From the NCBI GenBank assembly GCA_035630455.1, contig DASQKP010000031.1, positions 21,429 through 85,428 on the forward strand: a stretch of DNA of 64,000 bases, given 5' to 3'. Made by a program: the position numbers and the translations under genes. The DNA comes from Thermoleophilaceae bacterium. Lineage in GTDB: Bacteria > Actinomycetota > Thermoleophilia > Solirubrobacterales > Thermoleophilaceae. Below, one piece after another: positions 1 to 64,000 of the stretch (positions are counted from its first letter, which is position 1; the number at the start of each line of letters is the position of its first letter). The notes under the pieces were generated by a model, which did not search any database, was not told where the DNA came from, and was given only the letters and a program-made list of their open reading frames with translations.

Positions 1-227
1 TGGATCTGGCTCAGCAGGTCCTTCTTGCTGTCCATGTAGTGGTAGAGCCCGCCGCGCTGGAGGCCGGTGGCCTCGACGAGGTCCTCGATCGACGTCGCGT
101 GGTACCCGCGCTCGGCGAAGACGCGCGCCGCGCTGTCGACCACCTCGCGACGGCGCTTGTCGTAGCGGGCGCTGACCTTGCCGCCATTGCCGGCGCCGGC
201 GAAATCGGCCTTACGCTGCTTGGCCAC
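1..227 (-). CDS. TetR/AcrR-family transcriptional regulator, N-terminal part only (gene runs off the left edge)
   Basis: Minus-strand frame absent from the ORF track (no stop in window). My hand translation from GTG 227 reads VAKQRKADFAGAGNGGKVSARYDKRRREVVDSAARVFAERGYHATSIEDLVEATGLQRGGLYHYMDSKKDLLSQI, a typical TetR helix-turn-helix. The GTG overlaps the ADH stop codon, so the start is tentative. Confidence 0.6.
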   Translation of the reverse strand, partial: MAKQRKADFAGAGNGGKVSARYDKRRREVVDSAARVFAERGYHATSIEDLVEATGLQRGGLYHYMDSKKDLLSQI

Positions 228-1263
228 CGACGTCCACCAGCGCCTTGACGACGCCGCCTGAGTCTCGAGTTAGGTCTTCGAACATCTTGGGAGCCTCCTC
301 CAGGGAAACGACCTCGCCGATCAACGCCGACGGGTCCAGGAGCCCCTCGGCGAACAGCTTGACCACCTTGGGCAGGTCGTGACGGTAACCGAGGCTGCCG
401 ACGAGCGCACGCTCGAACATCACGAGGCGGTCGCAGCTGAGGCTGGCGGGCGGGCCGCCGAGCCCGACGAGGACGATGCGACCGCCGCGCTTCGCGCACT
501 CGACCGCCTGCGGCAGGACGGCGGCTACACCGGTCGAGTCGACGACGACGTCGGCCCCGCCGCCGCCGACCTCGGAGCGCACCCGCCGCTCGAGGCCGTC
601 TCCGGCCGCCAGCACGGCGAAGCCGCAGCCGGCGGCGATCGCCGCGCGCCGCTCGTCGGGCTCGACCACGACGGCACGCGCGCCGAGCGCGCGTCCCGTC
701 AGGGCCGCCGCCGCGCCGATCGGCCCGAAGCCCAGAACCAGCAGGTCGTCGCCGGCGCCAAGGCCTCCGCGCTCGAGCGCGTGCAGCGCCACCGCGAACG
801 GCTCGGTGAGCGCGGCGACCTGGTCGGACACGGCGTCGTCGAGCGCGACGAGGCAGTAGTCGGGCACGACGACGTGGCTGGCGAAGGCCCCGTCGGAGTG
901 CAGGCCGATCGAGGCGCCGTAGCGGCAGCGGTGGTAGTCGCCCGCCTCGCACGCGGCGCAGCGCCCGCAGCGCCAGCAGGCGTCAGCGGTCACGCGGGTG
1001 CCGGCCGGCGGCCCGGACGCCCCCTCGCCGACGGCGACGACGACACCGGAGAACTCGTGGCCGAGGGTGATCGGCGCCTGCCGCCCGGTGAGCGGGTGCG
1101 GCTCGTCGCGGATCATCTTCGGACCGTCGCGGAACTCGTTCAGATCGCTTCCGCAGATCCCGCAGAAACTGACTTCGACGAGCGCCTGCCCCGGTCCCGG
1201 CGCCGGGCGCTCGACCTCGTCGAGCCGGATGTCGCCGGCGCCGTGCCAGCGCAGCGCCTTCAC
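211..1263 (-). CDS. Zinc-dependent alcohol dehydrogenase (MDR superfamily; butanediol/sorbitol dehydrogenase-like)
   Basis: 350-aa ORF. Carries CGICGSD and GHEFSG zinc-ADH motifs, a second Cys cluster (CWRCGRCAACEAG) and a Rossmann motif LVLGFGPIG. Confidence 0.9.
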   Translation of the reverse strand: MKALRWHGAGDIRLDEVERPAPGPGQALVEVSFCGICGSDLNEFRDGPKMIRDEPHPLTGRQAPITLGHEFSGVVVAVGEGASGPPAGTRVTADACWRCGRCAACEAGDYHRCRYGASIGLHSDGAFASHVVVPDYCLVALDDAVSDQVAALTEPFAVALHALERGGLGAGDDLLVLGFGPIGAAAALTGRALGARAVVVEPDERRAAIAAGCGFAVLAAGDGLERRVRSEVGGGGADVVVDSTGVAAVLPQAVECAKRGGRIVLVGLGGPPASLSCDRLVMFERALVGSLGYRHDLPKVVKLFAEGLLDPSALIGEVVSLEEAPKMFEDLTRDSGGVVKALVDVGGQAA

Positions 1264-1285
1264 CGGTCTCCTCCGCCCAGCACGG

Positions 1286-2467
1286 TCAGCACCCGAGGTG
1301 GCGCGCGATCACCAGGCGCTGGATCTCGTTCGTGCCCTCGCCGATCTCGAGCACCTTCGCGTCGCAGTAGAAGCGCGCGACCGGGTACTCGTGCATGTAG
1401 CCGTAGCCGCCGTGGATCTGGACGGCCTCGGACACCGCGCTGACCGCCAGGCTCGACGACAGCAGCTTCGCCATCGCCCCCTCCTTGCCGAACGGCTTGC
1501 CCGCGTCACGCAGCGCGGCCGCCCGGTAGACGAGCAGCTTGACGGCCTCCAGCTGGGCGGCGATGTCGGCGAGCTTGAACTGGATCGCCTGGAACTTCGA
1601 CAGTGTGCGCCCGAACTGCCGCCGCTCCTTGGCGTAGGCCAGCGCCATCTCGAGCACCGCCTCCGCGAGCGATATGCCCAGCGTCGCGACCGTGATCCGC
1701 CCGACGTCGAGGACGGCGAGGAACTGCGACAGGCCTTGGCCGGCTACACCGACGACGTGGTCGTCGCTCAGCTCGACGTCGTCGAAGTTCAGCTCGCGGC
1801 TGTCGAGGGCATGCCAGCCGATGCCGCGCAGCTTCGGGCCGAACGAGAACCCAGGGGTCCCCTTCGGCATCAGCAGGGTGACGTAGCCGCCGTCGGTGTC
1901 CTTGGCGTCCTCGGACGCGACGCGCGCGAGGATCACCGGCCCGAGGCTCATGTCGGTGCAGGCGTTCGAGATGAACGTCTTCGACCCTGAGACCACCCAG
2001 CCGCCATCGACGCGCTTGGCGACCGTCTGGATGCCGGCGGCGTCGGAGCCGGCGTTCGGCTCGGTCAGCCCGAACGAGGCCAGCTTCTCGCCGCGCGCGA
2101 TCGGGGTGAGCCAGCGGTCCCGTTGCTCGTCGTCCCCGAAGGTCAGCAGGGGCAACGTCCCGATCGTGAGGTGCGCCTGCCAGGCCGCCGCCACCGACTG
2201 GTCGGCCTTGCCGACCTCGAAGAGGGCCGCCACGAGAGCGCGCGTCGACATGCCGGTGCCGCCGAAGCGCTCGGGCACGAGCAGGCCCATCAGGTCGAGC
2301 TCGCCCATCTTGCGGAACAGCTCGACCGGGAACCGCTCCTCCTGCCACCAACCAGCGGCGTGGGGTGCGATCTCTCCGGCCGCGAAGTCGCGGGCGAGAT
2401 CCCTCAGCGCCGACTCCTCGGCCGTGAGCGAATCCTCTAGTGCGGTGACGACGGGGGTGGATGCCAT
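1286..2467 (-). CDS. Acyl-CoA dehydrogenase
   Basis: ORF 1286-2659 trimmed to ATG 2467 (MASTPVVTALEDSLTAEESALRDLARDFA...). The C-terminus QIHGGYGYMHEYPVARFYCDAKVLEIGEGTNEIQRLVIARHL is the canonical ACAD signature. Confidence 0.9.
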   Translation of the reverse strand: MASTPVVTALEDSLTAEESALRDLARDFAAGEIAPHAAGWWQEERFPVELFRKMGELDLMGLLVPERFGGTGMSTRALVAALFEVGKADQSVAAAWQAHLTIGTLPLLTFGDDEQRDRWLTPIARGEKLASFGLTEPNAGSDAAGIQTVAKRVDGGWVVSGSKTFISNACTDMSLGPVILARVASEDAKDTDGGYVTLLMPKGTPGFSFGPKLRGIGWHALDSRELNFDDVELSDDHVVGVAGQGLSQFLAVLDVGRITVATLGISLAEAVLEMALAYAKERRQFGRTLSKFQAIQFKLADIAAQLEAVKLLVYRAAALRDAGKPFGKEGAMAKLLSSSLAVSAVSEAVQIHGGYGYMHEYPVARFYCDAKVLEIGEGTNEIQRLVIARHLGC

Positions 2468-2475
2468 TGGCAAAG

Positions 2476-2495
2476 TATATCGAACAGTTGGTATA
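2476..2495. promoter_or_regulatory. AT-rich imperfect palindrome TATATCGAACAGTTGGTATA, candidate operator inside the 37-bp divergent ACAD/E2 promoter region
   Basis: Read directly. 15/20 identical to a second copy at 17925-17944. Its TATA arms coincide with -10-like hexamers on both strands (TATAAC 2492-2497 on plus; TATACT 2479-2474 on minus). Confidence 0.5.
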
Positions 2496-2504
2496 ACTTT
2501 CCAA

Positions 2505-3764
2505 ATGGCCGCCCCCACCGCCACGGAGTCCGCGACCGGAACCGTCGTCATGCCCCGCCTCTCCGATTCGATGGAAGAGGGCACGATCCTCGAGTGGCTC
2601 AAGGGAGACGGCGACGCCGTCCTGAGCGGCGCCGATCTGGTCGAGATCGAGACCGACAAGGCGACGACCGTCTACGCCAGCGACTTCGAGGGAACGCTGC
2701 GAATCCTCGTTGCCGTGGGCGAGACCGTGGCGGTCGGCACGCCGATCGCCGAGGTCGGCGAGCCTGGATCCTCACCTGCGGCCCCTCCCCCCGCGGATGC
2801 GACTCCCGCCGACGCGACTGAGCCCACCGCCGCTCCCGCCCCCACCGCAACCACGGAGCCGCTTGAGGCTCGCGTGGCCGCCACGCCGGTGGCGCGCCGG
2901 ATGGCCCGGGAGCACGGCCTCGACCTCGCCGAAGTGGCGGGCAGCGGCCGCGACGGACGCGTCTCGAAGGCCGACGTCGTCCGTGCGCTCGATCGGCCCG
3001 ACACGGATCCGCCGCCGGCGGCGGAACCGCCGGCAGCGCCGGTAGCGGCACCCGCACCCGCCGCGGCGACCGGAGCCGGGGGTGAGCCCGCCATCGAGCC
3101 GCTCAGTCGCACCCAGACCGTGATCGCCCAGCGGATGTCGCAGGCGAAGACGACGATCCCGGAGTTCTGGGTCGAAGCCACCGTCGACATGTCGGCGGCG
3201 GTCGAGCTGCGAGAGCAGATCAAGCAGGCGTCGGACGGTCGGGCTCCCTCGCTCAACGACTTCGTCATCCGAGCGTGCGCCGTGACGCTGCGTGACCACC
3301 CCCGCTTCAACGCGTCCTACGAAGGCGACCGGATCGCGTTGTGGCCGCGGATCAACATCGGCATGGCGGTCGCGGCCGAGGCGACGCTCGTCGTGCCGAC
3401 GATCTTCGACGCCGACCGCAAGGCGCTCGGCGAGATCGCCCGCGAGACCCGCGCCCTGGCCGGGCGGGTACGCGAGGGCACCGTCGTTCCCGCCGACCTC
3501 GGCGGCGGGACCTTCACCGTGTCGAACCTCGGCGGGATGGGCATCACGCGCTTCGCCGCGGTCATCAACCCACCTCAGGCCGCGATCCTCGCCGTCGGCG
3601 CCGTCGTCCGGGCGCCGGTCGAGGTCGACGGCGCGCTGCGCTTCCGGCCGACGATGACCGTCGGCCTGACCTGCGACCACCGGGTCGTCTACGGCGCCGA
3701 CGCCGCCGCCTTCCTCGCCGACCTTCGGGACCGCCTGGAGCGGCCGCTGCTGCTCGCACTCTGA
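2505..3764 (+). CDS. Dihydrolipoamide acyltransferase (E2) of a 2-oxoacid/acetoin dehydrogenase complex
   Basis: Lipoyl domain with ETDKA lipoyl-lysine motif, Ala/Pro linkers, subunit-binding domain (ATPVARRMAREHGLDLAEVAGSGRDGRVSKADV) and catalytic motif DHRVVYGADAAAFL. ATG 2505 preferred; ATG 2550 (MPRLSDSMEEG) is an alternative start. Confidence 0.9.
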   Translation: MAAPTATESATGTVVMPRLSDSMEEGTILEWLKGDGDAVLSGADLVEIETDKATTVYASDFEGTLRILVAVGETVAVGTPIAEVGEPGSSPAAPPPADATPADATEPTAAPAPTATTEPLEARVAATPVARRMAREHGLDLAEVAGSGRDGRVSKADVVRALDRPDTDPPPAAEPPAAPVAAPAPAAATGAGGEPAIEPLSRTQTVIAQRMSQAKTTIPEFWVEATVDMSAAVELREQIKQASDGRAPSLNDFVIRACAVTLRDHPRFNASYEGDRIALWPRINIGMAVAAEATLVVPTIFDADRKALGEIARETRALAGRVREGTVVPADLGGGTFTVSNLGGMGITRFAAVINPPQAAILAVGAVVRAPVEVDGALRFRPTMTVGLTCDHRVVYGADAAAFLADLRDRLERPLLLAL

Positions 3765-3766
3765 CT

Positions 3767-4717
3767 ATGGCCCGTTCTAAAGCACAGACCCAGGAACTGC
3801 TCGACAGCTACCGCACGATGCTGCGCATCCGCCGCTTCGAGGAGGCCGTCGCGCGCCACTTCCGCGCCGGCGACGTCCACGGCTTCGTCCACGTGTCGAT
3901 CGGCCAGGAGGCCGTCGCCGCGGGCGCCTGTGGACCCCTCGGCGCCGGCGACGTCATCACCACGACGCATCGCGGCCACGGCCACTGCATCGCCAAGGGC
4001 GCAGACCCCGAAGCGATGATGGCGGAGCTCTTCGGCCGCGACACGGGAATCTGCCGTGGCAAGGGAGGGTCGATGCACATCGCCGACCCCGCGCTCGGCA
4101 TCCTCGGCGCGAACGGGGTCGTCGGCGGCGGAATCCCGCTGGCGGTCGGAGCCGGACTGGCGGCGCGAGTGCGGCGTACCGGCACGATCGCGATGCCGTT
4201 CTTCGGCGAGGGCGCCGTCCATTCGGGCGCGTTCCACGAAGCGATGACGCTCGCGGTCGCGTGGTCGCTGCCGGTGGTGTTCGTCTGCGAGGACAACGGC
4301 TATGCCGAGTTCACCCGGTCCGGATCCTGGAAGGGACCGACCGTGGCCGACCGCGCGCGCAGCTACGGCATGCCCGCGGAGGAGGTCGACGGCAGCGACG
4401 TGCTCGCCGTGCGCGCGGCCGTGCTCGCCAGCGCCGAGCCTGCCCGCGCGGGCGACGGGCCCCGCTTCCTCGTCGCCCACACGTTCCGCTTCAGCGGCCA
4501 CTACGAGGGCGACCCGGAGCCCTACCGCGAGGACGACGACCGTGCCCTCTGGGACGAGCGCGACCCGCTGGCGGTGGCCCGCAAGGCGCTCGGCAGCCGG
4601 CACGACGCGGCGCTCGAGCAGCTCGGCGAGCAGGTGGCCGAGGAGATCGACGCCGCAGTCAAGCGCGCCGCCGAGGCGCCCTACCCCACCGCAAGCGAGG
4701 TCTTCGATCATGTCTGA
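3767..4717 (+). CDS. 2-oxoacid dehydrogenase E1 component, alpha subunit (TPP-dependent)
   Basis: ATG lies 2 nt after the E2 stop (MARSKAQTQELLDSYRTMLRIRRFEE...). TPP-binding motif GEGAVHSGAFHEAMTLAVAWSLPVVFVCEDNGYA. Confidence 0.9.
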   Translation: MARSKAQTQELLDSYRTMLRIRRFEEAVARHFRAGDVHGFVHVSIGQEAVAAGACGPLGAGDVITTTHRGHGHCIAKGADPEAMMAELFGRDTGICRGKGGSMHIADPALGILGANGVVGGGIPLAVGAGLAARVRRTGTIAMPFFGEGAVHSGAFHEAMTLAVAWSLPVVFVCEDNGYAEFTRSGSWKGPTVADRARSYGMPAEEVDGSDVLAVRAAVLASAEPARAGDGPRFLVAHTFRFSGHYEGDPEPYREDDDRALWDERDPLAVARKALGSRHDAALEQLGEQVAEEIDAAVKRAAEAPYPTASEVFDHV

Positions 4718-5687
4718 AACTCCGCGCTACATGGAGGCGGTCAACCAGGCGCTCGCCGACGAGATGGAGCGCGACGACGACGTCATCCTGATGGGAGTCG
4801 ACGTCGGCGAGGCCGGCGGCGTCTACGGCGTCACCAAGGGCCTCTACGAGCGCTTCGGCGCGGAGCGGGTCTGGGACACGCCGATCGCCGAAGCCGGCGT
4901 GCTCGGCGCGGCGACCGGCGCCGCCATCTCCGGGCTGCGCCCCGTCGCCGAGGTGATGTACATGGACTTCATCTCGGTCTGCCTCGACCCGATCGTCAAC
5001 CAGGCGGCGAAGCTCCGCTACATGACCGGCGGCGGCGTGACGGTGCCGATAGTGTTCCGGATGCAGACCGGCGGCGGCCGCAGCGGCGGCGCCCAGCACT
5101 CCCAGAGCCTCGAGGCCGTGTTGGCCCACATTCCCGGCCTGAAGGTCTTCTGCCCCGCCGACGCCCGCGACGCGCACGACCTGCTCGTCGAGGCGATCCG
5201 CGACCCGGGGCCCGTCTGCTACGTCGAGAACCGGCGCCTCTACCGGCGCCGCGACGACGAGTGGGACCGCCCCGCCCTGCCCGCCGGGCAGCCGCGGATC
5301 GTGCGCGCAGGCGAAGGAGCGACGGTCGTGACGTGGGGCCGGATGGTCTCCGAGACGCGTGCCGTCCTCGACGAGCTGGACGGCGCCGCGGCGAACGTCG
5401 AGCTGATCGACCTCCGCACGCTCGTGCCGTGCGACCTCGCGATCGTCGCGGAGAGCGTGCGCCGGACCGGCCGCTGCCTGGTCGTCCACGAAGCGGTCGA
5501 GCGTCATGGACCAGGCGGCGAGATCGTCGCGCGACTGGTCGAGCAGGTGCTCTGGCACGTCGACGGCCCGGTGCGACGCCTCGGCGCGCTGCCGACGCCG
5601 GTCCCCTACAGCCCCCCGCTCGAGGCCGAGATGCTGCCGTCGCCTGAGCGGATCGCCGAGGCGATCCGCGCGCTGCTCGACGACTGA
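4710..5687 (+). CDS. 2-oxoacid dehydrogenase E1 component, beta subunit
   Basis: ATG 4710 overlaps the E1alpha stop (ATGTCTGA). MSETPRYMEAVNQALADEMERDDDVILMGVDVGEAGGVYGVTKGLYERFG is typical of the transketolase-like E1beta fold. Confidence 0.9.
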   Translation: MSETPRYMEAVNQALADEMERDDDVILMGVDVGEAGGVYGVTKGLYERFGAERVWDTPIAEAGVLGAATGAAISGLRPVAEVMYMDFISVCLDPIVNQAAKLRYMTGGGVTVPIVFRMQTGGGRSGGAQHSQSLEAVLAHIPGLKVFCPADARDAHDLLVEAIRDPGPVCYVENRRLYRRRDDEWDRPALPAGQPRIVRAGEGATVVTWGRMVSETRAVLDELDGAAANVELIDLRTLVPCDLAIVAESVRRTGRCLVVHEAVERHGPGGEIVARLVEQVLWHVDGPVRRLGALPTPVPYSPPLEAEMLPSPERIAEAIRALLDD

Positions 5688-5701
5688 CTGCCACGGGAGC
5701 G

Positions 5702-6484
5702 TCAGCCGATGCCGGTCCAGCGCGGCGGGCGGCGCTCGAGGAAGGCCTGCGGCCCCTCGACGGCGTCCTCGGTCGCGCGCACTCGCACCCAGGAGGAGTC
5801 GTTCTGGCGCCAGCCGTCGGCGGCCGTCCCCTCGACCGTCGCGGCGACGATCGCCATGCTCTCCTCGATCGCCACCGGGGCGTTGGCCGCGATCCGGCCG
5901 GCGATCTCGAGCGCCCGGTCGAGGACCTCGGCGCGCGGCACGCAGTGGTTGACCAGCCCGAGCCGCTCGGCCTCGGCCGCTCCGATCCGGTCGGCGGTCA
6001 AGATCAGCTCGAGGGCCTTCTTCGGACCGATCGCCTGCGGCAGGCGGATCAGCCCGCCGGCCCCGGCGATGATGCCGACCCGGACCTCGGGCAGCGAGAA
6101 CTGGGCCTCCTCGGCGGCGACCACGATGTCGCAGGCGAGCGCCAGCTCGCATCCGCCGGCGAGCGCGAATCCGTTGACGGCCGCGATCAGCGGCTTGCGT
6201 CGCCGCCCGCGAACGATCCCGCAGAAGCCGCCCTCGATTCCGATGATGCCGTCGAGCTCGCCGCGGTCGAGGGCGCCCAGGTCGGCGCCGGCCGAGAAGG
6301 CGCTACCGGCGCCTGTCAGCACCCCGACGCGCACCTCGGGATCGTCCTCGAGCCGGCGGATCGTCGCGGCAACCGCGCTCGACGTCGCCGCGTCGACGGC
6401 GTTGCGCAGCTCCGGGCGGTTGAGCGTGACGATCGCGACCTGTCCGCGCCGCTCCCAGAGGACGTTCGCCTCGGCGTCGCTCAT
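5702..6484 (-). CDS. Enoyl-CoA hydratase/isomerase (crotonase family)
   Basis: ORF trimmed to ATG 6484 (ATGA overlap with the SDR stop). VAIVTLNRPELRNAVD ... LTGAGSAFSAGADL crotonase motifs. Confidence 0.9.
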   Translation of the reverse strand: MSDAEANVLWERRGQVAIVTLNRPELRNAVDAATSSAVAATIRRLEDDPEVRVGVLTGAGSAFSAGADLGALDRGELDGIIGIEGGFCGIVRGRRRKPLIAAVNGFALAGGCELALACDIVVAAEEAQFSLPEVRVGIIAGAGGLIRLPQAIGPKKALELILTADRIGAAEAERLGLVNHCVPRAEVLDRALEIAGRIAANAPVAIEESMAIVAATVEGTAADGWRQNDSSWVRVRATEDAVEGPQAFLERRPPRWTGIG

Positions 6485-7266
6485 GCGAGCAGCCCGCCGT
6501 CGACGTAGAGCGTCACGCCGTTGACGTAGGCGGCGGCATCCGACGCGAGGAAGGCGATGGCCGCGGCGATGTCGCCCGGCTGGCCCCAGCGGCGCAGCGG
6601 GATCTGCTCGATGCTCGACTCGAAGAACTCGCCGTCGTTGCGCAACCCGCTGCTGAGCTGGGTGTCGATCCAGCCCGGGCCGAGGCAGTTGACGCGCACG
6701 CCGCGCGGGCCCCACTCGCGCGCCGCCGCGCGGCTCAGCCCGACGACCGCGGCCTTGGCGGCGGAGTAGTAGGACATCTTCTCGATCCCGCGTCGCGCGG
6801 CGATCGAGACCACGTTGGTCACAGACGACTCGGCCGGGCGCTCGAACAGCAGCGGCGCACACGCGCGCATGACGTTCTGGACGGCGGTCAGGTTGAGCGC
6901 GATCGCCTGGTCGAAGTGCTCCGGGTCGACCTTCTCGATCGCTCGGATCCACTGCGCCCCGCCCGCGTTGTTGACGACGATCTGCAGCCCTCCGAGCTCG
7001 TCGCCGACCCGGCTGACGAGGCTCTCGACCTGCTCTCGATCGGTCACGTCGCAGGTGATCGGCAGCGCGCGCCGGCCAAGCGCCTCCACCTCGGCCGCCA
7101 CGGACTCGATCTCATCCGCGGTCCGCGCGGCCAGCGCGACGTCGGCGCCGAGCTGCGCTAACGCGAGCGCGGTGGCGCGGCCGATCCCACGGCCGGCGCC
7201 CGTCACGAGCGCCGTCCGACCGTCGAGGCCGAAATCGACCCTGTCCGAAATTGCCTCGGCCGTCAT
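6481..7266 (-). CDS. Short-chain dehydrogenase/reductase (3-hydroxyacyl-CoA/3-oxoacyl reductase-like)
   Basis: TGAGRGIG cofactor motif, NNAG, and catalytic YSAAKAAV (YxxxK). Confidence 0.9.
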   Translation of the reverse strand: MTAEAISDRVDFGLDGRTALVTGAGRGIGRATALALAQLGADVALAARTADEIESVAAEVEALGRRALPITCDVTDREQVESLVSRVGDELGGLQIVVNNAGGAQWIRAIEKVDPEHFDQAIALNLTAVQNVMRACAPLLFERPAESSVTNVVSIAARRGIEKMSYYSAAKAAVVGLSRAAAREWGPRGVRVNCLGPGWIDTQLSSGLRNDGEFFESSIEQIPLRRWGQPGDIAAAIAFLASDAAAYVNGVTLYVDGGLLA

Positions 7267-8834
7267 GCCACGACCTCCGCCTGCTCGCGCTCGCGCAGCG
7301 CCCGCTTGAGGACCTTGCCGGAGGGGTTGCGCGGCAGCTCGTCCACGAACCGGAAGCCCTTCGGCACCTTGTAGCCAGAGAGCCGCTCGCGGCAGAACGC
7401 CGTCAGCTCGTCCGGCGACGGCACCGCCTCGCCGCGCGCGACGACGTAGGCGACCGGAGCCTCTCCCCAGCGCTCGTCGGGCCGCCCGACGACGGCGACC
7501 TCGGAGACCGCGGGGTGCTCGTAGAGAACCCGCTCGACCTCCGAGGAGGCGATGTTCTCGCCGCCAGAGAGGATCATGTCCTTGAGCCGGTCGACGATGA
7601 ACAGGTATCCGTCTTCGTCAAGCATGCCGATGTCGCCGGTGTGCAGCCAGCCTCCGCGCAACGCAATTGCCGTCGTCTCCTCGTCGTAGATGTAGCCCTT
7701 GCAGACTTTCGGCCCGCGCATGACGATCTCGCCGGGCGTGTTGGGCGGCACGGGCCGGTCGTCCTCGTCGACTATCCGGACCTCCGCGTTGCAGACTGGC
7801 CGGCCGACCGAGCCCAGCTTGTGGGTCGTCAGGCGCTTGTCGAGGAAGGTGTCGCCGCTGACTGTCTCGGTCATCCCGTAGCCATCGGCGAACCATGCGT
7901 TGGGAAACGCTGCCAGCACGCGCTCGATCAGCGGCAGTGGCATCTTCTCGCCGCCGTCGCTGAGCAGCAGCACCGAACTCAGGTCACGCTCGCCGAGCGA
8001 CGGATCGGCGAGAACCGAGTTGATCATCACCGGCGCCATCCAGACGTGGGTGATCCGCAGCCGCTCGATGGCGTCGAGCGCCTGGGCCGCGTCGAAGCGA
8101 CGCAGGATGTGGCTCTCGCCACCGACCTGGAGCATCGACGTGGTCACCATGTCGAGGCCGCCAACGTGGTAGAGCGGTCCGCAGACCAGGTTGCGGTGCG
8201 CGGCGGTGAACCCGAACTCGACGGTGTGCGCGAGGTTCTTGGCTTCGAGGTTGGCGAACGTGATCATCACGCCCTTGGGTCGCGACGTCGTTCCGGACGT
8301 GTACATCAGCCTCGCCATGTCGTCGCCGGCCACCTCGACCGGCGCCTCGATCGGCTCGGCCGCCGCGCCCAGCGCGTCCAGCTCGGTCCAGCCCTCATGC
8401 GGGAGGAGGCCGATCACGCCGTCGCAGCACAGCTCGCCGGCGGCCTCGACCAACTCGGCGAGCTCCGGCTCGCTGATCAGCAGTCGCGTGCGTGCGTGGT
8501 TGACGATGTAGTTCAGCTCGGGCCCCGCCAGGCGCCAGTTGAGCGGCATCAACACTGCGCCGATGTGGGCGCAGGCGTACATCAGCTCGACGAAGCGGAT
8601 GTCGTTGTGCAGCAGCACGCCGACCACGTCGCCGCGCCGTGCCCCGGCGGTGGCGAGCGCGCCGGCCGTCGTCTTGACCCGCTCGTGGAGCTGCGCCCAT
8701 GTCATCTGCGACCCGTTGCCCGCCAGCGCCAGCGCGCCGCCGCGGCGGTCGGCGTGGTGAGCGAGCACGCGGCTCGGGTTGACCGCGGGCTGCTCCACGA
8801 GTCCGTCCGCGCGACCGCCGTTGGCGGCGCTCAT
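7263..8834 (-). CDS. AMP-forming acyl-CoA synthetase / ligase
   Basis: ORF trimmed to ATG 8834 (ATGA overlap). Motifs YTSGTTSRPKGV, GWLHTGDIG and C-terminal PRNPSGKVLKRAL. Confidence 0.9.
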   Translation of the reverse strand: MSAANGGRADGLVEQPAVNPSRVLAHHADRRGGALALAGNGSQMTWAQLHERVKTTAGALATAGARRGDVVGVLLHNDIRFVELMYACAHIGAVLMPLNWRLAGPELNYIVNHARTRLLISEPELAELVEAAGELCCDGVIGLLPHEGWTELDALGAAAEPIEAPVEVAGDDMARLMYTSGTTSRPKGVMITFANLEAKNLAHTVEFGFTAAHRNLVCGPLYHVGGLDMVTTSMLQVGGESHILRRFDAAQALDAIERLRITHVWMAPVMINSVLADPSLGERDLSSVLLLSDGGEKMPLPLIERVLAAFPNAWFADGYGMTETVSGDTFLDKRLTTHKLGSVGRPVCNAEVRIVDEDDRPVPPNTPGEIVMRGPKVCKGYIYDEETTAIALRGGWLHTGDIGMLDEDGYLFIVDRLKDMILSGGENIASSEVERVLYEHPAVSEVAVVGRPDERWGEAPVAYVVARGEAVPSPDELTAFCRERLSGYKVPKGFRFVDELPRNPSGKVLKRALREREQAEVVA

Positions 8835-10201
8835 CGGCGGGTTCCGATCTCGTGCGCGCCGCTGGCGAGACCGCTGCCCGGGCTGGGTCCGACGATCTCC
8901 AGCCGGGTTCCCCAGGGATCTTCGAAGTAAGCCGCCTGCCAGCCGTGGAGTGGGTGCTGCGGGTCCTCCACGTCGATCGGCTCGACGACGAACCGGACCC
9001 CCGCCGCCGCCAGCCGCTGGTGCACCTCGCGCACGTCGCGCACGCCGAACGAGACGTGGTCGAGGCCCGGGTCCACGATTGTCCGCCGGGTGGTGGCGTC
9101 GTCGTCGCCGCGCGGCTGATGAAGCCACAGCTCGATCCGGCTGCCGCCTGGGCAGAGCAGCTGCACGACCCCCCCGGTCGCGTCCTCCAGTCCGGTCACG
9201 GCTGTGAGGAAGCCACCTTCCAGGGCGTGGCGCCAATCCTCCTCGAGACCGAGGATGTCCCGGTAGAACCGCAGGCCGGCCTCAATGTCGGGCACCTCGA
9301 TCGCGATGTGCGACCCGATGCCCGAGACCCAGTCTCCGTCGAGGCCGGTGGCGAGCGGCCCGCCCGTGGCGGGTTTGCCCTCGACGCGCGCGAGGAACGG
9401 GCGCAGCCGCGCCACGCAGTCCCGCCAGTGCGACAGCACGACACCGTGGAAGGCGCCCGAGACGAACGCGAGCTCGCCCCGAGGAGCCGCCGCGGCGAGC
9501 GCCTCGGCGTTCGACGGATCGACGAACGGGCTGCGCTCCGGCGAGATCACCAGCAGCGGCGCCTGCAGCTTTCCGACCGCGTCGGAGAGGTCGACTCCCA
9601 TCAGGCAGATGGCGATCCCGGTGACCACGCGCGGGTCGATGTTCCGCTGGCGGGCGGCCAGCCACTCCGCGATCGCCGGATCGACGTCGGGCCCAAGGCG
9701 GCCACTGACGATCTCCTCGACCCAGGTCGTCATGCCCTCCTCGGTGGCAACGAGGTCAGGCCAGTGCGCGATGTTGGCGATCCGCGTCCCGTCGAACGCC
9801 GTCGAGCAGGTCGTGACCGACCGCACCCGCGCCGGGTTCGCCGCGGCGAAGGCGAGGCCGATAGTCCCGCCGAACGACTCGCCGACAAAGTGGAAGGCGT
9901 CGACGCCGGCGGCGTCGAGCACGCGCTCGAGATCGTCGACGAAGCGCTCGAACGGGTAGCCGTCGGCCGACCACGCGGCGGCCGACTCGCCGTGGCCGCG
10001 CAGGTCGATGGCGAGCACGGGCCGGTCGGCCGCGACGGCCGCGATCCAGGGGCGCCACACGTCGAGCGACAGCCCGAGGCCGTGCAGGAAGACGATCGGA
10101 GTCGCGTCCGGGGCCCACGGCGGGCGCAGGTCTACGGTCGCGAAGGCCAGCTCGTCGCCGTCGACGTCGATCGTCTGGCGATCCAGCGGTTGCGCCGTCA
10201 T
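8831..10201 (-). CDS. Fusion protein: N-terminal alpha/beta-hydrolase (enol-lactonase/MCP-hydrolase-like) plus C-terminal VOC (glyoxalase/extradiol dioxygenase-fold) domain
   Basis: ATG 10201 (ATGA overlap with the ATPase stop). The N-terminal half has IVFLHGLGLSLDVWRPW, LRGHGES and the nucleophile elbow GESFGG. The C-terminal ~150 aa has HIAIEVPDIEAGLRFYRDILGL, LDHVSFGV and YFEDPWGTRLEI, i.e. the paired beta-alpha-beta-beta-beta modules with His/His/Glu ligand positions. Confidence 0.8.
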   Translation of the reverse strand: MTAQPLDRQTIDVDGDELAFATVDLRPPWAPDATPIVFLHGLGLSLDVWRPWIAAVAADRPVLAIDLRGHGESAAAWSADGYPFERFVDDLERVLDAAGVDAFHFVGESFGGTIGLAFAAANPARVRSVTTCSTAFDGTRIANIAHWPDLVATEEGMTTWVEEIVSGRLGPDVDPAIAEWLAARQRNIDPRVVTGIAICLMGVDLSDAVGKLQAPLLVISPERSPFVDPSNAEALAAAAPRGELAFVSGAFHGVVLSHWRDCVARLRPFLARVEGKPATGGPLATGLDGDWVSGIGSHIAIEVPDIEAGLRFYRDILGLEEDWRHALEGGFLTAVTGLEDATGGVVQLLCPGGSRIELWLHQPRGDDDATTRRTIVDPGLDHVSFGVRDVREVHQRLAAAGVRFVVEPIDVEDPQHPLHGWQAAYFEDPWGTRLEIVGPSPGSGLASGAHEIGTRR

Positions 10202-11778
10202 GTCGCCTCGACCGGCAGTCGGTCGCCTCCGTGCCCGTAGCAAGCCGCCGAGATCGCGTGCTCATTCAGCTGACCGCCGGTCAGCTCGACGTGGAGGCCG
10301 CCCTCCCAGAGGACGAGGACGCGGCTCGCGACCTGAGCGAGCTCGTCGTGCTCGCTCGACACGATCAGGACCGCCATCGACTCCTCGGCGGCCGCCGCCA
10401 GCACCTTGTTGAAGATCTCGCGCCGGGCCTCGATATCGACGCCGTGCGCCGGCTCGTGGAGGATCAGCAGCTTGGGTCCGAGGCCCATCCACTTGCCGAG
10501 CAGGGCCTTCTGCTGGTTGCCGCCGCTGAGCTGGCCGAAGACGGCGTGCGGCGTACGCGGCTTGACGGCGTACCGCTCGGTCAGGTCGCGGACGTCGCGG
10601 ACCTGGCGGTCGCCGTCGAGCCAGCCGCGACGGAAGTAGTCGCCCAGCGTCGCGAGGGTGACGTTCTCCGTCACGGTCGCCTCGGCCACCGCCCCCTCGC
10701 CGATCCGCTGACCGGGAACCAGCGCCACGCCGGCGCGGATCGCGTCGCGCGGCCTGGCCTGTCCGAGCTCGGTCCCGTCGACCTCGATCGAGCCGCTCGC
10801 AGCCTTGGTCGCGCCGAAGAGCAGGCCGGGCAGCTCGTCCTGGCCCATCCCCAGCAGTCCCGTGACACCCACCACCTCGCCGGCGCGGACCTCGAACGAG
10901 AGGTCGCGCAGGATCGCGCCGTTCAAGCCGCGCACGCGCAGCACCTCGGCCGCGGCGCTGGCCTGCAGCCGCCCGCCGGACAGCTCCTCGACGTCGCGGC
11001 CGACGATCAGGCGGATCAGCTCGCGCTCGGTGAGGTCCGCGGTCGGCACCGTTCCGGCGCCGCGCCCGTCGCGCAGCACCGTGACCGCGTCGGTGACGGC
11101 GGTGATCTCGTCGAGCCGATGGCTGACGAACAGGACGGCGCTGCCGTCGCCGGCGACGCGCCGGACGGCGGTGAAGAGGCGCTCGACCTGGTCGTCGGGG
11201 AGCGCCGCGGTCGCCTCGTCGAGCACCAGCAGGCCGGCGCCGTGGGCGCCCTCGATCCCGTCGAGCGCGCGGGCGATGGCGAGGATCGCGCGCTCGCCGC
11301 CCGGCAGCGCGGCGACGGGCTGGTCGATGTCCAGATCGAGCTCGAAGCGCGCGAGCAGGCGGCGGGCGTCGGCGCGCGCCGCGCGCCAGCGCAGCCGCCG
11401 CAGCGGCGGCTCGGTCGCCCACTGGGCGATCCGCAGGTTGTCGACGATCGACAGCGTGTCGACGAGCGCGAGGTCCTGGTGGAGGATCGAGATTCCGAGC
11501 GCGGCCGGGCCACGCGGACCGAGCGGCAGCTCCACGTCCTCGCCCCGCACCGCGAGCCTGCCCCCCGGATCCGGCGCGTGGAAGCCGCCGAGGATCTTGA
11601 TGAACGTCGACTTGCCGCAGCCGTTCTGGCCGATCAGCCCGTGCACGGTGCCCGGGGCGATGTCGAGCGAGAAGTCGCTCAGCGCGGCTGTCGAGCCGAA
11701 CGTCTTGGAGATCCCCCTGACGGAGAGGATCGGCACGTCCGCGCCCGGCGCCGCGGCCGCCTGAGCCGGCGCCGTCAT
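10198..11778 (-). CDS. ABC transporter ATP-binding protein with two fused NBDs (CUT2/RbsA-type)
   Basis: ORF trimmed to ATG 11778 (ATGA overlap). Walker A GQNGCGKST, second-half signature LSGGNQQKALLGKW. 526 aa, consistent with tandem NBDs. Confidence 0.9.
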   Translation of the reverse strand: MTAPAQAAAAPGADVPILSVRGISKTFGSTAALSDFSLDIAPGTVHGLIGQNGCGKSTFIKILGGFHAPDPGGRLAVRGEDVELPLGPRGPAALGISILHQDLALVDTLSIVDNLRIAQWATEPPLRRLRWRAARADARRLLARFELDLDIDQPVAALPGGERAILAIARALDGIEGAHGAGLLVLDEATAALPDDQVERLFTAVRRVAGDGSAVLFVSHRLDEITAVTDAVTVLRDGRGAGTVPTADLTERELIRLIVGRDVEELSGGRLQASAAAEVLRVRGLNGAILRDLSFEVRAGEVVGVTGLLGMGQDELPGLLFGATKAASGSIEVDGTELGQARPRDAIRAGVALVPGQRIGEGAVAEATVTENVTLATLGDYFRRGWLDGDRQVRDVRDLTERYAVKPRTPHAVFGQLSGGNQQKALLGKWMGLGPKLLILHEPAHGVDIEARREIFNKVLAAAAEESMAVLIVSSEHDELAQVASRVLVLWEGGLHVELTGGQLNEHAISAACYGHGGDRLPVEAT

Positions 11779-12815
11779 GCCGCGCTCCCGGCGGCCGCGC
11801 GGCGGCGCCCTACGACCAGCGACAGCGCGACCGCGAGCACGAGCACCGTGCCGTTGAAGATGTCGGTGATGTAGCCGGTGGCCCCGGTCGTGATCTGGAG
11901 GCCGACGATCCCGGTGATCACCAGGTAGATCGCCGCGACCGTCCCCCAGGCGTTGAAGCGGCCGGGCTTGATGGTCGTCGCCCCGAGGAACGCTCCGGCG
12001 AAGGCCGACAGCAAATAGGACTGGGCCGAGAACGGATCGACCGCGTTGAGCAGCCCGCCCTGGAGCAGGCCCGCGAGCGCGGCGATCAGCGAGCTCGCGA
12101 CGAGCGCCACGGTGCGCACGGCCCCGACTGGGATGCCGTTGAGTCGCGCGACCTCGGGGCCGGAGCCGACGAAGTAGAGCCAGCGGCCGACCGGCGTGTG
12201 CTCCAGCACGTACCAGAGCGCGAACGCGAGGCCGATCGCGTAGTAGAAGGTGAGCGGAAGGCCGAGCAGCCGAGTCGAGCTGACGGTGACGACGACCTCC
12301 GGCAGACCGGAGAACGTCTTGGACTCGGTCAGGAGCAGCGTCAGGCCACCGAGCGCCGTCCCGGTGCCGAGCGTCGTGATGAACGAGTTGACGCCGACCT
12401 TGACGATGAAGAAGGCGTTGGTGAGGCCGATCGCAACCGCCAGCGCCAGCGCGAACAGGAGCGCCGGCACGACCGGCCAGCTGTGGTCGACGGTGACGAG
12501 CGCGAACATCGCCGAGACGAACGCGAACACGCCGACGATCGAGAGGTCGAACTCGCCCGCCGCGAGCGGGATCGTCAACCCGAGCGCCAGCATCAGCAGG
12601 ATCGCCTGCGTACCGAGGATGTTCTGCAGGTTGGTGACCGTGAAGAACTGGCTCGGCGCCACCAGCGAGAAGACCACCACCAGGACCACCAGCAGCGCGG
12701 GAACGCCGAACCGGTAGAGCACCTCGCCGGCCCACCAGCCCGCGCTGCGGCGGGCGGTGGCCGGCTGGTCGGCCAGGTCAGCCACGTCGGTCCGCGCGCA
12801 GCTTCGCCGTCGCAT
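11775..12815 (-). CDS. ABC transporter permease (RbsC/CUT2-type)
   Basis: Polytopic hydrophobic protein with the GEFDLSIVGV motif region typical of ribose-type permeases. Alternative GTG start at 12785 would give an 8-nt overlap (GTGGCTGA) with the HyuB stop. Confidence 0.85.
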   Translation of the reverse strand: MRRRSCARTDVADLADQPATARRSAGWWAGEVLYRFGVPALLVVLVVVFSLVAPSQFFTVTNLQNILGTQAILLMLALGLTIPLAAGEFDLSIVGVFAFVSAMFALVTVDHSWPVVPALLFALALAVAIGLTNAFFIVKVGVNSFITTLGTGTALGGLTLLLTESKTFSGLPEVVVTVSSTRLLGLPLTFYYAIGLAFALWYVLEHTPVGRWLYFVGSGPEVARLNGIPVGAVRTVALVASSLIAALAGLLQGGLLNAVDPFSAQSYLLSAFAGAFLGATTIKPGRFNAWGTVAAIYLVITGIVGLQITTGATGYITDIFNGTVLVLAVALSLVVGRRRAAAGSAA

Positions 12816-14589
12816 CGACGTCGACGGTCATCGCCTGGGGATCGATCACGACTCCGTACTGCTCGGACGCGATCTCGAGCGTGATGAACTCGTCGCGGAG
12901 GTCGGTCAGGACCGCCTCGGGGTCACGCTCGAGCGGGTCGCCGAAGCCACCGCCGGACGCCTGCTCCCAGCGGATCGTGCTGCCGGCCTCCATCGGGTGG
13001 TTGGTGACCTTCGAGGGCAGCTCCTCGACGTCGCCGTCGGCGCCGAACTTGGTGACCCGCAGCGGCGTTCCGTCGCTGCCGCCGAAGATCCCCCAGGGCG
13101 CCTCGTAGGTGCCCTCGGCCTCGCTGGTCATGACGGTGTCGACGAGGAACCGGCTCTCGCGGACACTCGCCACGCCGCCGCGCCACTGGCCCGCGGCCGG
13201 CGGATCTGGACGCAGCTCGTAGCGCTCGGTGCGGATCGGGAAGAGCATGTCGAGCTCCTCGATCGGGACGTTGCGCGAGTTGATGACCAGCGTGTCGACG
13301 GCGTCGAGGCCGTCCTTGCCCTGCCGGCCTCCGTAGCTGCCCTCGATGATGTCGTAGTGGCTCCAGTACTCCTGCTTCTCCTCGTCGAAGCCGGCATACA
13401 CCGCCACCGAGAGCGTGCTCGTGCCGGCTGAGATCTTGTCCGGCACGACCTGGGCCAGCGCCTTCATCGCCGTGTCGCCCGCCGTGCAGACCAGGCAGGC
13501 GCGCGGGCCCGCCGAGCGCGGGAACGCGGGGTTGAAGATCGTGCCCACCGGCGCGATCACCGTCACGGGCCGGAAGAGGCCGTGGTTCTGCGGGATCCCC
13601 TGGTCGGCGAAGACCGCCTGGTCGAGGAAGATCGAGCGCACGATCGTGTAGAAGCCCGGAACCGTCGAGCCCCCGAACGGGCAGTTGAAGCCCGTCAGCG
13701 AGTTCTCCTCGCTGCCTGTCAGGTCGCAGGTGACGTTCGAGCCCTCGATCGTGACCTTGGCCTTGACCTTGAGCGGCTTGTCACGGTTGCGCCCGTCGTC
13801 GTCGAGGTAGCCCTCGGCCTCCCAGCTGCCGTCGGGGATCTTCTCGATCTCGGCGCGCATCATCCGCTCGCTGTAGTCGAGCCACTCGCCGATCGCCGGC
13901 ATCACGGTGTCCTTGCCGTACTTCTCCAGTAGCTCGTGCATCCGCCGCTCGCCGAGCCGACAGGTCGCGATCATCGCCTCGGTGTCGCCCTCGACGTAGG
14001 TCGGGGTGCGCGTGTTGTCGAGGAAGAACCGCCAGAGCATCTCGTTGCGGACACCGCGGTCGTAGAGCTTGAGCGAGTCGTAGATCTTGGCCTCGGCGAA
14101 GACGTCGAAGACGTCGATCGCGATGCCCGGGAAGACGCCGCCGACATCGGTCAGGTGGGTCGTCGCCGCCGACCACGCCACCTGCTCGCCCTCCCAGAAG
14201 ATCGGGACGGCGACGAGCAGGTCGGGCGCATGCGAGGCACCCTCGTAGGGGTTGTTGTGGATGATGACGTCGCCCTCGTTGACGTCGCCCTCGAGCCGCC
14301 GCATGAAGCCCTGGATGTAGGCGGGGATCGAGCCGATGTGCATCGGGCTGGTGTCGCTCTCGCAGATCTCCTCGCCGGCGACCGTGAACAGGCCGCCGCC
14401 GATGTCCTCGACCTGCTGCGCGCCGGGCGAGAAGGCCAGCCGCTTGATCGCGTGGCCCATCTCGTGGCCGGCGGCGACGAACGCCCCGCCGATCACCGCG
14501 AGCGTCACGGGATCGACGGTGCCGTGGCCACCGTGGGCCGCCTCGGCGCGCGACTTCGGACGCGCTGGAGCAGTCGAACCGTCAGACAT
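12778..14589 (-). CDS. Hydantoinase B/oxoprolinase-family protein (HyuB-like)
   Basis: 603 aa. N-terminus DPVTLAVIGGAFVAAGHEMGHAIKRLAFSPGAQQVEDIGGGLF matches the hydantoinase_B fold. Overlaps the HyuA stop by 8 nt (ATGTCTGA). Confidence 0.9.
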   Translation of the reverse strand: MSDGSTAPARPKSRAEAAHGGHGTVDPVTLAVIGGAFVAAGHEMGHAIKRLAFSPGAQQVEDIGGGLFTVAGEEICESDTSPMHIGSIPAYIQGFMRRLEGDVNEGDVIIHNNPYEGASHAPDLLVAVPIFWEGEQVAWSAATTHLTDVGGVFPGIAIDVFDVFAEAKIYDSLKLYDRGVRNEMLWRFFLDNTRTPTYVEGDTEAMIATCRLGERRMHELLEKYGKDTVMPAIGEWLDYSERMMRAEIEKIPDGSWEAEGYLDDDGRNRDKPLKVKAKVTIEGSNVTCDLTGSEENSLTGFNCPFGGSTVPGFYTIVRSIFLDQAVFADQGIPQNHGLFRPVTVIAPVGTIFNPAFPRSAGPRACLVCTAGDTAMKALAQVVPDKISAGTSTLSVAVYAGFDEEKQEYWSHYDIIEGSYGGRQGKDGLDAVDTLVINSRNVPIEELDMLFPIRTERYELRPDPPAAGQWRGGVASVRESRFLVDTVMTSEAEGTYEAPWGIFGGSDGTPLRVTKFGADGDVEELPSKVTNHPMEAGSTIRWEQASGGGFGDPLERDPEAVLTDLRDEFITLEIASEQYGVVIDPQAMTVDVDATAKLRADRRG

Positions 14590-16681
14590 TCTGGGCCTCC
14601 GTGCAATCGATGATGACGTTGCCGTACTGATCCACTTCCGCTCTCAGGTCGGGTGGCAACACGGTCGTCGCGGTCTGGTGGTCGATGATCGCCGGGCCTG
14701 TCACGACGTTGCCCGCGAGCAGCTTGGACCCGTCGTAGAAGGCCGTGTCCAGCCGCTCCGTGACTCCGCCGACCTCGAACGCCACCGGGGCGCGCTCGAT
14801 GACCGCATCGTCCGGGGGCGTCTCGCCGCCGGCCTCGATCTGGTTGAGCTCCAGGTCGGGCATGAGCCCGATCCCGTAAACCCGCAGGTGGACGATCTGG
14901 ACCGGCTTCTCGCTGCCGAAGCGCCAGAAGTACTCCCGCTCGTGCGCGTCGTGGAACGACTCCTCGAGTTGCGCGATAGCCGCGTCGTCGAACTCGCCCG
15001 ACGGAGCCGGGACGAGCAGCTCGTAGGCCTGCCCGACGTAGCGGCAGTCGGCGTGGCGCTGCAGGATCATCTCGCTCTCGTCGACGCCGGCCTGCGCCAG
15101 CGACTCGCGCGCCTGCTCCTCCAGCTCGGCGAACACCGCCTGGAGGTCCGCCGGGTTGGCGGAGGGAACGTCGACCATGACGGTGCGCGAGTACTCGTAC
15201 TTGAGGTCCGCGGCGAGCAGGCCGAGCGCCGAGGTCACTCCCGGCTGGCCCGGCACGACCACCGACGGGATCGACAGCTCACGGGCGATCTCCGCGGCCC
15301 ACAGCGGGCCGGCTCCTCCGAAGGCGACGAGGCTGAAGTCGCGCGGGTCGAAGCCCTTGCGGACGCTGTTCAGCTCGATCGCCCGCACCATGTTGTGCGT
15401 GAGGATCTTGAGCGCCGCCATCGCCGCGTCGTCGCGGTCGCGGTCGCCGACACGGCCGACGATGTGGTCGTCGAAGGCCTTCTCCGCGGCCTCGACGTCG
15501 ATCGACATCCGCCCATCGAGCAGGCCCTGGGGACGGAGGCGGCCGAGCACCACCTGTGCGTCGGTCGCGGTCGCCTCGACCCCGCCCTTGCCGTAGCTCG
15601 CCGGGCCCGGGATCGCGCCCGCGCTGCTCGGCCCGACCTGTAGGAGGCCGCCCGAGTCGACACGGGCGATCGAGCCGCCGCCGGCGCCGATCGCGTCCAT
15701 GTCGACCATCGGCAGCATCACGTCGTAGCCGCCGATCGCCGTGTCGTAGAGCCTGCGCATCCGCAGCTCCCCGCCGGGCGCGACGCCGATGTCGGCGGAG
15801 GTGCCGCCGACGTCGAGGGTGATCACGTTCGGATGCCCCGTCTGGCGCCCGATCCAGACCCCGCCGATGATTCCGGCGACCGGGCCCGACATAAGCAGCG
15901 AGACCGGCTTGGCGCTGGCGTCGGGGACGCTCACGACGCCGCCGCTGGAGGTCATCAGGCCGATGTCCAGCTCCGGCGCGTCCGTGGCCAGCGCCTCGCG
16001 CAGGTTGTCGAGGTAGCGGCCGGTCTTGGGGCCGATGTACGCGTTGAGGCAGGCCGTCGAGAACCGCTCGTACTCGCGGTGCAGCGGCACCACCTCGTGG
16101 CTGACCGACAGGTACGCCTCCGGGAACTCCTCACGGACGATCTCGGCGGCGCGCTTCTCGTGGTCGGAGTTGAGGAAGGCGAAGAGGAAGCCGACGGTGA
16201 TCGCGTCGACCCCGTCGGCCTTCAGCTCGCGGACAGTCTGGCGGACCTTCTCCTCGTCGAGCGGCACGAGGACGTCGCCGCTCGGCGCGTCGATCTTCTC
16301 CGGGACCACGCGCCGGTTGGCACGCGACGCCAGCGAGGGCTCCCGCCAGGGCAGGTCCTGCTGGATCGAGAACGTGAACGGGCGGCGGTGACGGCCGATG
16401 TAGAGCACGTCCCGGTAGCCCTCGGTGGTGATGAAGCCCACCTCGCTGCCGTTCTTCTCGAGCACGATGTTCGTACCGACGGTCGTCCCGTGAAGCAGCT
16501 GGTCGATGTCGGAGACCTCGACGTCGTGCATCTCACAGATCTCGCGCAGGCCCGCCAGCAGCGCCTCCGCCGGGTTGGACGGCGACGACGGCAGCTTGTG
16601 GACCTCGATCCGCTTCTGCTCCGCGTTCCAGTAGACGAGGTCGGTGAACGTTCCGCCGACGTCTGCGCCAACGCGGTTCAC
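14582..16681 (-). CDS. Hydantoinase A/oxoprolinase-family protein (HyuA-like, ATP-binding ASKHA fold)
   Basis: ORF trimmed to GTG 16681 (GTGA overlap with the binding-protein stop). VNRVGADVGGTFTDLVYW N-terminal motif plus an internal DVGGTSADIG phosphate-binding motif. Confidence 0.9.
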   Translation of the reverse strand: MNRVGADVGGTFTDLVYWNAEQKRIEVHKLPSSPSNPAEALLAGLREICEMHDVEVSDIDQLLHGTTVGTNIVLEKNGSEVGFITTEGYRDVLYIGRHRRPFTFSIQQDLPWREPSLASRANRRVVPEKIDAPSGDVLVPLDEEKVRQTVRELKADGVDAITVGFLFAFLNSDHEKRAAEIVREEFPEAYLSVSHEVVPLHREYERFSTACLNAYIGPKTGRYLDNLREALATDAPELDIGLMTSSGGVVSVPDASAKPVSLLMSGPVAGIIGGVWIGRQTGHPNVITLDVGGTSADIGVAPGGELRMRRLYDTAIGGYDVMLPMVDMDAIGAGGGSIARVDSGGLLQVGPSSAGAIPGPASYGKGGVEATATDAQVVLGRLRPQGLLDGRMSIDVEAAEKAFDDHIVGRVGDRDRDDAAMAALKILTHNMVRAIELNSVRKGFDPRDFSLVAFGGAGPLWAAEIARELSIPSVVVPGQPGVTSALGLLAADLKYEYSRTVMVDVPSANPADLQAVFAELEEQARESLAQAGVDESEMILQRHADCRYVGQAYELLVPAPSGEFDDAAIAQLEESFHDAHEREYFWRFGSEKPVQIVHLRVYGIGLMPDLELNQIEAGGETPPDDAVIERAPVAFEVGGVTERLDTAFYDGSKLLAGNVVTGPAIIDHQTATTVLPPDLRAEVDQYGNVIIDCTEAQNV

Positions 16682-17895
16682 TGGGTCACCTCCGGCATGC
16701 TCCACTGACGTCGGTAGGCGTCCTCGTAGGCGGTCGACTTGCCGCCCTTGGTGATCACGTCCCAGAGTTCGTCCTGGTCCTCGAGCGCGCTCGCGGGGAT
16801 GTCCTTGAGGTTCTCGTAGGTGAACAGCTTCTGCGGGATGTTCTGCTCGGACGGCTCCGCGCCGGCTGCCAGGCGCAGGCCCTGGTCGTAGAAGGCCCAG
16901 CCGAGGCCCTTGTTGTTCTGGCCGACGCTGCCCAGCTGAACGTCGCCCTTCTTGATCCAGCGCAGGTTCGGGTCCAGCGCGCCGTTCTCGGAGACGATGT
17001 GGATGTCGTCCTGCTTGCCGAGTTGGCGGATGGCGGGCGCGATGAAGTTGCCGATCACGTCGATCGACGGCGCGAACCAGTTCAGCTCGGGGTTGCGGCT
17101 GATCAGCGTCTTGGTGAGGCTCGGGATCTCGGTGTTCAGCGTCGCGACGCGGGCGTCGGACTCGGCCACCTCGGCGTCCGGGCAGAACTGCCCGAGCGCG
17201 TCCTTGAAGCCGGCGGCGACGTTCTTGGTCGAGCGGTACTCCGAGACCGTGATGACGTGGGCGTTGACGTCGCACTTGTCACGGACGGCGGCGTACGCGG
17301 CCATCACCTCGCCGGCCTCGGTGTAGCTGTAGGTCGCGTTGGCGTTGGTGCCCGGATCGAGCGGGTCGTCAGGGTCGCCGTTGTTGGCGCTGACGACCGG
17401 GATGCCGGCCTCCTGGGCCTTCTCCAGCGGTCCGGCGAACGCCTTCGGGTCGAGCGAGAACAGCACGATCGCGCCGGCCTTCTGCTGGATCGCCTGCTCG
17501 ATGCCGCGCTGCATCTCGGAGATGTCGTTCTGCCCGTCGAAGACCACGCCCTCGACGCCGGCGGTCTTGCCGGCGTCCTCAAACGCCTCGACGACGACCT
17601 GTACGAAGGGGATGCCGAGCGTCGGCGAGATCAAGTGGATGGGGTTGGTCTTGCCGCGCAACTCGGCGACGTCGATCGGCTCGCCGCCCGGGTCGAACAC
17701 GGCCGGCCCGGAGAAGTCGTCGACCAGGCGCTGAGCCTCCTCGAGGCCGGTGCCGGCGCTTGCGCCGTCACCTGATCCCTGGCTGTCGCCGGCTGGACTG
17801 TCGTCCCCGCCGCAGGCCGCGATGAACAGCGCCAGCACTGCTACGACAAGCGCGACGAAGTTCCGAATGGTGTGGGGACGTGCGAGCAAGCTCAC
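16678..17895 (-). CDS. ABC transporter substrate-binding lipoprotein (PBP type 1, sugar-binding-like)
   Basis: GTG 17895 is preceded by AAGGAGAG. Signal peptide plus lipobox (LALFIAACGG). The body resembles ribose/monosaccharide-type periplasmic binding proteins. Confidence 0.85.
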   Translation of the reverse strand: MSLLARPHTIRNFVALVVAVLALFIAACGGDDSPAGDSQGSGDGASAGTGLEEAQRLVDDFSGPAVFDPGGEPIDVAELRGKTNPIHLISPTLGIPFVQVVVEAFEDAGKTAGVEGVVFDGQNDISEMQRGIEQAIQQKAGAIVLFSLDPKAFAGPLEKAQEAGIPVVSANNGDPDDPLDPGTNANATYSYTEAGEVMAAYAAVRDKCDVNAHVITVSEYRSTKNVAAGFKDALGQFCPDAEVAESDARVATLNTEIPSLTKTLISRNPELNWFAPSIDVIGNFIAPAIRQLGKQDDIHIVSENGALDPNLRWIKKGDVQLGSVGQNNKGLGWAFYDQGLRLAAGAEPSEQNIPQKLFTYENLKDIPASALEDQDELWDVITKGGKSTAYEDAYRRQWSMPEVTQ

Positions 17896-17924
17896 TCTGT
17901 GACTCTCCTTGTGAGGACCGGCGA

Positions 17925-17944
17925 TATACCGAACGAGCGGTATA
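17925..17944. promoter_or_regulatory. AT-rich palindrome TATACCGAACGAGCGGTATA, candidate operator of the nine-gene operon
   Basis: Read directly. 7-bp perfect arms TATACCG/CGGTATA with a 6-bp spacer. It overlaps the predicted -10 and sits 30-49 nt upstream of the binding-protein start. 15/20 identical to 2476-2495. Confidence 0.5.
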
Positions 17945-17969
17945 ATACAGAGGGGGTTATCCCTGTCAA
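17942..17969 (-). promoter_or_regulatory. Sigma70/SigA-like promoter: TTGACA (17969-17964), 16 nt spacer, TATTAT (17947-17942)
   Basis: The minus strand reads cTTGACAgggataaccccctctgTATTATaccg. The -35 overlaps the stop codon of the upstream MFS gene. Confidence 0.5.
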
Positions 17970-19444
17970 GCAGGCCAACTGGCTGGCGCTGTCGACTCTT
18001 CGATTCCCGCTTCCAAAGCGGGAATCCGGGGAATCGCAAGGGCGAAACCGGCCGCGACGAGCCCGGCGGCGGCCATCACCAGGAATGCCGCGACGTAGGC
18101 GCTCTCGGCCGGCGTCGCGGTCCCCTCGACCGTCGCGGCGGCCAGCAGCGTCGCGACGAGCGCGGCCGAGAAAGCGCCCCCGACGGCGCGCGCGACCGTG
18201 TTCAGGCCGGTGGCGATGCCTATGTCGCGGGCGTCCACCCCGGCAACGATCAGATTCGCCATCGACGTCCAGGCGAACGAGATCCCGCCGCCGATCAGCA
18301 CTCCCGCGAAGACCACGTCGCCGACGCCGTCGTGGGCCGCGGCGAGCGAGCCGAACGCCACGGCGACCAGCAGCGCCCCCAAGGCCAGCACCGCGCGCCC
18401 GCCGTAGCGATTCGCGAGCGCTCCGGCGACCGGTCCACAGACGAGCATCGCCACGGCACTCGGCAGCATCACCAACCCGGCTCCGACCATCGACAGGCCC
18501 AGCCCGTGACCTCCGTCGACGGCGACGTGGGAGTACTGCGGAATCAGGATGAACGACCCGAACATCGCCACGCCGACGAAGAAGCTCGCGCCGTTGGTCG
18601 CGAGCATCGACCGCTCCCCCAGCATCCGCATGTCGACCAACGGCTCCCGCACGCGCCCTTCGAGGACGGCGAAGGCCAGCAGCGTCCCCACGCCCGCAAG
18701 CATCAGCCCGACCGTCGGCGCGGCGCCCCAGCCCCACGCGCTCGCCTTGGAGATCGCCAGCAGCACGGCGACCAGCCCGAGCGACAGCACGGCGGCTCCA
18801 CCCCAGTCGAGCGTGGCCCGCCCGCGCGGCGGGTCGTTCGGCACGACCCACCAGACCGCGGCGGCCGCCGGCAGGGCGATCAGCCCGACGAGAAAGAGCC
18901 AGGCCAGCTCGCCATGGTCGAGGATCGCTCCCGCTAGCGGAAGGCCCATGCCGCCGCCGATACCGAAGGTCGCCGACAGCAGCCCGATCGCCACCGCCTT
19001 GCGCTCAGCGGGGAAGGTGTCGTTGACGATCCCGAAGGCAAGCGCGAAGACCCCTCCGGCGACTCCCTGGACCACTCTCCCGCCGATCAGCACCTCGATC
19101 GAGCCGGCAAGCGCGCAGATCACCGAGCCGAGCCCGAAGACGACGAGCACGGCCGTCAGCACCCGCCGCCTGCCGTGGAGATCGCCGAGCTTGCCGACCA
19201 GCGGCGCGCAGACGGCGGCGGACAGCAGATAGCCGGACAGCGCCCATGCCGCCGACGGGCCCGTAGTGCCGAACGCCTCCGCGATCGCCGGCAGGGCCGG
19301 CGCGACCATCGTGTGCAACAGCGAGAAGGAGAACGCCCCGATCAGCAGGGCGACCAAGACGGCAGCTGGCGAGCGGCCGTCCGCGGCGCTGGGTGATTGG
19401 GGGGCGGTGTAGGCGCGGCTAGCCATGCCGTCAGGCGCCGCCAC
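17966..19444 (-). CDS. MFS transporter (DHA2/EmrB-like drug:H+ antiporter family)
   Basis: 492 aa, about 14 hydrophobic segments. MFS motif LVGKLGDLHGRRRVL after TM2. Confidence 0.85.
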   Translation of the reverse strand: MAAPDGMASRAYTAPQSPSAADGRSPAAVLVALLIGAFSFSLLHTMVAPALPAIAEAFGTTGPSAAWALSGYLLSAAVCAPLVGKLGDLHGRRRVLTAVLVVFGLGSVICALAGSIEVLIGGRVVQGVAGGVFALAFGIVNDTFPAERKAVAIGLLSATFGIGGGMGLPLAGAILDHGELAWLFLVGLIALPAAAAVWWVVPNDPPRGRATLDWGGAAVLSLGLVAVLLAISKASAWGWGAAPTVGLMLAGVGTLLAFAVLEGRVREPLVDMRMLGERSMLATNGASFFVGVAMFGSFILIPQYSHVAVDGGHGLGLSMVGAGLVMLPSAVAMLVCGPVAGALANRYGGRAVLALGALLVAVAFGSLAAAHDGVGDVVFAGVLIGGGISFAWTSMANLIVAGVDARDIGIATGLNTVARAVGGAFSAALVATLLAAATVEGTATPAESAYVAAFLVMAAAGLVAAGFALAIPRIPALEAGIEESTAPASWPA

Positions 19445-19508
19445 TCCGCGCGGTGAATGTAACAGACCACCAGCGGCCCGACGGGGGCTTTGGTCGGGCG
19501 ACGGGCGG

Positions 19509-19973
19509 CTAGACGAGCGCGCGGCCGACGGACTCGGCGACGCAGCAGGGCTTCTCGGAGCCCTCGACCTCGAGCGTGAAGCGGGTCACGACCTGGAACC
19601 AGCCGCCGCCGACATCGTCGACCGAGACGACCTCGGCGCTGGCGCGGACACGCGACCCGACCGGGACGGGCGCCGGGAAGCGGACCTTGTTCCAGCCGTA
19701 GTTGACGCCGAGCTTGAAACCGGTCGACTCGATCAGCGCGAGCCGGAAGCCGTCGATCATCGACAGCGTCAGGTTGCCGTGCGAGATCGTGGTGCCGAAC
19801 GGGCTCTCGCGGGCGGCGCGCTCGACGTCGACGTGGATCCACTGGTCGTCGCCCGACAGCTCGGCGAACGAGTCGATCATCGGCTGCGTCACCTCGCGCC
19901 ACTCGCTGGGACCGACCGGCTTGCCGATCAGCCCGCGCAGCCCCTCGATTCCGTCGACGGTCGCCAGCGCCAT
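19509..19973 (-). CDS. MaoC-like (R)-specific enoyl-CoA hydratase, hot-dog fold
   Basis: 154 aa with SGDDQWIHVDVERAARESPFGTTISHGNLTLS, the MaoC dehydratase motif region. Confidence 0.85.
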   Translation of the reverse strand: MALATVDGIEGLRGLIGKPVGPSEWREVTQPMIDSFAELSGDDQWIHVDVERAARESPFGTTISHGNLTLSMIDGFRLALIESTGFKLGVNYGWNKVRFPAPVPVGSRVRASAEVVSVDDVGGGWFQVVTRFTLEVEGSEKPCCVAESVGRALV

Positions 19974-19974
19974 A

Positions 19975-20244
19975 TCAGGCGGCGGAACGGCGGGCGAAGC
20001 GCTCGCGACGCTTCGCGGCCTCCTCGTCGCGGTCCTTCGGCGGGGCGTTGCTCACCAGTCCGTCGAGCAGCGTCCGCGTGGCCGCGGTGACCTCCTCGAC
20101 CGCACGATCGAACGCCTCCTGATTGGCCTTCGACGGCTTGGTCGAGCCGCTGATCTTGCGGACGTACTGCAACGCCGCGTCGTGGACCTCGTCCTCGTTC
20201 GCGGGTGGCTCGAAGTTATGCAGGGTTCGGATGTTTCGGCACAT
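19975..20244 (-). CDS. DUF2277-family small protein
   Basis: ORF trimmed to ATG 20244. MCRNIRTLHNFEPPANEDEVHDAALQYVRKISGSTKPSKANQEAFDRAV matches my recollection of the conserved actinobacterial MCRNIRTLHNFEPPAT... family. Confidence 0.7.
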   Translation of the reverse strand: MCRNIRTLHNFEPPANEDEVHDAALQYVRKISGSTKPSKANQEAFDRAVEEVTAATRTLLDGLVSNAPPKDRDEEAAKRRERFARRSAA

Positions 20245-20281
20245 GTCACTGAGCGTAGTGGCAACGCCTATCTTGGAGGGG

Positions 20282-21757
20282 GTGCATGCACGCGCCAAAG
20301 TCAGCGCGTTCGCGATCACCGTCCTGACGGTGATGCTGATCGCCGCGACCCCCGCCTTTGGCGCCGCCGCCCATGACGGCTGGGGATTCGCGGTCGCCGA
20401 CGACGACTGGGAGTGGGACGACCCGGGCTATCTCCCGTCGCTGGAGGACGAGTTCGCCGCCCTCGGGCCGAAGGCCTTTCGCTTCCAGATGATCTGGAAC
20501 GCGGCCGACCTTCCATGGCACCTCGACCGAGCGCGGGGAATCATCGCTCGCGCCAGAGCCCAAGGCGTAGAGCAGATCGTCGTGACGTTCAAGCGGAGCG
20601 TGGGCTCCGATACCGACCCCGTCTACGGCGTCAAGCCCACCGCGGAGGGCTACACCGAGCACGTCAGCGAGGTCGTGCGCCTGCTCGCCGACGACGTCGA
20701 CGTCTGGGGACCCGCCAACGAGCCCAATCGCGGTGAGACGTGGCTGCCGGGGGTGTCGGGAGCGCAACTGCTGGCGGGGTACTACGCGGGTCTGGAGGAC
20801 GCGGTCGCCACCTGGGACCCGACGGCGGCGACCACCTCCCCCGACTTCGTCGACCGCGCCGACCTGGGGACGATCGCCAACTACGTCAACCCGTACGAGA
20901 ACGCCGGCGGCGGCTGGGGCGACCATGTCGCCATCCACCCGTACGCGGGGGCGTACAACGAGACCACCAGCACGACGCTCGACATCATCGGCCTAGCGCC
21001 ACCGGGAGCGAGCGTCTGGGTCACCGAGGTCGGCGCCTTCGGCAGGAGCCAGCGCGGAATCGAGGCCTCCGAGACGTCCCAGAACGACACGGTCTGGTGG
21101 CTCGCGACGATCCTGGCGGAGCTGCCCCAAGTCGAGCGGATCCACTACTACCACATGCGCGGAAACCCCCAAGCCGCTTGGGATACCGGCCTGCTGAACG
21201 TCGACCGCGGCAAGCGAATCGCCTGGCACACCTGGTGCGCCATGGCCCACGGCGACCTGGAGCACGCCGCCTGCCAACCGGTGACACGGCGGTCGGTCGT
21301 GCCGTCGCCGCTCGATCCGTCACTGCCCGACCCCCCTCTCGCCGGGCCGGCCAGCGCGACCGCGGGCCCACCCCAGCCCGACTGCCCGTACGCGCTCACC
21401 TGCGCTGCCCCGCCACCCGACCGCACGCCTCCCACGCTGACCATCGACCGTCGCAACAGGCTCGGCTACGACGACTTCATGAACGGCTTCGCCTTCCGCG
21501 TGCGGCCAAGCGAGCGCAGCGCTCTGAAGATCGAGGTCCTCGTCCGCCTACGCCGCGCGGGCGATAGCCCTCGCCGTTACGTGACCGTGGCGAAGAAGAG
21601 CCTTGCGGCAGCCGACGGCTCGCACGTCGTCCGGCTCAAACCGCGACACCGGGCGCTCAGCGGACGACACCGATTCCTCGCCCGCCTGCGGGTGCACGCC
21701 ACCGATCTCGAGGGCAACCGCGGGACAGCGACCAAGCTGCTCCGCGTCAGTCGATAG
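20282..21757 (+). CDS. Secreted clan GH-A (TIM-barrel) glycoside hydrolase-like protein with a basic C-terminal module
   Basis: GTG 20282 follows GGAGGG. Signal peptide ...IAATPAFGAAAHD. Acid/base-type motif WGPANEPN and nucleophile-type motif VWVTEVGAF. Pro-rich linker, then an Arg-rich C-terminal module. ATG 20243 is an alternative start. Confidence 0.7.
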   Translation: MHARAKVSAFAITVLTVMLIAATPAFGAAAHDGWGFAVADDDWEWDDPGYLPSLEDEFAALGPKAFRFQMIWNAADLPWHLDRARGIIARARAQGVEQIVVTFKRSVGSDTDPVYGVKPTAEGYTEHVSEVVRLLADDVDVWGPANEPNRGETWLPGVSGAQLLAGYYAGLEDAVATWDPTAATTSPDFVDRADLGTIANYVNPYENAGGGWGDHVAIHPYAGAYNETTSTTLDIIGLAPPGASVWVTEVGAFGRSQRGIEASETSQNDTVWWLATILAELPQVERIHYYHMRGNPQAAWDTGLLNVDRGKRIAWHTWCAMAHGDLEHAACQPVTRRSVVPSPLDPSLPDPPLAGPASATAGPPQPDCPYALTCAAPPPDRTPPTLTIDRRNRLGYDDFMNGFAFRVRPSERSALKIEVLVRLRRAGDSPRRYVTVAKKSLAAADGSHVVRLKPRHRALSGRHRFLARLRVHATDLEGNRGTATKLLRVSR

Positions 21758-23074
21758 TCACTCCACCAGCCGCACCTCGAAGGCGGCGCTGGTGAGGTCG
21801 CCGGCGCCGTCGAGGAGGCCGAGTATCTTGGCGACGTAGGCCTGGGTCTCGGGGTAGTCGGGAATGCAGCCGCAGGCGGCGACGGGCGCCGGGCCGGCGT
21901 TGTAGGCGGCGAGGGCGAGCGGGACGGAGGCGAACTGGCGCAGCAGGTCGTGCATCAGGTGGGCCTGGGCATCGATCGCGGCCTTGGGATCGAAGGGGTT
22001 GGAGAGGCCGTAGCTGGCCGCCGTCCCCGGCATGAACTGGGCGATTCCCTGGGCGCCCGCCGGTGAGCTCGCGAAAGGGTTGAAGTTGGACTCTGCGTAG
22101 AGCTGGGCCGAGAGAACGGCGGCACCGACGTTCCAGCGCTGGGAGGCCCGCGAGATGGCGTCGGCGAACTGGGGCGGGACGAACGACGGGATCGCGGAGC
22201 GGCCGTCGCGGATCTTGGCGCCGTAGCCGACCGAGGCGGAGCCGGCCGCGCGAACGTAGCCGTAGTGCCAGGGCTCCCAGCTGTACCTCTGCACGAACCC
22301 GAAGCGCTGGGCGTTCGCCGCGAGCCATCCGTAGGCGGCATTCGGCCCCAGGTCCAGCTCGGTTCCGAGGCGGTGAAGACTCTTGCCGGGTGGGGCAACC
22401 CAGCGGGGATCTGGGTTCGCGGCGAACAGGGCCGCTTGCTCGGCGTCGGAACGGAAGCCGCTGACCACGATCAGAGAGAGGCCGTCAGAGAGCGCGGCCG
22501 CCGCCATGCGGTCGAAGGCCATCGCCACATCGGGCCTCATCGGCTTCCCACCTCGGTAGGCCAGCGGACCCGAGTAGCCGCCACCGCTCGCCATCGTCGG
22601 CATCGCGGCTCCGCCACCTAGTGGCGCCAGCTCGGCGGTGGCGCTCGCCTCGACCGCGACGCGCCGTTTGCGCGCCCCATCCTTGACCCGGACGTCGACC
22701 GTCCCGCGTGTCCGCACCCGGACCCGTGTCGGCGCGAAGCCTCCGCCCGGAAACGTGACGTCGGTCAGTCCGAGCCGGACGCCGTTGCGCTCGCCGGCGC
22801 GGACCGCCGCCGAGCGGGCGCGAGCGAGGTACTCGAGCGTCGACAGGTGGTGCGGATTCGGCAGGCCGTTCGGGAGCGTGACCGGCTCGAACAGCCGGAA
22901 GTAATCGTCGCTCATGCGGTGCGCGGCCGAGACGGCCGCCAGGTCGGCGGCGCGCTGGTGGCGGGACTTGCCGCCGAGCGCCTGACCGAAGGCGACGAGG
23001 ACGAGCGTCCCGACGAGCGCCGCCGCGACGACGCCGAGCATCAGCAACAGCGCCTGGCCGCGCTCGCTCCTCAC
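21758..23074 (-). CDS. Three-part fusion: TadG-like N-terminal anchor, VanY/M15 D-Ala-D-Ala carboxypeptidase domain, and SLT lytic transglycosylase domain
   Basis: The N-terminus MRSERGQALLLMLGVVAAALVG...RHQRAADLAAVSAAHRM resembles the TadE/G-like Flp-pilus assembly N-terminus. M15 zinc motifs SLHRLGTELD and EPWHYGY. SLT motifs YAESNF, GIAQFMPGTA and AYNAGP. Confidence 0.8.
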   Translation of the reverse strand: MRSERGQALLLMLGVVAAALVGTLVLVAFGQALGGKSRHQRAADLAAVSAAHRMSDDYFRLFEPVTLPNGLPNPHHLSTLEYLARARSAAVRAGERNGVRLGLTDVTFPGGGFAPTRVRVRTRGTVDVRVKDGARKRRVAVEASATAELAPLGGGAAMPTMASGGGYSGPLAYRGGKPMRPDVAMAFDRMAAAALSDGLSLIVVSGFRSDAEQAALFAANPDPRWVAPPGKSLHRLGTELDLGPNAAYGWLAANAQRFGFVQRYSWEPWHYGYVRAAGSASVGYGAKIRDGRSAIPSFVPPQFADAISRASQRWNVGAAVLSAQLYAESNFNPFASSPAGAQGIAQFMPGTAASYGLSNPFDPKAAIDAQAHLMHDLLRQFASVPLALAAYNAGPAPVAACGCIPDYPETQAYVAKILGLLDGAGDLTSAAFEVRLVE

Positions 23075-23772
23075 GGCGCGACCGCCACGAGGTCGGCGAG
23101 CTGGGCGACGCGGCGGCCCAGCTCACCGCGGGCCTCACGACCGGCGAGCGCGAGCTGCGCGCCCATCCGGGCGTCGGGCAGGCGCAGGGCGCAGCGGGCG
23201 TCCCAGCGCTCGTCGGCGTCGCGGTCGCGATTCAGGACGACGACCGGCTCGGGACCGACGCGGCACAGGGACTCTGCGAGAACGGAGGCGAGCGCCGGCT
23301 CCGTCCCGGGACCCGCGACGAGGACCACGGCGTCGACGAGCGACGCGGCGACCGACGTCCCCGCCGCGTCGGCCACATCGAGAACCAGCGGGGCGAGATC
23401 GCGGGCGGCATCGACGAACGCCGCGTGGTCGGGACCGGCGACCGTCAGGCAGATCCGCCCGACCGCGCGCGTCTGCGACGGCAGCGAACGCTGGACCGCC
23501 CGGCCAAGGCGCCCGGCCGCTGGCGTCCCCAGCGGGATCCCACCGCCGGCAACGGTCTCGGTGCTGACGATCGCCGCTCCGCCGTCGTCGCGCAGCGCCA
23601 GCTCGGCCGCCAGCGCCCGCGCCACGGTCGTGGTCCCGCAGCGCGGCGCCAGTCCCGCCACGGCGACCACGGGTCGCGCCATCCGTTTCCAGGCCCGGTC
23701 GGCCTCGGCGCTCGCCGGCTCCAGCGGCTCGACGAGGAAATCGGCGACCGTCGACAGCAGTCCGCCCCTCAT
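23071..23772 (-). CDS. Hypothetical protein with a degenerate MinD/ParA/CpaE(TadZ)-like P-loop
   Basis: VVAVAGLAPRCGTTTVARALAAELA aligns to the deviant Walker A (xKGGxGKTT) but lacks both lysines. Walker B-like LVLDVAD. 4-nt overlaps on both sides. Confidence 0.5.
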   Translation of the reverse strand: MRGGLLSTVADFLVEPLEPASAEADRAWKRMARPVVAVAGLAPRCGTTTVARALAAELALRDDGGAAIVSTETVAGGGIPLGTPAAGRLGRAVQRSLPSQTRAVGRICLTVAGPDHAAFVDAARDLAPLVLDVADAAGTSVAASLVDAVVLVAGPGTEPALASVLAESLCRVGPEPVVVLNRDRDADERWDARCALRLPDARMGAQLALAGREARGELGRRVAQLADLVAVAP

Positions 23773-24110
23773 GGCAGCTCCACCGCCGCCTCGGCGCGGA
23801 CCTCGAGCTTGCGCGCGACGAGCTTCAGCGGCGACGGCGGGCGCAGCCGCACGCCCACCGTCCCGCCGCTCACTTCAACCCGAGCCTGTGCTTGCGACCA
23901 GCCCGGCAGCGCGTGCTTCACGGCCGCCCGCGCGTCTCCCCCACCCGCCAGCGCGAGCGCGCCTGCCTCGGCGGCGGTGCCCGCCAGCACGGCCGAGTAG
24001 CCGACGGCCAGCAACTGCATCAAGACCAGCCCGACCACCAGCAGCACCGGCAGCGCCGCCACCACCTCGACCAGAGCCTGCCCGCGCTCAGAGCCCAGAT
24101 CGCCGTTCAC
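23769..24110 (-). CDS. TadE-like (Flp pilus minor pseudopilin-like) protein
   Basis: 113 aa. N-terminus SERGQALVEVVAALPVLLVVGLVLMQ is the TadE-like motif (ERGQA.VE...LP.LL). Confidence 0.75.
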   Translation of the reverse strand: MNGDLGSERGQALVEVVAALPVLLVVGLVLMQLLAVGYSAVLAGTAAEAGALALAGGGDARAAVKHALPGWSQAQARVEVSGGTVGVRLRPPSPLKLVARKLEVRAEAAVELP

Positions 24111-24460
24111 GACCCGTCCCCGAGCGACGCCGTCGCCCCGACCGCCACCGGCAGCCGCCAGCGGTGCAGCAGCAGCGGCAGCTCCACGCTGACCGCCACC
24201 CGCCCGTCGCGACGCTCGACCTCGAGACCGGGCTCCAGCCCCGCCGGCAGCACGGAGCGGACGGCCGCCTTCACGTCACCGTCGACCACCTCCGCCCGTG
24301 CCCCGGCGCGCGCGGCATGGGCCGCGAGCCACGCCGTATGACCGGCGAGCGCGCACTGCCAGACGAGCGCGCCCACCAGCAAGACGAACGGCAACGCGGC
24401 CACCAGCTCGACGCTCGACTGCCCCTGTTCGGACCGCCCGAGGCGGCGTAGAAAGCTCAT
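24107..24460 (-). CDS. TadE-like (Flp pilus minor pseudopilin-like) protein
   Basis: 117 aa. N-terminus SEQGQSSVELVAALPFVLLVGALVWQ is the TadE-like motif. Confidence 0.75.
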   Translation of the reverse strand: MSFLRRLGRSEQGQSSVELVAALPFVLLVGALVWQCALAGHTAWLAAHAARAGARAEVVDGDVKAAVRSVLPAGLEPGLEVERRDGRVAVSVELPLLLHRWRLPVAVGATASLGDGS

Positions 24461-24517
24461 GCCACCGACCGTCTCAGCGGCCGTGAGACGGGAAAACCCC
24501 GCTCTGTTACAGCACTG

Positions 24518-25693
24518 CTACGTGCGTGTTACAGCTCGACGCCCCTTGAGCAGGATCGCCACGCCGAGCACGGCGCTGGCGATCGAGCCGGCGAAGATGC
24601 CGAACTTGGCGGTGTCGATCGTCAGCGGGTCGCTGTACGCCAGCTGCGCGATGAACAGCGAGACGGTGAAGCCGATTCCGCCGAGCGCGGCGATCCCCCA
24701 GACGTGCTGGGCACGCACACCCTCTGGAAGCTTGCCGATCCCGAGCCGAGCGACGAGCAGGATCGTGCCGGCGATCCCGAGCAGCTTGCCGAGCACCAGG
24801 CCGATCGCGATCGCCCAGGCGATCCGGCTCTCCGCGGCGGCCGAGATCGTCGAGCTGTCGAGCACGATGCCGGCGTTCGCCAGCGCGAACAGCGGGATGA
24901 CCAGGAAGCTGCTGAACGGGTGCAGCCGATCCTCGACCTCCTCGAGCACCTGGCGGCCGTCGATCGGACGGGCTGGCATCAGCAGCCCGACCGCGACCCC
25001 GGCGATCGTCGCGTGGACACCCGACTCCAGCATCGCGACCCAGACGAAGATGCCGAGCGGCACATAGGCGATCACCCGCCGCACTCCCAGCGCCCGCATC
25101 GCGACGATCGCCGCCAGGCCCGCCACGACGGCCGCCAGCCAGGCCAGCGAGATCCCCGAGCTGTAGAAGATCGCGATCACCGCGATCGCGACCACGTCGT
25201 CGACGACGGCGATCGTCAACAGCAGCAGCTTCACTCCCGCCGGGATGCGGTCGCCCAGCAGCGCCAGCACGCCGACGGCGAACGCGATGTCGGTCGCCGT
25301 CGGGATCGCCCAGCCGCTCGCGCCCTCGCCACCGAGCGTCAGCAGCGCGAAGATGATCGCCGGCAGCGCCGCCCCGCCAAGCGCGGCGAGCACCGGAACC
25401 GTCGCGGTCCGGCGGTCGCGCAGGTCGCCCGTCACGAACTCGCGCTTGACCTCGAGCGCGACGACGAAGAAGAACAACGCCATCAGCCCGTCGTTGACCC
25501 AGTGCTGGAGGTCCTCGGTGATCGACAGCGAGCCGACACCGAGAGTCAGCTCCGTATGCCAGAAGGACAGGTAGCTGCCGCCGAGGTTCGCCCAGACCAG
25601 CGCCACCGCGGTGGCGACGAGCAGGACGACCCCGCCGGTCGTCTCGTCGTGGAGGTACTCGGTCGCGGCGTCGATGTTCTCGCGGACGCTCAC
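24518..25693 (-). CDS. nhaA: Na+/H+ antiporter NhaA
   Basis: 391 aa. DLQHWVNDGLMALFFFVVALEVKRE and ...PLFALANAG are hallmark NhaA motifs. GTG start. Confidence 0.92.
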   Translation of the reverse strand: MSVRENIDAATEYLHDETTGGVVLLVATAVALVWANLGGSYLSFWHTELTLGVGSLSITEDLQHWVNDGLMALFFFVVALEVKREFVTGDLRDRRTATVPVLAALGGAALPAIIFALLTLGGEGASGWAIPTATDIAFAVGVLALLGDRIPAGVKLLLLTIAVVDDVVAIAVIAIFYSSGISLAWLAAVVAGLAAIVAMRALGVRRVIAYVPLGIFVWVAMLESGVHATIAGVAVGLLMPARPIDGRQVLEEVEDRLHPFSSFLVIPLFALANAGIVLDSSTISAAAESRIAWAIAIGLVLGKLLGIAGTILLVARLGIGKLPEGVRAQHVWGIAALGGIGFTVSLFIAQLAYSDPLTIDTAKFGIFAGSIASAVLGVAILLKGRRAVTRT

Positions 25694-26050
25694 TCAGTCG
25701 TACGCGCGGTACTGAGTCCAGACCCAGTAGACCCCATACGAGCAGGCGCCGAGCAGCGCGAGCCAGACCACGACACCGGCGCCGCCGACGTCGAACAGCC
25801 TGTTGGTCGCGCAGAAGGTCAGGAACGCCAGCCCGATCGAGCCGTAGAGCACCGCCCGATTGGCGTCCGGCAGCCCCTCCAGATCCATCCGGAACTGACG
25901 GAACAGGCGGTAGCCAAGCATCGCGATCGCCGTGAAGAAGGCGATCGAGAGGGCGGTGAGCAGCAGGTTGAGCGCGTTGTCGCCGCCTGGCAGCCCGGTC
26001 AGCAGCAGCGCCACCAGCGCGATCAGGCCGAACTTCCAGAACAGGCTCAC
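25694..26050 (-). CDS. Small integral membrane protein, unknown function
   Basis: 118 aa with four hydrophobic segments. Abuts the nhaA start with no gap. GTG start. Confidence 0.6.
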   Translation of the reverse strand: MSLFWKFGLIALVALLLTGLPGGDNALNLLLTALSIAFFTAIAMLGYRLFRQFRMDLEGLPDANRAVLYGSIGLAFLTFCATNRLFDVGGAGVVVWLALLGACSYGVYWVWTQYRAYD

Positions 26051-26060
26051 GGCCCCGATC

Positions 26061-26894
26061 CTAGCCCGGCGACTGGATCGCGCCGGTGGCCGTCAGCGCC
26101 AGCACCAGGACGCCGAGCACCACCCGGTAGCCGACGAACAGCCGCACCGAGTGGGTCGTCAGGTAGCGCAGCAGCCAGGCGATCGCCGCGTAGCCGACGA
26201 AGAACGCGATCACAGTCGCCAGCAGGATGTAGCCGAGCGGCTCGCCGTTGCCCTCCTCGCCCGACAGGACGCTCGCGAGCTGGAACAGGCCGCTCAGCAC
26301 GACCGCCGGGATCGCCAGCAGGAACGAGAAGCGCGCCGCGGCCGTGCGGTCGAGGCCCAGCAGCAGGCCCGCGCTCATCGTCGCGCCCGAGCGCGACACG
26401 CCGGGGATCAGCGCCAGCGACTGCGCCAGGCCGATCAGGATGCCGTCGCGCGTCGAGATCTGGCCCAGCTCGCGCTCGTGGGTGCCGACTCGATCGGCGT
26501 AGCCGAGCACCAGGCCGAAGACGATCAGCACCGTCCCGACCAAATACAGGTCGCGCGCGCCGTTCTCGATCTGGGTCTCGAACGTCAGGCCGAGCAGGCC
26601 GATCGGGATCGTCGCGACGATCAGATACCAGCCCATCCGCGCGTGCACGGTCGAGCGCAGCACCGGCCGGTAGAGCGAGCGCAGCCACACCGTCGCGATC
26701 GACCAGATGTCGTTGCGGAAGTAGATGAGCACCGCCGCCTCGGTGCCCAGCTGCGTCACGGCGGTGAACGCCGCCCCCGGGTCCTCCCAGCCGAGCATCG
26801 CCGGGACGATCAGCTGGTGGGCGCTGGAGGAGATCGGCAGGAACTCGGTGAGCCCCTGCAGGATGCCCAGCACTATGGCCTCGATCAGCGACAC
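26061..26894 (-). CDS. uppP: Undecaprenyl-diphosphate phosphatase
   Basis: MSLIEAIVLGILQGLTEFLPISSSAH and PGVSRSGATM are the BacA/UppP signature motifs. Confidence 0.92.
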   Translation of the reverse strand: MSLIEAIVLGILQGLTEFLPISSSAHQLIVPAMLGWEDPGAAFTAVTQLGTEAAVLIYFRNDIWSIATVWLRSLYRPVLRSTVHARMGWYLIVATIPIGLLGLTFETQIENGARDLYLVGTVLIVFGLVLGYADRVGTHERELGQISTRDGILIGLAQSLALIPGVSRSGATMSAGLLLGLDRTAAARFSFLLAIPAVVLSGLFQLASVLSGEEGNGEPLGYILLATVIAFFVGYAAIAWLLRYLTTHSVRLFVGYRVVLGVLVLALTATGAIQSPG

Positions 26895-26954
26895 GGCCGC
26901 AGAACCCTAGTGAGAAGGCCGGGCGCCGCCCCAGCCGGTAAACTCGCGCGCCGA

Positions 26955-27209
26955 ATGAAGGCTCGAATCACCCTCGTTGCCAGCCTTGCCCTTTCGGCCT
27001 GGCTGCTGCTCGCCGTCCCCGCCCTCGCGCACGACAACGGCGAGGGCCTCCTGGGCGAGACCAACGACAAGATCATCACGTTCTTCTCGCTCGGCGTGGT
27101 CGTCTTCTTCGCGGTGCTGGTCACCCTGCTCTCCTGGCTCCAGTCGACGCTGGACAAGCGCAAGGAGCAGCGCAAGGGGACCAAGGTCCGCGACATCGTC
27201 GGCTGGTAA
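26955..27209 (+). CDS. Small secreted/membrane-anchored protein, unknown function
   Basis: 84 aa. Signal peptide (…AVPALAHDNGEG), one TM helix and a basic tail. Weak RBS, so moderate confidence. Confidence 0.5.
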   Translation: MKARITLVASLALSAWLLLAVPALAHDNGEGLLGETNDKIITFFSLGVVVFFAVLVTLLSWLQSTLDKRKEQRKGTKVRDIVGW

Positions 27210-27429
27210 ATCCGGCCCGATGGCCGGCGCCTGGCGGCGTCATCGGCCCACTTGATTTGGCAGAGCCAAACCGGCGGGGCCTGCTTCCTTGCCAGGCTTG
27301 GCCCTCGAACCGGATTCCCAAATGTTCACACCGTGGGCGTGCTGAGGCGCGACTATCCGTCGTGCAGTCTCCCCCACGGCACGCGGCCCCGGCTTCCCCG
27401 CACGGGGCCGCTGCTATTTCGGGGCTAGA

Positions 27430-28212
27430 GTGCGAGCGGGTATGGGGCTCGACGCCGACCAGGTGACCTACGAGCGGCGCGGTGCGGCGGCGGTCGTGAC
27501 GATCGACCGCCAGGAGCGTCGCAACGCGGTCGACGGGCCGACCGCGGACCTGCTCCAGGAGGCGTTCGCCCGTTTCGAGCGGGACGACGACGCGCGGGTC
27601 ATGGTTCTCACCGGAGCCGGCGACGAGTCGTTCTGCGCCGGGGCCGACCTCAAGGCGATCGACACGCTCGGCCCACGCCTCGACTCTCCTGAGGGACCGC
27701 TCGGCTTCACGCGGCTCACGCCCTCCAAGCCGACGATCGCCGCGATCTCGGGCTGGTGCCTGGCCGGCGGCCTCGAGCTCGCGCTGTGGTGCGACCTGCG
27801 GATCGCGGCGGCGGGGTCGCGCTTCGGGTTCACCGAGCGCCGCTTCGGCGTGCCGCTGATCGACGGCGGCACCCAGCGGCTGCCGCGGATCGTCGGACTC
27901 GGCCGCGCGCTCGACATCGTCCTGACCGGCCGCATCCTCGAGGCCGGCGAGGCGCTCGAGATCGGAATGCTGACCGAGATCGTCGCGAGCGGCGCGGCCC
28001 TCGACCGGGCACTGGAGATGGTGGAGGCGCTCGCCGCCTTCCCCCAGCAAACAATGCTCGCCGACCGCCGAGCCGCGATCGACGGCCTCGGCCTTCCACT
28101 CGCCGACGGCCTCGCGCTCGAGGCCGAGTCCGGCCCCGCCACCTTCGCCGACGCCCGCGAAGGCGCGGCCCGCTTCGCCGGTGGCGAGGGCCGGGGCGGC
28201 GCAGCCGTCTAG
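27430..28212 (+). CDS. Enoyl-CoA hydratase/isomerase (crotonase family)
   Basis: AAVVTIDRQERRNAVD ... LTGAGDESFCAGADL, plus CLAGGLELALWCDLRIA. Start could be GTG 27430 or ATG 27442. Confidence 0.85.
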   Translation: MRAGMGLDADQVTYERRGAAAVVTIDRQERRNAVDGPTADLLQEAFARFERDDDARVMVLTGAGDESFCAGADLKAIDTLGPRLDSPEGPLGFTRLTPSKPTIAAISGWCLAGGLELALWCDLRIAAAGSRFGFTERRFGVPLIDGGTQRLPRIVGLGRALDIVLTGRILEAGEALEIGMLTEIVASGAALDRALEMVEALAAFPQQTMLADRRAAIDGLGLPLADGLALEAESGPATFADAREGAARFAGGEGRGGAAV

Positions 28213-28223
28213 AGTGCGCGGCC

Positions 28224-29090
28224 GTGAGCGCACCGGCGATCGAGGTCTCCGACCTCCGCAAGAGCTATGGCGACGTCGACGCCGTCCGCGGGCTTTCCTT
28301 CGAGGTCCAGCGCGGCGAGGTGTTCGGCCTGCTCGGTCCCAACGGGGCCGGCAAGACGACGACTGTCGAGATCCTCGAGGGCTACCGCCGCCGCTCCGGA
28401 GGGAACGTCAGCGTGCTCGGCCACGACCCCGAACGGCGCGAGCGCGAGCTGCGCCAGCGTGTCGGGATCGTCCTCCAGAGCTGCGGCTTCTACCCGCGCC
28501 TGACCGTCCGCGAGGCCGTTGGGCACATGGCGAAGGCCTACCCGAAGCCACTCGACGCGCGCGAGGCGATCGCGCTCGTCGGCCTCGAGAAGAGCGCCGA
28601 CGTCCGCGCCGGCAAGCTCTCCGGCGGCCAGCAGCGGCGGCTCGACCTGGCCCTTGCCCTGGTCGGCGACCCCGAGCTGGTGTTCCTCGACGAGCCGACG
28701 ACCGGCTTCGACCCCGCCGCGCGCCGCGACGCCTGGGAGGTCGTGCGGCGGCTGCGCGAGCTCGACAAGACCGTGCTGCTGACGACCCACTACCTCGACG
28801 AGGCCCAGGAGCTCGCCGACCGCGTCGTGATCGTCAAGGACGGCGTCGTCGTAGCCGAGGGGCCGCCGTCGGACCTGACGCCCGACTCCGGCGGCTACCG
28901 CGTCTCCTACGTCTCCAGCGGCCGGCGCGTCGAGCACCAGACCGAGGACCCGACCGACCTGCTGCACCGGCTGACCGGCGACGCGCTCGGCCGCGGCGAG
29001 CGGCTCGAGGGCCTCGAGGTGGCGCGACCGACGCTGGAGGACGTTTACCTCGAGCTGACCGCCGAGGCCGCCGAGGAGGAGGGCGAGTGA
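28224..29090 (+). CDS. ABC transporter ATP-binding protein (ABC-2/DrrA-like exporter)
   Basis: GTG 28224. Walker A GPNGAGKTT, signature LSGGQQRRLDLA, Walker B LVFLDEPTTGFD. Confidence 0.9.
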   Translation: MSAPAIEVSDLRKSYGDVDAVRGLSFEVQRGEVFGLLGPNGAGKTTTVEILEGYRRRSGGNVSVLGHDPERRERELRQRVGIVLQSCGFYPRLTVREAVGHMAKAYPKPLDAREAIALVGLEKSADVRAGKLSGGQQRRLDLALALVGDPELVFLDEPTTGFDPAARRDAWEVVRRLRELDKTVLLTTHYLDEAQELADRVVIVKDGVVVAEGPPSDLTPDSGGYRVSYVSSGRRVEHQTEDPTDLLHRLTGDALGRGERLEGLEVARPTLEDVYLELTAEAAEEEGE

Positions 29091-29824
29091 GCGGCGCCGC
29101 ACTCGCCTGGCAGCAGTTCCGGATCGAGCGCAAGCTCTTCTGGCGCAACCCGAGCGCCGCCTTCTTCAGCTTCATCCTGCCGCTGACGCTGCTGTTGCTG
29201 GTCGCGTCGGTGTTCGCCGACGACCCCAGCGAGCTCGACGTCCTGATCCCTGGCGTCGCCGGCATGAGCGTGATGGCCACGACCTTCAACGCCATGGCCT
29301 ACAACCTGACCTTCCTGCGCGAGCAGGGAATCCTCAAGCGGATGCGCGGCACGCCGATGCCGACCGGCTCCTACTTCGCCGGCTTCCTCGGCAACGCGGT
29401 CGCCAACGCCTTCGTCCAGGTCGGCCTGGTCGTGATCGTCGGCCACTTCCTCTACGACGTCGCATGGCCGAAGAACTGGTTCGAGCTGGCCGTCTTCACG
29501 ATCGTCGGCGTCATCACCTTCGGCTCGCTCGGGATCGCCCTGTCGCACGCGATCCCGAACTTCGACTCGGCCTCGGCCTACGTCAACGCGCTCTTCCTGC
29601 CGGCGATCATGATCTCCGGCGTCTTCTACTCGAGCGACTCGCTGCCGGCCGGCCTTGCCGCCGTCGCCGAGGCACTGCCGCTGAAGCACGTGATCGACGG
29701 CTTCTACGACGCGATCGTTACCGGCCAGGGCCTCTCGCACGAGCTCGGGGCGCTGGCGGTACTGGCGCTCTGGGGCGCCGCCGGCATCTTCCTGGCGATC
29801 CGCGGCTTCCGCTGGGAGCGGTAG
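29087..29824 (+). CDS. ABC-2 type transporter permease
   Basis: GTG 29087 (GTGA overlap). Six hydrophobic segments and a REQGILKRMRGTPMP motif typical of ABC-2 permeases. Confidence 0.85.
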   Translation: MSGAALAWQQFRIERKLFWRNPSAAFFSFILPLTLLLLVASVFADDPSELDVLIPGVAGMSVMATTFNAMAYNLTFLREQGILKRMRGTPMPTGSYFAGFLGNAVANAFVQVGLVVIVGHFLYDVAWPKNWFELAVFTIVGVITFGSLGIALSHAIPNFDSASAYVNALFLPAIMISGVFYSSDSLPAGLAAVAEALPLKHVIDGFYDAIVTGQGLSHELGALAVLALWGAAGIFLAIRGFRWER

Positions 29825-29831
29825 ACCAGCA

Positions 29832-31004
29832 CTACGGCTGGGGTCTGCCGTCCCAGTCGTGCTCGAAGGCCCAGCGCGCGCCGACGGTCCAGGCCTGCAC
29901 CCGGTTGGCGATCGCGATCGGCGTGGGGCCTTCGACTCCGACGGCGTAGAGCTCGGGAGCGCCACCGAGGCGGTCGAGCGCATCGAGCACGCCGGCACGC
30001 ACGCGCTCGGCTTCGTCGTGGCAGCCGGCCGCCCGTAGGCCTCCCCAGCCGAGCCAGGAGTCGAACGGCCAGACCGCGCCGCGGTGGTAGGCGTCGGGAT
30101 CGAACCGAGAATGGCTCTCGGAGAGTGTGCGCAAGCCCCACGGAGTGAGCAAGTCGGGCTGGACGAGCCGCTCCGCCGTGCCAGCGGGAGCGGCGTCCGC
30201 CCACAGCAGCCACCCGAGTGAGGACCCGGCGCCGCGAACACGGCTGCCGTCGCCCTCGATCGCGATCGTCTCCGGCAGCCCACCCGGCTCGGCGGCGAAC
30301 GCGGCGGCCACACGCGCTCGCAGCGAGTCCGCCAGCTGGCGGTGGTGTCGTTCGCCTGAGAGGCGGGCAAGCGCGCAAGCAGCCGCCACGGCGGCTGCCT
30401 GGCTGTCCGCATCGGCGAGTGGCGGCGCTGGCGCCGAGCCGTTCTCGCGCAGGATGCCGCCTCCGTGCGTGTCCGGGTCGAGCGGATCGGTCGTATCGCG
30501 CCAGCCCTGCTGGGCGAGGCCGCCGGGCGCCCGGCGCGGCCCGTGCCGGACGAGTCCGCCACCGCGCGCCAGCGCCCGCTCCAACCACCGCCCCGCCGCG
30601 CGCCAGGTCGGCTCGAGCTCCTCGGTCAGGCGGTCGTCGCCTAGCGCGTCGAGCAGCACCAGGAACCAAGACGTCGAGTCGGCCGAGCCGTAGTAGAGCA
30701 GTCCGCCCTCGCGCACCGGCCAGACCATGTCGATCAGCCGCCCCGGCGCACGGAGCCAGCGCTCGTGGAGGATCTTGCCGGGCTCCTCGTCGGTATCCGG
30801 GTCGTCGTGCCTCCCCTGCAACGCGGCCAGCTCGCGCAGCGTCGCCACGGCGACGTCGGGACGGGACGGCAGCACCTGCAAAGCAAAGATCAGCGAATCG
30901 CGTCCGAAGAGGGTGTTGAAGCGCCCGGCATCGTCCTCGCCCGCTTCCGCACTGGCAAATGCCCAGCCGGCCGGCGAAAGGACGCTGTCGATCGCCTCGT
31001 CCAC
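29832..31004 (-). CDS. Glycogen-debranching-enzyme-like (amylo-alpha-1,6-glucosidase C-terminal, alpha/alpha-6 barrel) hydrolase
   Basis: 390 aa. FGRDSLIFAL, YYGSADSTSWFLVLL, QGWRD and AVWPFDSW resemble the GDE_C / six-hairpin glycosidase fold. Substrate unknown. Confidence 0.7.
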   Translation of the reverse strand: MDEAIDSVLSPAGWAFASAEAGEDDAGRFNTLFGRDSLIFALQVLPSRPDVAVATLRELAALQGRHDDPDTDEEPGKILHERWLRAPGRLIDMVWPVREGGLLYYGSADSTSWFLVLLDALGDDRLTEELEPTWRAAGRWLERALARGGGLVRHGPRRAPGGLAQQGWRDTTDPLDPDTHGGGILRENGSAPAPPLADADSQAAAVAAACALARLSGERHHRQLADSLRARVAAAFAAEPGGLPETIAIEGDGSRVRGAGSSLGWLLWADAAPAGTAERLVQPDLLTPWGLRTLSESHSRFDPDAYHRGAVWPFDSWLGWGGLRAAGCHDEAERVRAGVLDALDRLGGAPELYAVGVEGPTPIAIANRVQAWTVGARWAFEHDWDGRPQP

Positions 31005-31018
31005 CCGTCCGGCCGCCG

Positions 31019-31849
31019 TCAGCCCTTGACCGCGCCCGCGGTCATGCCGGCGACGATCCGCTTCTGGAAGATGATCACGAGCGCGACGAGCGGGATCGTG
31101 ATGATCACCGACGCGGCGCTGATCGTGCCGAGCGGAACCTCGAACTCGGTGCTGCCGGTGAAGTTCGCGACGGCGACGGGCACCGTGTAGGCGGAGGGAG
31201 AGCTGGTCAGCGTGACCGCGAGCAGGAACTCGTTCCAGACGAAGAAGGCGGTCAACAGGCCCGCCGTCACGAGGCCCGGCGCGGCGAGCGGCAGCACGAC
31301 CTTGCGGAACGCCTGGAAGTGCGTCGCGCCGTCTACCAGCGCCGCCTCCTCCAGCTCCTTCGGGATCTCCTTGAAGAACGAGGCGAGGATGTAGATCGCC
31401 AGCGGCAGGGCGAACGTCAGGTAGGGAACGATCAGCCCTGTGTAGGTGTTGTAGAGGCCGATGTCGGTCCAGAGCTTGAAGATCGGCGCCGCGATCGCGA
31501 TCGGCGGGAAGGTCGAGATCGACAGCACGACGGCGAGGATCAGGAACTTGAACTTGAACCGCAGGCGCGCGAGCGCATAGGCGGCGAACGAGCCGAAGAC
31601 CAGCGCCAGGGCGGTCGTAACCGTCGTGATGATCACGCTGTTGCGCAGCGCCGAGGTGAAGTCGTTGTTCTCGAAGATCGACGAGTAGTTGTCGAGCGAG
31701 GGGTTCGGAGGGATCAGGTCGGCGTTAGAGAGATCCGTGCCGGTCTTCAGCGAGACGTTGATCAGCCAGTAGAACGGCACCAGGCAGAACACGCAGATCG
31801 CCGCGACGGCGATCCAGAGCAGCAGCGAGCGCAGGCGTGGCGCGATCAT
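31019..31849 (-). CDS. Carbohydrate ABC transporter permease (CUT1, MalG-like)
   Basis: 276 aa, six TM segments, EAA-loop EEAALVDGATHFQAFRKVVLPLAAPG. Confidence 0.9.
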   Translation of the reverse strand: MIAPRLRSLLLWIAVAAICVFCLVPFYWLINVSLKTGTDLSNADLIPPNPSLDNYSSIFENNDFTSALRNSVIITTVTTALALVFGSFAAYALARLRFKFKFLILAVVLSISTFPPIAIAAPIFKLWTDIGLYNTYTGLIVPYLTFALPLAIYILASFFKEIPKELEEAALVDGATHFQAFRKVVLPLAAPGLVTAGLLTAFFVWNEFLLAVTLTSSPSAYTVPVAVANFTGSTEFEVPLGTISAASVIITIPLVALVIIFQKRIVAGMTAGAVKG

Positions 31850-31850
31850 C

Positions 31851-32792
31851 TCAATCGTCCGCCACCAGCGAGCGGAGGTTGCCGCCCACCAATCGGATGT
31901 AGAGGAACGAGACGCCCATCACGATCGCAAACGTGAGCACCGAGAGCGCCGACCCGTATCCGATCAGCCGATTCGTGGTCAGCTCCTGGTAGGACAGCAG
32001 CGACAGCGTGGTGGTGTCGTTGGCGCCGCGGGTGAGCACGTAGGGCAGGTCGAAGATCCGCAGCGCGTCGAGCGTGCGGAAGATCAGCGCGACGAGGATC
32101 GCCGGCGCCAGCAGCGGCAGCGTGATGCGCCGGAAGCGCTGCAGCGTCGTTGCCCCGTCGACCTTCGCGGCGTCGTAGACATCGTTGGGGATCACCTGCA
32201 GGCCGGCGAGCAGCAGCAGCGCCATGAAGGGGGCCGTCTTCCAGACGTCGGCCAGCACCATCACGGCCATCGACCAGCCGGTCTCGCCCAGCCAGACGAC
32301 GTCGGCGCCCGGCAGACCGAGCGCCGAGAGGACCTGCGGCGCGAGGCCGAGGTTCGGCTCGAAGATCGTCCGCCAGGTGATCGCGCTGACGACCGTCAGG
32401 ACCGCCCATGGGATGAGGACGACGGTGCGCAGGATCGCGCGGCCCCGGAACGCCTCGTGCATCGCCAGCGCCATGCCGAGCCCGACCAGCAGCTCGAGGC
32501 CGACGGAGATCGCGGTGAAGAGGAACGTCACCGTCACGGCGTCCCAGAACTGCGGCGAGGAGAACGCCTCGGAGTAGTTGTCGAAGCCCGCGAAGCGCGA
32601 CAGCCCCGGGACGCGCACGCTGTACTCGTTCAGCGACAGCCAGATCGCGTAGCCGATCGGGTAGGCGGCGACCAGCGCCATCACGATCAGCGACGGCGCC
32701 AGCATCGCCCGCGCGAGCCGCCGCTCGCCGCTGCCGTAGCGACGCTTCCCGCGAGCCCGGCGCCGTCCCAGCCTCGCGGTCGATGCCTCCAT
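31851..32792 (-). CDS. Carbohydrate ABC transporter permease (CUT1, MalF-like)
   Basis: 313 aa, EAA-loop DAAKVDGATTLQRFRRITLPLLAPA. Confidence 0.9.
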   Translation of the reverse strand: MEASTARLGRRRARGKRRYGSGERRLARAMLAPSLIVMALVAAYPIGYAIWLSLNEYSVRVPGLSRFAGFDNYSEAFSSPQFWDAVTVTFLFTAISVGLELLVGLGMALAMHEAFRGRAILRTVVLIPWAVLTVVSAITWRTIFEPNLGLAPQVLSALGLPGADVVWLGETGWSMAVMVLADVWKTAPFMALLLLAGLQVIPNDVYDAAKVDGATTLQRFRRITLPLLAPAILVALIFRTLDALRIFDLPYVLTRGANDTTTLSLLSYQELTTNRLIGYGSALSVLTFAIVMGVSFLYIRLVGGNLRSLVADD

Positions 32793-32806
32793 CGCCTGCT
32801 CCCTAG

Positions 32807-34078
32807 CTAGAAGGTCTCCAGCGCGTCTTGGATGTCGGCGTTCATGTCCTGGGCCGCCTGGTCAGGCGACTTGTCGCCCTGCAGCGCGGCGTAGACGTTG
32901 GTGTAGATCGCCTCGCTGATCTGCGGGTAGACCGGCGACACGGGGCGCGGTTGTGCCTGCTCGACGGCGTCGCGCAGCGCGCCCGCGAACGGCAGCGCCT
33001 TCTTCACCGAGGGCATGTCGTAGACCTCGCTCACCACCGCCGGCAACGACGCCTCGGTCGCCTGGATCTCCTGCTGGCCGGGCTCGACGGCGAACTCGAT
33101 GAACGCGAGCGATCCCTCGGGATTCCCGGAGAAGGCCGAGATCGCGAGGTTGTAGCCACCGAGAACGCCCGCGCCGGGATTGCCCTCGTAGGGCGGGAAC
33201 GTCGTCACGTCGAAGCTGTCCGCGATCTGCGAGTCCTTGCCCAGCGCGTAGGCGTAGGGCCAATTGCGCATGTAGGTCGCCCGGCCGCCCTCGAAGGCGC
33301 GCCGCGACTCCTCCTCCATGTAGGTCGTGACCGCCTTCGGCACGTCGCCGCTGTCGATCCCGTCGCGCATGAAGGTGAGCACGTTGCGGACCTCGTCGCT
33401 GTCAGCCGTCGCCTCGCTACCGCCCTCGTCGACGACCGTCCCACCGGCGCTGTACAGCAGCTCGAGGAAGTTGACGGTCAGTCCCTCGTAGCGAGCGCCC
33501 TGGTAGATGAAGCCGCTGGCATCGCCCGCCTGCTGGTACATCTGCTCCCAGCTCTTGGGCTCCGGCCCTCCGTCCTGACCCGTGCGCCAGTAGATGAACC
33601 CGGCGTTGGTGTTGAACGGGAAGGCCCAGTACTTGTCCTCGTACTTCGCCGTCTCGAGCGTCGACGGGATGAACGCGTCGGCCTGTCGCTCGATCGCGTC
33701 GCTGACGTCGAGCAGCCAGTTCTGGGCCGCGTACTCCGCCGTCCAGATCACGTCCACGCCCAACACGTCGCACTGCGGCGACTCGGCGCGCAGCCGCTGG
33801 ATCTGGAGCCGCCGCTGATCGTCGGCCGACTCCGGCAGCTCGAGCAGCTCCACGTTGGCGTCGGGATTCGCCTTGTTGAAGTTGTCGACGACCGTGCTGA
33901 ACGCGCCGGTGGTGTCCTTGCCAATGCACCACGTGACGTCGCCCTGGGCTCGCGACTCGCTCACGGCCTGAGAATCCGAGGACCCGCCTCCGCCGCCACC
34001 GTCGTCGTCATCGCCGCAACCGGCGAGCGCGAGTAGTAGGCCGGCGATCAGAATCGCCGCAAGGCGCGCAACGTTCAT
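32807..34078 (-). CDS. Extracellular solute-binding lipoprotein (CUT1 sugar-binding)
   Basis: ORF trimmed to ATG 34078 (RBS AAAGAGGAG). MNVARLAAILIAGLLLALAGCGDDDD lipobox. The body is typical of family-1 sugar SBPs. Confidence 0.85.
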   Translation of the reverse strand: MNVARLAAILIAGLLLALAGCGDDDDGGGGGGSSDSQAVSESRAQGDVTWCIGKDTTGAFSTVVDNFNKANPDANVELLELPESADDQRRLQIQRLRAESPQCDVLGVDVIWTAEYAAQNWLLDVSDAIERQADAFIPSTLETAKYEDKYWAFPFNTNAGFIYWRTGQDGGPEPKSWEQMYQQAGDASGFIYQGARYEGLTVNFLELLYSAGGTVVDEGGSEATADSDEVRNVLTFMRDGIDSGDVPKAVTTYMEEESRRAFEGGRATYMRNWPYAYALGKDSQIADSFDVTTFPPYEGNPGAGVLGGYNLAISAFSGNPEGSLAFIEFAVEPGQQEIQATEASLPAVVSEVYDMPSVKKALPFAGALRDAVEQAQPRPVSPVYPQISEAIYTNVYAALQGDKSPDQAAQDMNADIQDALETF

Positions 34079-34148
34079 GACGAGCTCCTCTTTTGCCGCT
34101 CTCTCCTCCCGAGGTGTACCCAGGCAATTGCCCCTCAAACAGACTTCG

Positions 34149-34844
34149 CTACAGCCGCAGGGTGGCGCCGTTGTCGCGCAGCCAGCGCTCCTCGTCCCTG
34201 TAACCGGGACGCCGCGACGCGAGCAGGTCCCAGAAGCGCTGGGAGTGGTCGTGGATCTCGAGGTGGGCGACCTCGTGCTCGACGACGTAGTCGAGGATCT
34301 CCGGTGGAGCGAGCAGCAGGCGCCAGTTGAAGCTCATGCCGCCCTTCGACGAGCAGCTCGCCCAGCGGCTGCGCTGGCCGCGGATCTGAAGGCTGGCGTA
34401 GGACTGACCGACGCGAGCGACGGCGGCGTCGAGCCGGCTCGCGACCTCGGTCCGCGCCTGAGCGCGATACCAGCGCTCGAGCGCCGCGCGGACCGCGTCG
34501 AGGCCAGGATCGGAGACGCGGACCGTCAGCTCCCCGCCGCGCCGCGCTACGTGATCGCGCCGGCGCCCGGGCTCGACGCGCACTCGGAGCCGCAGCGGCT
34601 CCCCCAAGAAGGGAACCTCGCCGCCATCTTCGAGCAGCGGCCGCGGACGCTCGGCCTCCGCGGCGCGCATCCGCAGCAGCGTACGCTCGATCCAGGCCCG
34701 CTTCGACTGTACGAACGGCTCGACCTCGTCGAGCGGCAGCCGGCGCGGAACGACCACCTCGACGTCATCGGCAGTCACCTGGATCCGAGCGCGGCGCGCC
34801 CGGTCCGAGCGACGCACTGTGTAGGACGGCTCAGACACCGGCAC
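34149..34844 (-). CDS. YgjP-like (DUF45/M48-related) metal-dependent hydrolase
   Basis: C-terminal HEVAHLEIHDHSQRFW (HExxH...H) motif. Start uncertain (GTG 34844 or 34838, or ATG 34898 overlapping the upstream SDR). Confidence 0.7.
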   Translation of the reverse strand: MPVSEPSYTVRRSDRARRARIQVTADDVEVVVPRRLPLDEVEPFVQSKRAWIERTLLRMRAAEAERPRPLLEDGGEVPFLGEPLRLRVRVEPGRRRDHVARRGGELTVRVSDPGLDAVRAALERWYRAQARTEVASRLDAAVARVGQSYASLQIRGQRSRWASCSSKGGMSFNWRLLLAPPEILDYVVEHEVAHLEIHDHSQRFWDLLASRRPGYRDEERWLRDNGATLRL

Positions 34845-34869
34845 AAGAGTAGGCGGCCGCGCGGCGCGC

Positions 34870-35658
34870 TCAGAGGATGATCGGGACGCTGCCGCCATCG
34901 ACGCTCCAGGCGGCGCCGGCGACGTTCGACGCTCGCTCGGAGCAGAGAAAGGCGATCACGGCCGCGACCTCTTCCTCGGTGCCGATCCGGCCGAGCGGGA
35001 TCTTGTCGCCGAGGCCGGCGATCACCTGCTCGCGATCGATCCCCTGCTGAGCGGCGGTCTGATCGGCGAGGCCACCTTCGTCGAGCCACATGCCTGTCCC
35101 AACGACGCCCGGCGCGACGGCGTTGACGAGCACCCCCTTTGGCGCGAAGGCATCGGCGTAGGTGCGCGAGAGCGAGAGCTGGGCGGCCTTGGTTACCGAA
35201 TAGGCGGCGTTGCGCTGCGACGGCCGCTTGCCCGAGGACGAACAGACGTTGACGATCCGTCCCCATCCGGCGGCGACCATCCGCGGCGCGGCGGCGCGCA
35301 TCAGCCGCATCGGCGCCATCACGTGCAGCTCCCACTGCTCCTGCCAGTCGCTGTCAGTGAGCTCGTCGAGGCCGGCCATCCTGGTCACTCCCGCATTGTT
35401 GACCAGCACGTCGACGCGGCCGAGACGCTGCTCGCAGGCGGCGATGACACGCTCGGCGGCATCGGGCTCGGTGATGTCGGCGGCGAGGATCTCGGCACGC
35501 TCGCCGCACGCCGCCGCCGCCGCTACGAGCGCCTGCTCAGAGCGGCCGACGAGCAGCAGTTGCGCCCCCTCGGCGGCCAGCAGCTTCGCGGTCGCCAGGC
35601 CGATGCCGCGGCTGCCGCCTGTGATCACGCAGGCCCTGTCGCGCAGTCCGAGATCCAT
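34870..35658 (-). CDS. Short-chain dehydrogenase/reductase
   Basis: ITGGSRGIG, NNAG and YSVTKAAQ (YxxxK) motifs. Confidence 0.9.
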   Translation of the reverse strand: MDLGLRDRACVITGGSRGIGLATAKLLAAEGAQLLLVGRSEQALVAAAAACGERAEILAADITEPDAAERVIAACEQRLGRVDVLVNNAGVTRMAGLDELTDSDWQEQWELHVMAPMRLMRAAAPRMVAAGWGRIVNVCSSSGKRPSQRNAAYSVTKAAQLSLSRTYADAFAPKGVLVNAVAPGVVGTGMWLDEGGLADQTAAQQGIDREQVIAGLGDKIPLGRIGTEEEVAAVIAFLCSERASNVAGAAWSVDGGSVPIIL

Positions 35659-35692
35659 GCCGCGAAGTCTCCCAGGCCGCTGGCTTGAGGCC

Positions 35693-36619
35693 CTAGCGGT
35701 TCGCTTGGTGCGGCATCGGCTCGCCGCGCAGCCCCGCGAGCAGGTTGTCGACGGCGATGTCGGCCATCTCGGCGCGCGTCTCGTGCGAGGCCGAGCCGAG
35801 GTGGGGGGCGACGACGAGGTTCGGGGCGGTCAGCAGCGGGTGATCGACCGGCAGTGGCTCGGGGTCGGTGACGTCGAGCGCGGCGCCGGCGATCCAGCCC
35901 TGCTCGAGCGCTTGGCCCAGCGCGTCGGTGTCGACGACCGGGCCGCGCGCGGTGTTGACGAGGTAGGCGTCATCGCGCATCCGGCGCAGTGCATCGGCGT
36001 CGATCAGCCCGCGCGTCTGATCGGTGAGCGGGCAGTGGAGCGTGACGACCGTCGACCGCTCGAGCAGCTCCTCGATCGGCACCCCATCGGTGCGGCCGGC
36101 GTGGAGGACGTCCGCGCCGAAGCCCTCGACGCGCCGCTTCACGGCCTGCCCGATCCGCCCCAGCCCGACGATCCCGACGGTGGCCCGATGGAGGTCGTGG
36201 CCGAGCAGCCGTGCCGGCTCCCAGGTCAGCCACTCCCCCGCCCGAACCTCTGCGTCGCCCTCCGGGATGCGGCGCATGACCGCCAGCATCAGCGCCAGCG
36301 CCAGATCGGCGCTCGTCTCGGTCAGCACGTCGGGCGTGTGGCCGACCGGTACGCCGCGCTCGCTGGCAGCGGCGAGGTCGATGTTGTCGGTGCCGACGGC
36401 GTAGGTGGAGACGGCGCGCAGGCTGGGTGCCGCCTCGAACAGCTCGCGGTCGACCGGGTCGGTGAGCATGCAGAGCAGACCCTCGACACCCGCCGCACGC
36501 TCCCGCAGCTCCTCTCGCGTGGGCGGCAGCCGCTCCGACCAGACCTCTACGTCGTGCTCGGCGGCCAGCCGCGCGACAGCGGCCCCAGGGATCTCGCGAG
36601 TGACGAAGCAGCGTGCCAT
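35693..36619 (-). CDS. D-isomer-specific 2-hydroxyacid dehydrogenase (glyoxylate/hydroxypyruvate reductase-like)
   Basis: ORF trimmed to ATG 36619 (MARCFVTREIP...). NAD motif GIVGLGRIGQAV, then LVNTARGPVVD and APHLGSAS catalytic-region motifs. Confidence 0.9.
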   Translation of the reverse strand: MARCFVTREIPGAAVARLAAEHDVEVWSERLPPTREELRERAAGVEGLLCMLTDPVDRELFEAAPSLRAVSTYAVGTDNIDLAAASERGVPVGHTPDVLTETSADLALALMLAVMRRIPEGDAEVRAGEWLTWEPARLLGHDLHRATVGIVGLGRIGQAVKRRVEGFGADVLHAGRTDGVPIEELLERSTVVTLHCPLTDQTRGLIDADALRRMRDDAYLVNTARGPVVDTDALGQALEQGWIAGAALDVTDPEPLPVDHPLLTAPNLVVAPHLGSASHETRAEMADIAVDNLLAGLRGEPMPHQANR

Positions 36620-36708
36620 CGCTGCGAACCCTTCCAAAAAGCGCGAGCGAAGCATTGTCGGGGTCATCGCCCTGTGAATCCTTCGGCCGACCGGGTAGAT
36701 GCGACCAA

Positions 36709-37218
36709 GTGCCCAAGGACACCGGCTTCCCCCAGACCGACGCGCAGTTCGACTTTTCCCGCGCGCGGCGGCGCCGCGGACTGGCGCGGCTCGCCAACCG
36801 ACTAAAGGGCCGGCCCGGCTCAAAGGTGGCGATCCTCCCGTTCGAGGAGGTCGTCGAGGCACTCGGCCGCGTCGGCGAGCGCCGCCTCGGCCTGAAGTCG
36901 ATCCCGCTCGACTCAATCGTCGGAACCGTCGACCGCGGTCGCGAGTTCGACCGCGGCTTCCGCCCCACGTCCGGTCGCCCCCGCGGCCGCTTCGAGCGGA
37001 TCGCCACCGCCAAGCGCCGCGGCGAGTCGATGCCCCCGATCCGCGTCTACCGGATCGCCAACGCCCACTTCGTCGAGGACGGCCACCACCGCGTCTCCGT
37101 CGCCCGCGCCCAATCCCAACCCGACATCGACGCCTACGTCACCGAGGTCGTCCCCGAGATCGGCCACGACCTCGACCTCCGTAAAGCCACCCCCGCCGAG
37201 CTACGGGCCCTGCGTTAG
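36709..37218 (+). CDS. ParB/sulfiredoxin-like domain protein (stand-alone, DGHHR motif)
   Basis: C-terminal half MPPIRVYRIANAHFVEDGHHRVSVARA carries the ParB N-terminal-domain/Srx-type DGHHR motif. The start is uncertain: GTG 36709 chosen, and the ORF extends up to 36613. Confidence 0.55.
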   Translation: MPKDTGFPQTDAQFDFSRARRRRGLARLANRLKGRPGSKVAILPFEEVVEALGRVGERRLGLKSIPLDSIVGTVDRGREFDRGFRPTSGRPRGRFERIATAKRRGESMPPIRVYRIANAHFVEDGHHRVSVARAQSQPDIDAYVTEVVPEIGHDLDLRKATPAELRALR

Positions 37219-39350
37219 CGCTTCGGCGCGCGAACTACGATTTCCGACGTCTGCCGGAAGATGAGCCGAGTCCCGAACGGCCGGAAGGTGACGACTGCCT
37301 TCACCCGCACGGGTCTTGAGCCACGGAGCAGCTTGCGCTTGCGGGGCGCGAGCCGGAAGCCCAGTCTGCGCGGCACGCCACCCTTGACGCGGGCCCGAGC
37401 GTCCACGAGCGCTACGCGCTTGCCCTTACGCAACAAGTGCGCACGCACGCGCAGCGTGCCCGGCCTACGGGTCTCGAACCGTGGAAGTCGGAGGAGTCCC
37501 GCGGGGCCTCCGCGCAGGAGCTTGGGGAAGGCGCTCGTCAGCCGCGCGAGATCGCGATCAACTGGCCCATAGTCGACCGGTGGTGGTGTCTTGGCGGGGC
37601 GAAGCGGACGCGTGGGGGGTGTACGCGTCCCGCGGAGCGCTATCGAAGCAGGCGCGGGGCCGCCACCCGCATAGGTGACCGTCAGGGTTCCCGCAAGGGG
37701 ACTCGATGCCGTCGGCCTGAAGTCGACCGAGACGACGCAATCGTCCTCGGGCAGCAGCAGCTCATCCGAGCACGTGTCGACTCCTACTCCAAAGCCAGCA
37801 CTCGCGAACACCTCCGCGACCTCGGCAGGCTCGTCGCCGGCGTTGACGATTCTCACCTCGCGTGGAGCGCTCCTGCGCCCCGCACCGACGTACCCGAAGT
37901 CGATCGCGCTGGGACTCGGCGACAGGAACGCGCTGAGAAATGAGGCCGCTTCCACGAACACGTACCGCGGTCCGGAGGCTGAACTGCCCTGGATCTCCAC
38001 CAGGTCGAACAGTTCCTCCGTAGCCCCCGGAGCATCGAAGCGAACGTCAACCTCGCATGTCGCCCGTCGAGGGAGCGTCCCGGCGCAGCCATTGCCGACG
38101 ATCGAGAACGCTCCCGGTGACAGGCCCATGACCTCGATGGCGCCCGGGGCGACTGGCGCCGACCCGGTGTTGTGAACCGTGAACGACTGCGTCGCCGAAC
38201 CGAACGCGCTCAGCCAGCCGAAATCGATCAAGTCCGTGCTGACGTGAAGCGCGTCGCCGAACGCAATGCCGACGCCGGACCCCGAGACCTCCAGGGCCAG
38301 ATCGTCCTCACCGTCCTCATCGAAGTCGGCCATCTCCGTCCCGCTGTGAGAGCCGTTGGCATAAAGCTGGCCGCCATCGAGGCGCTCAAAGCTGCCGTCG
38401 TCGCCTTGGAGAAGTACCTGGACTTTGCCGGTGTTACCAGGCGTCGTCACCAAGTCCATGTCAGCGTCGCCGTCCAGATCACCAGCCTCGACGTCCGCAG
38501 GAAAATCCTCAACAGAGTACGACTCTCGCGTCCCGAATTGACCTGGTCCCGTGCCGGGAAGGACAGACACGGCCTGCCCGGTGAAGTCTGCCGAGACCAC
38601 GTCGAGCAATCCATCCCCATCGACGTCAACAATCTCTGCGCCCGTGGGATGACCGCCCACGTCATGACGGACCGCCGATGCGAACACGCCGCCGGCCCCC
38701 TGCCGGAAGACGAGCACCTCACCGTTGGAGGGATCGACCCCGACAATGTCATCGTCGCCGTCCGAATCCAGATCAGCAACGGCCAATACGGGCGGCAACG
38801 AGACAGCGAGAGAGACCTCATGTATGAAGCTGCCGTCCGGCTGTTGGATCAAGAGGGCGACATGTCGCGACGGTAAGTCGCGTGGCACCGCAACGTCAAG
38901 TCTGTCGTCGCCACCGAAGTCCCCCAGAACCGCATTGTCAGAACCGAACGGTACGGCCATCGTCCCGGCTCCCAGTCCACCGGCCCCGTCTCCACGAAAC
39001 AGCCTGCCGGCCGCGAGAACGTCCAGCACACCATCGCCGTCGAGATCACCCGTATTGATCGTTCCTGGAAACAAGGAATCACCTAGCGGATACGTCTCTA
39101 TGTCGAAGCCGCCCTCCCCATCGCCAAGCCCTACGGCAATCCCCCCGTTTACCCCAGTCAGCACGTCCTGGTGCCCGTCCTCGTCGAAGTCGACGATGTC
39201 CATGCCGCGGGTCATCCCCTGCTCATAGGTCTCCGGCTCGAAGAATGTGATGGCGGCGGTGGCTCCGCCCGGCAGCACGAGACAGACCGCCACCCCAGCG
39301 ATAGCCGCGATCCATAGTGGCTGCCGCAGCACCCGACCGAACCCTGACAA
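37215..39350 (-). CDS. Secreted FG-GAP/VCBS-repeat protein with two choice-of-anchor-D-like beta domains and a basic C-terminal module
   Basis: TTG 39350 is preceded by GGGAGGG, followed by a signal peptide. Repeated D.D.DG..D[VIL] FG-GAP motifs (DFDEDGHQDV, DLDGDGVLDV, DLDSDGDDDI, DVDGDGLLDV, DLDGDADMDL, DFDEDGEDDL). Two segments of the type F.V.N.G..P......G....F......C...L.....C.V.V.F.P. Confidence 0.8.
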   Translation of the reverse strand: MSGFGRVLRQPLWIAAIAGVAVCLVLPGGATAAITFFEPETYEQGMTRGMDIVDFDEDGHQDVLTGVNGGIAVGLGDGEGGFDIETYPLGDSLFPGTINTGDLDGDGVLDVLAAGRLFRGDGAGGLGAGTMAVPFGSDNAVLGDFGGDDRLDVAVPRDLPSRHVALLIQQPDGSFIHEVSLAVSLPPVLAVADLDSDGDDDIVGVDPSNGEVLVFRQGAGGVFASAVRHDVGGHPTGAEIVDVDGDGLLDVVSADFTGQAVSVLPGTGPGQFGTRESYSVEDFPADVEAGDLDGDADMDLVTTPGNTGKVQVLLQGDDGSFERLDGGQLYANGSHSGTEMADFDEDGEDDLALEVSGSGVGIAFGDALHVSTDLIDFGWLSAFGSATQSFTVHNTGSAPVAPGAIEVMGLSPGAFSIVGNGCAGTLPRRATCEVDVRFDAPGATEELFDLVEIQGSSASGPRYVFVEAASFLSAFLSPSPSAIDFGYVGAGRRSAPREVRIVNAGDEPAEVAEVFASAGFGVGVDTCSDELLLPEDDCVVSVDFRPTASSPLAGTLTVTYAGGGPAPASIALRGTRTPPTRPLRPAKTPPPVDYGPVDRDLARLTSAFPKLLRGGPAGLLRLPRFETRRPGTLRVRAHLLRKGKRVALVDARARVKGGVPRRLGFRLAPRKRKLLRGSRPVRVKAVVTFRPFGTRLIFRQTSEIVVRAPKR

Positions 39351-39430
39351 GGAACCCTCCCGCTGAGTTGACCGGGGTCAGTCTAGCCAGTTGGCAAGTA
39401 CGTACGCGCCGTTACCCGCTTCCGACGCGG

Positions 39431-40621
<1,191 letters not shown>

Positions 40622-40661
40622 TGCCTCTCTCCTTACCCGTAATCCCTCGGCCTATCCCGCC

Positions 40662-41492
40662 CTATCCCTTGACCGCACCAGCGGTCAGGCCAGCGACGAT
40701 CCGGCGCTGGAAGATCAGGACCATCACGATGATCGGGACCGTCACGACCACCGCCGCCGCCGAGATCGCGCCGATCGGCTGCTCGAACTGCGACCCGCCG
40801 GTGAAGAAGGCGAGCGCCGCCGGCACCGTGCGCGCATTGTCGGTCGAGGTGAGCGTGTTGGCGAAGATGAAGTCGTTCCAGGCGAAGATGAAGACGAGGA
40901 TCGAAGCGGTGAACACGCCCGGTGCGGCGAGCGGCACGATCACCTTGCGGAACGCCTGAAACGGGGTAGCGCCGTCCACCTGTGCCGCCTGCTCGAGCTC
41001 CCACGGAATCTCGCGGAAGAATGCCGACAGCGTGTAGATCGCCAGCGGCAGCGTGAACGTCATGTAGGGGATGATCAGCCCCGCCCAGGTGTCGTAGAGG
41101 CCAATCGAGCGCCACATGTCGAACAGCGAGCCGACGATCGAGATCGGCGGGAACATCGCCACGGCGAGCGCGCCCGACAGGATCACCGTCTTGCCGGCGA
41201 AGTCGAGCCGCGCCAGCGCGTAGGCGGCCATCGCGGCGAGCCCGATCGAGATCAGCGTCGCGATCATTGCGATGCCGATCGAGTTGACCAGCGCGGCAAT
41301 GAACGTGTCGTCGTTGAAGATCGTCTCGTAGTTCTCGAACGTCGGGCTGCCCGAGAAGAACTTGCCGTCGGAGAGCTTGTCCGAGGGCTTGACCGACAGC
41401 GACGCGATCCAGAGCACGGGGATCAGCGCGTAGAAGATGACAACGAGGATGCCGATCCCCCAAAACACCCGATCGCGTGCCGAGTCGAGCAT
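40662..41492 (-). CDS. Carbohydrate ABC transporter permease (CUT1, SugB/MalG-like)
   Basis: ORF trimmed to ATG 41492, 1 nt after the upstream stop. EAA-loop [26 protein letters not shown]. Confidence 0.9.
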
Positions 41493-41493
41493 C

Positions 41494-42390
41494 TCAGGCC
41501 TCCCCTCGCTGCTGTGCGGTACTCGTGCCGAGCGCCTTGACGAAGAACATCGCAATCAAGATCACCGCGACGAAGATCAGGATCGATATCGCCGATCCCA
41601 GGCCGAGGTTCACCCTGTTGATCAGCACGTTGTAGCCGAGGATCGACACCGTCTCGGTGCCGTTCGCGCCCGCCGTCTGGATGAAGACGGTGTCGAAGAC
41701 GCGGAAGGCGTCGAGCGTGCGGAACAGCAGCGCGACGAGGATCGCCGGCTTCATCAACGGCAGCGTGATCCGGTAGAAGCGCTGGACGGCGTTGGCGCCG
41801 TCGACCTTCGCCGCCTCGTGCAGCTCGTCGGGGACGAGCGCCAGCCCGGCCAGCAACAGCAGCGCCATGAACGGCGTGGTCTTCCAGACCTCGGTCAGGA
41901 TGATCACCAGCAGCGAGCTGTCGCGCTCGTTGAACGGCGCCCAGGTGTCGGAGATCAGCGGCAGGCTCTGGACGAAGCCGCTGGTCGGGTCGAACGCGTA
42001 GCGCCAAGCGAACGCCGCGACGACCGTGACGATTCCGTACGGGATCAGCACCGATGCGCGCACGGCGCCGCGACCGAAGATCGCCCGGTGCATGACCAAC
42101 GCGATCGCCATGCCGAGCACCAGCTCGATCGACACCGAGGCGACGGTGATGATCAGCGTCGTCCCGACGTCGCTCCACCACGTGCTCGACGTCAGCACGT
42201 CGCCGTAGTTCGACAGCCCGACGAACTCCTTGTCGTCGGGGAAGCGCAGGTCGAACTTCTGCAGCGACAGGTAGAAGGCGTAGGCGATCGGATAGCCGGT
42301 GACGATCAGCATCGCGATCACCGCCGGCGCGCAGAGCATGTAGGCGAGCTTGCGCTCGGACTTCGCGCGGTCGCTGGTCGTCGCCGCCAT
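41494..42390 (-). CDS. Carbohydrate ABC transporter permease (CUT1, SugA/MalF-like)
   Basis: 298 aa. EAA-loop [25 protein letters not shown]. Confidence 0.9.
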
Positions 42391-43670
42391 CAGAAGATTC
42401 CCCCCTCGACGGCCTTGTCGATCTTGTCGCTGAGGTCCTGGACGACCGCGGCCGGATCGACGTCGGCGGGCGGGTGGTAGGTCTTCTGGATCGCCAACGA
42501 GATGTCGGCGTAGGCGGGGGTCACGGGCCGCGGGCCGCCGTCCTCGATCGACTCCTGCAAGAGGTCGGAGAACGGGAACGCCTTCTTCAGCGCCGGCTTG
42601 TCGTAGACCGCCGCGCTGGACGGCGCCAGCCCGCCCTTCTCGGCGGCCACGAGCTGGTTGGCCTCGCTAGCGAGGCACTCGGCGGCCTCGAAGGCGAGAT
42701 CCTGCTTCTTCGAGAACGAGGCGACGCCGATGTTGATCCCGCCGAGCGGCGGCTTGCTCGCCTCGCCGGCAACGCTGCGCGGGTAGCGCGCCCAGCCGAT
42801 GTTCTTCTGGAAGTCCTCGCTGACCTCCGCCGCGCTCGGGTAGATGAAGGTGTAGTTGATCTGGTAGTCCGAGCGGCCGGACTCGAAGCCGAGCCGGGCG
42901 TCGTCCTCGGCGTTGGTCGACATGCCGGGCGGCGCCGCCGGCGAGCGCGCGAGCTTGCGCACGATCTCGGCGGCGGTCTTGGCGGTGTCGTCGACCACCA
43001 CGTCGCCCTGCTCGTTGACGATCTGCCCTCCCGCACCCGCGATCAGCGCGTTGACCCAGACGGTGAGGCCCTCGTACTGACGCGCCTGGATCTCGACGGC
43101 CTTGCCGTTGCGCACCGCGTTGTCGATCATCTGGTCCCAGGTGAAATCCTCGGGCGGCTGCTCCACTTGGTCCTTGCGGTACCAGAGCAGCTGGGTGTTC
43201 GAGGTGAACGGGATCGCCCAGACCTTGTCCTGGTAGCGGACGGTCTCGAGCGGCCCCTCGAGCCGGCCCTCCTCGGCGACCTGCTTGCGCTCGCCGGTCC
43301 ACGGCACGATCCAGCCCGCGCCGGCGAACTCGGCCGTCCAGATCACGTCCATCCCGATCAGGTCGACGGTGTCGTCCTCGGCGGCCAGCCGCCGCACGAT
43401 CAGCTCGCGCTGCTGGTTGGCGTCGGTCGGCAGGCGGACATAGTTGATCTGGAAGCGGCCGTTCGACTGGTCGTTGCAGTCCTTGATCGCCTGCTCATAG
43501 GCACCGCCGGGCTCGTTGAAGACGTACCAGTTGATGCTGCGCGCCCCGGTGGACGCCTCCTGGCCGCCGAGCCCAAGGCACCCGCTGAGCGCTACGGCCG
43601 CTGCGACCGCCATTGCCGCCGCCGACGCTCTGCAACTCGTCCTCTGCCCTCTGGGTCCAGCCGGCGTCAC
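42390..43670 (-). CDS. Extracellular solute-binding lipoprotein (CUT1; LpqY/trehalose-maltose-binding-like)
   Basis: Lipobox VALSGC. NWYVFNEPGGAYEQAIKDCN...IGMDVIWTAEFAGAGW resembles LpqY-type SBPs. The gene order SBP-permease-permease-ATPase mirrors lpqY-sugABC. Confidence 0.8.
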   Translation of the reverse strand: MTPAGPRGQRTSCRASAAAMAVAAAVALSGCLGLGGQEASTGARSINWYVFNEPGGAYEQAIKDCNDQSNGRFQINYVRLPTDANQQRELIVRRLAAEDDTVDLIGMDVIWTAEFAGAGWIVPWTGERKQVAEEGRLEGPLETVRYQDKVWAIPFTSNTQLLWYRKDQVEQPPEDFTWDQMIDNAVRNGKAVEIQARQYEGLTVWVNALIAGAGGQIVNEQGDVVVDDTAKTAAEIVRKLARSPAAPPGMSTNAEDDARLGFESGRSDYQINYTFIYPSAAEVSEDFQKNIGWARYPRSVAGEASKPPLGGINIGVASFSKKQDLAFEAAECLASEANQLVAAEKGGLAPSSAAVYDKPALKKAFPFSDLLQESIEDGGPRPVTPAYADISLAIQKTYHPPADVDPAAVVQDLSDKIDKAVEGGIF

Positions 43671-43711
43671 GCCAGCTGTCTACCCGCGTGCGCTTTGTGA
43701 CAAACAGCCGC

Positions 43712-44989
43712 CTACCGTGCGGCGGTGCCATCGCGAACGTGGCGCCGCCAGCTGAGTAGGTCGCGGTAGAGCGACAGCAGCGAGTCGGGGTCGCCGCGCT
43801 GGTCGGCGACGTTGCGGTCGGCCGGATCGACGAGCGGCAGCCAGGGCGTGCCGGTGGTGAAGCCACCACGCGGGCTGGCGTTCCACTGCATCGGGTGGCG
43901 GTGGGCGTCGCGCCCGGCGCGATCGTAGGGCGGCTGGTGGCCCGGCCCGTCGCGCATGCCGATCTCGTCGCCCTGGTAGATGAAGACGATCCCCGGCAAC
44001 GAGCAGGCGAGCTTGGCGGCGTCGCGCACAGTCTCCTCGCCGTAGCGGTTGGGCAGGCGCGGGAAGTCGTGGTTGGAGAGCGCCCAGGCCGCGGTCCCCG
44101 GTAAGGAGAGCTGTGCCTCGATCGCCGCCTCGAGCGCGTCCGCCTCCCACGTCGCGTGGAACAGCTCGAACGCGAAGGTGGCGTCGAGCGACTCCAGGTA
44201 GGGCGCGCTGTCCGCGGCCGGCAGGTAGACCTCGCCGACCAGCAGCGCGTCGCCTGCCGCCTCGCGCAGCGACGCCAGCGCCTCCCGGATCTCGGGCCGG
44301 TTGCGGGAGTAGAGGTGCTCGAGCTGGGCGTACTCCTCGGGCAGCGGCAGCACGAGCGGAGCGCTCACCGGCGGGTCGTCGCGCAGCTGGTCGTCCTTGA
44401 TCAGCCGGTCGATCGCGTCGACGCGGAAGCCGGCGACGCCGCGGTCGAGCCAGAAGCGGACGATCTCGCCGAACGCCGCCACGACCTCGGGGTTGCGCCA
44501 GTCGAGGTCTGGCTGCTCGGGATAGAAGCTGTGCAGGTACCAGCGCGGGCCACCGCCCGGGTCAGGCGACCACGCCGGTCCGCCGAACGTCGACCGCCAG
44601 TTATTCGGCGGGCCTCCGTCGCGGCCATCCGCCCAGATGTACCGGTCCGGGTGCTCACGGAACCACGGATGCTCGATCGACGTGTGGCACGGCACGAGAT
44701 CCATCAGCACCCGCAGCCCGCGATCGTCGGCCGCCGCGATCAGCCGGTCGAAGTCCTCCAGCGTCCCGTAGACCGGATCGACGGCCATGTAGTCCGAGAT
44801 GTCGTAGCCAAAGTCCGCCAGCGGCGACGGATGGATCGGCGACAGCCAGAACCCATCCACCCCCAGCTCCACCAGGTGGTCCAACCGCGTCTCGATCCCA
44901 TACAGATCCCCGATCCCATCCCCATCCGAGTCCTGAAACGACCGCGGATAGACCTGGTAGATCGTCGCGTTCTCCCACCACTTAGTCAC
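43712..44989 (-). CDS. GH13 alpha-glucosidase/oligo-1,6-glucosidase-like enzyme, short form
   Basis: MTKWWENATIYQVYPRSFQDSDGDGIGDL. GH13 regions I (DLVPCHTS), II (GFRVDAIDRL), III (LVGEVY) and IV (SNHDFPR). Only 425 aa. Confidence 0.9.
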   Translation of the reverse strand: MTKWWENATIYQVYPRSFQDSDGDGIGDLYGIETRLDHLVELGVDGFWLSPIHPSPLADFGYDISDYMAVDPVYGTLEDFDRLIAAADDRGLRVLMDLVPCHTSIEHPWFREHPDRYIWADGRDGGPPNNWRSTFGGPAWSPDPGGGPRWYLHSFYPEQPDLDWRNPEVVAAFGEIVRFWLDRGVAGFRVDAIDRLIKDDQLRDDPPVSAPLVLPLPEEYAQLEHLYSRNRPEIREALASLREAAGDALLVGEVYLPAADSAPYLESLDATFAFELFHATWEADALEAAIEAQLSLPGTAAWALSNHDFPRLPNRYGEETVRDAAKLACSLPGIVFIYQGDEIGMRDGPGHQPPYDRAGRDAHRHPMQWNASPRGGFTTGTPWLPLVDPADRNVADQRGDPDSLLSLYRDLLSWRRHVRDGTAAR

Positions 44990-45030
44990 ACGAGGGAACC
45001 TACCCAGCCCTCATCGCTAGCCTCGTCGCG

Positions 45031-45696
45031 ATGCAGGACGAACGTCGTTTCAACGTCCGCACGCTTGTCATCGCCAGTATCGCGTCCGCGGCCGCGGCGT
45101 TGATCACGTCGCAGTTCTGGATCAGGGGTACGCCGATCGCGGCGGCGCTGACGCCGATCATCGTGACGCTGGTCAGCGAGCTGCTGCACCGGCCGACCGA
45201 GAAGATCGCGCAGCGGATGACGACCGAGACGGACGCGCTGCCGGAGGCCGCCGGCGCCGAGCCTCCGCCGCCGAGCGAGGAGACGGCGCCGCGTCCGGCT
45301 CCGGACACCGACTTCAAGGTCTATCGCACGGGAAGCGCACGGCGGAAGCGGATCGCGTGGGTGACGGTGCTTACGACGGGGCTGCTGGCGTTCGTCATCG
45401 CGGCGGTCGTGTTGACAGTTCCCGAGCTGATCGCCGGCGGCTCGATCGGCGGACGCGACCGGGCGACGACGCTCGTCCCGTCGAAGCAGAAGGAGAGCGA
45501 TGGCGGCGACGCGAAGAGCCCGCCCGACCAGGAGACGGTGACCGACGAGCAGACCGTCACCGAGACGGTCCCGAGCGACCCGGAGACGGTCACCGAGACC
45601 ACGCCGAGCGAGCCTCAGTCGCGGACCACTCCCACGACGCCGCGTGAGACCACGCCATCGCCCACGACGACGCCGCCGACCACACCGGCCGAGTAA
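45031..45696 (+). CDS. Membrane protein with a Thr/Pro/Glu-rich C-terminal tail, unknown function
   Basis: 221 aa with two or three hydrophobic segments. The tail contains ETVTDEQTVTETVPSDPETVTETTPSEP repeats. Confidence 0.6.
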   Translation: MQDERRFNVRTLVIASIASAAAALITSQFWIRGTPIAAALTPIIVTLVSELLHRPTEKIAQRMTTETDALPEAAGAEPPPPSEETAPRPAPDTDFKVYRTGSARRKRIAWVTVLTTGLLAFVIAAVVLTVPELIAGGSIGGRDRATTLVPSKQKESDGGDAKSPPDQETVTDEQTVTETVPSDPETVTETTPSEPQSRTTPTTPRETTPSPTTTPPTTPAE

Positions 45697-45706
45697 CGCC
45701 CCCCGA

Positions 45707-46660
45707 TCAGCGCCGTGGGCGCGGCATCCGCGAGGTGTCGACGACCTCGAAGTCGCTGCCGCGGAGGCGGTGCAGCGAGTGGAGGTCGTCGTTGCTCCAG
45801 CGCGGCGACGGAGCGCCCGATACGTACCAGGCGGAGCCGTTGTCGGCGACGAGCGCGCCGTAGCGCTTCAGCGCTCGCAGGACCACGCGCGACTGCGGGG
45901 GAAAGCGCGAGACGTCGAGCCCGCGCCTCACGCGGACCCTCTGACCCATCGCCGGCAGGTTGGGGTCTCTCGAGTCGGAGGCGAAGTGGCGCGCCGGATA
46001 GATGAAGGCGCGCCGGGTGCGCGGGACAGTGATTCGCAGCGCATGGTCGATCCGCCCGCGACGGACCTCGTCGTAGCGCACTAGGCCAGGCAGGATCGGC
46101 AGCCCGGCGGCGTCGGCGGACGTCCAGCCGCGCGGACGGAGGCGGTTGGAGCGCAAGTCCCAACGGGCGCCGGAACCGGCCCGCCAGCGCTTGCCACCGT
46201 CGACCGGGTAGGCGGCGTAGAGCTCGTGCAGCACGCAACGGGCGCGGTCGAGGACGATCACGTGGCGGTCGCCGTCGGCCCGCCGGCCGCCCTCGATCGG
46301 CGCGTCGCGCGGGATCGGGTAGCGGCCGCGGTCCGACTCGTCGGCGTAGTCGAAGCTCACCGGCACGCGCGGCTGCTCGCGACCGACGACGACGTACGGA
46401 ATCCCGATCGGCCCTCCGTCCCAGAGCCCTGATCCGAAGTCGGCGTGAGCGTTGTCTGAGCGCCCGATCGCCCGGACCATCGCGTCAGAGCGCGGGTGTA
46501 CCGGTAGCCGGTCAACTGACTGGTTCCACTGGCTCGACGCGGGGAAGACCGGGCATTGCGCCGCCTTGGGAAGCGGTCGACCCTCTCCGCCGCGCGCAAG
46601 CACGGCGCCCACGACGACCGCGCCCAGAACGGCAATCAGCAGGCGGACCCGAACGCTCAT
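45707..46660 (-). CDS. Secreted conserved hypothetical protein
   Basis: 317 aa with a signal peptide (MSVRVRLLIAVLGAVVVGAVLA) and balanced amino-acid composition. I recognise no family motif. Confidence 0.6.
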   Translation of the reverse strand: MSVRVRLLIAVLGAVVVGAVLARGGEGRPLPKAAQCPVFPASSQWNQSVDRLPVHPRSDAMVRAIGRSDNAHADFGSGLWDGGPIGIPYVVVGREQPRVPVSFDYADESDRGRYPIPRDAPIEGGRRADGDRHVIVLDRARCVLHELYAAYPVDGGKRWRAGSGARWDLRSNRLRPRGWTSADAAGLPILPGLVRYDEVRRGRIDHALRITVPRTRRAFIYPARHFASDSRDPNLPAMGQRVRVRRGLDVSRFPPQSRVVLRALKRYGALVADNGSAWYVSGAPSPRWSNDDLHSLHRLRGSDFEVVDTSRMPRPRR

Positions 46661-46751
46661 CGGGCCAGCCTAGGCTCGACAGCGGCGGGCGAGCGCGCAG
46701 ATGCACGATTGCCAGGGCCCTGACCCCCACAATCGTGCATCTGGTGCCGAA

Positions 46752-47159
46752 TCAGCCGAGCTGCTTCACGGCCGGACCATCGGCCCCGTCGGGGTTGCGG
46801 CCGTCGCGGCCGACGTAGCCGCCCTTCGCCCCCACGACGACATAGACGACGTCGGCGCCGCTCGCGTTGCGGGTCTTGCGGTGCGTCGCGGCCGCGACGC
46901 GCGCGATGCCGCCCGCGCCGAGCCGGTGGACGGTCCCGTCGCCGAACTCGATCTCGAGCTCTCCGGAGTGCACGAAGTACAGCTCCTCCTGCGTGTCGTG
47001 GAAGTGGAACTCCGACTCGATCCCTGTCGGCATGACGATCGCGTTGATCCCGAACTCCTCGACACCGAGCTCGCGCCGGATCTTGCGGAACCCGGGCCCG
47101 TCGCCGAGGTCGTCGAGATTCGCGACCGAATAACCCTCACCCTGCGTGACTTGGCTCAT
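46752..47159 (-). CDS. Cupin-domain protein
   Basis: 135 aa. FHFHDTQEELYFVHSGELEIEFGDG...H matches the two cupin motifs G(x)5HxH.. / G(x)5..H. Confidence 0.8.
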   Translation of the reverse strand: MSQVTQGEGYSVANLDDLGDGPGFRKIRRELGVEEFGINAIVMPTGIESEFHFHDTQEELYFVHSGELEIEFGDGTVHRLGAGGIARVAAATHRKTRNASGADVVYVVVGAKGGYVGRDGRNPDGADGPAVKQLG

Positions 47160-47191
47160 GGCGGAACCCTATAACCGGGTACAAACCCTCC

Positions 47192-47941
47192 ATGGTCAGA
47201 ATCGGCTGCTCGGGCTGGAACTACGACTCATGGCGCGAGGCGCTCTATCCCAAGGGCATGGGCCCGGCCCGCTGGCTGGGCGAGTACTCGCAGCGATTCG
47301 ACACGGTCGAGGTCAACTCGACCTTCTACCGGCTCGCCTCGCGCAAGGCGGTCGAGAAGTGGGTCGCCGACACGCCCGAGGACTTCTGCTTCACCGTCAA
47401 GGCGAGCCGCTACCTGACCCACGTCAAGCGGCTGGCAGACGCTCCGGAGAAAGACTTCGAGCTCACCAAGGGACTCGCCCGCTTCTACGACCCGATCCAG
47501 CCGCTGGCCGACGCCGGCAAGCTGGGTCCGACTCTCTGGCAGCTCCCAGCCAACTTCCGGCGCGACGACGAGCGGCTCGCGAACCTGCTGGACCGCGTCC
47601 CGCCCGGCCGCCACTGCATCGAGTTCCGTGACGCGAGCTGGTTCGCCGACGACGTCTACGAGCTGCTGCATCGACACGACGCGGCGCTGGTGATCGGCGA
47701 CGACCCCGAGCGGCCGCTGCCGGAGGCGGAGCCGACGGCCGACTGGACCTTCGTCCGCCTTCATCGCGGCTCACGCGGACGGCGCGGCAACTACGCGCCG
47801 AGCGAGCTGGAGCAGTGGGCGCGACGAATCGCGAACTGGCGCAAGGACGGACTCGACGTCTACGCCTACTTCAACAACGACTGGGAGGCCTTCGCACCCC
47901 GCAACGCGGAGAAGCTGAAGCAACTTCTCGCGACGGACTAG
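47192..47941 (+). CDS. DUF72 (YecE-like) family protein
   Basis: MVRIGCSGWNYDSWREALYP...FDTVEVNSTFYRL...FTVKASRYLTH is the characteristic DUF72 N-terminus. Confidence 0.85.
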   Translation: MVRIGCSGWNYDSWREALYPKGMGPARWLGEYSQRFDTVEVNSTFYRLASRKAVEKWVADTPEDFCFTVKASRYLTHVKRLADAPEKDFELTKGLARFYDPIQPLADAGKLGPTLWQLPANFRRDDERLANLLDRVPPGRHCIEFRDASWFADDVYELLHRHDAALVIGDDPERPLPEAEPTADWTFVRLHRGSRGRRGNYAPSELEQWARRIANWRKDGLDVYAYFNNDWEAFAPRNAEKLKQLLATD

Positions 47942-48714
47942 CCCCCGGCCGCCTCGGCCTTCGCGAGCCCACGCAGCGCCCAGACGCCGAAGAAGACGAG
48001 CATCCCGATCGCTACCCCGTAGGTGAGCGCCAGATCGGCGGGAACGCCGGAGACGAAGTCGCGCCCGGTCTCGATGACGGCGGTGATCGGGTTGACGCTG
48101 GCCGCCGTCTTGACCCAGCCCGTGAGCAGGTTCAGCGGTACGTAGACCGGAGCGATGAAGATGATCAGGAAGACCGGCGTCTGCATCAGCGGACCGGCCT
48201 GCAGCGAGCGGAAGCGCAGCGCGATCCCCGCCGCCCACATCAGCGCGGTCGTGTTGATCAGCAGCGCAAGCGAGTACATGCCGACCATCTCCGCCGGGCT
48301 GCCGCCGACCTCCATTCCGACCGCCAGCGCAATCGTGGTCAGCAGAACCCAGATGAAAACCGCCCGGCCGGTCGCCACGAGGGCGTAGCCGGCAAGCAGC
48401 GCGCGCCGGTTCGGCGCCGCTAGCATCATCCGCCGGCCGAAGCCGGACTCGAAGTCGCGCGCGATCGCGAAGCCGGTGAACACGCCGCCGAAGGCGCTCG
48501 CCTGGATCAGCACGAAGACGAATTGGAACGTCGTGTAGTTCTCGGGAAAGTCGAAGCCCGGCACGTTGGCGACGTTCGACAGCCCGCCCGCGAACGCCGC
48601 AAAGAAGAACAGCGGGAACATCATCGACGGGATCACCATCGTCGGGTCGTGGAAGAAGCGGTGCAGTCCGCGCCAGCCGACGCCGAGCGCGACCGAGCGG
48701 TTGCGCGCGTTCAC
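47938..48714 (-). CDS. ABC-2 type transporter permease
   Basis: 258 aa, six hydrophobic segments, 4-nt overlap with the upstream permease. Confidence 0.8.
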   Translation of the reverse strand: MNARNRSVALGVGWRGLHRFFHDPTMVIPSMMFPLFFFAAFAGGLSNVANVPGFDFPENYTTFQFVFVLIQASAFGGVFTGFAIARDFESGFGRRMMLAAPNRRALLAGYALVATGRAVFIWVLLTTIALAVGMEVGGSPAEMVGMYSLALLINTTALMWAAGIALRFRSLQAGPLMQTPVFLIIFIAPVYVPLNLLTGWVKTAASVNPITAVIETGRDFVSGVPADLALTYGVAIGMLVFFGVWALRGLAKAEAAGG

Positions 48715-49490
48715 GTGCGCACCACCCGCGCGTTGAGGGCCCGCACCGCGAGCGGCAGGAAGATCGCCGAGATTATCGCCGCGACCCCGAACGCCTCGGC
48801 GAGCGCGGCCACGTCCCAGCCGCCGTAGAAGAGGCTCCGGATGCCGCTGAACATGAAGCTGACCGGGTTGTGCTCGGCGATCGCGCGGAACCAGTCGTTC
48901 TCGATCAGGTCCGCGGGCAGCGCCATCGTCGACAGGAAGAGGAAGACGAACAGCAACGGGAACAGTCCCTGGACCGCCTCCCCGTTGCCGAAGCGGAAAG
49001 CGGCCGTGATGCCGATCAGGCCGAAGGCGAAGACGATCGCGACCTCGAGCGCGAGCAGCACGACGACGCCGGCCGCTCCGGTGTCGAAGGTCGCCCCGGC
49101 CGCTAGGCCGATCGCCAGGAAGATCACGCCCTGGACGAGTCCGAGCGCGATCGTGCCGGCCATCTGCCCGGAGACCAGTCCGGTGCGGCTCAGCGGCGTC
49201 AAGGCGAGCCGGTCGAGGAAGCCCGTCTCGATGTCACGCGCCAGGTCGGCGCCGAGGCCGGCGACGGCGAACAGCCCGGCCTGCATGAACGGCACGGCGA
49301 TGATCCAGGTGAGGTAGTCGGGCGCCGGAAAGCCGGGCAGCTCGGCCGCGGCGTCGAGCCCGGCCGCGTTGATCGCGAACAGGAACAGCGGGAAGGTGAT
49401 CGCCGGGATGACCTGGGCGGGCTGGCGCGCCGTGCGAACCAGCGAGCGGCGCGCCAACTCGGAGATCTGCGTGCGCGTGTAGGCGCTCAA
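48711..49490 (-). CDS. ABC-2 type transporter permease
   Basis: 259 aa, six hydrophobic segments, 4-nt overlap with the ATPase gene. Confidence 0.8.
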   Translation of the reverse strand: MSAYTRTQISELARRSLVRTARQPAQVIPAITFPLFLFAINAAGLDAAAELPGFPAPDYLTWIIAVPFMQAGLFAVAGLGADLARDIETGFLDRLALTPLSRTGLVSGQMAGTIALGLVQGVIFLAIGLAAGATFDTGAAGVVVLLALEVAIVFAFGLIGITAAFRFGNGEAVQGLFPLLFVFLFLSTMALPADLIENDWFRAIAEHNPVSFMFSGIRSLFYGGWDVAALAEAFGVAAIISAIFLPLAVRALNARVVRT

Positions 49491-50524
49491 GCCGGTGTTC
49501 CCTCGACGGCCCGCTCGCTGTCGGCGACGAAAGCGCCGGCCTTCTCGTCATCGTCCCCCGACCCCTCGAGCGAGCGACCGGTCTTGTCGAGGAAGACATC
49601 GTCGAGGGTCGGCGCATGCAGCTGCAGACTGGCGACGGCGATGCCCTCGGCGTCGAGCGCGCGGACGACGCCGGCCATCGCCGCGTCGCCGCCCTTCAAC
49701 CGCACGCCGACGCTGCCGTGCTCGTGGTGGACGCAGTCGCCGCCGGCCGAGAAGCGCTGGAGCACCGCGGCCATCTGCTCGCGGCGATCGGGCTCGGCGG
49801 GCACCACCTCGAGGCTCGGCTCGCCGATCTCCGCCTTGAGCACGGCCGGTGTGCCCTCGGCGACGATCCTGCCGCGGTCGATGATCCCGACCCGGTTCGC
49901 GAGCGCGTCGGCCTCCTCCAGGTACTGGGTGGTCAGGAAGACGGTGACGCCATCCTCCTTCGACAGCCGCTCGACCTCCTCCCAGAGCGAGGCGCGGCTC
50001 TGGGGGTCGAGGCCGGTGGTCGGCTCGTCGAGGAAGAGGATGCGCGGGCCGTGGACGAGCGACAGAGCGAGGTCGAGCCGGCGCTTCATGCCGCCCGAGT
50101 AGCCGCCGACACGACGGTCGGCGGCGTCGGAGAGCCCGACGCGCTCGATCAGCTCGTCGCCGCGCCGCATGCGCTCCGCCTTCGCGATGCCGTGCAGCGA
50201 GGTTTGCAGGCGCATGTGCTCACGGCCGGTCAGGAAGGGGTCGAGCGCGGCCTCCTGGAGCGCGGCGCCGATGCTCTCGCGCACGCGCGCGCCGTCGGTC
50301 GCGACCTCCCAGCCGGCCACGCGCGCCGAGCCGGCGGTCGGCGGGAGCAGCGTGGTGAGCATCAGGACGGTCGTCGACTTGCCGGCGCCGTTAGGCCCGA
50401 GGAATCCGTAGATCTCCCCGGGCGCGACCTGAAGGTCGATCCCGTCGACGGCACGCGGTCCCTTCTTGAACTGCTTGACGAGGCCCTCGACTTCGATGCT
50501 TGCGGCGCGCTGGCTGGAGCTCAT
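49487..50524 (-). CDS. ABC transporter ATP-binding protein (DrrA/daunorubicin-resistance-like)
   Basis: ORF trimmed to ATG 50524. Walker A GPNGAGKST, signature YSGGMKRRLDLA, Walker B ILFLDEPTTGLD, C-terminal DrrA-type extension. Confidence 0.9.
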   Translation of the reverse strand: MSSSQRAASIEVEGLVKQFKKGPRAVDGIDLQVAPGEIYGFLGPNGAGKSTTVLMLTTLLPPTAGSARVAGWEVATDGARVRESIGAALQEAALDPFLTGREHMRLQTSLHGIAKAERMRRGDELIERVGLSDAADRRVGGYSGGMKRRLDLALSLVHGPRILFLDEPTTGLDPQSRASLWEEVERLSKEDGVTVFLTTQYLEEADALANRVGIIDRGRIVAEGTPAVLKAEIGEPSLEVVPAEPDRREQMAAVLQRFSAGGDCVHHEHGSVGVRLKGGDAAMAGVVRALDAEGIAVASLQLHAPTLDDVFLDKTGRSLEGSGDDDEKAGAFVADSERAVEGTPA

Positions 50525-50624
50525 GACGCGGCAGGCTAGCACGATGCTTGAACATGTCAACTATTTGTCGTCGCGACCTTTGCCTTGCTTGACTTTTGCG
50601 CTGGAGTAGATACCGTTCGGGGCA

Positions 50625-51059
50625 ATGAGCACGCCGACCAGGGTCGACCCCGCCACCGAGGCCTGGAGCCTCGCCCTCGGGATCGTGTTCTCCGAGAAGC
50701 CCCCACGGGTGCCGGCCGTCGCGTCCGAGTTCGATCTGTCTCCGATGGCGCTGAAGCTGCTCTACACGCTCGAGCCCGACGCGGCCAAGCCGATGAGCGC
50801 GCTGGCCGAGACCCTCTTCTGCGATGCCTCGAACGTCACGGGCATCGTCGATCGCCTCGAGGCACGCGGGCTGATGGAGCGCCGCGACAGTCCCGGCGAT
50901 CGCCGCGTGAAGCTGATCGCGCTGACCGAGGACGGCGCCGTCATGCGCGAGCAGGTCCGGCAGCGGTTGCACGAGCCGCCCGAGCAGATCGCGGCGCTCT
51001 CACGCGAGGACAAGCGCACCCTGCGCGACGTCCTGCGGCGCGCCGTCGACTGCTGCTAG
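50625..51059 (+). CDS. MarR-family transcriptional regulator
   Basis: 144 aa. MSALAETLFCDASNVTGIVDRLEARGLMERRDSPGDRRVKLIALTEDG is the MarR winged helix. Divergent from the ABC exporter. Confidence 0.85.
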   Translation: MSTPTRVDPATEAWSLALGIVFSEKPPRVPAVASEFDLSPMALKLLYTLEPDAAKPMSALAETLFCDASNVTGIVDRLEARGLMERRDSPGDRRVKLIALTEDGAVMREQVRQRLHEPPEQIAALSREDKRTLRDVLRRAVDCC

Positions 51060-51074
51060 CGACTGCGCGGCCCC

Positions 51075-51149
51075 CTGCCGGCGGAAGCGGCGCCCATGGA
51101 CAGTTCTTGCGAGTCCATTCCTCCGGGCCGCGCCCGCTTCCACCGGCAG
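51075..51149. repeat. Long nested inverted repeat (about 19-bp outer stem, 6-bp inner stem) between convergent genes
   Basis: CTGCCGGCGGAAGCGGCGC (51075-51093) pairs with GCGCCCGCTTCCACCGGCAG (51130-51149), with one bulge and one mismatch. Inner ATGGAC (51096-51101) pairs with GTCCAT (51113-51118). Confidence 0.6.
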
Positions 51150-51245
51150 CCTTCCGCCCGTCCTTCCCTCCCCGGGAATCTCATGGCCGAAGACGGCGCT
51201 GGTTGGTACTTGCGTCTCGGATGCTCTTTGTGACATGGGGGGCGA

Positions 51246-51656
51246 CTAGTCGTCGCCGCCCGAGTCGTCCGAGCCCGAGCTGTCGGAGCCGGAGTCGTCG
51301 TCGCCACCGCGCCCACGGCCGCGGCCTCGACCGCGTCCGCTGTCGTCCTCGCCGCCGCCGTCGTCGTCGGCGACGGGCGGCGTGACCGGCGCCACCGGCT
51401 GAGCGTCGCGTCGCGCCGCGGCACGGCGCCGCGCGGCCGCGCGACGAGCTGCCTGGCGGCGGCCCTGCTCGCGCGCACGGGCACGCTGCTTGGCGCGATC
51501 GACCGGCGGAGCCAGCTCCTCGCCCGCGGTGATCGGCTCCGAGGTCAGGCCGACGTCCTCGGTCGTCAGGGCGCGAACGCCCATCGACACCCCGCCGGCG
51601 ACCACCAGCCCGACCAGCGCGATCAGGGTCCAGGTGACGGCGGTCCGACGGCTCAT
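51246..51656 (-). CDS. Membrane-anchored protein with a basic coil and an Asp/Gly/Ser-rich acidic tail, unknown function
   Basis: 136 aa. 4-nt overlap with the histidine-kinase stop. One TM helix, an Arg/Ala-rich segment, then DDDGGGEDDSGRGRGRGRGRGGDDDSGSDSSGSDDSGGDD. Confidence 0.55.
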   Translation of the reverse strand: MSRRTAVTWTLIALVGLVVAGGVSMGVRALTTEDVGLTSEPITAGEELAPPVDRAKQRARAREQGRRQAARRAAARRRAAARRDAQPVAPVTPPVADDDGGGEDDSGRGRGRGRGRGGDDDSGSDSSGSDDSGGDD

Positions 51657-53032
51657 CGCGCCTCCTCCCAGGTGAGCGTGGCGCGGGCGCCGTCGCCGTC
51701 CTCGCGGTTGGCGATCCGCAGCTCTCCGCCCCAGGTCCCGGCAAGCTCCTGCGCGATCGCCAGTCCCAGCCCCGTTCCCGCGGGCCCCTGGCGTCCGGCA
51801 GATCCGCGGTGGAAGCGGCGCAGAACCGTCTCCTCCTCGCCGGGCGCCAGCCCCGGACCGCGGTCGAGCACCTCGACGACGCCGTCGCCCGCGACGATCT
51901 CGACCGCGCTTCCAGCCGGCGAGTAGCGGATCGCGTTCTCGACCAGCGAGTCGACCGCCCGCTCCAGCGCCGCCGGGGAGCAGCGAGCTGGCAGCGCGCC
52001 GTTGGTGTGACGGACGGCCAGGTCGACACCGCCTTCGCGCGCCGGGGCCTCCCAGCGCCGTTGGGCCGCGTCGGCGGCGTCGCCCAGATCGACGGTCTCG
52101 GCCTCGGCGAGCACGTCGGCCTCGCCGGCGCGGCTGAGCACCAGCAGCTCCTCGACCATCGCGCTGAGGCGGTCGACCTCGGCGATGCCGTGGTCGATCT
52201 CCTCGCGCGCGGCGGGGTCGCGCGACTCTGCGCGTGCCTCCTCGAGCCGCAGCCGCAGACCGGTCAGGGGCGTCCGCAGCTGGTGCGACGCGTCGGCGAC
52301 GAACTGGCGTTGTGCCTGGAGCGCCTGCGCCAGGCGCCCGGTCATCGTGTTGAACGAGCGCGCGAGCGACCGCTGCTCGCTGGTTCCCTCCACGGGCGCG
52401 CGGCGGTCGAGGTCGCCGTCGGCGATCTGGCGCGCGGTCGCGTCGAGGCGGTCGAGCGGGCGCGCGATCCGGCGGGCGATCACCCAGCCGACCGCGAGGC
52501 CGAGCAGCAGCACGACGCCGCCGAGCAGGGCGAGGCCCGCGACCGAGCGGCGCACCGCGCGACCGACTGCGTCGACGCTCTGGGTCACCCGGACCGCTCC
52601 CGCCGGCCGCCCCGCCTCGATCACGGGCACGGCCGTCGCGAGCAGCTCCTTGCCGAGGGTGTCGCTGTCGCGCGTCTCCTGGACCGGGCTGCCGTCGAGC
52701 GCCGAGGCGACCTCGGGCCGATTGCCGTAGTCCTCGCCGCGCGTCGCGGTACCAGCGCTGTCGGCGAGCACCAGGCCGGCGCGGTCGACGATCACGACCC
52801 GTCCGCGGACGTTGGCGGCCGAGACTCGGGCCAGGTCCTCCAGCCCGGCGCTGTCGTCGCCGAGCAGGTCGGACGCGGTCGCGGCCACCAGGTCGGCCTG
52901 GCTGCGCGACTGCGAGCGGACCTCGGAATCGACACGGTCGCGGACGTTGAGAGCCAACGGCACGCCGAGCGCGAGGATCGCCAGCAGCAGCACGTAGGCC
53001 ATCGCCAGCAGCAAGCCGGTGCGCAGGCTCAA
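51653..53032 (-). CDS. Sensor histidine kinase (two TM segments, ~150-aa extracytoplasmic domain, HAMP, HisKA, HATPase_c)
   Basis: H-box FVADASHQLRTPLTGL, N-box LVENAIRYSP, G1 DRGPGL, G2 GTGLGLAIA. Confidence 0.9.
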   Translation of the reverse strand: MSLRTGLLLAMAYVLLLAILALGVPLALNVRDRVDSEVRSQSRSQADLVAATASDLLGDDSAGLEDLARVSAANVRGRVVIVDRAGLVLADSAGTATRGEDYGNRPEVASALDGSPVQETRDSDTLGKELLATAVPVIEAGRPAGAVRVTQSVDAVGRAVRRSVAGLALLGGVVLLLGLAVGWVIARRIARPLDRLDATARQIADGDLDRRAPVEGTSEQRSLARSFNTMTGRLAQALQAQRQFVADASHQLRTPLTGLRLRLEEARAESRDPAAREEIDHGIAEVDRLSAMVEELLVLSRAGEADVLAEAETVDLGDAADAAQRRWEAPAREGGVDLAVRHTNGALPARCSPAALERAVDSLVENAIRYSPAGSAVEIVAGDGVVEVLDRGPGLAPGEEETVLRRFHRGSAGRQGPAGTGLGLAIAQELAGTWGGELRIANREDGDGARATLTWEEAR

Positions 53033-53730
53033 GGCGCCGCCATCCGGAAGCCGACCCCCCGCACCGTGTGGATATAGGTCGGGCTCTCGGCCTCGTCGCC
53101 GAGCTTGCGCCGCAGCGTGCCGACGTGGACGTCGAGCGTCTTCGTCGAGCCGTACCAGTTCTCGTCCCAGACGCTCGACAGCAGCTCCTCGCGGGTCACC
53201 ACGTTTCCCGCGTCACGAACGAGGCGGACCAACAGGTCGAACTCACGCCGCGTCAGGTCGAGCTCCCGTCCGGCGAGCGACGCCTGGCGCGCGCCCGGGT
53301 CGACGGTCAGCTCACCGACCGTCTGCGGCGCCGCGGGGGCAGGCGAGCCGTTGCCGGTGCGGCGCAGCACCGCCCTGATCCGTGCGATCACCTCGGCGCT
53401 CGAGAACGGCTTGACGACGTAGTCGTCGGCGCCCAGCTCGAGGCCGACGACGCGGTCCATCTCCGTGCCGCGCGCGGTCAGCATCAGGATCGGCACCTCC
53501 GACTTGCGCCGCAGCTCGCGACAGACGTCGCGCCCGTCGCCGTCGGGCAGGTTGAGGTCGAGCAGCACGAGGTCGAACTCCATCCGATCGGCCAGCGCAA
53601 GCGCCTCCGCCGCGGTGTACGCCGTCACCGGCTCGAAGCCCTCCCGGGCGAGGGCCTTCGCGAACGGCTCGGAGATCGAGCGCTCGTCCTCCACGAACAG
53701 GATGCGCGGGCGTCCCGCCGCAGGTTCCAC
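53029..53730 (-). CDS. OmpR/PhoB-family response regulator
   Basis: ORF trimmed to GTG 53730 (VEPAAGRPRILFVEDE...). Receiver motifs LLDLNLPDGDG and VVKPF, plus a winged-helix LTRREFDLLVRLV...TLDVHVGTLRRKL. Confidence 0.9.
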   Translation of the reverse strand: MEPAAGRPRILFVEDERSISEPFAKALAREGFEPVTAYTAAEALALADRMEFDLVLLDLNLPDGDGRDVCRELRRKSEVPILMLTARGTEMDRVVGLELGADDYVVKPFSSAEVIARIRAVLRRTGNGSPAPAAPQTVGELTVDPGARQASLAGRELDLTRREFDLLVRLVRDAGNVVTREELLSSVWDENWYGSTKTLDVHVGTLRRKLGDEAESPTYIHTVRGVGFRMAAP

Positions 53731-53853
53731 GATCCCACTGTAGCCCGCTTCCAGAGCGGTCCCGAGATCCCTTACCCACTCCTTACCCGTGCCTAGCTGG
53801 CCGCTGGGCGTCCCCACGCGACGCTGCGAGAGCAAGCCATCGAAGGAGCAGCC

Positions 53854-54300
53854 ATGAGCAGGATGCGCATAGCAACGGGATTCACGCTCGCCGTCCTCGG
53901 CCTCGTCGCCGCCGTCGCGGTCGGCTCGACGCTCGTCCCCGCCTCCAACACCGGCGTCCCAGCCGCCAACACCGTCGAGGGCACGACAACCGCCGAGGGC
54001 ACCACCACCGCGGAGCGGACAACCACCGTCGACGACACGACCACTTCTGGCGACGACGACGGCACGGCCGACCAAGGCCCCGGCGACGTCGGCGGCACGG
54101 TCACCTCTGACGACGATGGAACCCCCGACCAAGGCCCCGGCGACTTCGGCGCCACCGACACCATTACAACCCCCGACGATCGCCGCAGCTCCAACAGCGG
54201 CCACGACGATTCCGACGACGACCGCAGCGGCAGTGGCCATGGTGGCGACGACCGCGGATCCGACGACAACAGCGGTCATGGCGGCGGAGACGACGACTGA
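53854..54300 (+). CDS. Secreted, intrinsically acidic Thr/Asp/Gly/Ser/His-rich protein, unknown function
   Basis: ATG is preceded by GAAGGAG. Signal peptide MSRMRIATGFTLAVLGLVAAVAVG. Internal repeats (DDDGTADQGPGDVGGT / DDDGTPDQGPGDFGAT). Tail SGHDDSDDDRSGSGHGGDDRGSDDNSGHGGGDDD. Confidence 0.6.
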   Translation: MSRMRIATGFTLAVLGLVAAVAVGSTLVPASNTGVPAANTVEGTTTAEGTTTAERTTTVDDTTTSGDDDGTADQGPGDVGGTVTSDDDGTPDQGPGDFGATDTITTPDDRRSSNSGHDDSDDDRSGSGHGGDDRGSDDNSGHGGGDDD

Positions 54301-54344
54301 CCGACCCAACGCGGGCGGCCACCGCCGCCCGCGCCGTTCCTACC

Positions 54345-54521
54345 TTAGTTACGCCTGAGCTGACGAGTCTCAACCCACGACAGCACCAGGAAGTAGGCGA
54401 GCACCGAAACCGCGACGACGCCGTAGTACGCGCCAGCGCTCCAGCTTCCTAATCCAGCGAGGACAGTTCCTCCGACGGCCAGCGCTAGCGAGAGCGAAAG
54501 AGCGGGCTTGCATATATACAT
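54345..54521 (-). CDS. Unlisted 58-aa two-TM membrane peptide
   Basis: Hand-translated: MYICKPALSLSLALAVGGTVLAGLGSWSAGAYYGVVAVSVLAYFLVLSWVETRQLRRN, TAA stop. GAGGAGG lies about 12 nt upstream of the ATG. Below the 60-aa cutoff of the ORF track. Confidence 0.45.
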   Translation of the reverse strand: MYICKPALSLSLALAVGGTVLAGLGSWSAGAYYGVVAVSVLAYFLVLSWVETRQLRRN

Positions 54522-54525
54522 GATT

Positions 54526-54777
54526 CTAGACTACCTCCTCGAGCAGGAATCCGCAAACGAACACCAACGTCCCAACGACGCCGCCCAACAGCGCGCCCAT
54601 CTCGGCCCAAAGCGCTCGCCGCTCTCCATCAAGCCGCCTAGCCAGTGCCATCAAGCCGCCGAACAGGGCGCCGAGCACAGACGCGCTCGGGACGAACGTG
54701 ACGAACACCAGACGTTCCGGCATTACCTCAACGGTTATGTCGATCGCCGCACGGGCGACCATGTCTAAATAGTTCAT
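54526..54777 (-). CDS. Small (about 83 aa) two-TM membrane protein
   Basis: The C-terminal part of ORF 54526-54894 has hydrophobic segments LVFVTFVPSASVLGALFGGLMALA and MGALLGGVVGTLVFVCGFLL. Start uncertain (ATG 54777, 54762 or 54894). Confidence 0.4.
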   Translation of the reverse strand: MNYLDMVARAAIDITVEVMPERLVFVTFVPSASVLGALFGGLMALARRLDGERRALWAEMGALLGGVVGTLVFVCGFLLEEVV

Positions 54778-55102
54778 GCCCGATGAAGTCCGCAGCGCCA
54801 AGAACTCGCCCCACCCACGGTGAATTGGTTCTCTGAAGTAACTCGCCGTAGACGTCGCTTCCGCGGGTGGCGACGATTTTGCGTTTGCGCGCACAGGCGT
54901 AGCGAGCGCAGCGTCGGGCGGAGCCCCTCCCGTCGATTACGCAAGGACCCTGAGCCGACAAACCGCGCCAGGGACGGGGCGCAGTCCCAGCGGAGCGACC
55001 GGAGCCGAGCACGGAAACCAAAATCGACGTCAGGACCCGCGGCCACCAACGCCCCAGCCCTAGGACGAATCTCCGCCCCCAGCGGTACGCTCGCCGAGCG
55101 CC

Positions 55103-56446
55103 ATGCCGCTCGACCTCATCGCCTCCGCGTTCGGTCCGGTCCAGCAGAACTACCTGCTGGAGGCGCGTCAGATGCAGGCGATGTCGTTCGTCGCCCACAT
55201 CCCGCTGGTCTGCTTCGGCGTCGCCTTCCCCGCGCTGGTGGTGTTCGCCGAGTGGCGCCACCACCGGACCGGCAACCCCGTCTACCGCACGCTCGCCCGC
55301 CGCTGGTCGAAGATCATGCTGGCGCTGTTCGCGGTCGGCGTGGTCAGCGGGACGATCCTCAGCTTCGAGCTCGGCCTGCTGTGGCCCGGCTTCATGGCGG
55401 CATTCGGCGACGTCTTCGGGCTCGGCTTCACGCTCGAGGGCTTCTCGTTCTTCATCGAGGCGATCTTCATCGCGATCTATGTCTACGGCTGGGATCGCCT
55501 GCCGCCGCGCACCCATCTGCTGACCGGCATCCCGGTGATCGTCTCCGGCATCACCGGCTCCTTCTTCGTGATCGCGGTCAACGCATGGATGAACAACCCG
55601 AGCGGCTTCCGGATGGAGAACGGCGAGGCCGTCGACATCGACCCGTGGGGCGCGCTGTTCGGCAACTCGTACCTGGCCCACGAGATGGTCCACATGTACG
55701 TCGCGGCCTACATAGTCGCGGGCTTCCTGCTGGCGTCGATCTACGGTTGGCAGTGGCTGAAGGGCAACCGCAGCGACTACGTGCGCACGGCCCTGACGCT
55801 GTCCCTGACAGCGGCCGCGATCGCCGCGCCGGTGCAGCTGATCGTCGGCGACTGGGCTGCGCGCACGGTGGCGAAGGAGCAGCCGGTCAAGCTCGCGTCG
55901 TTCGAGGATCTCCAGGAGACCACGGAGGGCGCTCCGTTCGACATCCCGCCCGGAATCGAGATTCCGGACATGCTGTCGCTGCTCGCCTTCCACGACCCGA
56001 ACGCGACGGTCACCGGGCTGGACTCGGTGCCGCCCGACGACCGCCCGCCGGTCGGCATCGTCCGCGCGTCGTTCCTGACGATGGTCGGCATCGGTTCGCT
56101 GCTGGCGGCGCTGGCGGCTGTGTTCCTCTACGTGCGCGTGCGCAAGCGGCGGCTGCCGGAGTCGCGCTGGTTCTGGCGCGCCGCGATCGCCGCCGGCCCG
56201 CTGTCGGTCGTCGCGCTGATCGCCGGTTGGGTGACGACCGAGGTCGGACGGCAGCCGTGGGTGGTCTACGGGGTGATGCGCACCGAGGACGCCGTGACGG
56301 GCGCCGGTGGGATCCCGGTCGGCTACGCGACGATGGCGATCGTCTACGCGGGCGTCTTCGCGGCGGTCATCTGGATCCTGAGACGGCTCGCGGCGCGCCC
56401 GCTCGAGGAGGACGCCGCGCCCGCCCCCGAGGGAACCCATGGCTGA
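55103..56446 (+). CDS. cydA: Cytochrome bd ubiquinol oxidase subunit I
   Basis: 447 aa. ...ARQMQAMSFVAHIPLVCFGVAFP..., GTILSFELGLLWPGF and EVGRQPWVVYG (Q-loop/C-terminal motif). Confidence 0.92.
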   Translation: MPLDLIASAFGPVQQNYLLEARQMQAMSFVAHIPLVCFGVAFPALVVFAEWRHHRTGNPVYRTLARRWSKIMLALFAVGVVSGTILSFELGLLWPGFMAAFGDVFGLGFTLEGFSFFIEAIFIAIYVYGWDRLPPRTHLLTGIPVIVSGITGSFFVIAVNAWMNNPSGFRMENGEAVDIDPWGALFGNSYLAHEMVHMYVAAYIVAGFLLASIYGWQWLKGNRSDYVRTALTLSLTAAAIAAPVQLIVGDWAARTVAKEQPVKLASFEDLQETTEGAPFDIPPGIEIPDMLSLLAFHDPNATVTGLDSVPPDDRPPVGIVRASFLTMVGIGSLLAALAAVFLYVRVRKRRLPESRWFWRAAIAAGPLSVVALIAGWVTTEVGRQPWVVYGVMRTEDAVTGAGGIPVGYATMAIVYAGVFAAVIWILRRLAARPLEEDAAPAPEGTHG

Positions 56447-57668
56447 GATCCCGATCATCCTGATCCTCGTCGGGCTCGCCGCCTACACGGTCCTCGGCGG
56501 CGCCGACTTCGGCGCCGGCATCTGGGAGCTGACCGCCCGCGGCGAGCGCGGCTCCGCGCTGCGCGACCACACCCACCGGTCGATGGCGCCGGTCTGGGAG
56601 GCGAACCACGTCTGGCTGATCTTCGTTCTGGTGATGGCCTGGACGTGCTACCCGGAGGCGTTCAGCTCGATCGTCTCGACGCTGACGATCCCCCTGTTCG
56701 TCGCGGGCGTCGGGATCATCCTGCGCGGCGCCGGGTACGCCCTCCGCGCCGGCAGCTCGACGCCCCGCGAGGAGGGCAGGATCAGCCTGCTGTTCGCACT
56801 CTCGTCGGTGCTGACGCCGTTCGCGCTCGGGCTGGTCGTCGGCGGAATCGCGTCCGGCCGCGTCCCGGTCGGCAACGCCCAGGGCGACGAGATCACCAGC
56901 TGGCTGAACGCGACTTCGCTGCTGATCGGCGTGCTCGCGGTCGCGACGGCCGCCTATCTCGCCGCCGTCTACCTGGCCGCCGACGCGCGCCGGATGGGCT
57001 CCGACGACGTCGCCGAGGCCTTCCGTACGCGCGCCCTGATCGCAGGCGTGATCGCCGGTGTCCTCGCCCTGGCTGGCCCCTTCATCCTCAGCTCCGACGC
57101 GCCGGACATCTACGACGGCCTGACCAGCGGCGCCGGCCTGGTCGCCCTGCTCGCCTCGGGCGTGGCCGGTGTAACGGCGCTCGCGCTGGTCGTGACGCGA
57201 CGCTACGGGGCCGCGCGGGTGGCGGCCGCCGCGGCGGTGGTGGCGATCGTCGCCGGCTGGGGACTCGCCCAGCAACCGGAGATCCTGCCCGGCCTGACGA
57301 TCGACGAGGCCGCGGCGAGTGACACGACGATCACCGCGGTGCTGATCGGCTTCGCGGCCGGCCTGGTGATTCTGGTGCCGTCGCTCGTCTACCTGTTCCG
57401 CCTGGTGCTGTCCGGCCGCTTCGATCCGGCCACCGCGCCGTGGCCCGGTCCCGATCCGGCTCGAGCCGCGGCCGTGAATGCCGGCCCGAACGCCCACAGC
57501 TCGCTGCGCACCACCCTGATCACAGGCGCCGTCACGGCCATCGGAGCGGGAATCACCTTCGTCTCCGAGGGCCCGCTGCGCAGCGTCGGCGTCGCGCTGA
57601 TGCTCGCCGGCGCGGTCGCGTGCTTCTTCGCGGTGGCCAGCTTGGACGAAGCCGAACCTCCGGCTTAG
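56439..57668 (+). CDS. cydB: Cytochrome bd ubiquinol oxidase subunit II, with about 80-aa C-terminal extension
   Basis: The N-terminus LGGADFGAGIWEL...PVWEANHVWLIF is typical of CydB. 8-nt overlap with cydA. 409 aa. Confidence 0.9.
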   Translation: MAEIPIILILVGLAAYTVLGGADFGAGIWELTARGERGSALRDHTHRSMAPVWEANHVWLIFVLVMAWTCYPEAFSSIVSTLTIPLFVAGVGIILRGAGYALRAGSSTPREEGRISLLFALSSVLTPFALGLVVGGIASGRVPVGNAQGDEITSWLNATSLLIGVLAVATAAYLAAVYLAADARRMGSDDVAEAFRTRALIAGVIAGVLALAGPFILSSDAPDIYDGLTSGAGLVALLASGVAGVTALALVVTRRYGAARVAAAAAVVAIVAGWGLAQQPEILPGLTIDEAAASDTTITAVLIGFAAGLVILVPSLVYLFRLVLSGRFDPATAPWPGPDPARAAAVNAGPNAHSSLRTTLITGAVTAIGAGITFVSEGPLRSVGVALMLAGAVACFFAVASLDEAEPPA

Positions 57669-57722
57669 CCTTTTCCGACACCAAGCGGGGATTGAGCTTC
57701 CCATGCTCGGGGGAAGAGGCAT

Positions 57723-57751
57723 TTGACACTGCCCGTGGCGAGGAGAAGAAT
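57723..57751 (+). promoter_or_regulatory. Possible sigma70-like promoter TTGACA-17 nt-AAGAAT upstream of the xylose-type ABC operon
   Basis: Read directly: TTGACA at 57723-57728, AAGAAT at 57746-57751, 55 nt upstream of ATG 57807. The -10 is weak. Confidence 0.3.
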
Positions 57752-57806
57752 CGTCTTCAGGGGCTGGACGAAGCAGTCACACACATAAGACCGAGGGAGG
57801 TCTCCC

Positions 57807-58924
<1,118 letters not shown>

Positions 58925-58928
<4 letters not shown>

Positions 58929-59803
58929 GCGACGGAGCGCCTGTGCTGGCGCTGGAGAAGGTCAGTAAGAGCTTCGGCCCAGTGCAGGCGCTCCAGGACG
59001 TCGACTTCGAGGTGCGGCCAGGTGAGGTGGTCGCCCTCGTCGGCGACAACGGAGCCGGGAAGTCGACGCTCGTGAAGGCGATCGCCGGCATCCACTCGAT
59101 CGACGACGGGCGGATCCTCTTCGAGGGTCAGCCCGTCAAGGTCTCGACGCCGACCGACGCGGTCGACCTCGGGATCGCGACCGTCTACCAAGACCTCGCG
59201 CTCTGCGACAACCTCGACGTCGTCGAGAACCTGTTCCTCGGTCGCGAGGAGCGTGGCGGCGGCGTCGCGGCGCTCACGCGTCAGCTCGACGAGACGTCGA
59301 TGGAGCGCCAGGCCCACGAGCTGCTCGACAACCTGGCGGTGACGATCACCGACGTGCGGTCGGAGGTCGGCACGATGTCCGGCGGGCAGCGCCAGCAGGT
59401 GGCGATCGCGCGCTCGCTGCTCGGCGAGCCGAAGGTCGTGATGCTCGACGAGCCGACCGCCGCGCTCGGTGTGCGTCAGACCGCGCAGGTGCTGGCGCTG
59501 ATCAAGCGGCTACGCGACAAGGGTCACGGTGTGGTGGTCATCAGCCACAACCTCGCCGACGTCTTCGAGGTCGCGGACCGCATCGTCGTGCTGCGGCTCG
59601 GCCGCCTGGCGGCCCTCTTCGACGCCAAGGAGACGAGCAACGAGGAGGTCGTCGGCGCGATCACCGGCGCAAGCGACCCCAGCACAGGCGAGCTCGGACC
59701 CGCCGTCGACGACGTGATGAATGCGGCCAGGCGCCGCGACGCGCCACCAGGCGAGACGCCGGACGGCGAGCCCACTGAGCGCGAGAGCGGAGATGCGTCA
59801 TGA
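58925..59803 (+). CDS. Sugar ABC transporter ATP-binding protein (single NBD)
   Basis: GTG 58925 (GTGA overlap). Walker A GDNGAGKST, signature MSGGQRQQVAIARSL, Walker B VVMLDEPTAALG. Confidence 0.9.
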
Positions 59804-61026
59804 CGGTCGAGGCGACAGCGGCCGAGCCGGCGCCGAGCGGTGGAGGCGATCCCGACGGCAAGCCGATGAAGGGCTTCGTCAGGCGCTTCGTCGAGGGCGA
59901 CCTCGGCGAGCTGCGGGTGATCATCGTGCTGGCGGTGATCTGGGCGATCTTCCAGAGCCAGGAGGACCGCTTCCTCAGCGCGGTCAACCTGACCAATTTG
60001 CTGCTCCAGATCACGGCGATCGGGCTCGTCTCGGTCGGCGTGGTGCTGGTCTTGCTGCTCGGCGAGATCGACCTGTCGGTCGGCGCCGTCAGCGGCCTCT
60101 GCGCGGCGGTGATGGCCGTCCTGAGCGTCAAGCACGGCTGGTCGCCATACCTGGCCATCGCGGCCGCCGTGCTCGTGGGAACCGCGATCGGGATGTTCCA
60201 GGGATCGGTGTTCACCCAGTTCGGGGTGCCGTCGTTCGTCGTCACGCTCGCGGGGCTGCTTGCGTGGCAGGGCGCCCAGCTGGAGGTGCTCGGCACGACC
60301 GGCACGGTCAACATCACCGACCCCACGATCACCGGCCTGACGAGCACCTTCTACGAGGGCGCGACCGGCTGGGCGATCGCGATCGCCGGGATCGCCGTCT
60401 ACGCCGCGGTATCGCTGCTCGCGTGGCGGCGCAAGACCGCCGCCGGCCTGCGCGTCCAGCCGCTCGGCGCGCTGCTGCTGCGCCTGGCGCTGGCGACGAT
60501 CGCGATCTTCGTGGCCGTCACCGTCCTGAACGACGACCGCGGCGTCCCGCTCGCCGCACTGATCCTCGTCGGCTTCGTGATCCTGTTCCAGTTCATCACT
60601 ACGAAGACGACCTTCGGCCGCCACATCTACGCCGTCGGAGGCAATGACGAGGCGGCCCGCCGCGCCGGGATCAAGGTCAAGCGGATTCGCATCGTGGTCT
60701 TCATGATCGCCTCGTCGATGGCCGCCGTCGGCGGCATCATGGCGGCGTCGCGCCTACTTGCGGTCAACCAGTCCTCGGGCGCCGGCGACTTCCTGCTGCT
60801 GGCGATCGCCGGACCGGTGATCGCCGGGACCAGCCTGTTCGGCGGCCGCGGCTCGGTCTGGACGGCGCTGCTCGGCGCGCTGGTGATCGGCTCGATCTCC
60901 AACGGCATGGACCTGCTCGCGCTCGAGTCCTCGGTCAAGTTCATGGTCACCGGCGCGGTGCTGCTGATCGCGGTGATCATCGACGCGCTGGCGCGCCGCC
61001 GACGCCAGGCGACGGGCCGGGTCTAG
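59800..61026 (+). CDS. Sugar ABC transporter permease (XylH/CUT2-type)
   Basis: ATGA overlap. 408 aa, about 10-12 TM segments, GEIDLSVGAVSG motif region typical of XylH/RbsC permeases. Confidence 0.9.
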   Translation: MTVEATAAEPAPSGGGDPDGKPMKGFVRRFVEGDLGELRVIIVLAVIWAIFQSQEDRFLSAVNLTNLLLQITAIGLVSVGVVLVLLLGEIDLSVGAVSGLCAAVMAVLSVKHGWSPYLAIAAAVLVGTAIGMFQGSVFTQFGVPSFVVTLAGLLAWQGAQLEVLGTTGTVNITDPTITGLTSTFYEGATGWAIAIAGIAVYAAVSLLAWRRKTAAGLRVQPLGALLLRLALATIAIFVAVTVLNDDRGVPLAALILVGFVILFQFITTKTTFGRHIYAVGGNDEAARRAGIKVKRIRIVVFMIASSMAAVGGIMAASRLLAVNQSSGAGDFLLLAIAGPVIAGTSLFGGRGSVWTALLGALVIGSISNGMDLLALESSVKFMVTGAVLLIAVIIDALARRRRQATGRV

Positions 61027-61029
61027 GGC

Positions 61030-62490
61030 CTAGACGGCGGCGGGTGCTGCCTCGCCACGGCGGGCGGCCTCGGCGTGTTCGCGACTATCGCGCGAGGAGA
61101 TCAGGACGGCGGCGAGGATGGCGCCGAGCGCCGCGAATCCCGCACAGACCAGGAAGGCGTTCTGGAAGCCCTCGGTCAGCGCCACGACGCGGTCGGCCTC
61201 GCCAGAGGAGAGGGCGTCGACGGTCGTCGAGTTGGCCACTGTCGCCGCGATCGCCAGACCGAGGGCGCCACCCACCTGCTGCGAGGTGTTGATCAGGCCC
61301 GACGCGAGACCGGCCTCGTCATGGCGCGTGCCGGTGACGGCGGCGATCGTCACGGGGACGAAGGCGAAACCGAGCCCGACGGCGACGATCATCGACGGGA
61401 ACAGCACGTCGCCGAGATACGTGCCGTTCGGGGCCGAGACCTGCGAGAACCACAGCAGCCCGACCGCGATCAGCAGCATTCCCGTGATCAGCGTCGGCTT
61501 GAAGCCGACGCGCGTCACCAGCTGCGACGCGCCGCCGGCGCTGAGGATGATCAGGATGCTCAGCGGCACGTAGGACAGCCCGGCCTTCAGCGGGTCATAG
61601 CCAAGCACCTGCTGGAGGTAGAGCGAGATGAAGAAGAACATCGAGAACAGCGACATTCCGACCAGCAGGCCGACGATGTTCGCGCCGGTCAGGGTGCGCA
61701 GGCGGAAGATCGTGAACGGCATCAGTGGGTTGCGGCTGCGCGACTCGATCGTCACGAACACGACCAGCAGCGCGAGCGCGCCGCCGAGGATCAGCAGGGT
61801 CTCGCTCGATCCCCAGCCGACGTCGACGGTGTTGACCAGCCCGTAGACGAGCAGCGCGAGGCCGGCGGTCACCGACACCGCGCCCGGGATGTCGAACGAG
61901 GTCGCGGTCGGATGACGGCTCTCCATCAGCAGGCGCGGCGCGAGGAACGCGACGATCGCCGCGATCGGCACGTTGACGAGTAGCACCCACTCCCAGCCGA
62001 AGTACTCGGTCAGCACGCCGCCGAGCAGCACGCCAGCCGCGCCCCCGGCACCGGCGACGGCGCCCCAGACTCCCAGCGCGCGATTGCGCTCGGCGCCCTC
62101 GGCGAAGGTCGTGGTGACGATCGACAGCGCCGCCGGCGAGATGATCGCGGCGCCCAGGCCCTGGACCGCGCGAGCGGCGATCAGCTGCGCCTCGCTGGTC
62201 GCTAGGCCGCCGGCCAGCGACGCTACGCCGAACAGCAGCGCGCCGGTGATGAACATCCGCCGCCGCCCGAGCAGGTCCGCCATCCGCCCGCCGAGCAGCA
62301 GGAAGCCGCCGAAGGTCAGCGTGTAGGCGTTGACGACCCATGAGAGGTTCTCCTGCGAGAAGTCGAGGTCGCGCCCGATCGAGGGCAGCGCGACGTTGAC
62401 GATCGACGCGTCGAGCACGACGATGAACTGGGTCGCGGCGAGCAGCAGCAGAGCGAGGCCCTTCGAGCGGCCGTTCTCGAGCGTCGACAT
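61030..62490 (-). CDS. MFS transporter (DHA2/EmrB-QacA family, 14 TMS)
   Basis: 486 aa. LLGGRMADLLGRRRMF motif A and ATQFIVVLDASIVNVALPSI, typical of DHA2. Confidence 0.9.
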   Translation of the reverse strand: MSTLENGRSKGLALLLLAATQFIVVLDASIVNVALPSIGRDLDFSQENLSWVVNAYTLTFGGFLLLGGRMADLLGRRRMFITGALLFGVASLAGGLATSEAQLIAARAVQGLGAAIISPAALSIVTTTFAEGAERNRALGVWGAVAGAGGAAGVLLGGVLTEYFGWEWVLLVNVPIAAIVAFLAPRLLMESRHPTATSFDIPGAVSVTAGLALLVYGLVNTVDVGWGSSETLLILGGALALLVVFVTIESRSRNPLMPFTIFRLRTLTGANIVGLLVGMSLFSMFFFISLYLQQVLGYDPLKAGLSYVPLSILIILSAGGASQLVTRVGFKPTLITGMLLIAVGLLWFSQVSAPNGTYLGDVLFPSMIVAVGLGFAFVPVTIAAVTGTRHDEAGLASGLINTSQQVGGALGLAIAATVANSTTVDALSSGEADRVVALTEGFQNAFLVCAGFAALGAILAAVLISSRDSREHAEAARRGEAAPAAV

Positions 62491-62594
62491 CAGGTGGATC
62501 TCCTAATACGGGGGCGAGCGCAGATCTGGGCGAGCTTACTAAAGGTGAGCGAGTTTGTCCTGGCGCGCCAATTGGGACTAGTGTCGGCCGCGCG

Positions 62595-63452
62595 ATGACC
62601 CGCTCGCTCTCGACCCTATCGACACCGCGGCCACTGCCAAGCGTGACCGCTCGCCCCCACGGCCTGCTCGAGGCGCCGCGGCCCGCGGCCGACGACTCCG
62701 TCCTCTACAGCGACGTCCTGGTCGGTGGCGTCTACCGCGTGCCGGTCGCCGGCGACCGCGAGCCCGAGACGGTGCTGCCGAAGCGGCGCGGCATCGGAGG
62801 ATTGGTGCCCCACCGCGACGGAGGGCTGGTCGTGACGGGGCGCACCGTCGTCCACGTCGACGGCGAGCGTCAGCGCGAGCTGCTGTCGCTCGACGGTGTC
62901 GCCGGCTTCAACGACCTCACGACCGACTCCGCCGGACGTGTGCTGGCAGGCGCGCTGCGCTTCCAGCCCTTCCTCGGCGAGGACCCGGTCCCGACCGAGG
63001 TCTGGCGCATCTCCGCGCCGGGAGTCGCCGAGGTGGCGGCCGAGGGAATCGACTGGCCGAACGGCATCGCGATGACGCCCGACGACGGCGCGCTGTACGT
63101 CTCGGACACGGCCAACGGCGTCATACGGGTCTTCGTCGGCGGCCGCACTCAGGGCGACGTCTTCGCCTCCGTCGCGAGCGGCACCGTCGACGGCCTCGCG
63201 CTAGACGAGGACGGCGGCGTCTGGGTCGCGCTCGGCGACGGCGGAATCGCCCGCTTCGACGCCGACGGCAACCTCGACGGCTTCGCCGCCGTCCCCTCCG
63301 CCTTCGTGTCGAGCCTCTGCTTCGGCGGCCCCGACCGCCGCGACGTCTTCATCACGACCGCCGACAATCCCGCCGACCCCACCAAGGGCGGGACCGTCTT
63401 CCACGCGCGCGCCGAGGTGGCGGGCGTCGAGGTAAACGCCGCCACCGTCTGA
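62595..63452 (+). CDS. SMP-30/gluconolactonase/LRE-like beta-propeller protein
   Basis: WPNGIAMTPDDGALYVSDT, VDGLALDEDGGVWVA and LCFGGPDRRDVFITTA motifs. Confidence 0.8.
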   Translation: MTRSLSTLSTPRPLPSVTARPHGLLEAPRPAADDSVLYSDVLVGGVYRVPVAGDREPETVLPKRRGIGGLVPHRDGGLVVTGRTVVHVDGERQRELLSLDGVAGFNDLTTDSAGRVLAGALRFQPFLGEDPVPTEVWRISAPGVAEVAAEGIDWPNGIAMTPDDGALYVSDTANGVIRVFVGGRTQGDVFASVASGTVDGLALDEDGGVWVALGDGGIARFDADGNLDGFAAVPSAFVSSLCFGGPDRRDVFITTADNPADPTKGGTVFHARAEVAGVEVNAATV

Positions 63453-63474
63453 CGCCGCATAGGCTGCCGCCCCT

Positions 63475-64000
63475 ATGGGAGATCTCAGCGGCAGAACAGT
63501 GTTCATGTCCGGCGGCAGCCGGGGAATCGGGCTTGCGATCGCCAAGCGCCTGGCCAGCGAGGGCGCGAACATCGCCTTCGTCGCCAAGACCGACCAGCCG
63601 CATCCGAAGCTGCCCGGGACGATCCACACCGCCGCCGAGGAGATCGAGGCCGCCGGCGGCAAGGCGCTGCCGATCCTCGGCGACGTCCGTGACGAGGCCC
63701 AGGTCGCCGCCGCCGTCGAGCAGGCCGTCGAACGGTTCGGCGGAATCGACATCTGCGTCAACAACGCCTCGGCGATCAACCTCGCCCCGATCGGGGACCT
63801 GCCGCCCAAGCGCTACGACCTGATGCTCGACATCAACGTGCGCGGCACTTTCGTCGTCACCCAGGCCTGCCTCCCCCACCTGCGCGCCTCCGACCACGCG
63901 CACGTGCTGACGCTCAGCCCGCCGCTGTCGCTCGACCCGCGCTGGCTGAAGGGCCACTCCGCCTACACCGTCTCGAAGTTCGGCATGTCGATGATCACCC
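63475..64000 (+). CDS. Short-chain dehydrogenase/reductase (partial, runs off the right edge)
   Basis: Hand-translated from ATG 63475: MGDLSGRTVFMSGGSRGIGLAIAKRLASEGANIAFVAKT...NNASAI...YTVSKFGMS (GxxxGxG, NNAS, YxxxK). Confidence 0.85.
   Translation, partial: MGDLSGRTVFMSGGSRGIGLAIAKRLASEGANIAFVAKTDQPHPKLPGTIHTAAEEIEAAGGKALPILGDVRDEAQVAAAVEQAVERFGGIDICVNNASAINLAPIGDLPPKRYDLMLDINVRGTFVVTQACLPHLRASDHAHVLTLSPPLSLDPRWLKGHSAYTVSKFGMSMIT

Follow-up and report, generated by a model that had tools for sequence, protein, structure and literature searches.

Machines that span the bacterial envelope usually depend on dedicated enzymes for opening the peptidoglycan, and, as a 2025 paper states, reports of a peptidoglycan hydrolase associated with Tad pili are lacking (PMC12307814). 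The passage of type IV pili through the monoderm wall counts among the questions named as open in the literature (PMC6916266). The locus described here raises the question of whether a protein joining a pilin-like anchor to two peptidoglycan hydrolases in one chain could be such an enzyme. It lies in a 64-kb stretch of DNA, called the window throughout, which comes from a soil actinobacterium of the class Thermoleophilia. The tri-domain protein, its parts in the order anchor, pilin-like module, VanY (M15B) and SLT, and its neighbours are located in the window as follows.

21758–23074, minus strand: tri-domain protein of 438 aa with a GTG start (open reading frame and translation)
22973–23062, minus strand: its N-terminal hydrophobic helix of the TadG/TadF-like anchor, aa 5–34 (Pfam Tad, TIGR03816, AF2)
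22622–22921, minus strand: its predicted membrane-proximal, pilin-like globular module, aa 52–151 (AF2)
22253–22540, minus strand: its VanY (MEROPS M15B) zinc-peptidase domain, aa 179–274 (Pfam, PDB by sequence and fold)
21881–22159, minus strand: its SLT family-1 lytic transglycosylase domain, aa 306–398 (Pfam, PDB, PHROG)
23071–23772, minus strand: p233, a partner of 233 aa, with a 4-nt overlap between its stop and the tri-domain start
23769–24110, minus strand: t113, TadE-type minor prepilin of 113 aa, leader ...SERG/QALVE with Glu at +5
24107–24460, minus strand: t117, TadE-type minor prepilin of 117 aa, leader ...SEQG/QSSVE with Glu at +5
25694–26050, minus strand: m118, upstream neighbour of 118 aa, a hydrophobic and apparently multi-pass membrane protein

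The open reading frame that the earlier note had placed at 21758–23074 was borne out and belongs to the minus strand; a plus-strand reading of the same interval was ruled out by internal stops. The three-part architecture was also recovered, as the Pfam families Tad (PF13400, aa 6–51, 23.4 bits against a gathering score of 22.3, E = 7.7e-5), VanY (PF02557, aa 179–274, 65.3 bits against 25, E = 6e-18) and SLT (PF01464, aa 306–398, 68.7 bits against 21.3, E = 4e-19) all matched over their gathering scores, the Tad match exceeding its threshold by 1 bit only. These borders are near to, and not identical with, the 1–60, 165–270 and 300–420 given before. The AF2 model of the whole protein, computed from an alignment of 30 sequences with at least 71% identity, had an overall pLDDT of 52.6 and low confidence in the enzymatic domains, owing to which the fold search gave weak matches to VanY/LdcB and none for the pilin-like module. 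A literature search for the tri-domain architecture returned nothing relevant.

In both enzymatic domains, the active-site motifs are intact. All the motifs quoted earlier were located in the translation, SLHRLGTELD (aa 232–241) and EPWHYGY (aa 267–273) in the peptidase and YAESNF (aa 326–331), GIAQFMPGTA (aa 343–352) and AYNAGP (aa 390–395) in the transglycosylase. When conservation was read from the alignments A1 and A3 of divergent relatives, down to 43% identity, H234, D241, E267 and H270 of the VanY domain and E328-S329, G343-I-A-Q346 and A390-Y-N-A-G394 of the SLT domain were found to be invariant, so that the loss of catalytic residues from both enzymes, which the earlier note had named as fatal to its reading, did not occur. 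The VanY-domain motifs are S232-x-H234...D241, E267-x-x-H270 and also R208-S209...Q213. The consensus S-x-H-x-x-G-x-A-x-D appears here as S232-L-H234-R-L-G-T-E-L-D241 with Glu replacing the usual Ala, and the E-x-x-H motif of the M15B domain as E267-P-W-H270, the residues aligning to 5hnm. By sequence, the peptidase matched VanY (5hnm) and LdcB (4mph) in the PDB, both of which were also returned weakly by the fold search. The description of this domain as a D,D-carboxypeptidase stands as far as membership in the M15B family goes, but the D,D specificity had come from the family name only, and because VanY (D,D) and the L,D-enzyme LdcB are comparable matches, the peptide-bond specificity is not readable from sequence. 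The tri-domain protein is a putative peptidoglycan-cleaving enzyme.

The SLT domain matched Slt70 (1qsa) and the SLT module of a phage tape-measure protein (9b45) in the PDB, as well as the lytic tail and endolysin families of PHROG. A phage origin of the architecture was considered and rejected, as viral contigs carry SLT-only relatives; the two exceptions, L084 and L125, have matches starting at contig bases 13 and 1, respectively, which are therefore cut by the contig end and may represent host DNA.

At the N terminus, AF2 predicted a helix at aa 5–34 and, after it, a pilin-like module of the alpha/beta type that extends to aa 151. This module (aa 52–151) comprises two helices and a beta-hairpin/sheet with block pLDDT mostly between 63 and 94, is the sole part of the AF2 model predicted confidently, and contains a QRAADLAAVSAA motif that is conserved in alignments of relatives. 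The closest NCBIfam model for the N terminus is that of the Rv3654c family (tadF of Mycobacterium tuberculosis; TIGR03816), which matched aa 4–56 with 24.4 bits, below its threshold of 50.95. The anchor helix is preceded by an E-x-G-Q-A motif conserved in 70 loci, fused forms (described below) included. A prepilin-peptidase site would have Gly at −1 and Glu at +5, and Glu at +5 was absent from the hydrolase anchor in 70 of 70 loci, where the position is taken by Leu (50), Ala (11), Met (4), Val (2), Ile (1), Pro (1) or Ser (1). The TadG/TadE-like N terminus of the earlier note therefore holds as a TadG/TadF-type helix with a pilin-like module, but not as the N terminus of an assembling pilin, which has Glu at +5. 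Because this residue is missing and a cytoplasmic domain is fused ahead of the helix in 17 loci, the term ‘pseudopilin-type’ may describe a transmembrane anchor only.

The tri-domain gene is the last of a four-gene operon with 4-nt start/stop overlaps between the genes, t113 overlapping both adjoining genes in this way. The product of t117 matched Pfam TadE (PF07811) with 25.1 bits against a gathering score of 22.9, and below threshold NF041390 (TadE_Rv3655c); t113 matched the latter model over profile positions 1–97 of 101, likewise below threshold (E = 1.2e-4). Both small proteins resemble Rv3655c-type TadE along the whole of this model. The G/xxxxE site was present in all of the approximately 56 orthologues of t113 examined and was conserved across some 57 orthologues of t117, with one exception that has Ser at +5 (L023). 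The third partner, p233, gave no significant match in Pfam, NCBIfam or the PDB profile search. Its AF2 model (pLDDT 86.7, pTM 0.83) had ParA, MinD, Soj, BcsQ and FlhG as the top Foldseek matches with a probability of 1.0, and the matches to 3ea0, 1hyq, 2bek and 6yay had E values of 9e-8 to 1e-5 and TM scores of 0.5–0.57. On this model, p233 is predicted to adopt a ParA/MinD fold. Its P-loop GLAPRCGTTT aligns to KGGVGKTT of Soj with both lysines absent, and the deviant Walker A motif K-G-G-x-x-G-K-[ST] was not found in p233, while G46, T48 and T49 are conserved. Searches of Pfam and NCBIfam with m118 gave no match. In the window, an nhaA gene stands between m118 and the rest of the cassette; by tblastn, m118 was found upstream of t117, mostly at a distance of about 100–250 nt, in most of 83 loci, and in one of them (L003) it directly adjoins t117.

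The tri-domain architecture was present at full or nearly full length in all 80 of the species genomes listed for the class Thermoleophilia. About 300 clusters at 50% identity matched the tri-domain protein, and the VanY+SLT(+Tad) architecture was common to more than 120 clusters with at least 69% identity; the exact-sequence look-up of relatives was done with P0005 and P0073. The earlier note had named an architecture both common and functionally annotated as a further ground for giving up its reading; the architecture is common within Thermoleophilia, but its annotation in databases is generic only. It deserves the word unusual outside Thermoleophilia but not within the class, where it is the rule at a fixed chromosomal place. 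The gene order m118, tadE-like, tadE-like, p233 and hydrolase is shared by Thermoleophilaceae, Solirubrobacterales and Conexibacter, and across the class the cassette sits in housekeeping surroundings, with bacA or pstSCAB-phoU upstream and uvrC-rapZ-gap-pgk-tpi downstream. The hydrolase gene is universal in the listed species, syntenic and single-copy; it stands apart from the cassette in L005, L010, L011, L013, L053 and L056. A p233-like domain was found in 75 of the 83 loci, and in 17 it is fused in frame ahead of the anchor helix of the hydrolase, an arrangement also seen in the database proteins P0122, P0125, P0127, P0129 and P0137. These in-frame fusions provide a Rosetta-stone link between p233 and the hydrolase and, in addition, fix the membrane topology.

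The possibility of a complete Tad machine at the locus was checked. With a Walker A regular expression, no TadA-type ATPase was detected in the window, nor up to 10 kb away from the cassette at any of the 83 loci; the pattern matched ABC-transporter ATPases only in the window, and PstB and RapZ additionally at the 83 loci. No Flp-like prepilin gene was seen in the window, as t117 and t113 hold its only G/xxxxE sites. By these scans for Walker A motifs and prepilin sites, no tad locus was seen beside the cassette, the linked genes being the TadE-like ones and the one for the ParA-fold protein. The supplement of a census of type IV filaments (PMC6668835) has no entries for Conexibacter or Thermoleophilia, and a search of the literature on Tad systems in Thermoleophilia found nothing relevant. 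The earlier proposal of a tool for an assembly site is thus favoured by the translational coupling of the hydrolase gene to those for a ParA/MinD-fold protein and a pair of TadE-type prepilins, but weakened by the failure to find a TadA-type motif in the window or near the cassette at the 83 loci.

We consider the tri-domain protein to be a candidate wall-opening enzyme of Tad-type pili. Judging from its sequence and gene context, it may be a bifunctional peptidoglycan cutter that has a Tad minor-pilin module as its membrane anchor and is held in position, and it probably opens the thick wall for or within a type IVc filament; we give this reading an even chance of being correct. The protein would pass the membrane once, with its N terminus inside and its C terminus outside, so that both enzymes would be displayed outside the membrane, hanging from the TadG/TadF-type pilin-like N-terminal module. 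Contacts between the N-terminal helices of the three pilin-like proteins would unite them in a minor-pilin complex close to the membrane. This complex would keep the hydrolase head within the thick wall of this presumably monoderm actinobacterium, and the ParA-like p233, covalently fused in some lineages, would position or gate the complex from the inner face of the membrane. There, the SLT domain would cut glycan strands and so open the glycan mesh locally, and the M15B zinc peptidase would strip terminal residues from, or cut, the adjacent stem peptides; such trimming is proposed to widen the gap or to prevent re-cross-linking. In this way, a type IVc (Tad-like) filament, with its motor genes at another place in the genome, would be given a path through the wall. 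A more specific form, in which the TadE-type pilins and the hydrolase make up a priming or tip complex and the enzymatic head belongs to the filament machinery itself, as a pilin-borne ‘drill’, placed by the degenerate ParA-like partner, that would cut the cell's own thick wall during filament assembly, is put forward only tentatively and is, in our estimate, unlikely.

The apparent universality of the cassette in the class and its housekeeping surroundings fit a core cell-wall role equally well. The hydrolase could be a housekeeping enzyme of wall remodelling or daughter-cell separation that the ParA/MinD-like protein places or controls at the septum or pole, with no pilus involved; the Tad-like parts would then be co-opted scaffolds, and the control from the cytoplasm would be like that of other extracellular hydrolases. 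The occurrence of a full-length or nearly full-length protein in every species genome listed, at a position fixed class-wide by bacA/pst and uvrC-rapZ-gap-pgk-tpi, agrees with this role, as does the failure to find a Tad motor motif in the window or within 10 kb at the 83 loci. The ParA/MinD fold is, moreover, typical of positioning proteins, MinD, FlhG and BcsQ being among the matches of p233, and the fusion to a cytoplasmic domain resembles SCO4439, which acts in spore-wall maturation (PMC4751497). The strict prepilin site with Glu at +5 in the small proteins is, however, difficult to account for unless a machinery for type IV filaments exists, and the proteins of the cassette correspond to the accessory Tad set (tadZ-class fold, tadE, tadE, tadF/G) as found in M. 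tuberculosis. A housekeeping role is therefore regarded as possible, though somewhat doubtful.

A role at the far end of the filament was also considered, in which prepilin peptidase would cleave the hydrolase at G6/Q7 and the enzyme would be displayed at the pilus tip, forming a minor-pilin complex with the two TadE-like pilins in which it would be the tip-most subunit. The elongating filament would bring the enzymes either through the wall of its own cell (‘self-drilling’) or to adjacent cells, as a contact-dependent lytic weapon. Tip-most minor pseudopilins of the GspK type lack Glu5 as a hallmark, and the Leu-dominated +5 position of the anchor counts for this possibility, as does the conservation of E-x-G-Q-A in the 70 loci with the fused forms among them. 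Myxococcus uses tip complexes of TadE/F/G-like proteins for contact-dependent killing (PMC12075869), modular pilins, to which many domains have been appended, occur widely (PMC6916266), and the SLT module is closest to lytic modules of phage tails and tape measures, which act from outside. Against this, the fused forms would require the unprecedented removal of a leader of about 200 residues, and we know of no prepilin leader like the one that would precede the anchor helix there. No major-pilin or motor gene was seen in the window, nor any motor gene within 10 kb at the 83 loci, the cassette contains no immunity-like gene, and a universal, syntenic, single-copy pattern differs from the variable tip and effector sets of predators. 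Taken together, display at the tip seems improbable. In a further possibility, the protein could be a glycopeptide-resistance or precursor-trimming VanY, the M15B domain removing the terminal D-Ala of the precursor and the SLT domain being incidental. The top NCBIfam models for aa 181–280 are indeed VanY-A/F/M and VanY-B/G, and the best PDB match of the peptidase is 5hnm, a VanB-type VanY, but the NCBIfam score of 31 bits is far under the model cut-off of 425, no vanH/A/X or vanR/S genes are found in the neighbourhood, and the chain that holds the VanY domain always has an intact SLT domain and an anchor of the Tad type as well. On these scores and the gene context, the vancomycin-resistance reading was dismissed as hardly credible.

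The wall-opening role for a Tad-type filament was compared with known systems. VirB1-like bifunctional hydrolases are known from Gram-positive conjugation, such as PrgK of pCF10, TraG of pIP501, CwlT of ICEBs1 and TcpG of pCW3. They have in common with the tri-domain protein a membrane anchor and a glycan cutter combined with a peptide cutter in one chain, and they are thought to open the thick wall locally for an envelope-spanning machine; the likeness is an architectural analogy only, and homology was seen in no part but the SLT domain. Their peptidase is of the CHAP, NlpC/P60 or LytM type, whereas that of the tri-domain protein is M15B/VanY, and its anchor is of the pilin type. In addition, their genes lie in mobile conjugation clusters, whereas the tri-domain gene is chromosomal, syntenic across the class and located beside TadE-type prepilins. 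Lytic transglycosylases dedicated to a machine include FlgJ/SltF of flagella, EtgA/IpgF of T3SS, VirB1 of T4SS and PleA of Caulobacter pili and flagellum. The family-1 SLT domain, the E-S catalytic motif and the presumed local gap for the machine are shared with these enzymes, but they belong to diderms, are soluble proteins or lipoproteins and have a single activity, whereas the SLT domain described here is fused to a peptidase and an anchor in a presumed monoderm. VanY and LdcB (5hnm, 4mph, 4ox3) share the fold family and the H-x6-D and E-x-x-H motifs, with 32–33% identity over approximately 130 residues; they stand alone with an optional signal anchor, whereas the M15B domain of the tri-domain protein is sandwiched between the pilin-like module and SLT.

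Among pilins, the nearest likeness is to TadG/TadF (Rv3654c and the KilN-type tip pilin of Myxococcus), which share the N-terminal hydrophobic helix, the Pfam Tad match and TIGR03816 as the nearest model. The hydrolase gene follows the TadE-type genes just as tadF ends the order tadZ-A-B-C-flp-tadE-tadF in M. tuberculosis. Furthermore, in complexes of TadE/F/G-like minor pilins, a variable exposed domain is borne by the largest subunit (PMC12075869), and the hydrolase is the largest of the three pilin-like proteins with an added exposed domain, like these Tad tip complexes. In contrast to the TadG/TadF proteins and loci, the appended domains here are two peptidoglycan hydrolases, which is unreported for Tad (PMC12307814), no linked tadA or flp was seen with the cassette, the anchor lacks Glu at +5, and a cytoplasmic domain lies ahead of the helix in some lineages. 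p233 resembles TadZ/CpaE in its predicted ParA/MinD fold and in taking the ‘tadZ-like’ position in a gene set of the Tad type, but it has no sequence-level family match, has lost the P-loop lysines and has no receiver-like N-terminal domain; it differs from ParA/MinD-class proteins in being fused to a hydrolase anchor in 17 loci. The layout of these fused variants, a cytoplasmic domain, a transmembrane segment and an extracellular VanY-type domain, is like that of SCO4439 of Streptomyces coelicolor (PMC4751497), which differs in having a transcriptional regulator as the cytoplasmic part and no SLT domain, pilin-like module or TadE neighbours.

The tri-domain family thus offers a concrete and testable candidate for the opening of the wall by Tad (type IVc) pili in monoderms. 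With the pilin-borne drill, if true, a subunit of a type IV filament would for the first time be found to contain a peptidoglycan hydrolase, Tad pili would receive their first wall-opening enzyme, and the question of how such filaments pass the monoderm wall would have a concrete answer. If the link to a pilus fails, the repeated fusion, spanning the membrane, of a ParA-like pseudo-ATPase with a bifunctional wall hydrolase would still be new, and the p233::hydrolase arrangement would represent a new mode of spatial control over wall cleavage. The p233 family, which currently carries no annotation, is itself new. The conservation of the cassette covers cultured species of Thermoleophilia, namely Conexibacter arvalis and Solirubrobacter deserti.

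The gene of the tri-domain protein, referred to here as the hydrolase, was called as an ORF at 21758-23074 on the minus strand, and its translation from a GTG start gave 438 aa; the plus-strand reading of this interval was ruled out by internal stops in the translation. The earlier note had described a TadG-like anchor joined to an M15 peptidase and an SLT lytic transglycosylase, and this architecture was borne out by Pfam, where all three domains exceeded their gathering scores.

Pfam domains of the hydrolase
aa 6-51, Tad (PF13400), 23.4 bits against a gathering score of 22.3
aa 179-274, VanY (PF02557), 65.3 bits against a gathering score of 25
aa 306-398, SLT (PF01464), 68.7 bits against a gathering score of 21.3

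The NCBIfam models were consistent with this assignment: the N-terminus was closest to the Rv3654c-family TadE-like protein (below threshold), the middle part matched VanY and LdcB, and the C-terminus matched MltF, Slt and flagellar lytic transglycosylase. The best sequence relative in the PDB was 9b45, the SLT module of a phage tape-measure protein, and the others were VanY 5hnm, LdcB-type 4mph and Slt70 1qsa. Every motif quoted in the earlier note was present, and both active sites are intact, the VanY residues H234, D241, E267 and H270 and the SLT residues E328-S329, G343-Q346 and Y391-G394 being invariant in alignments down to 43% identity. By its profile matches the hydrolase is assigned to the Pfam families SLT and VanY; a resistance-type VanY was ruled out by the scores and the genomic context. 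The name D,D-carboxypeptidase had assumed a specificity; the M15B domain may be of the D,D or the L,D type, because VanY (D,D) and LdcB (L,D) enzymes are equally near relatives. In the AlphaFold2 (AF2) model, aa 1-151 form, with good confidence, a long helix and then an alpha/beta module, and this part is predicted to be pilin-like. The alignment was too shallow to model the enzymatic domains well, which also made for a weak fold search.

The occurrence of this architecture was searched in several collections. By word-indexed search, over 120 clusters at ≥69% identity were found in Thermoleophilaceae/Actinomycetota metagenome bins, all with VanY and SLT and some with Tad also called, the fullest database name among them being 'transglycosylase SLT domain-containing protein'. 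An exhaustive search of 50%-identity representatives gave 300 proteins at E ≤ 1e-30, and the best 150 of these were all relatives or fragments of the hydrolase family. In one-genome-per-species GTDB contigs, 80 loci were listed of 577 candidate stretches, others of which may match the SLT domain only, and all 80 matched most or all of the hydrolase with 55-90% identity. They belong to Thermoleophilaceae, Solirubrobacterales and Conexibacteraceae, including the cultured Conexibacter arvalis and Solirubrobacter deserti; the relatives on viral contigs were SLT-only. This breadth across clusters and GTDB loci makes the architecture a class-wide, clade-restricted family and no singleton. The claim that it is unusual holds outside this clade; inside the clade it is common. 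Literature searches found no paper on the tri-domain architecture, and the family is real, conserved and uncharacterised.

Five representatives in the public collection (P0162, P0166, P0197, P0210 and P0235) turn Arg/Ala-rich and wrong-frame part-way, probably because of frameshifts in the assembly or miscalled genes in high-GC contigs; they make the family look more diverse than it is. A full-length fused member with 58% identity and the same cassette (the hydrolase gene with its conserved neighbours) was found in a bin labelled 'uncultured Chloroflexia bacterium' (L062, CAWFLS010000002.1), which is probably a Thermoleophilia bin with a wrong taxonomic label.

Four minus-strand genes overlap by 4 nt at their stops and starts, and the hydrolase gene closes the series.

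Genes of the operon
24107-24460, minus strand, t117, TadE-type minor prepilin, above threshold for Pfam TadE
23769-24110, minus strand, t113, TadE-type minor prepilin, NCBIfam TadE_Rv3655c below threshold
23071-23772, minus strand, p233, ORF of the 233-aa partner protein, no Pfam or NCBIfam match
21758-23074, minus strand, hydrolase, Pfam Tad, VanY and SLT

The NCBIfam model 'TadE_Rv3655c minor pilin' aligned along its whole length with t117 and with t113, each time below threshold, and a class-III signal site ...G|Q-(A/S)-(S/T)-V-E is present in each protein. Among the ~55 orthologues examined per protein, Gly-1 was kept in all and Glu+5 in all but one. These conserved G|xxxxE-type sites strongly suggest that t117 and t113 are handled by a prepilin peptidase and by type IV filament machinery. 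The order m118, t117, t113, p233-like gene and hydrolase was kept in most of the 83 related loci.

The third gene product, p233, had no match in Pfam or NCBIfam, and its 704 relatives were all 'hypothetical'. Its AF2 model was confident (pLDDT 86.7, pTM 0.83) and matched the structures of ParA, MinD, Soj, BcsQ and FlhG (Foldseek probability 1.0, E down to 9e-8); p233 is thus confidently predicted to have a ParA/MinD fold, and with its relatives it makes up a separate family that has no annotation. In the alignment with Soj (KGGVGKTT), its P-loop GLAPRCGTTT lacks both lysines, and therefore p233 may be a pseudo-ATPase. An iterated profile placed a p233-like domain 5' of the hydrolase in 75 of the 83 loci. 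In five Solirubrobacterales loci (L038, L042, L047, L054 and L073, about 9450-10000), an extra 500-700 nt between the two contain a conserved open stretch (...SSVHRF.SF.G..C..Y...), which may be an additional small gene.

In 17 loci from a subset of Solirubrobacterales genomes, the p233-like domain was fused in frame ahead of the hydrophobic helix, and the same fusion occurred in database proteins P0122, P0125, P0127, P0129 and P0137.

Loci with the fusion (about 9000-10060 in most)
L017, L019, L022, L023, L025, L026, L031, L032, L033
L044, L048, L049, L051, L057, L062, L067, L075

The fused domain was recognised as a p233 homologue by a common C-terminal motif (LALAGREARGELGRR in the window vs RRALAGLEPGGATGRR). 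Such a Rosetta-stone fusion makes it very likely that p233 and the hydrolase work together, and places the ParA-like part in the cytoplasm and the enzymes outside, with the helix probably an uncleaved transmembrane anchor, at least in the fused lineages. An E-x-G-Q-A motif before the helix was conserved in 70 loci, including fused forms, and none of the 70 had Glu at position +5 (Leu 50, Ala 11, Met 4, others 5). Absence of Glu5 is characteristic of tip-most minor pseudopilins, which leaves room for a pilin role of the hydrolase. It belongs only in part among the Tad minor pilins: the profile match and the TadE linkage were found, but neither Glu+5 nor a linked tad core.

Neither the 64-kb window nor the 10-kb surroundings of the 83 loci contained a TadA-type ATPase motif, and the window had no Flp-like prepilin sites except those of t117 and t113. 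The motor half of a tad locus would need to lie at another place in the genome. In function, the nearest analogues are the bifunctional, membrane-anchored hydrolases that belong to Gram-positive conjugation systems (PrgK, TraG, CwlT); the hydrolase falls outside this group because its peptidase family and genomic setting differ. The counterpart of the cassette in actinobacterial tad loci is their accessory half (tadZ-class, tadE, tadE, tadF/G); the locus of M. tuberculosis reads tadZ-A-B-C-flp-tadE-tadF (PMC9531140). Tad pili have no known peptidoglycan hydrolase (PMC12307814), the passage of type IV pili through the monoderm wall is listed as an unsolved problem, and modular pilins are widespread (PMC6916266). 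The family combines features of two known kinds, machine-dedicated wall hydrolases and modular pilin-like proteins, and is accompanied by an unannotated ParA-fold partner, at times fused to it.

We propose that the SLT domain would cleave glycan strands and the M15B domain would take terminal residues off stem peptides or cut the stems, and that trimmed donor pentapeptides beside a cleaved strand would prevent re-cross-linking of the gap. Probably t117, t113 and the hydrolase would form a minor-pilin complex, as TadE/F/G-like proteins do elsewhere with a variable exposed domain on the largest subunit (PMC12075869), and p233 may position or gate this complex. The assembly-site tool suggested earlier is partly supported: the operon with prepilins and p233 strengthens it, and it is weakened by the Tad core, of which no TadA-type motif was found in the window or within 10 kb of the 83 loci, by the assumed specificity and by the commonness of the architecture inside its clade. 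This missing motor, together with the universality of the cassette and its housekeeping synteny (bacA or pstSCAB-phoU upstream, uvrC-rapZ-gap-pgk-tpi downstream), favours a core wall-remodelling or cell-separation module for which Tad-like scaffolds were co-opted, although the strict conservation of the prepilin sites argues against it. Alternatively, the hydrolase might be displayed at a tip, where it would serve self-drilling or act as a contact weapon.

Several further features were noticed around the cassette. The 57-nt spacer that separates nhaA from t117 contains, just before the t117 start codon, a perfect 8-bp inverted repeat (CCGTCTCA/TGAGACGG, 24469-24491, minus strand); the folding energy against shuffles was not significant (z = -1.6). 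The conserved upstream neighbour in most of the 83 loci, m118 (25694-26050, minus strand), is a hydrophobic, apparently multi-pass protein of 118 aa with no family match. The antiporter gene nhaA (24518-25693) is inserted between m118 and t117 in the window and L001 and absent there in L003. The gene of BacA/UppP, the undecaprenyl-diphosphatase of wall-precursor recycling, is located just upstream of the cassette (26061-26894, minus strand) in the window, L001 and L003, and pstSCAB-phoU in other orders. A convergent gene (20123-21757, plus strand) encodes 544 aa with a hydrophobic N-terminal stretch and a weak, sub-threshold Glyco_hydro_cc match; its end at 21757 abuts the hydrolase 3' end at 21758 with zero intergenic space, as also in L001 and L002 (486 aa), and in L003 an extra 271-aa gene sets the equivalent gene (489 aa) apart. 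In the Thermoleophilaceae locus L005 (5102-5863 and 9965-11287), the hydrolase N-terminal part is repeated ~4 kb upstream as a truncated second copy of 253 aa, with TetR and ABC-transporter genes between the copies and no TadE or p233 genes nearby, which looks like a rearrangement or duplication.
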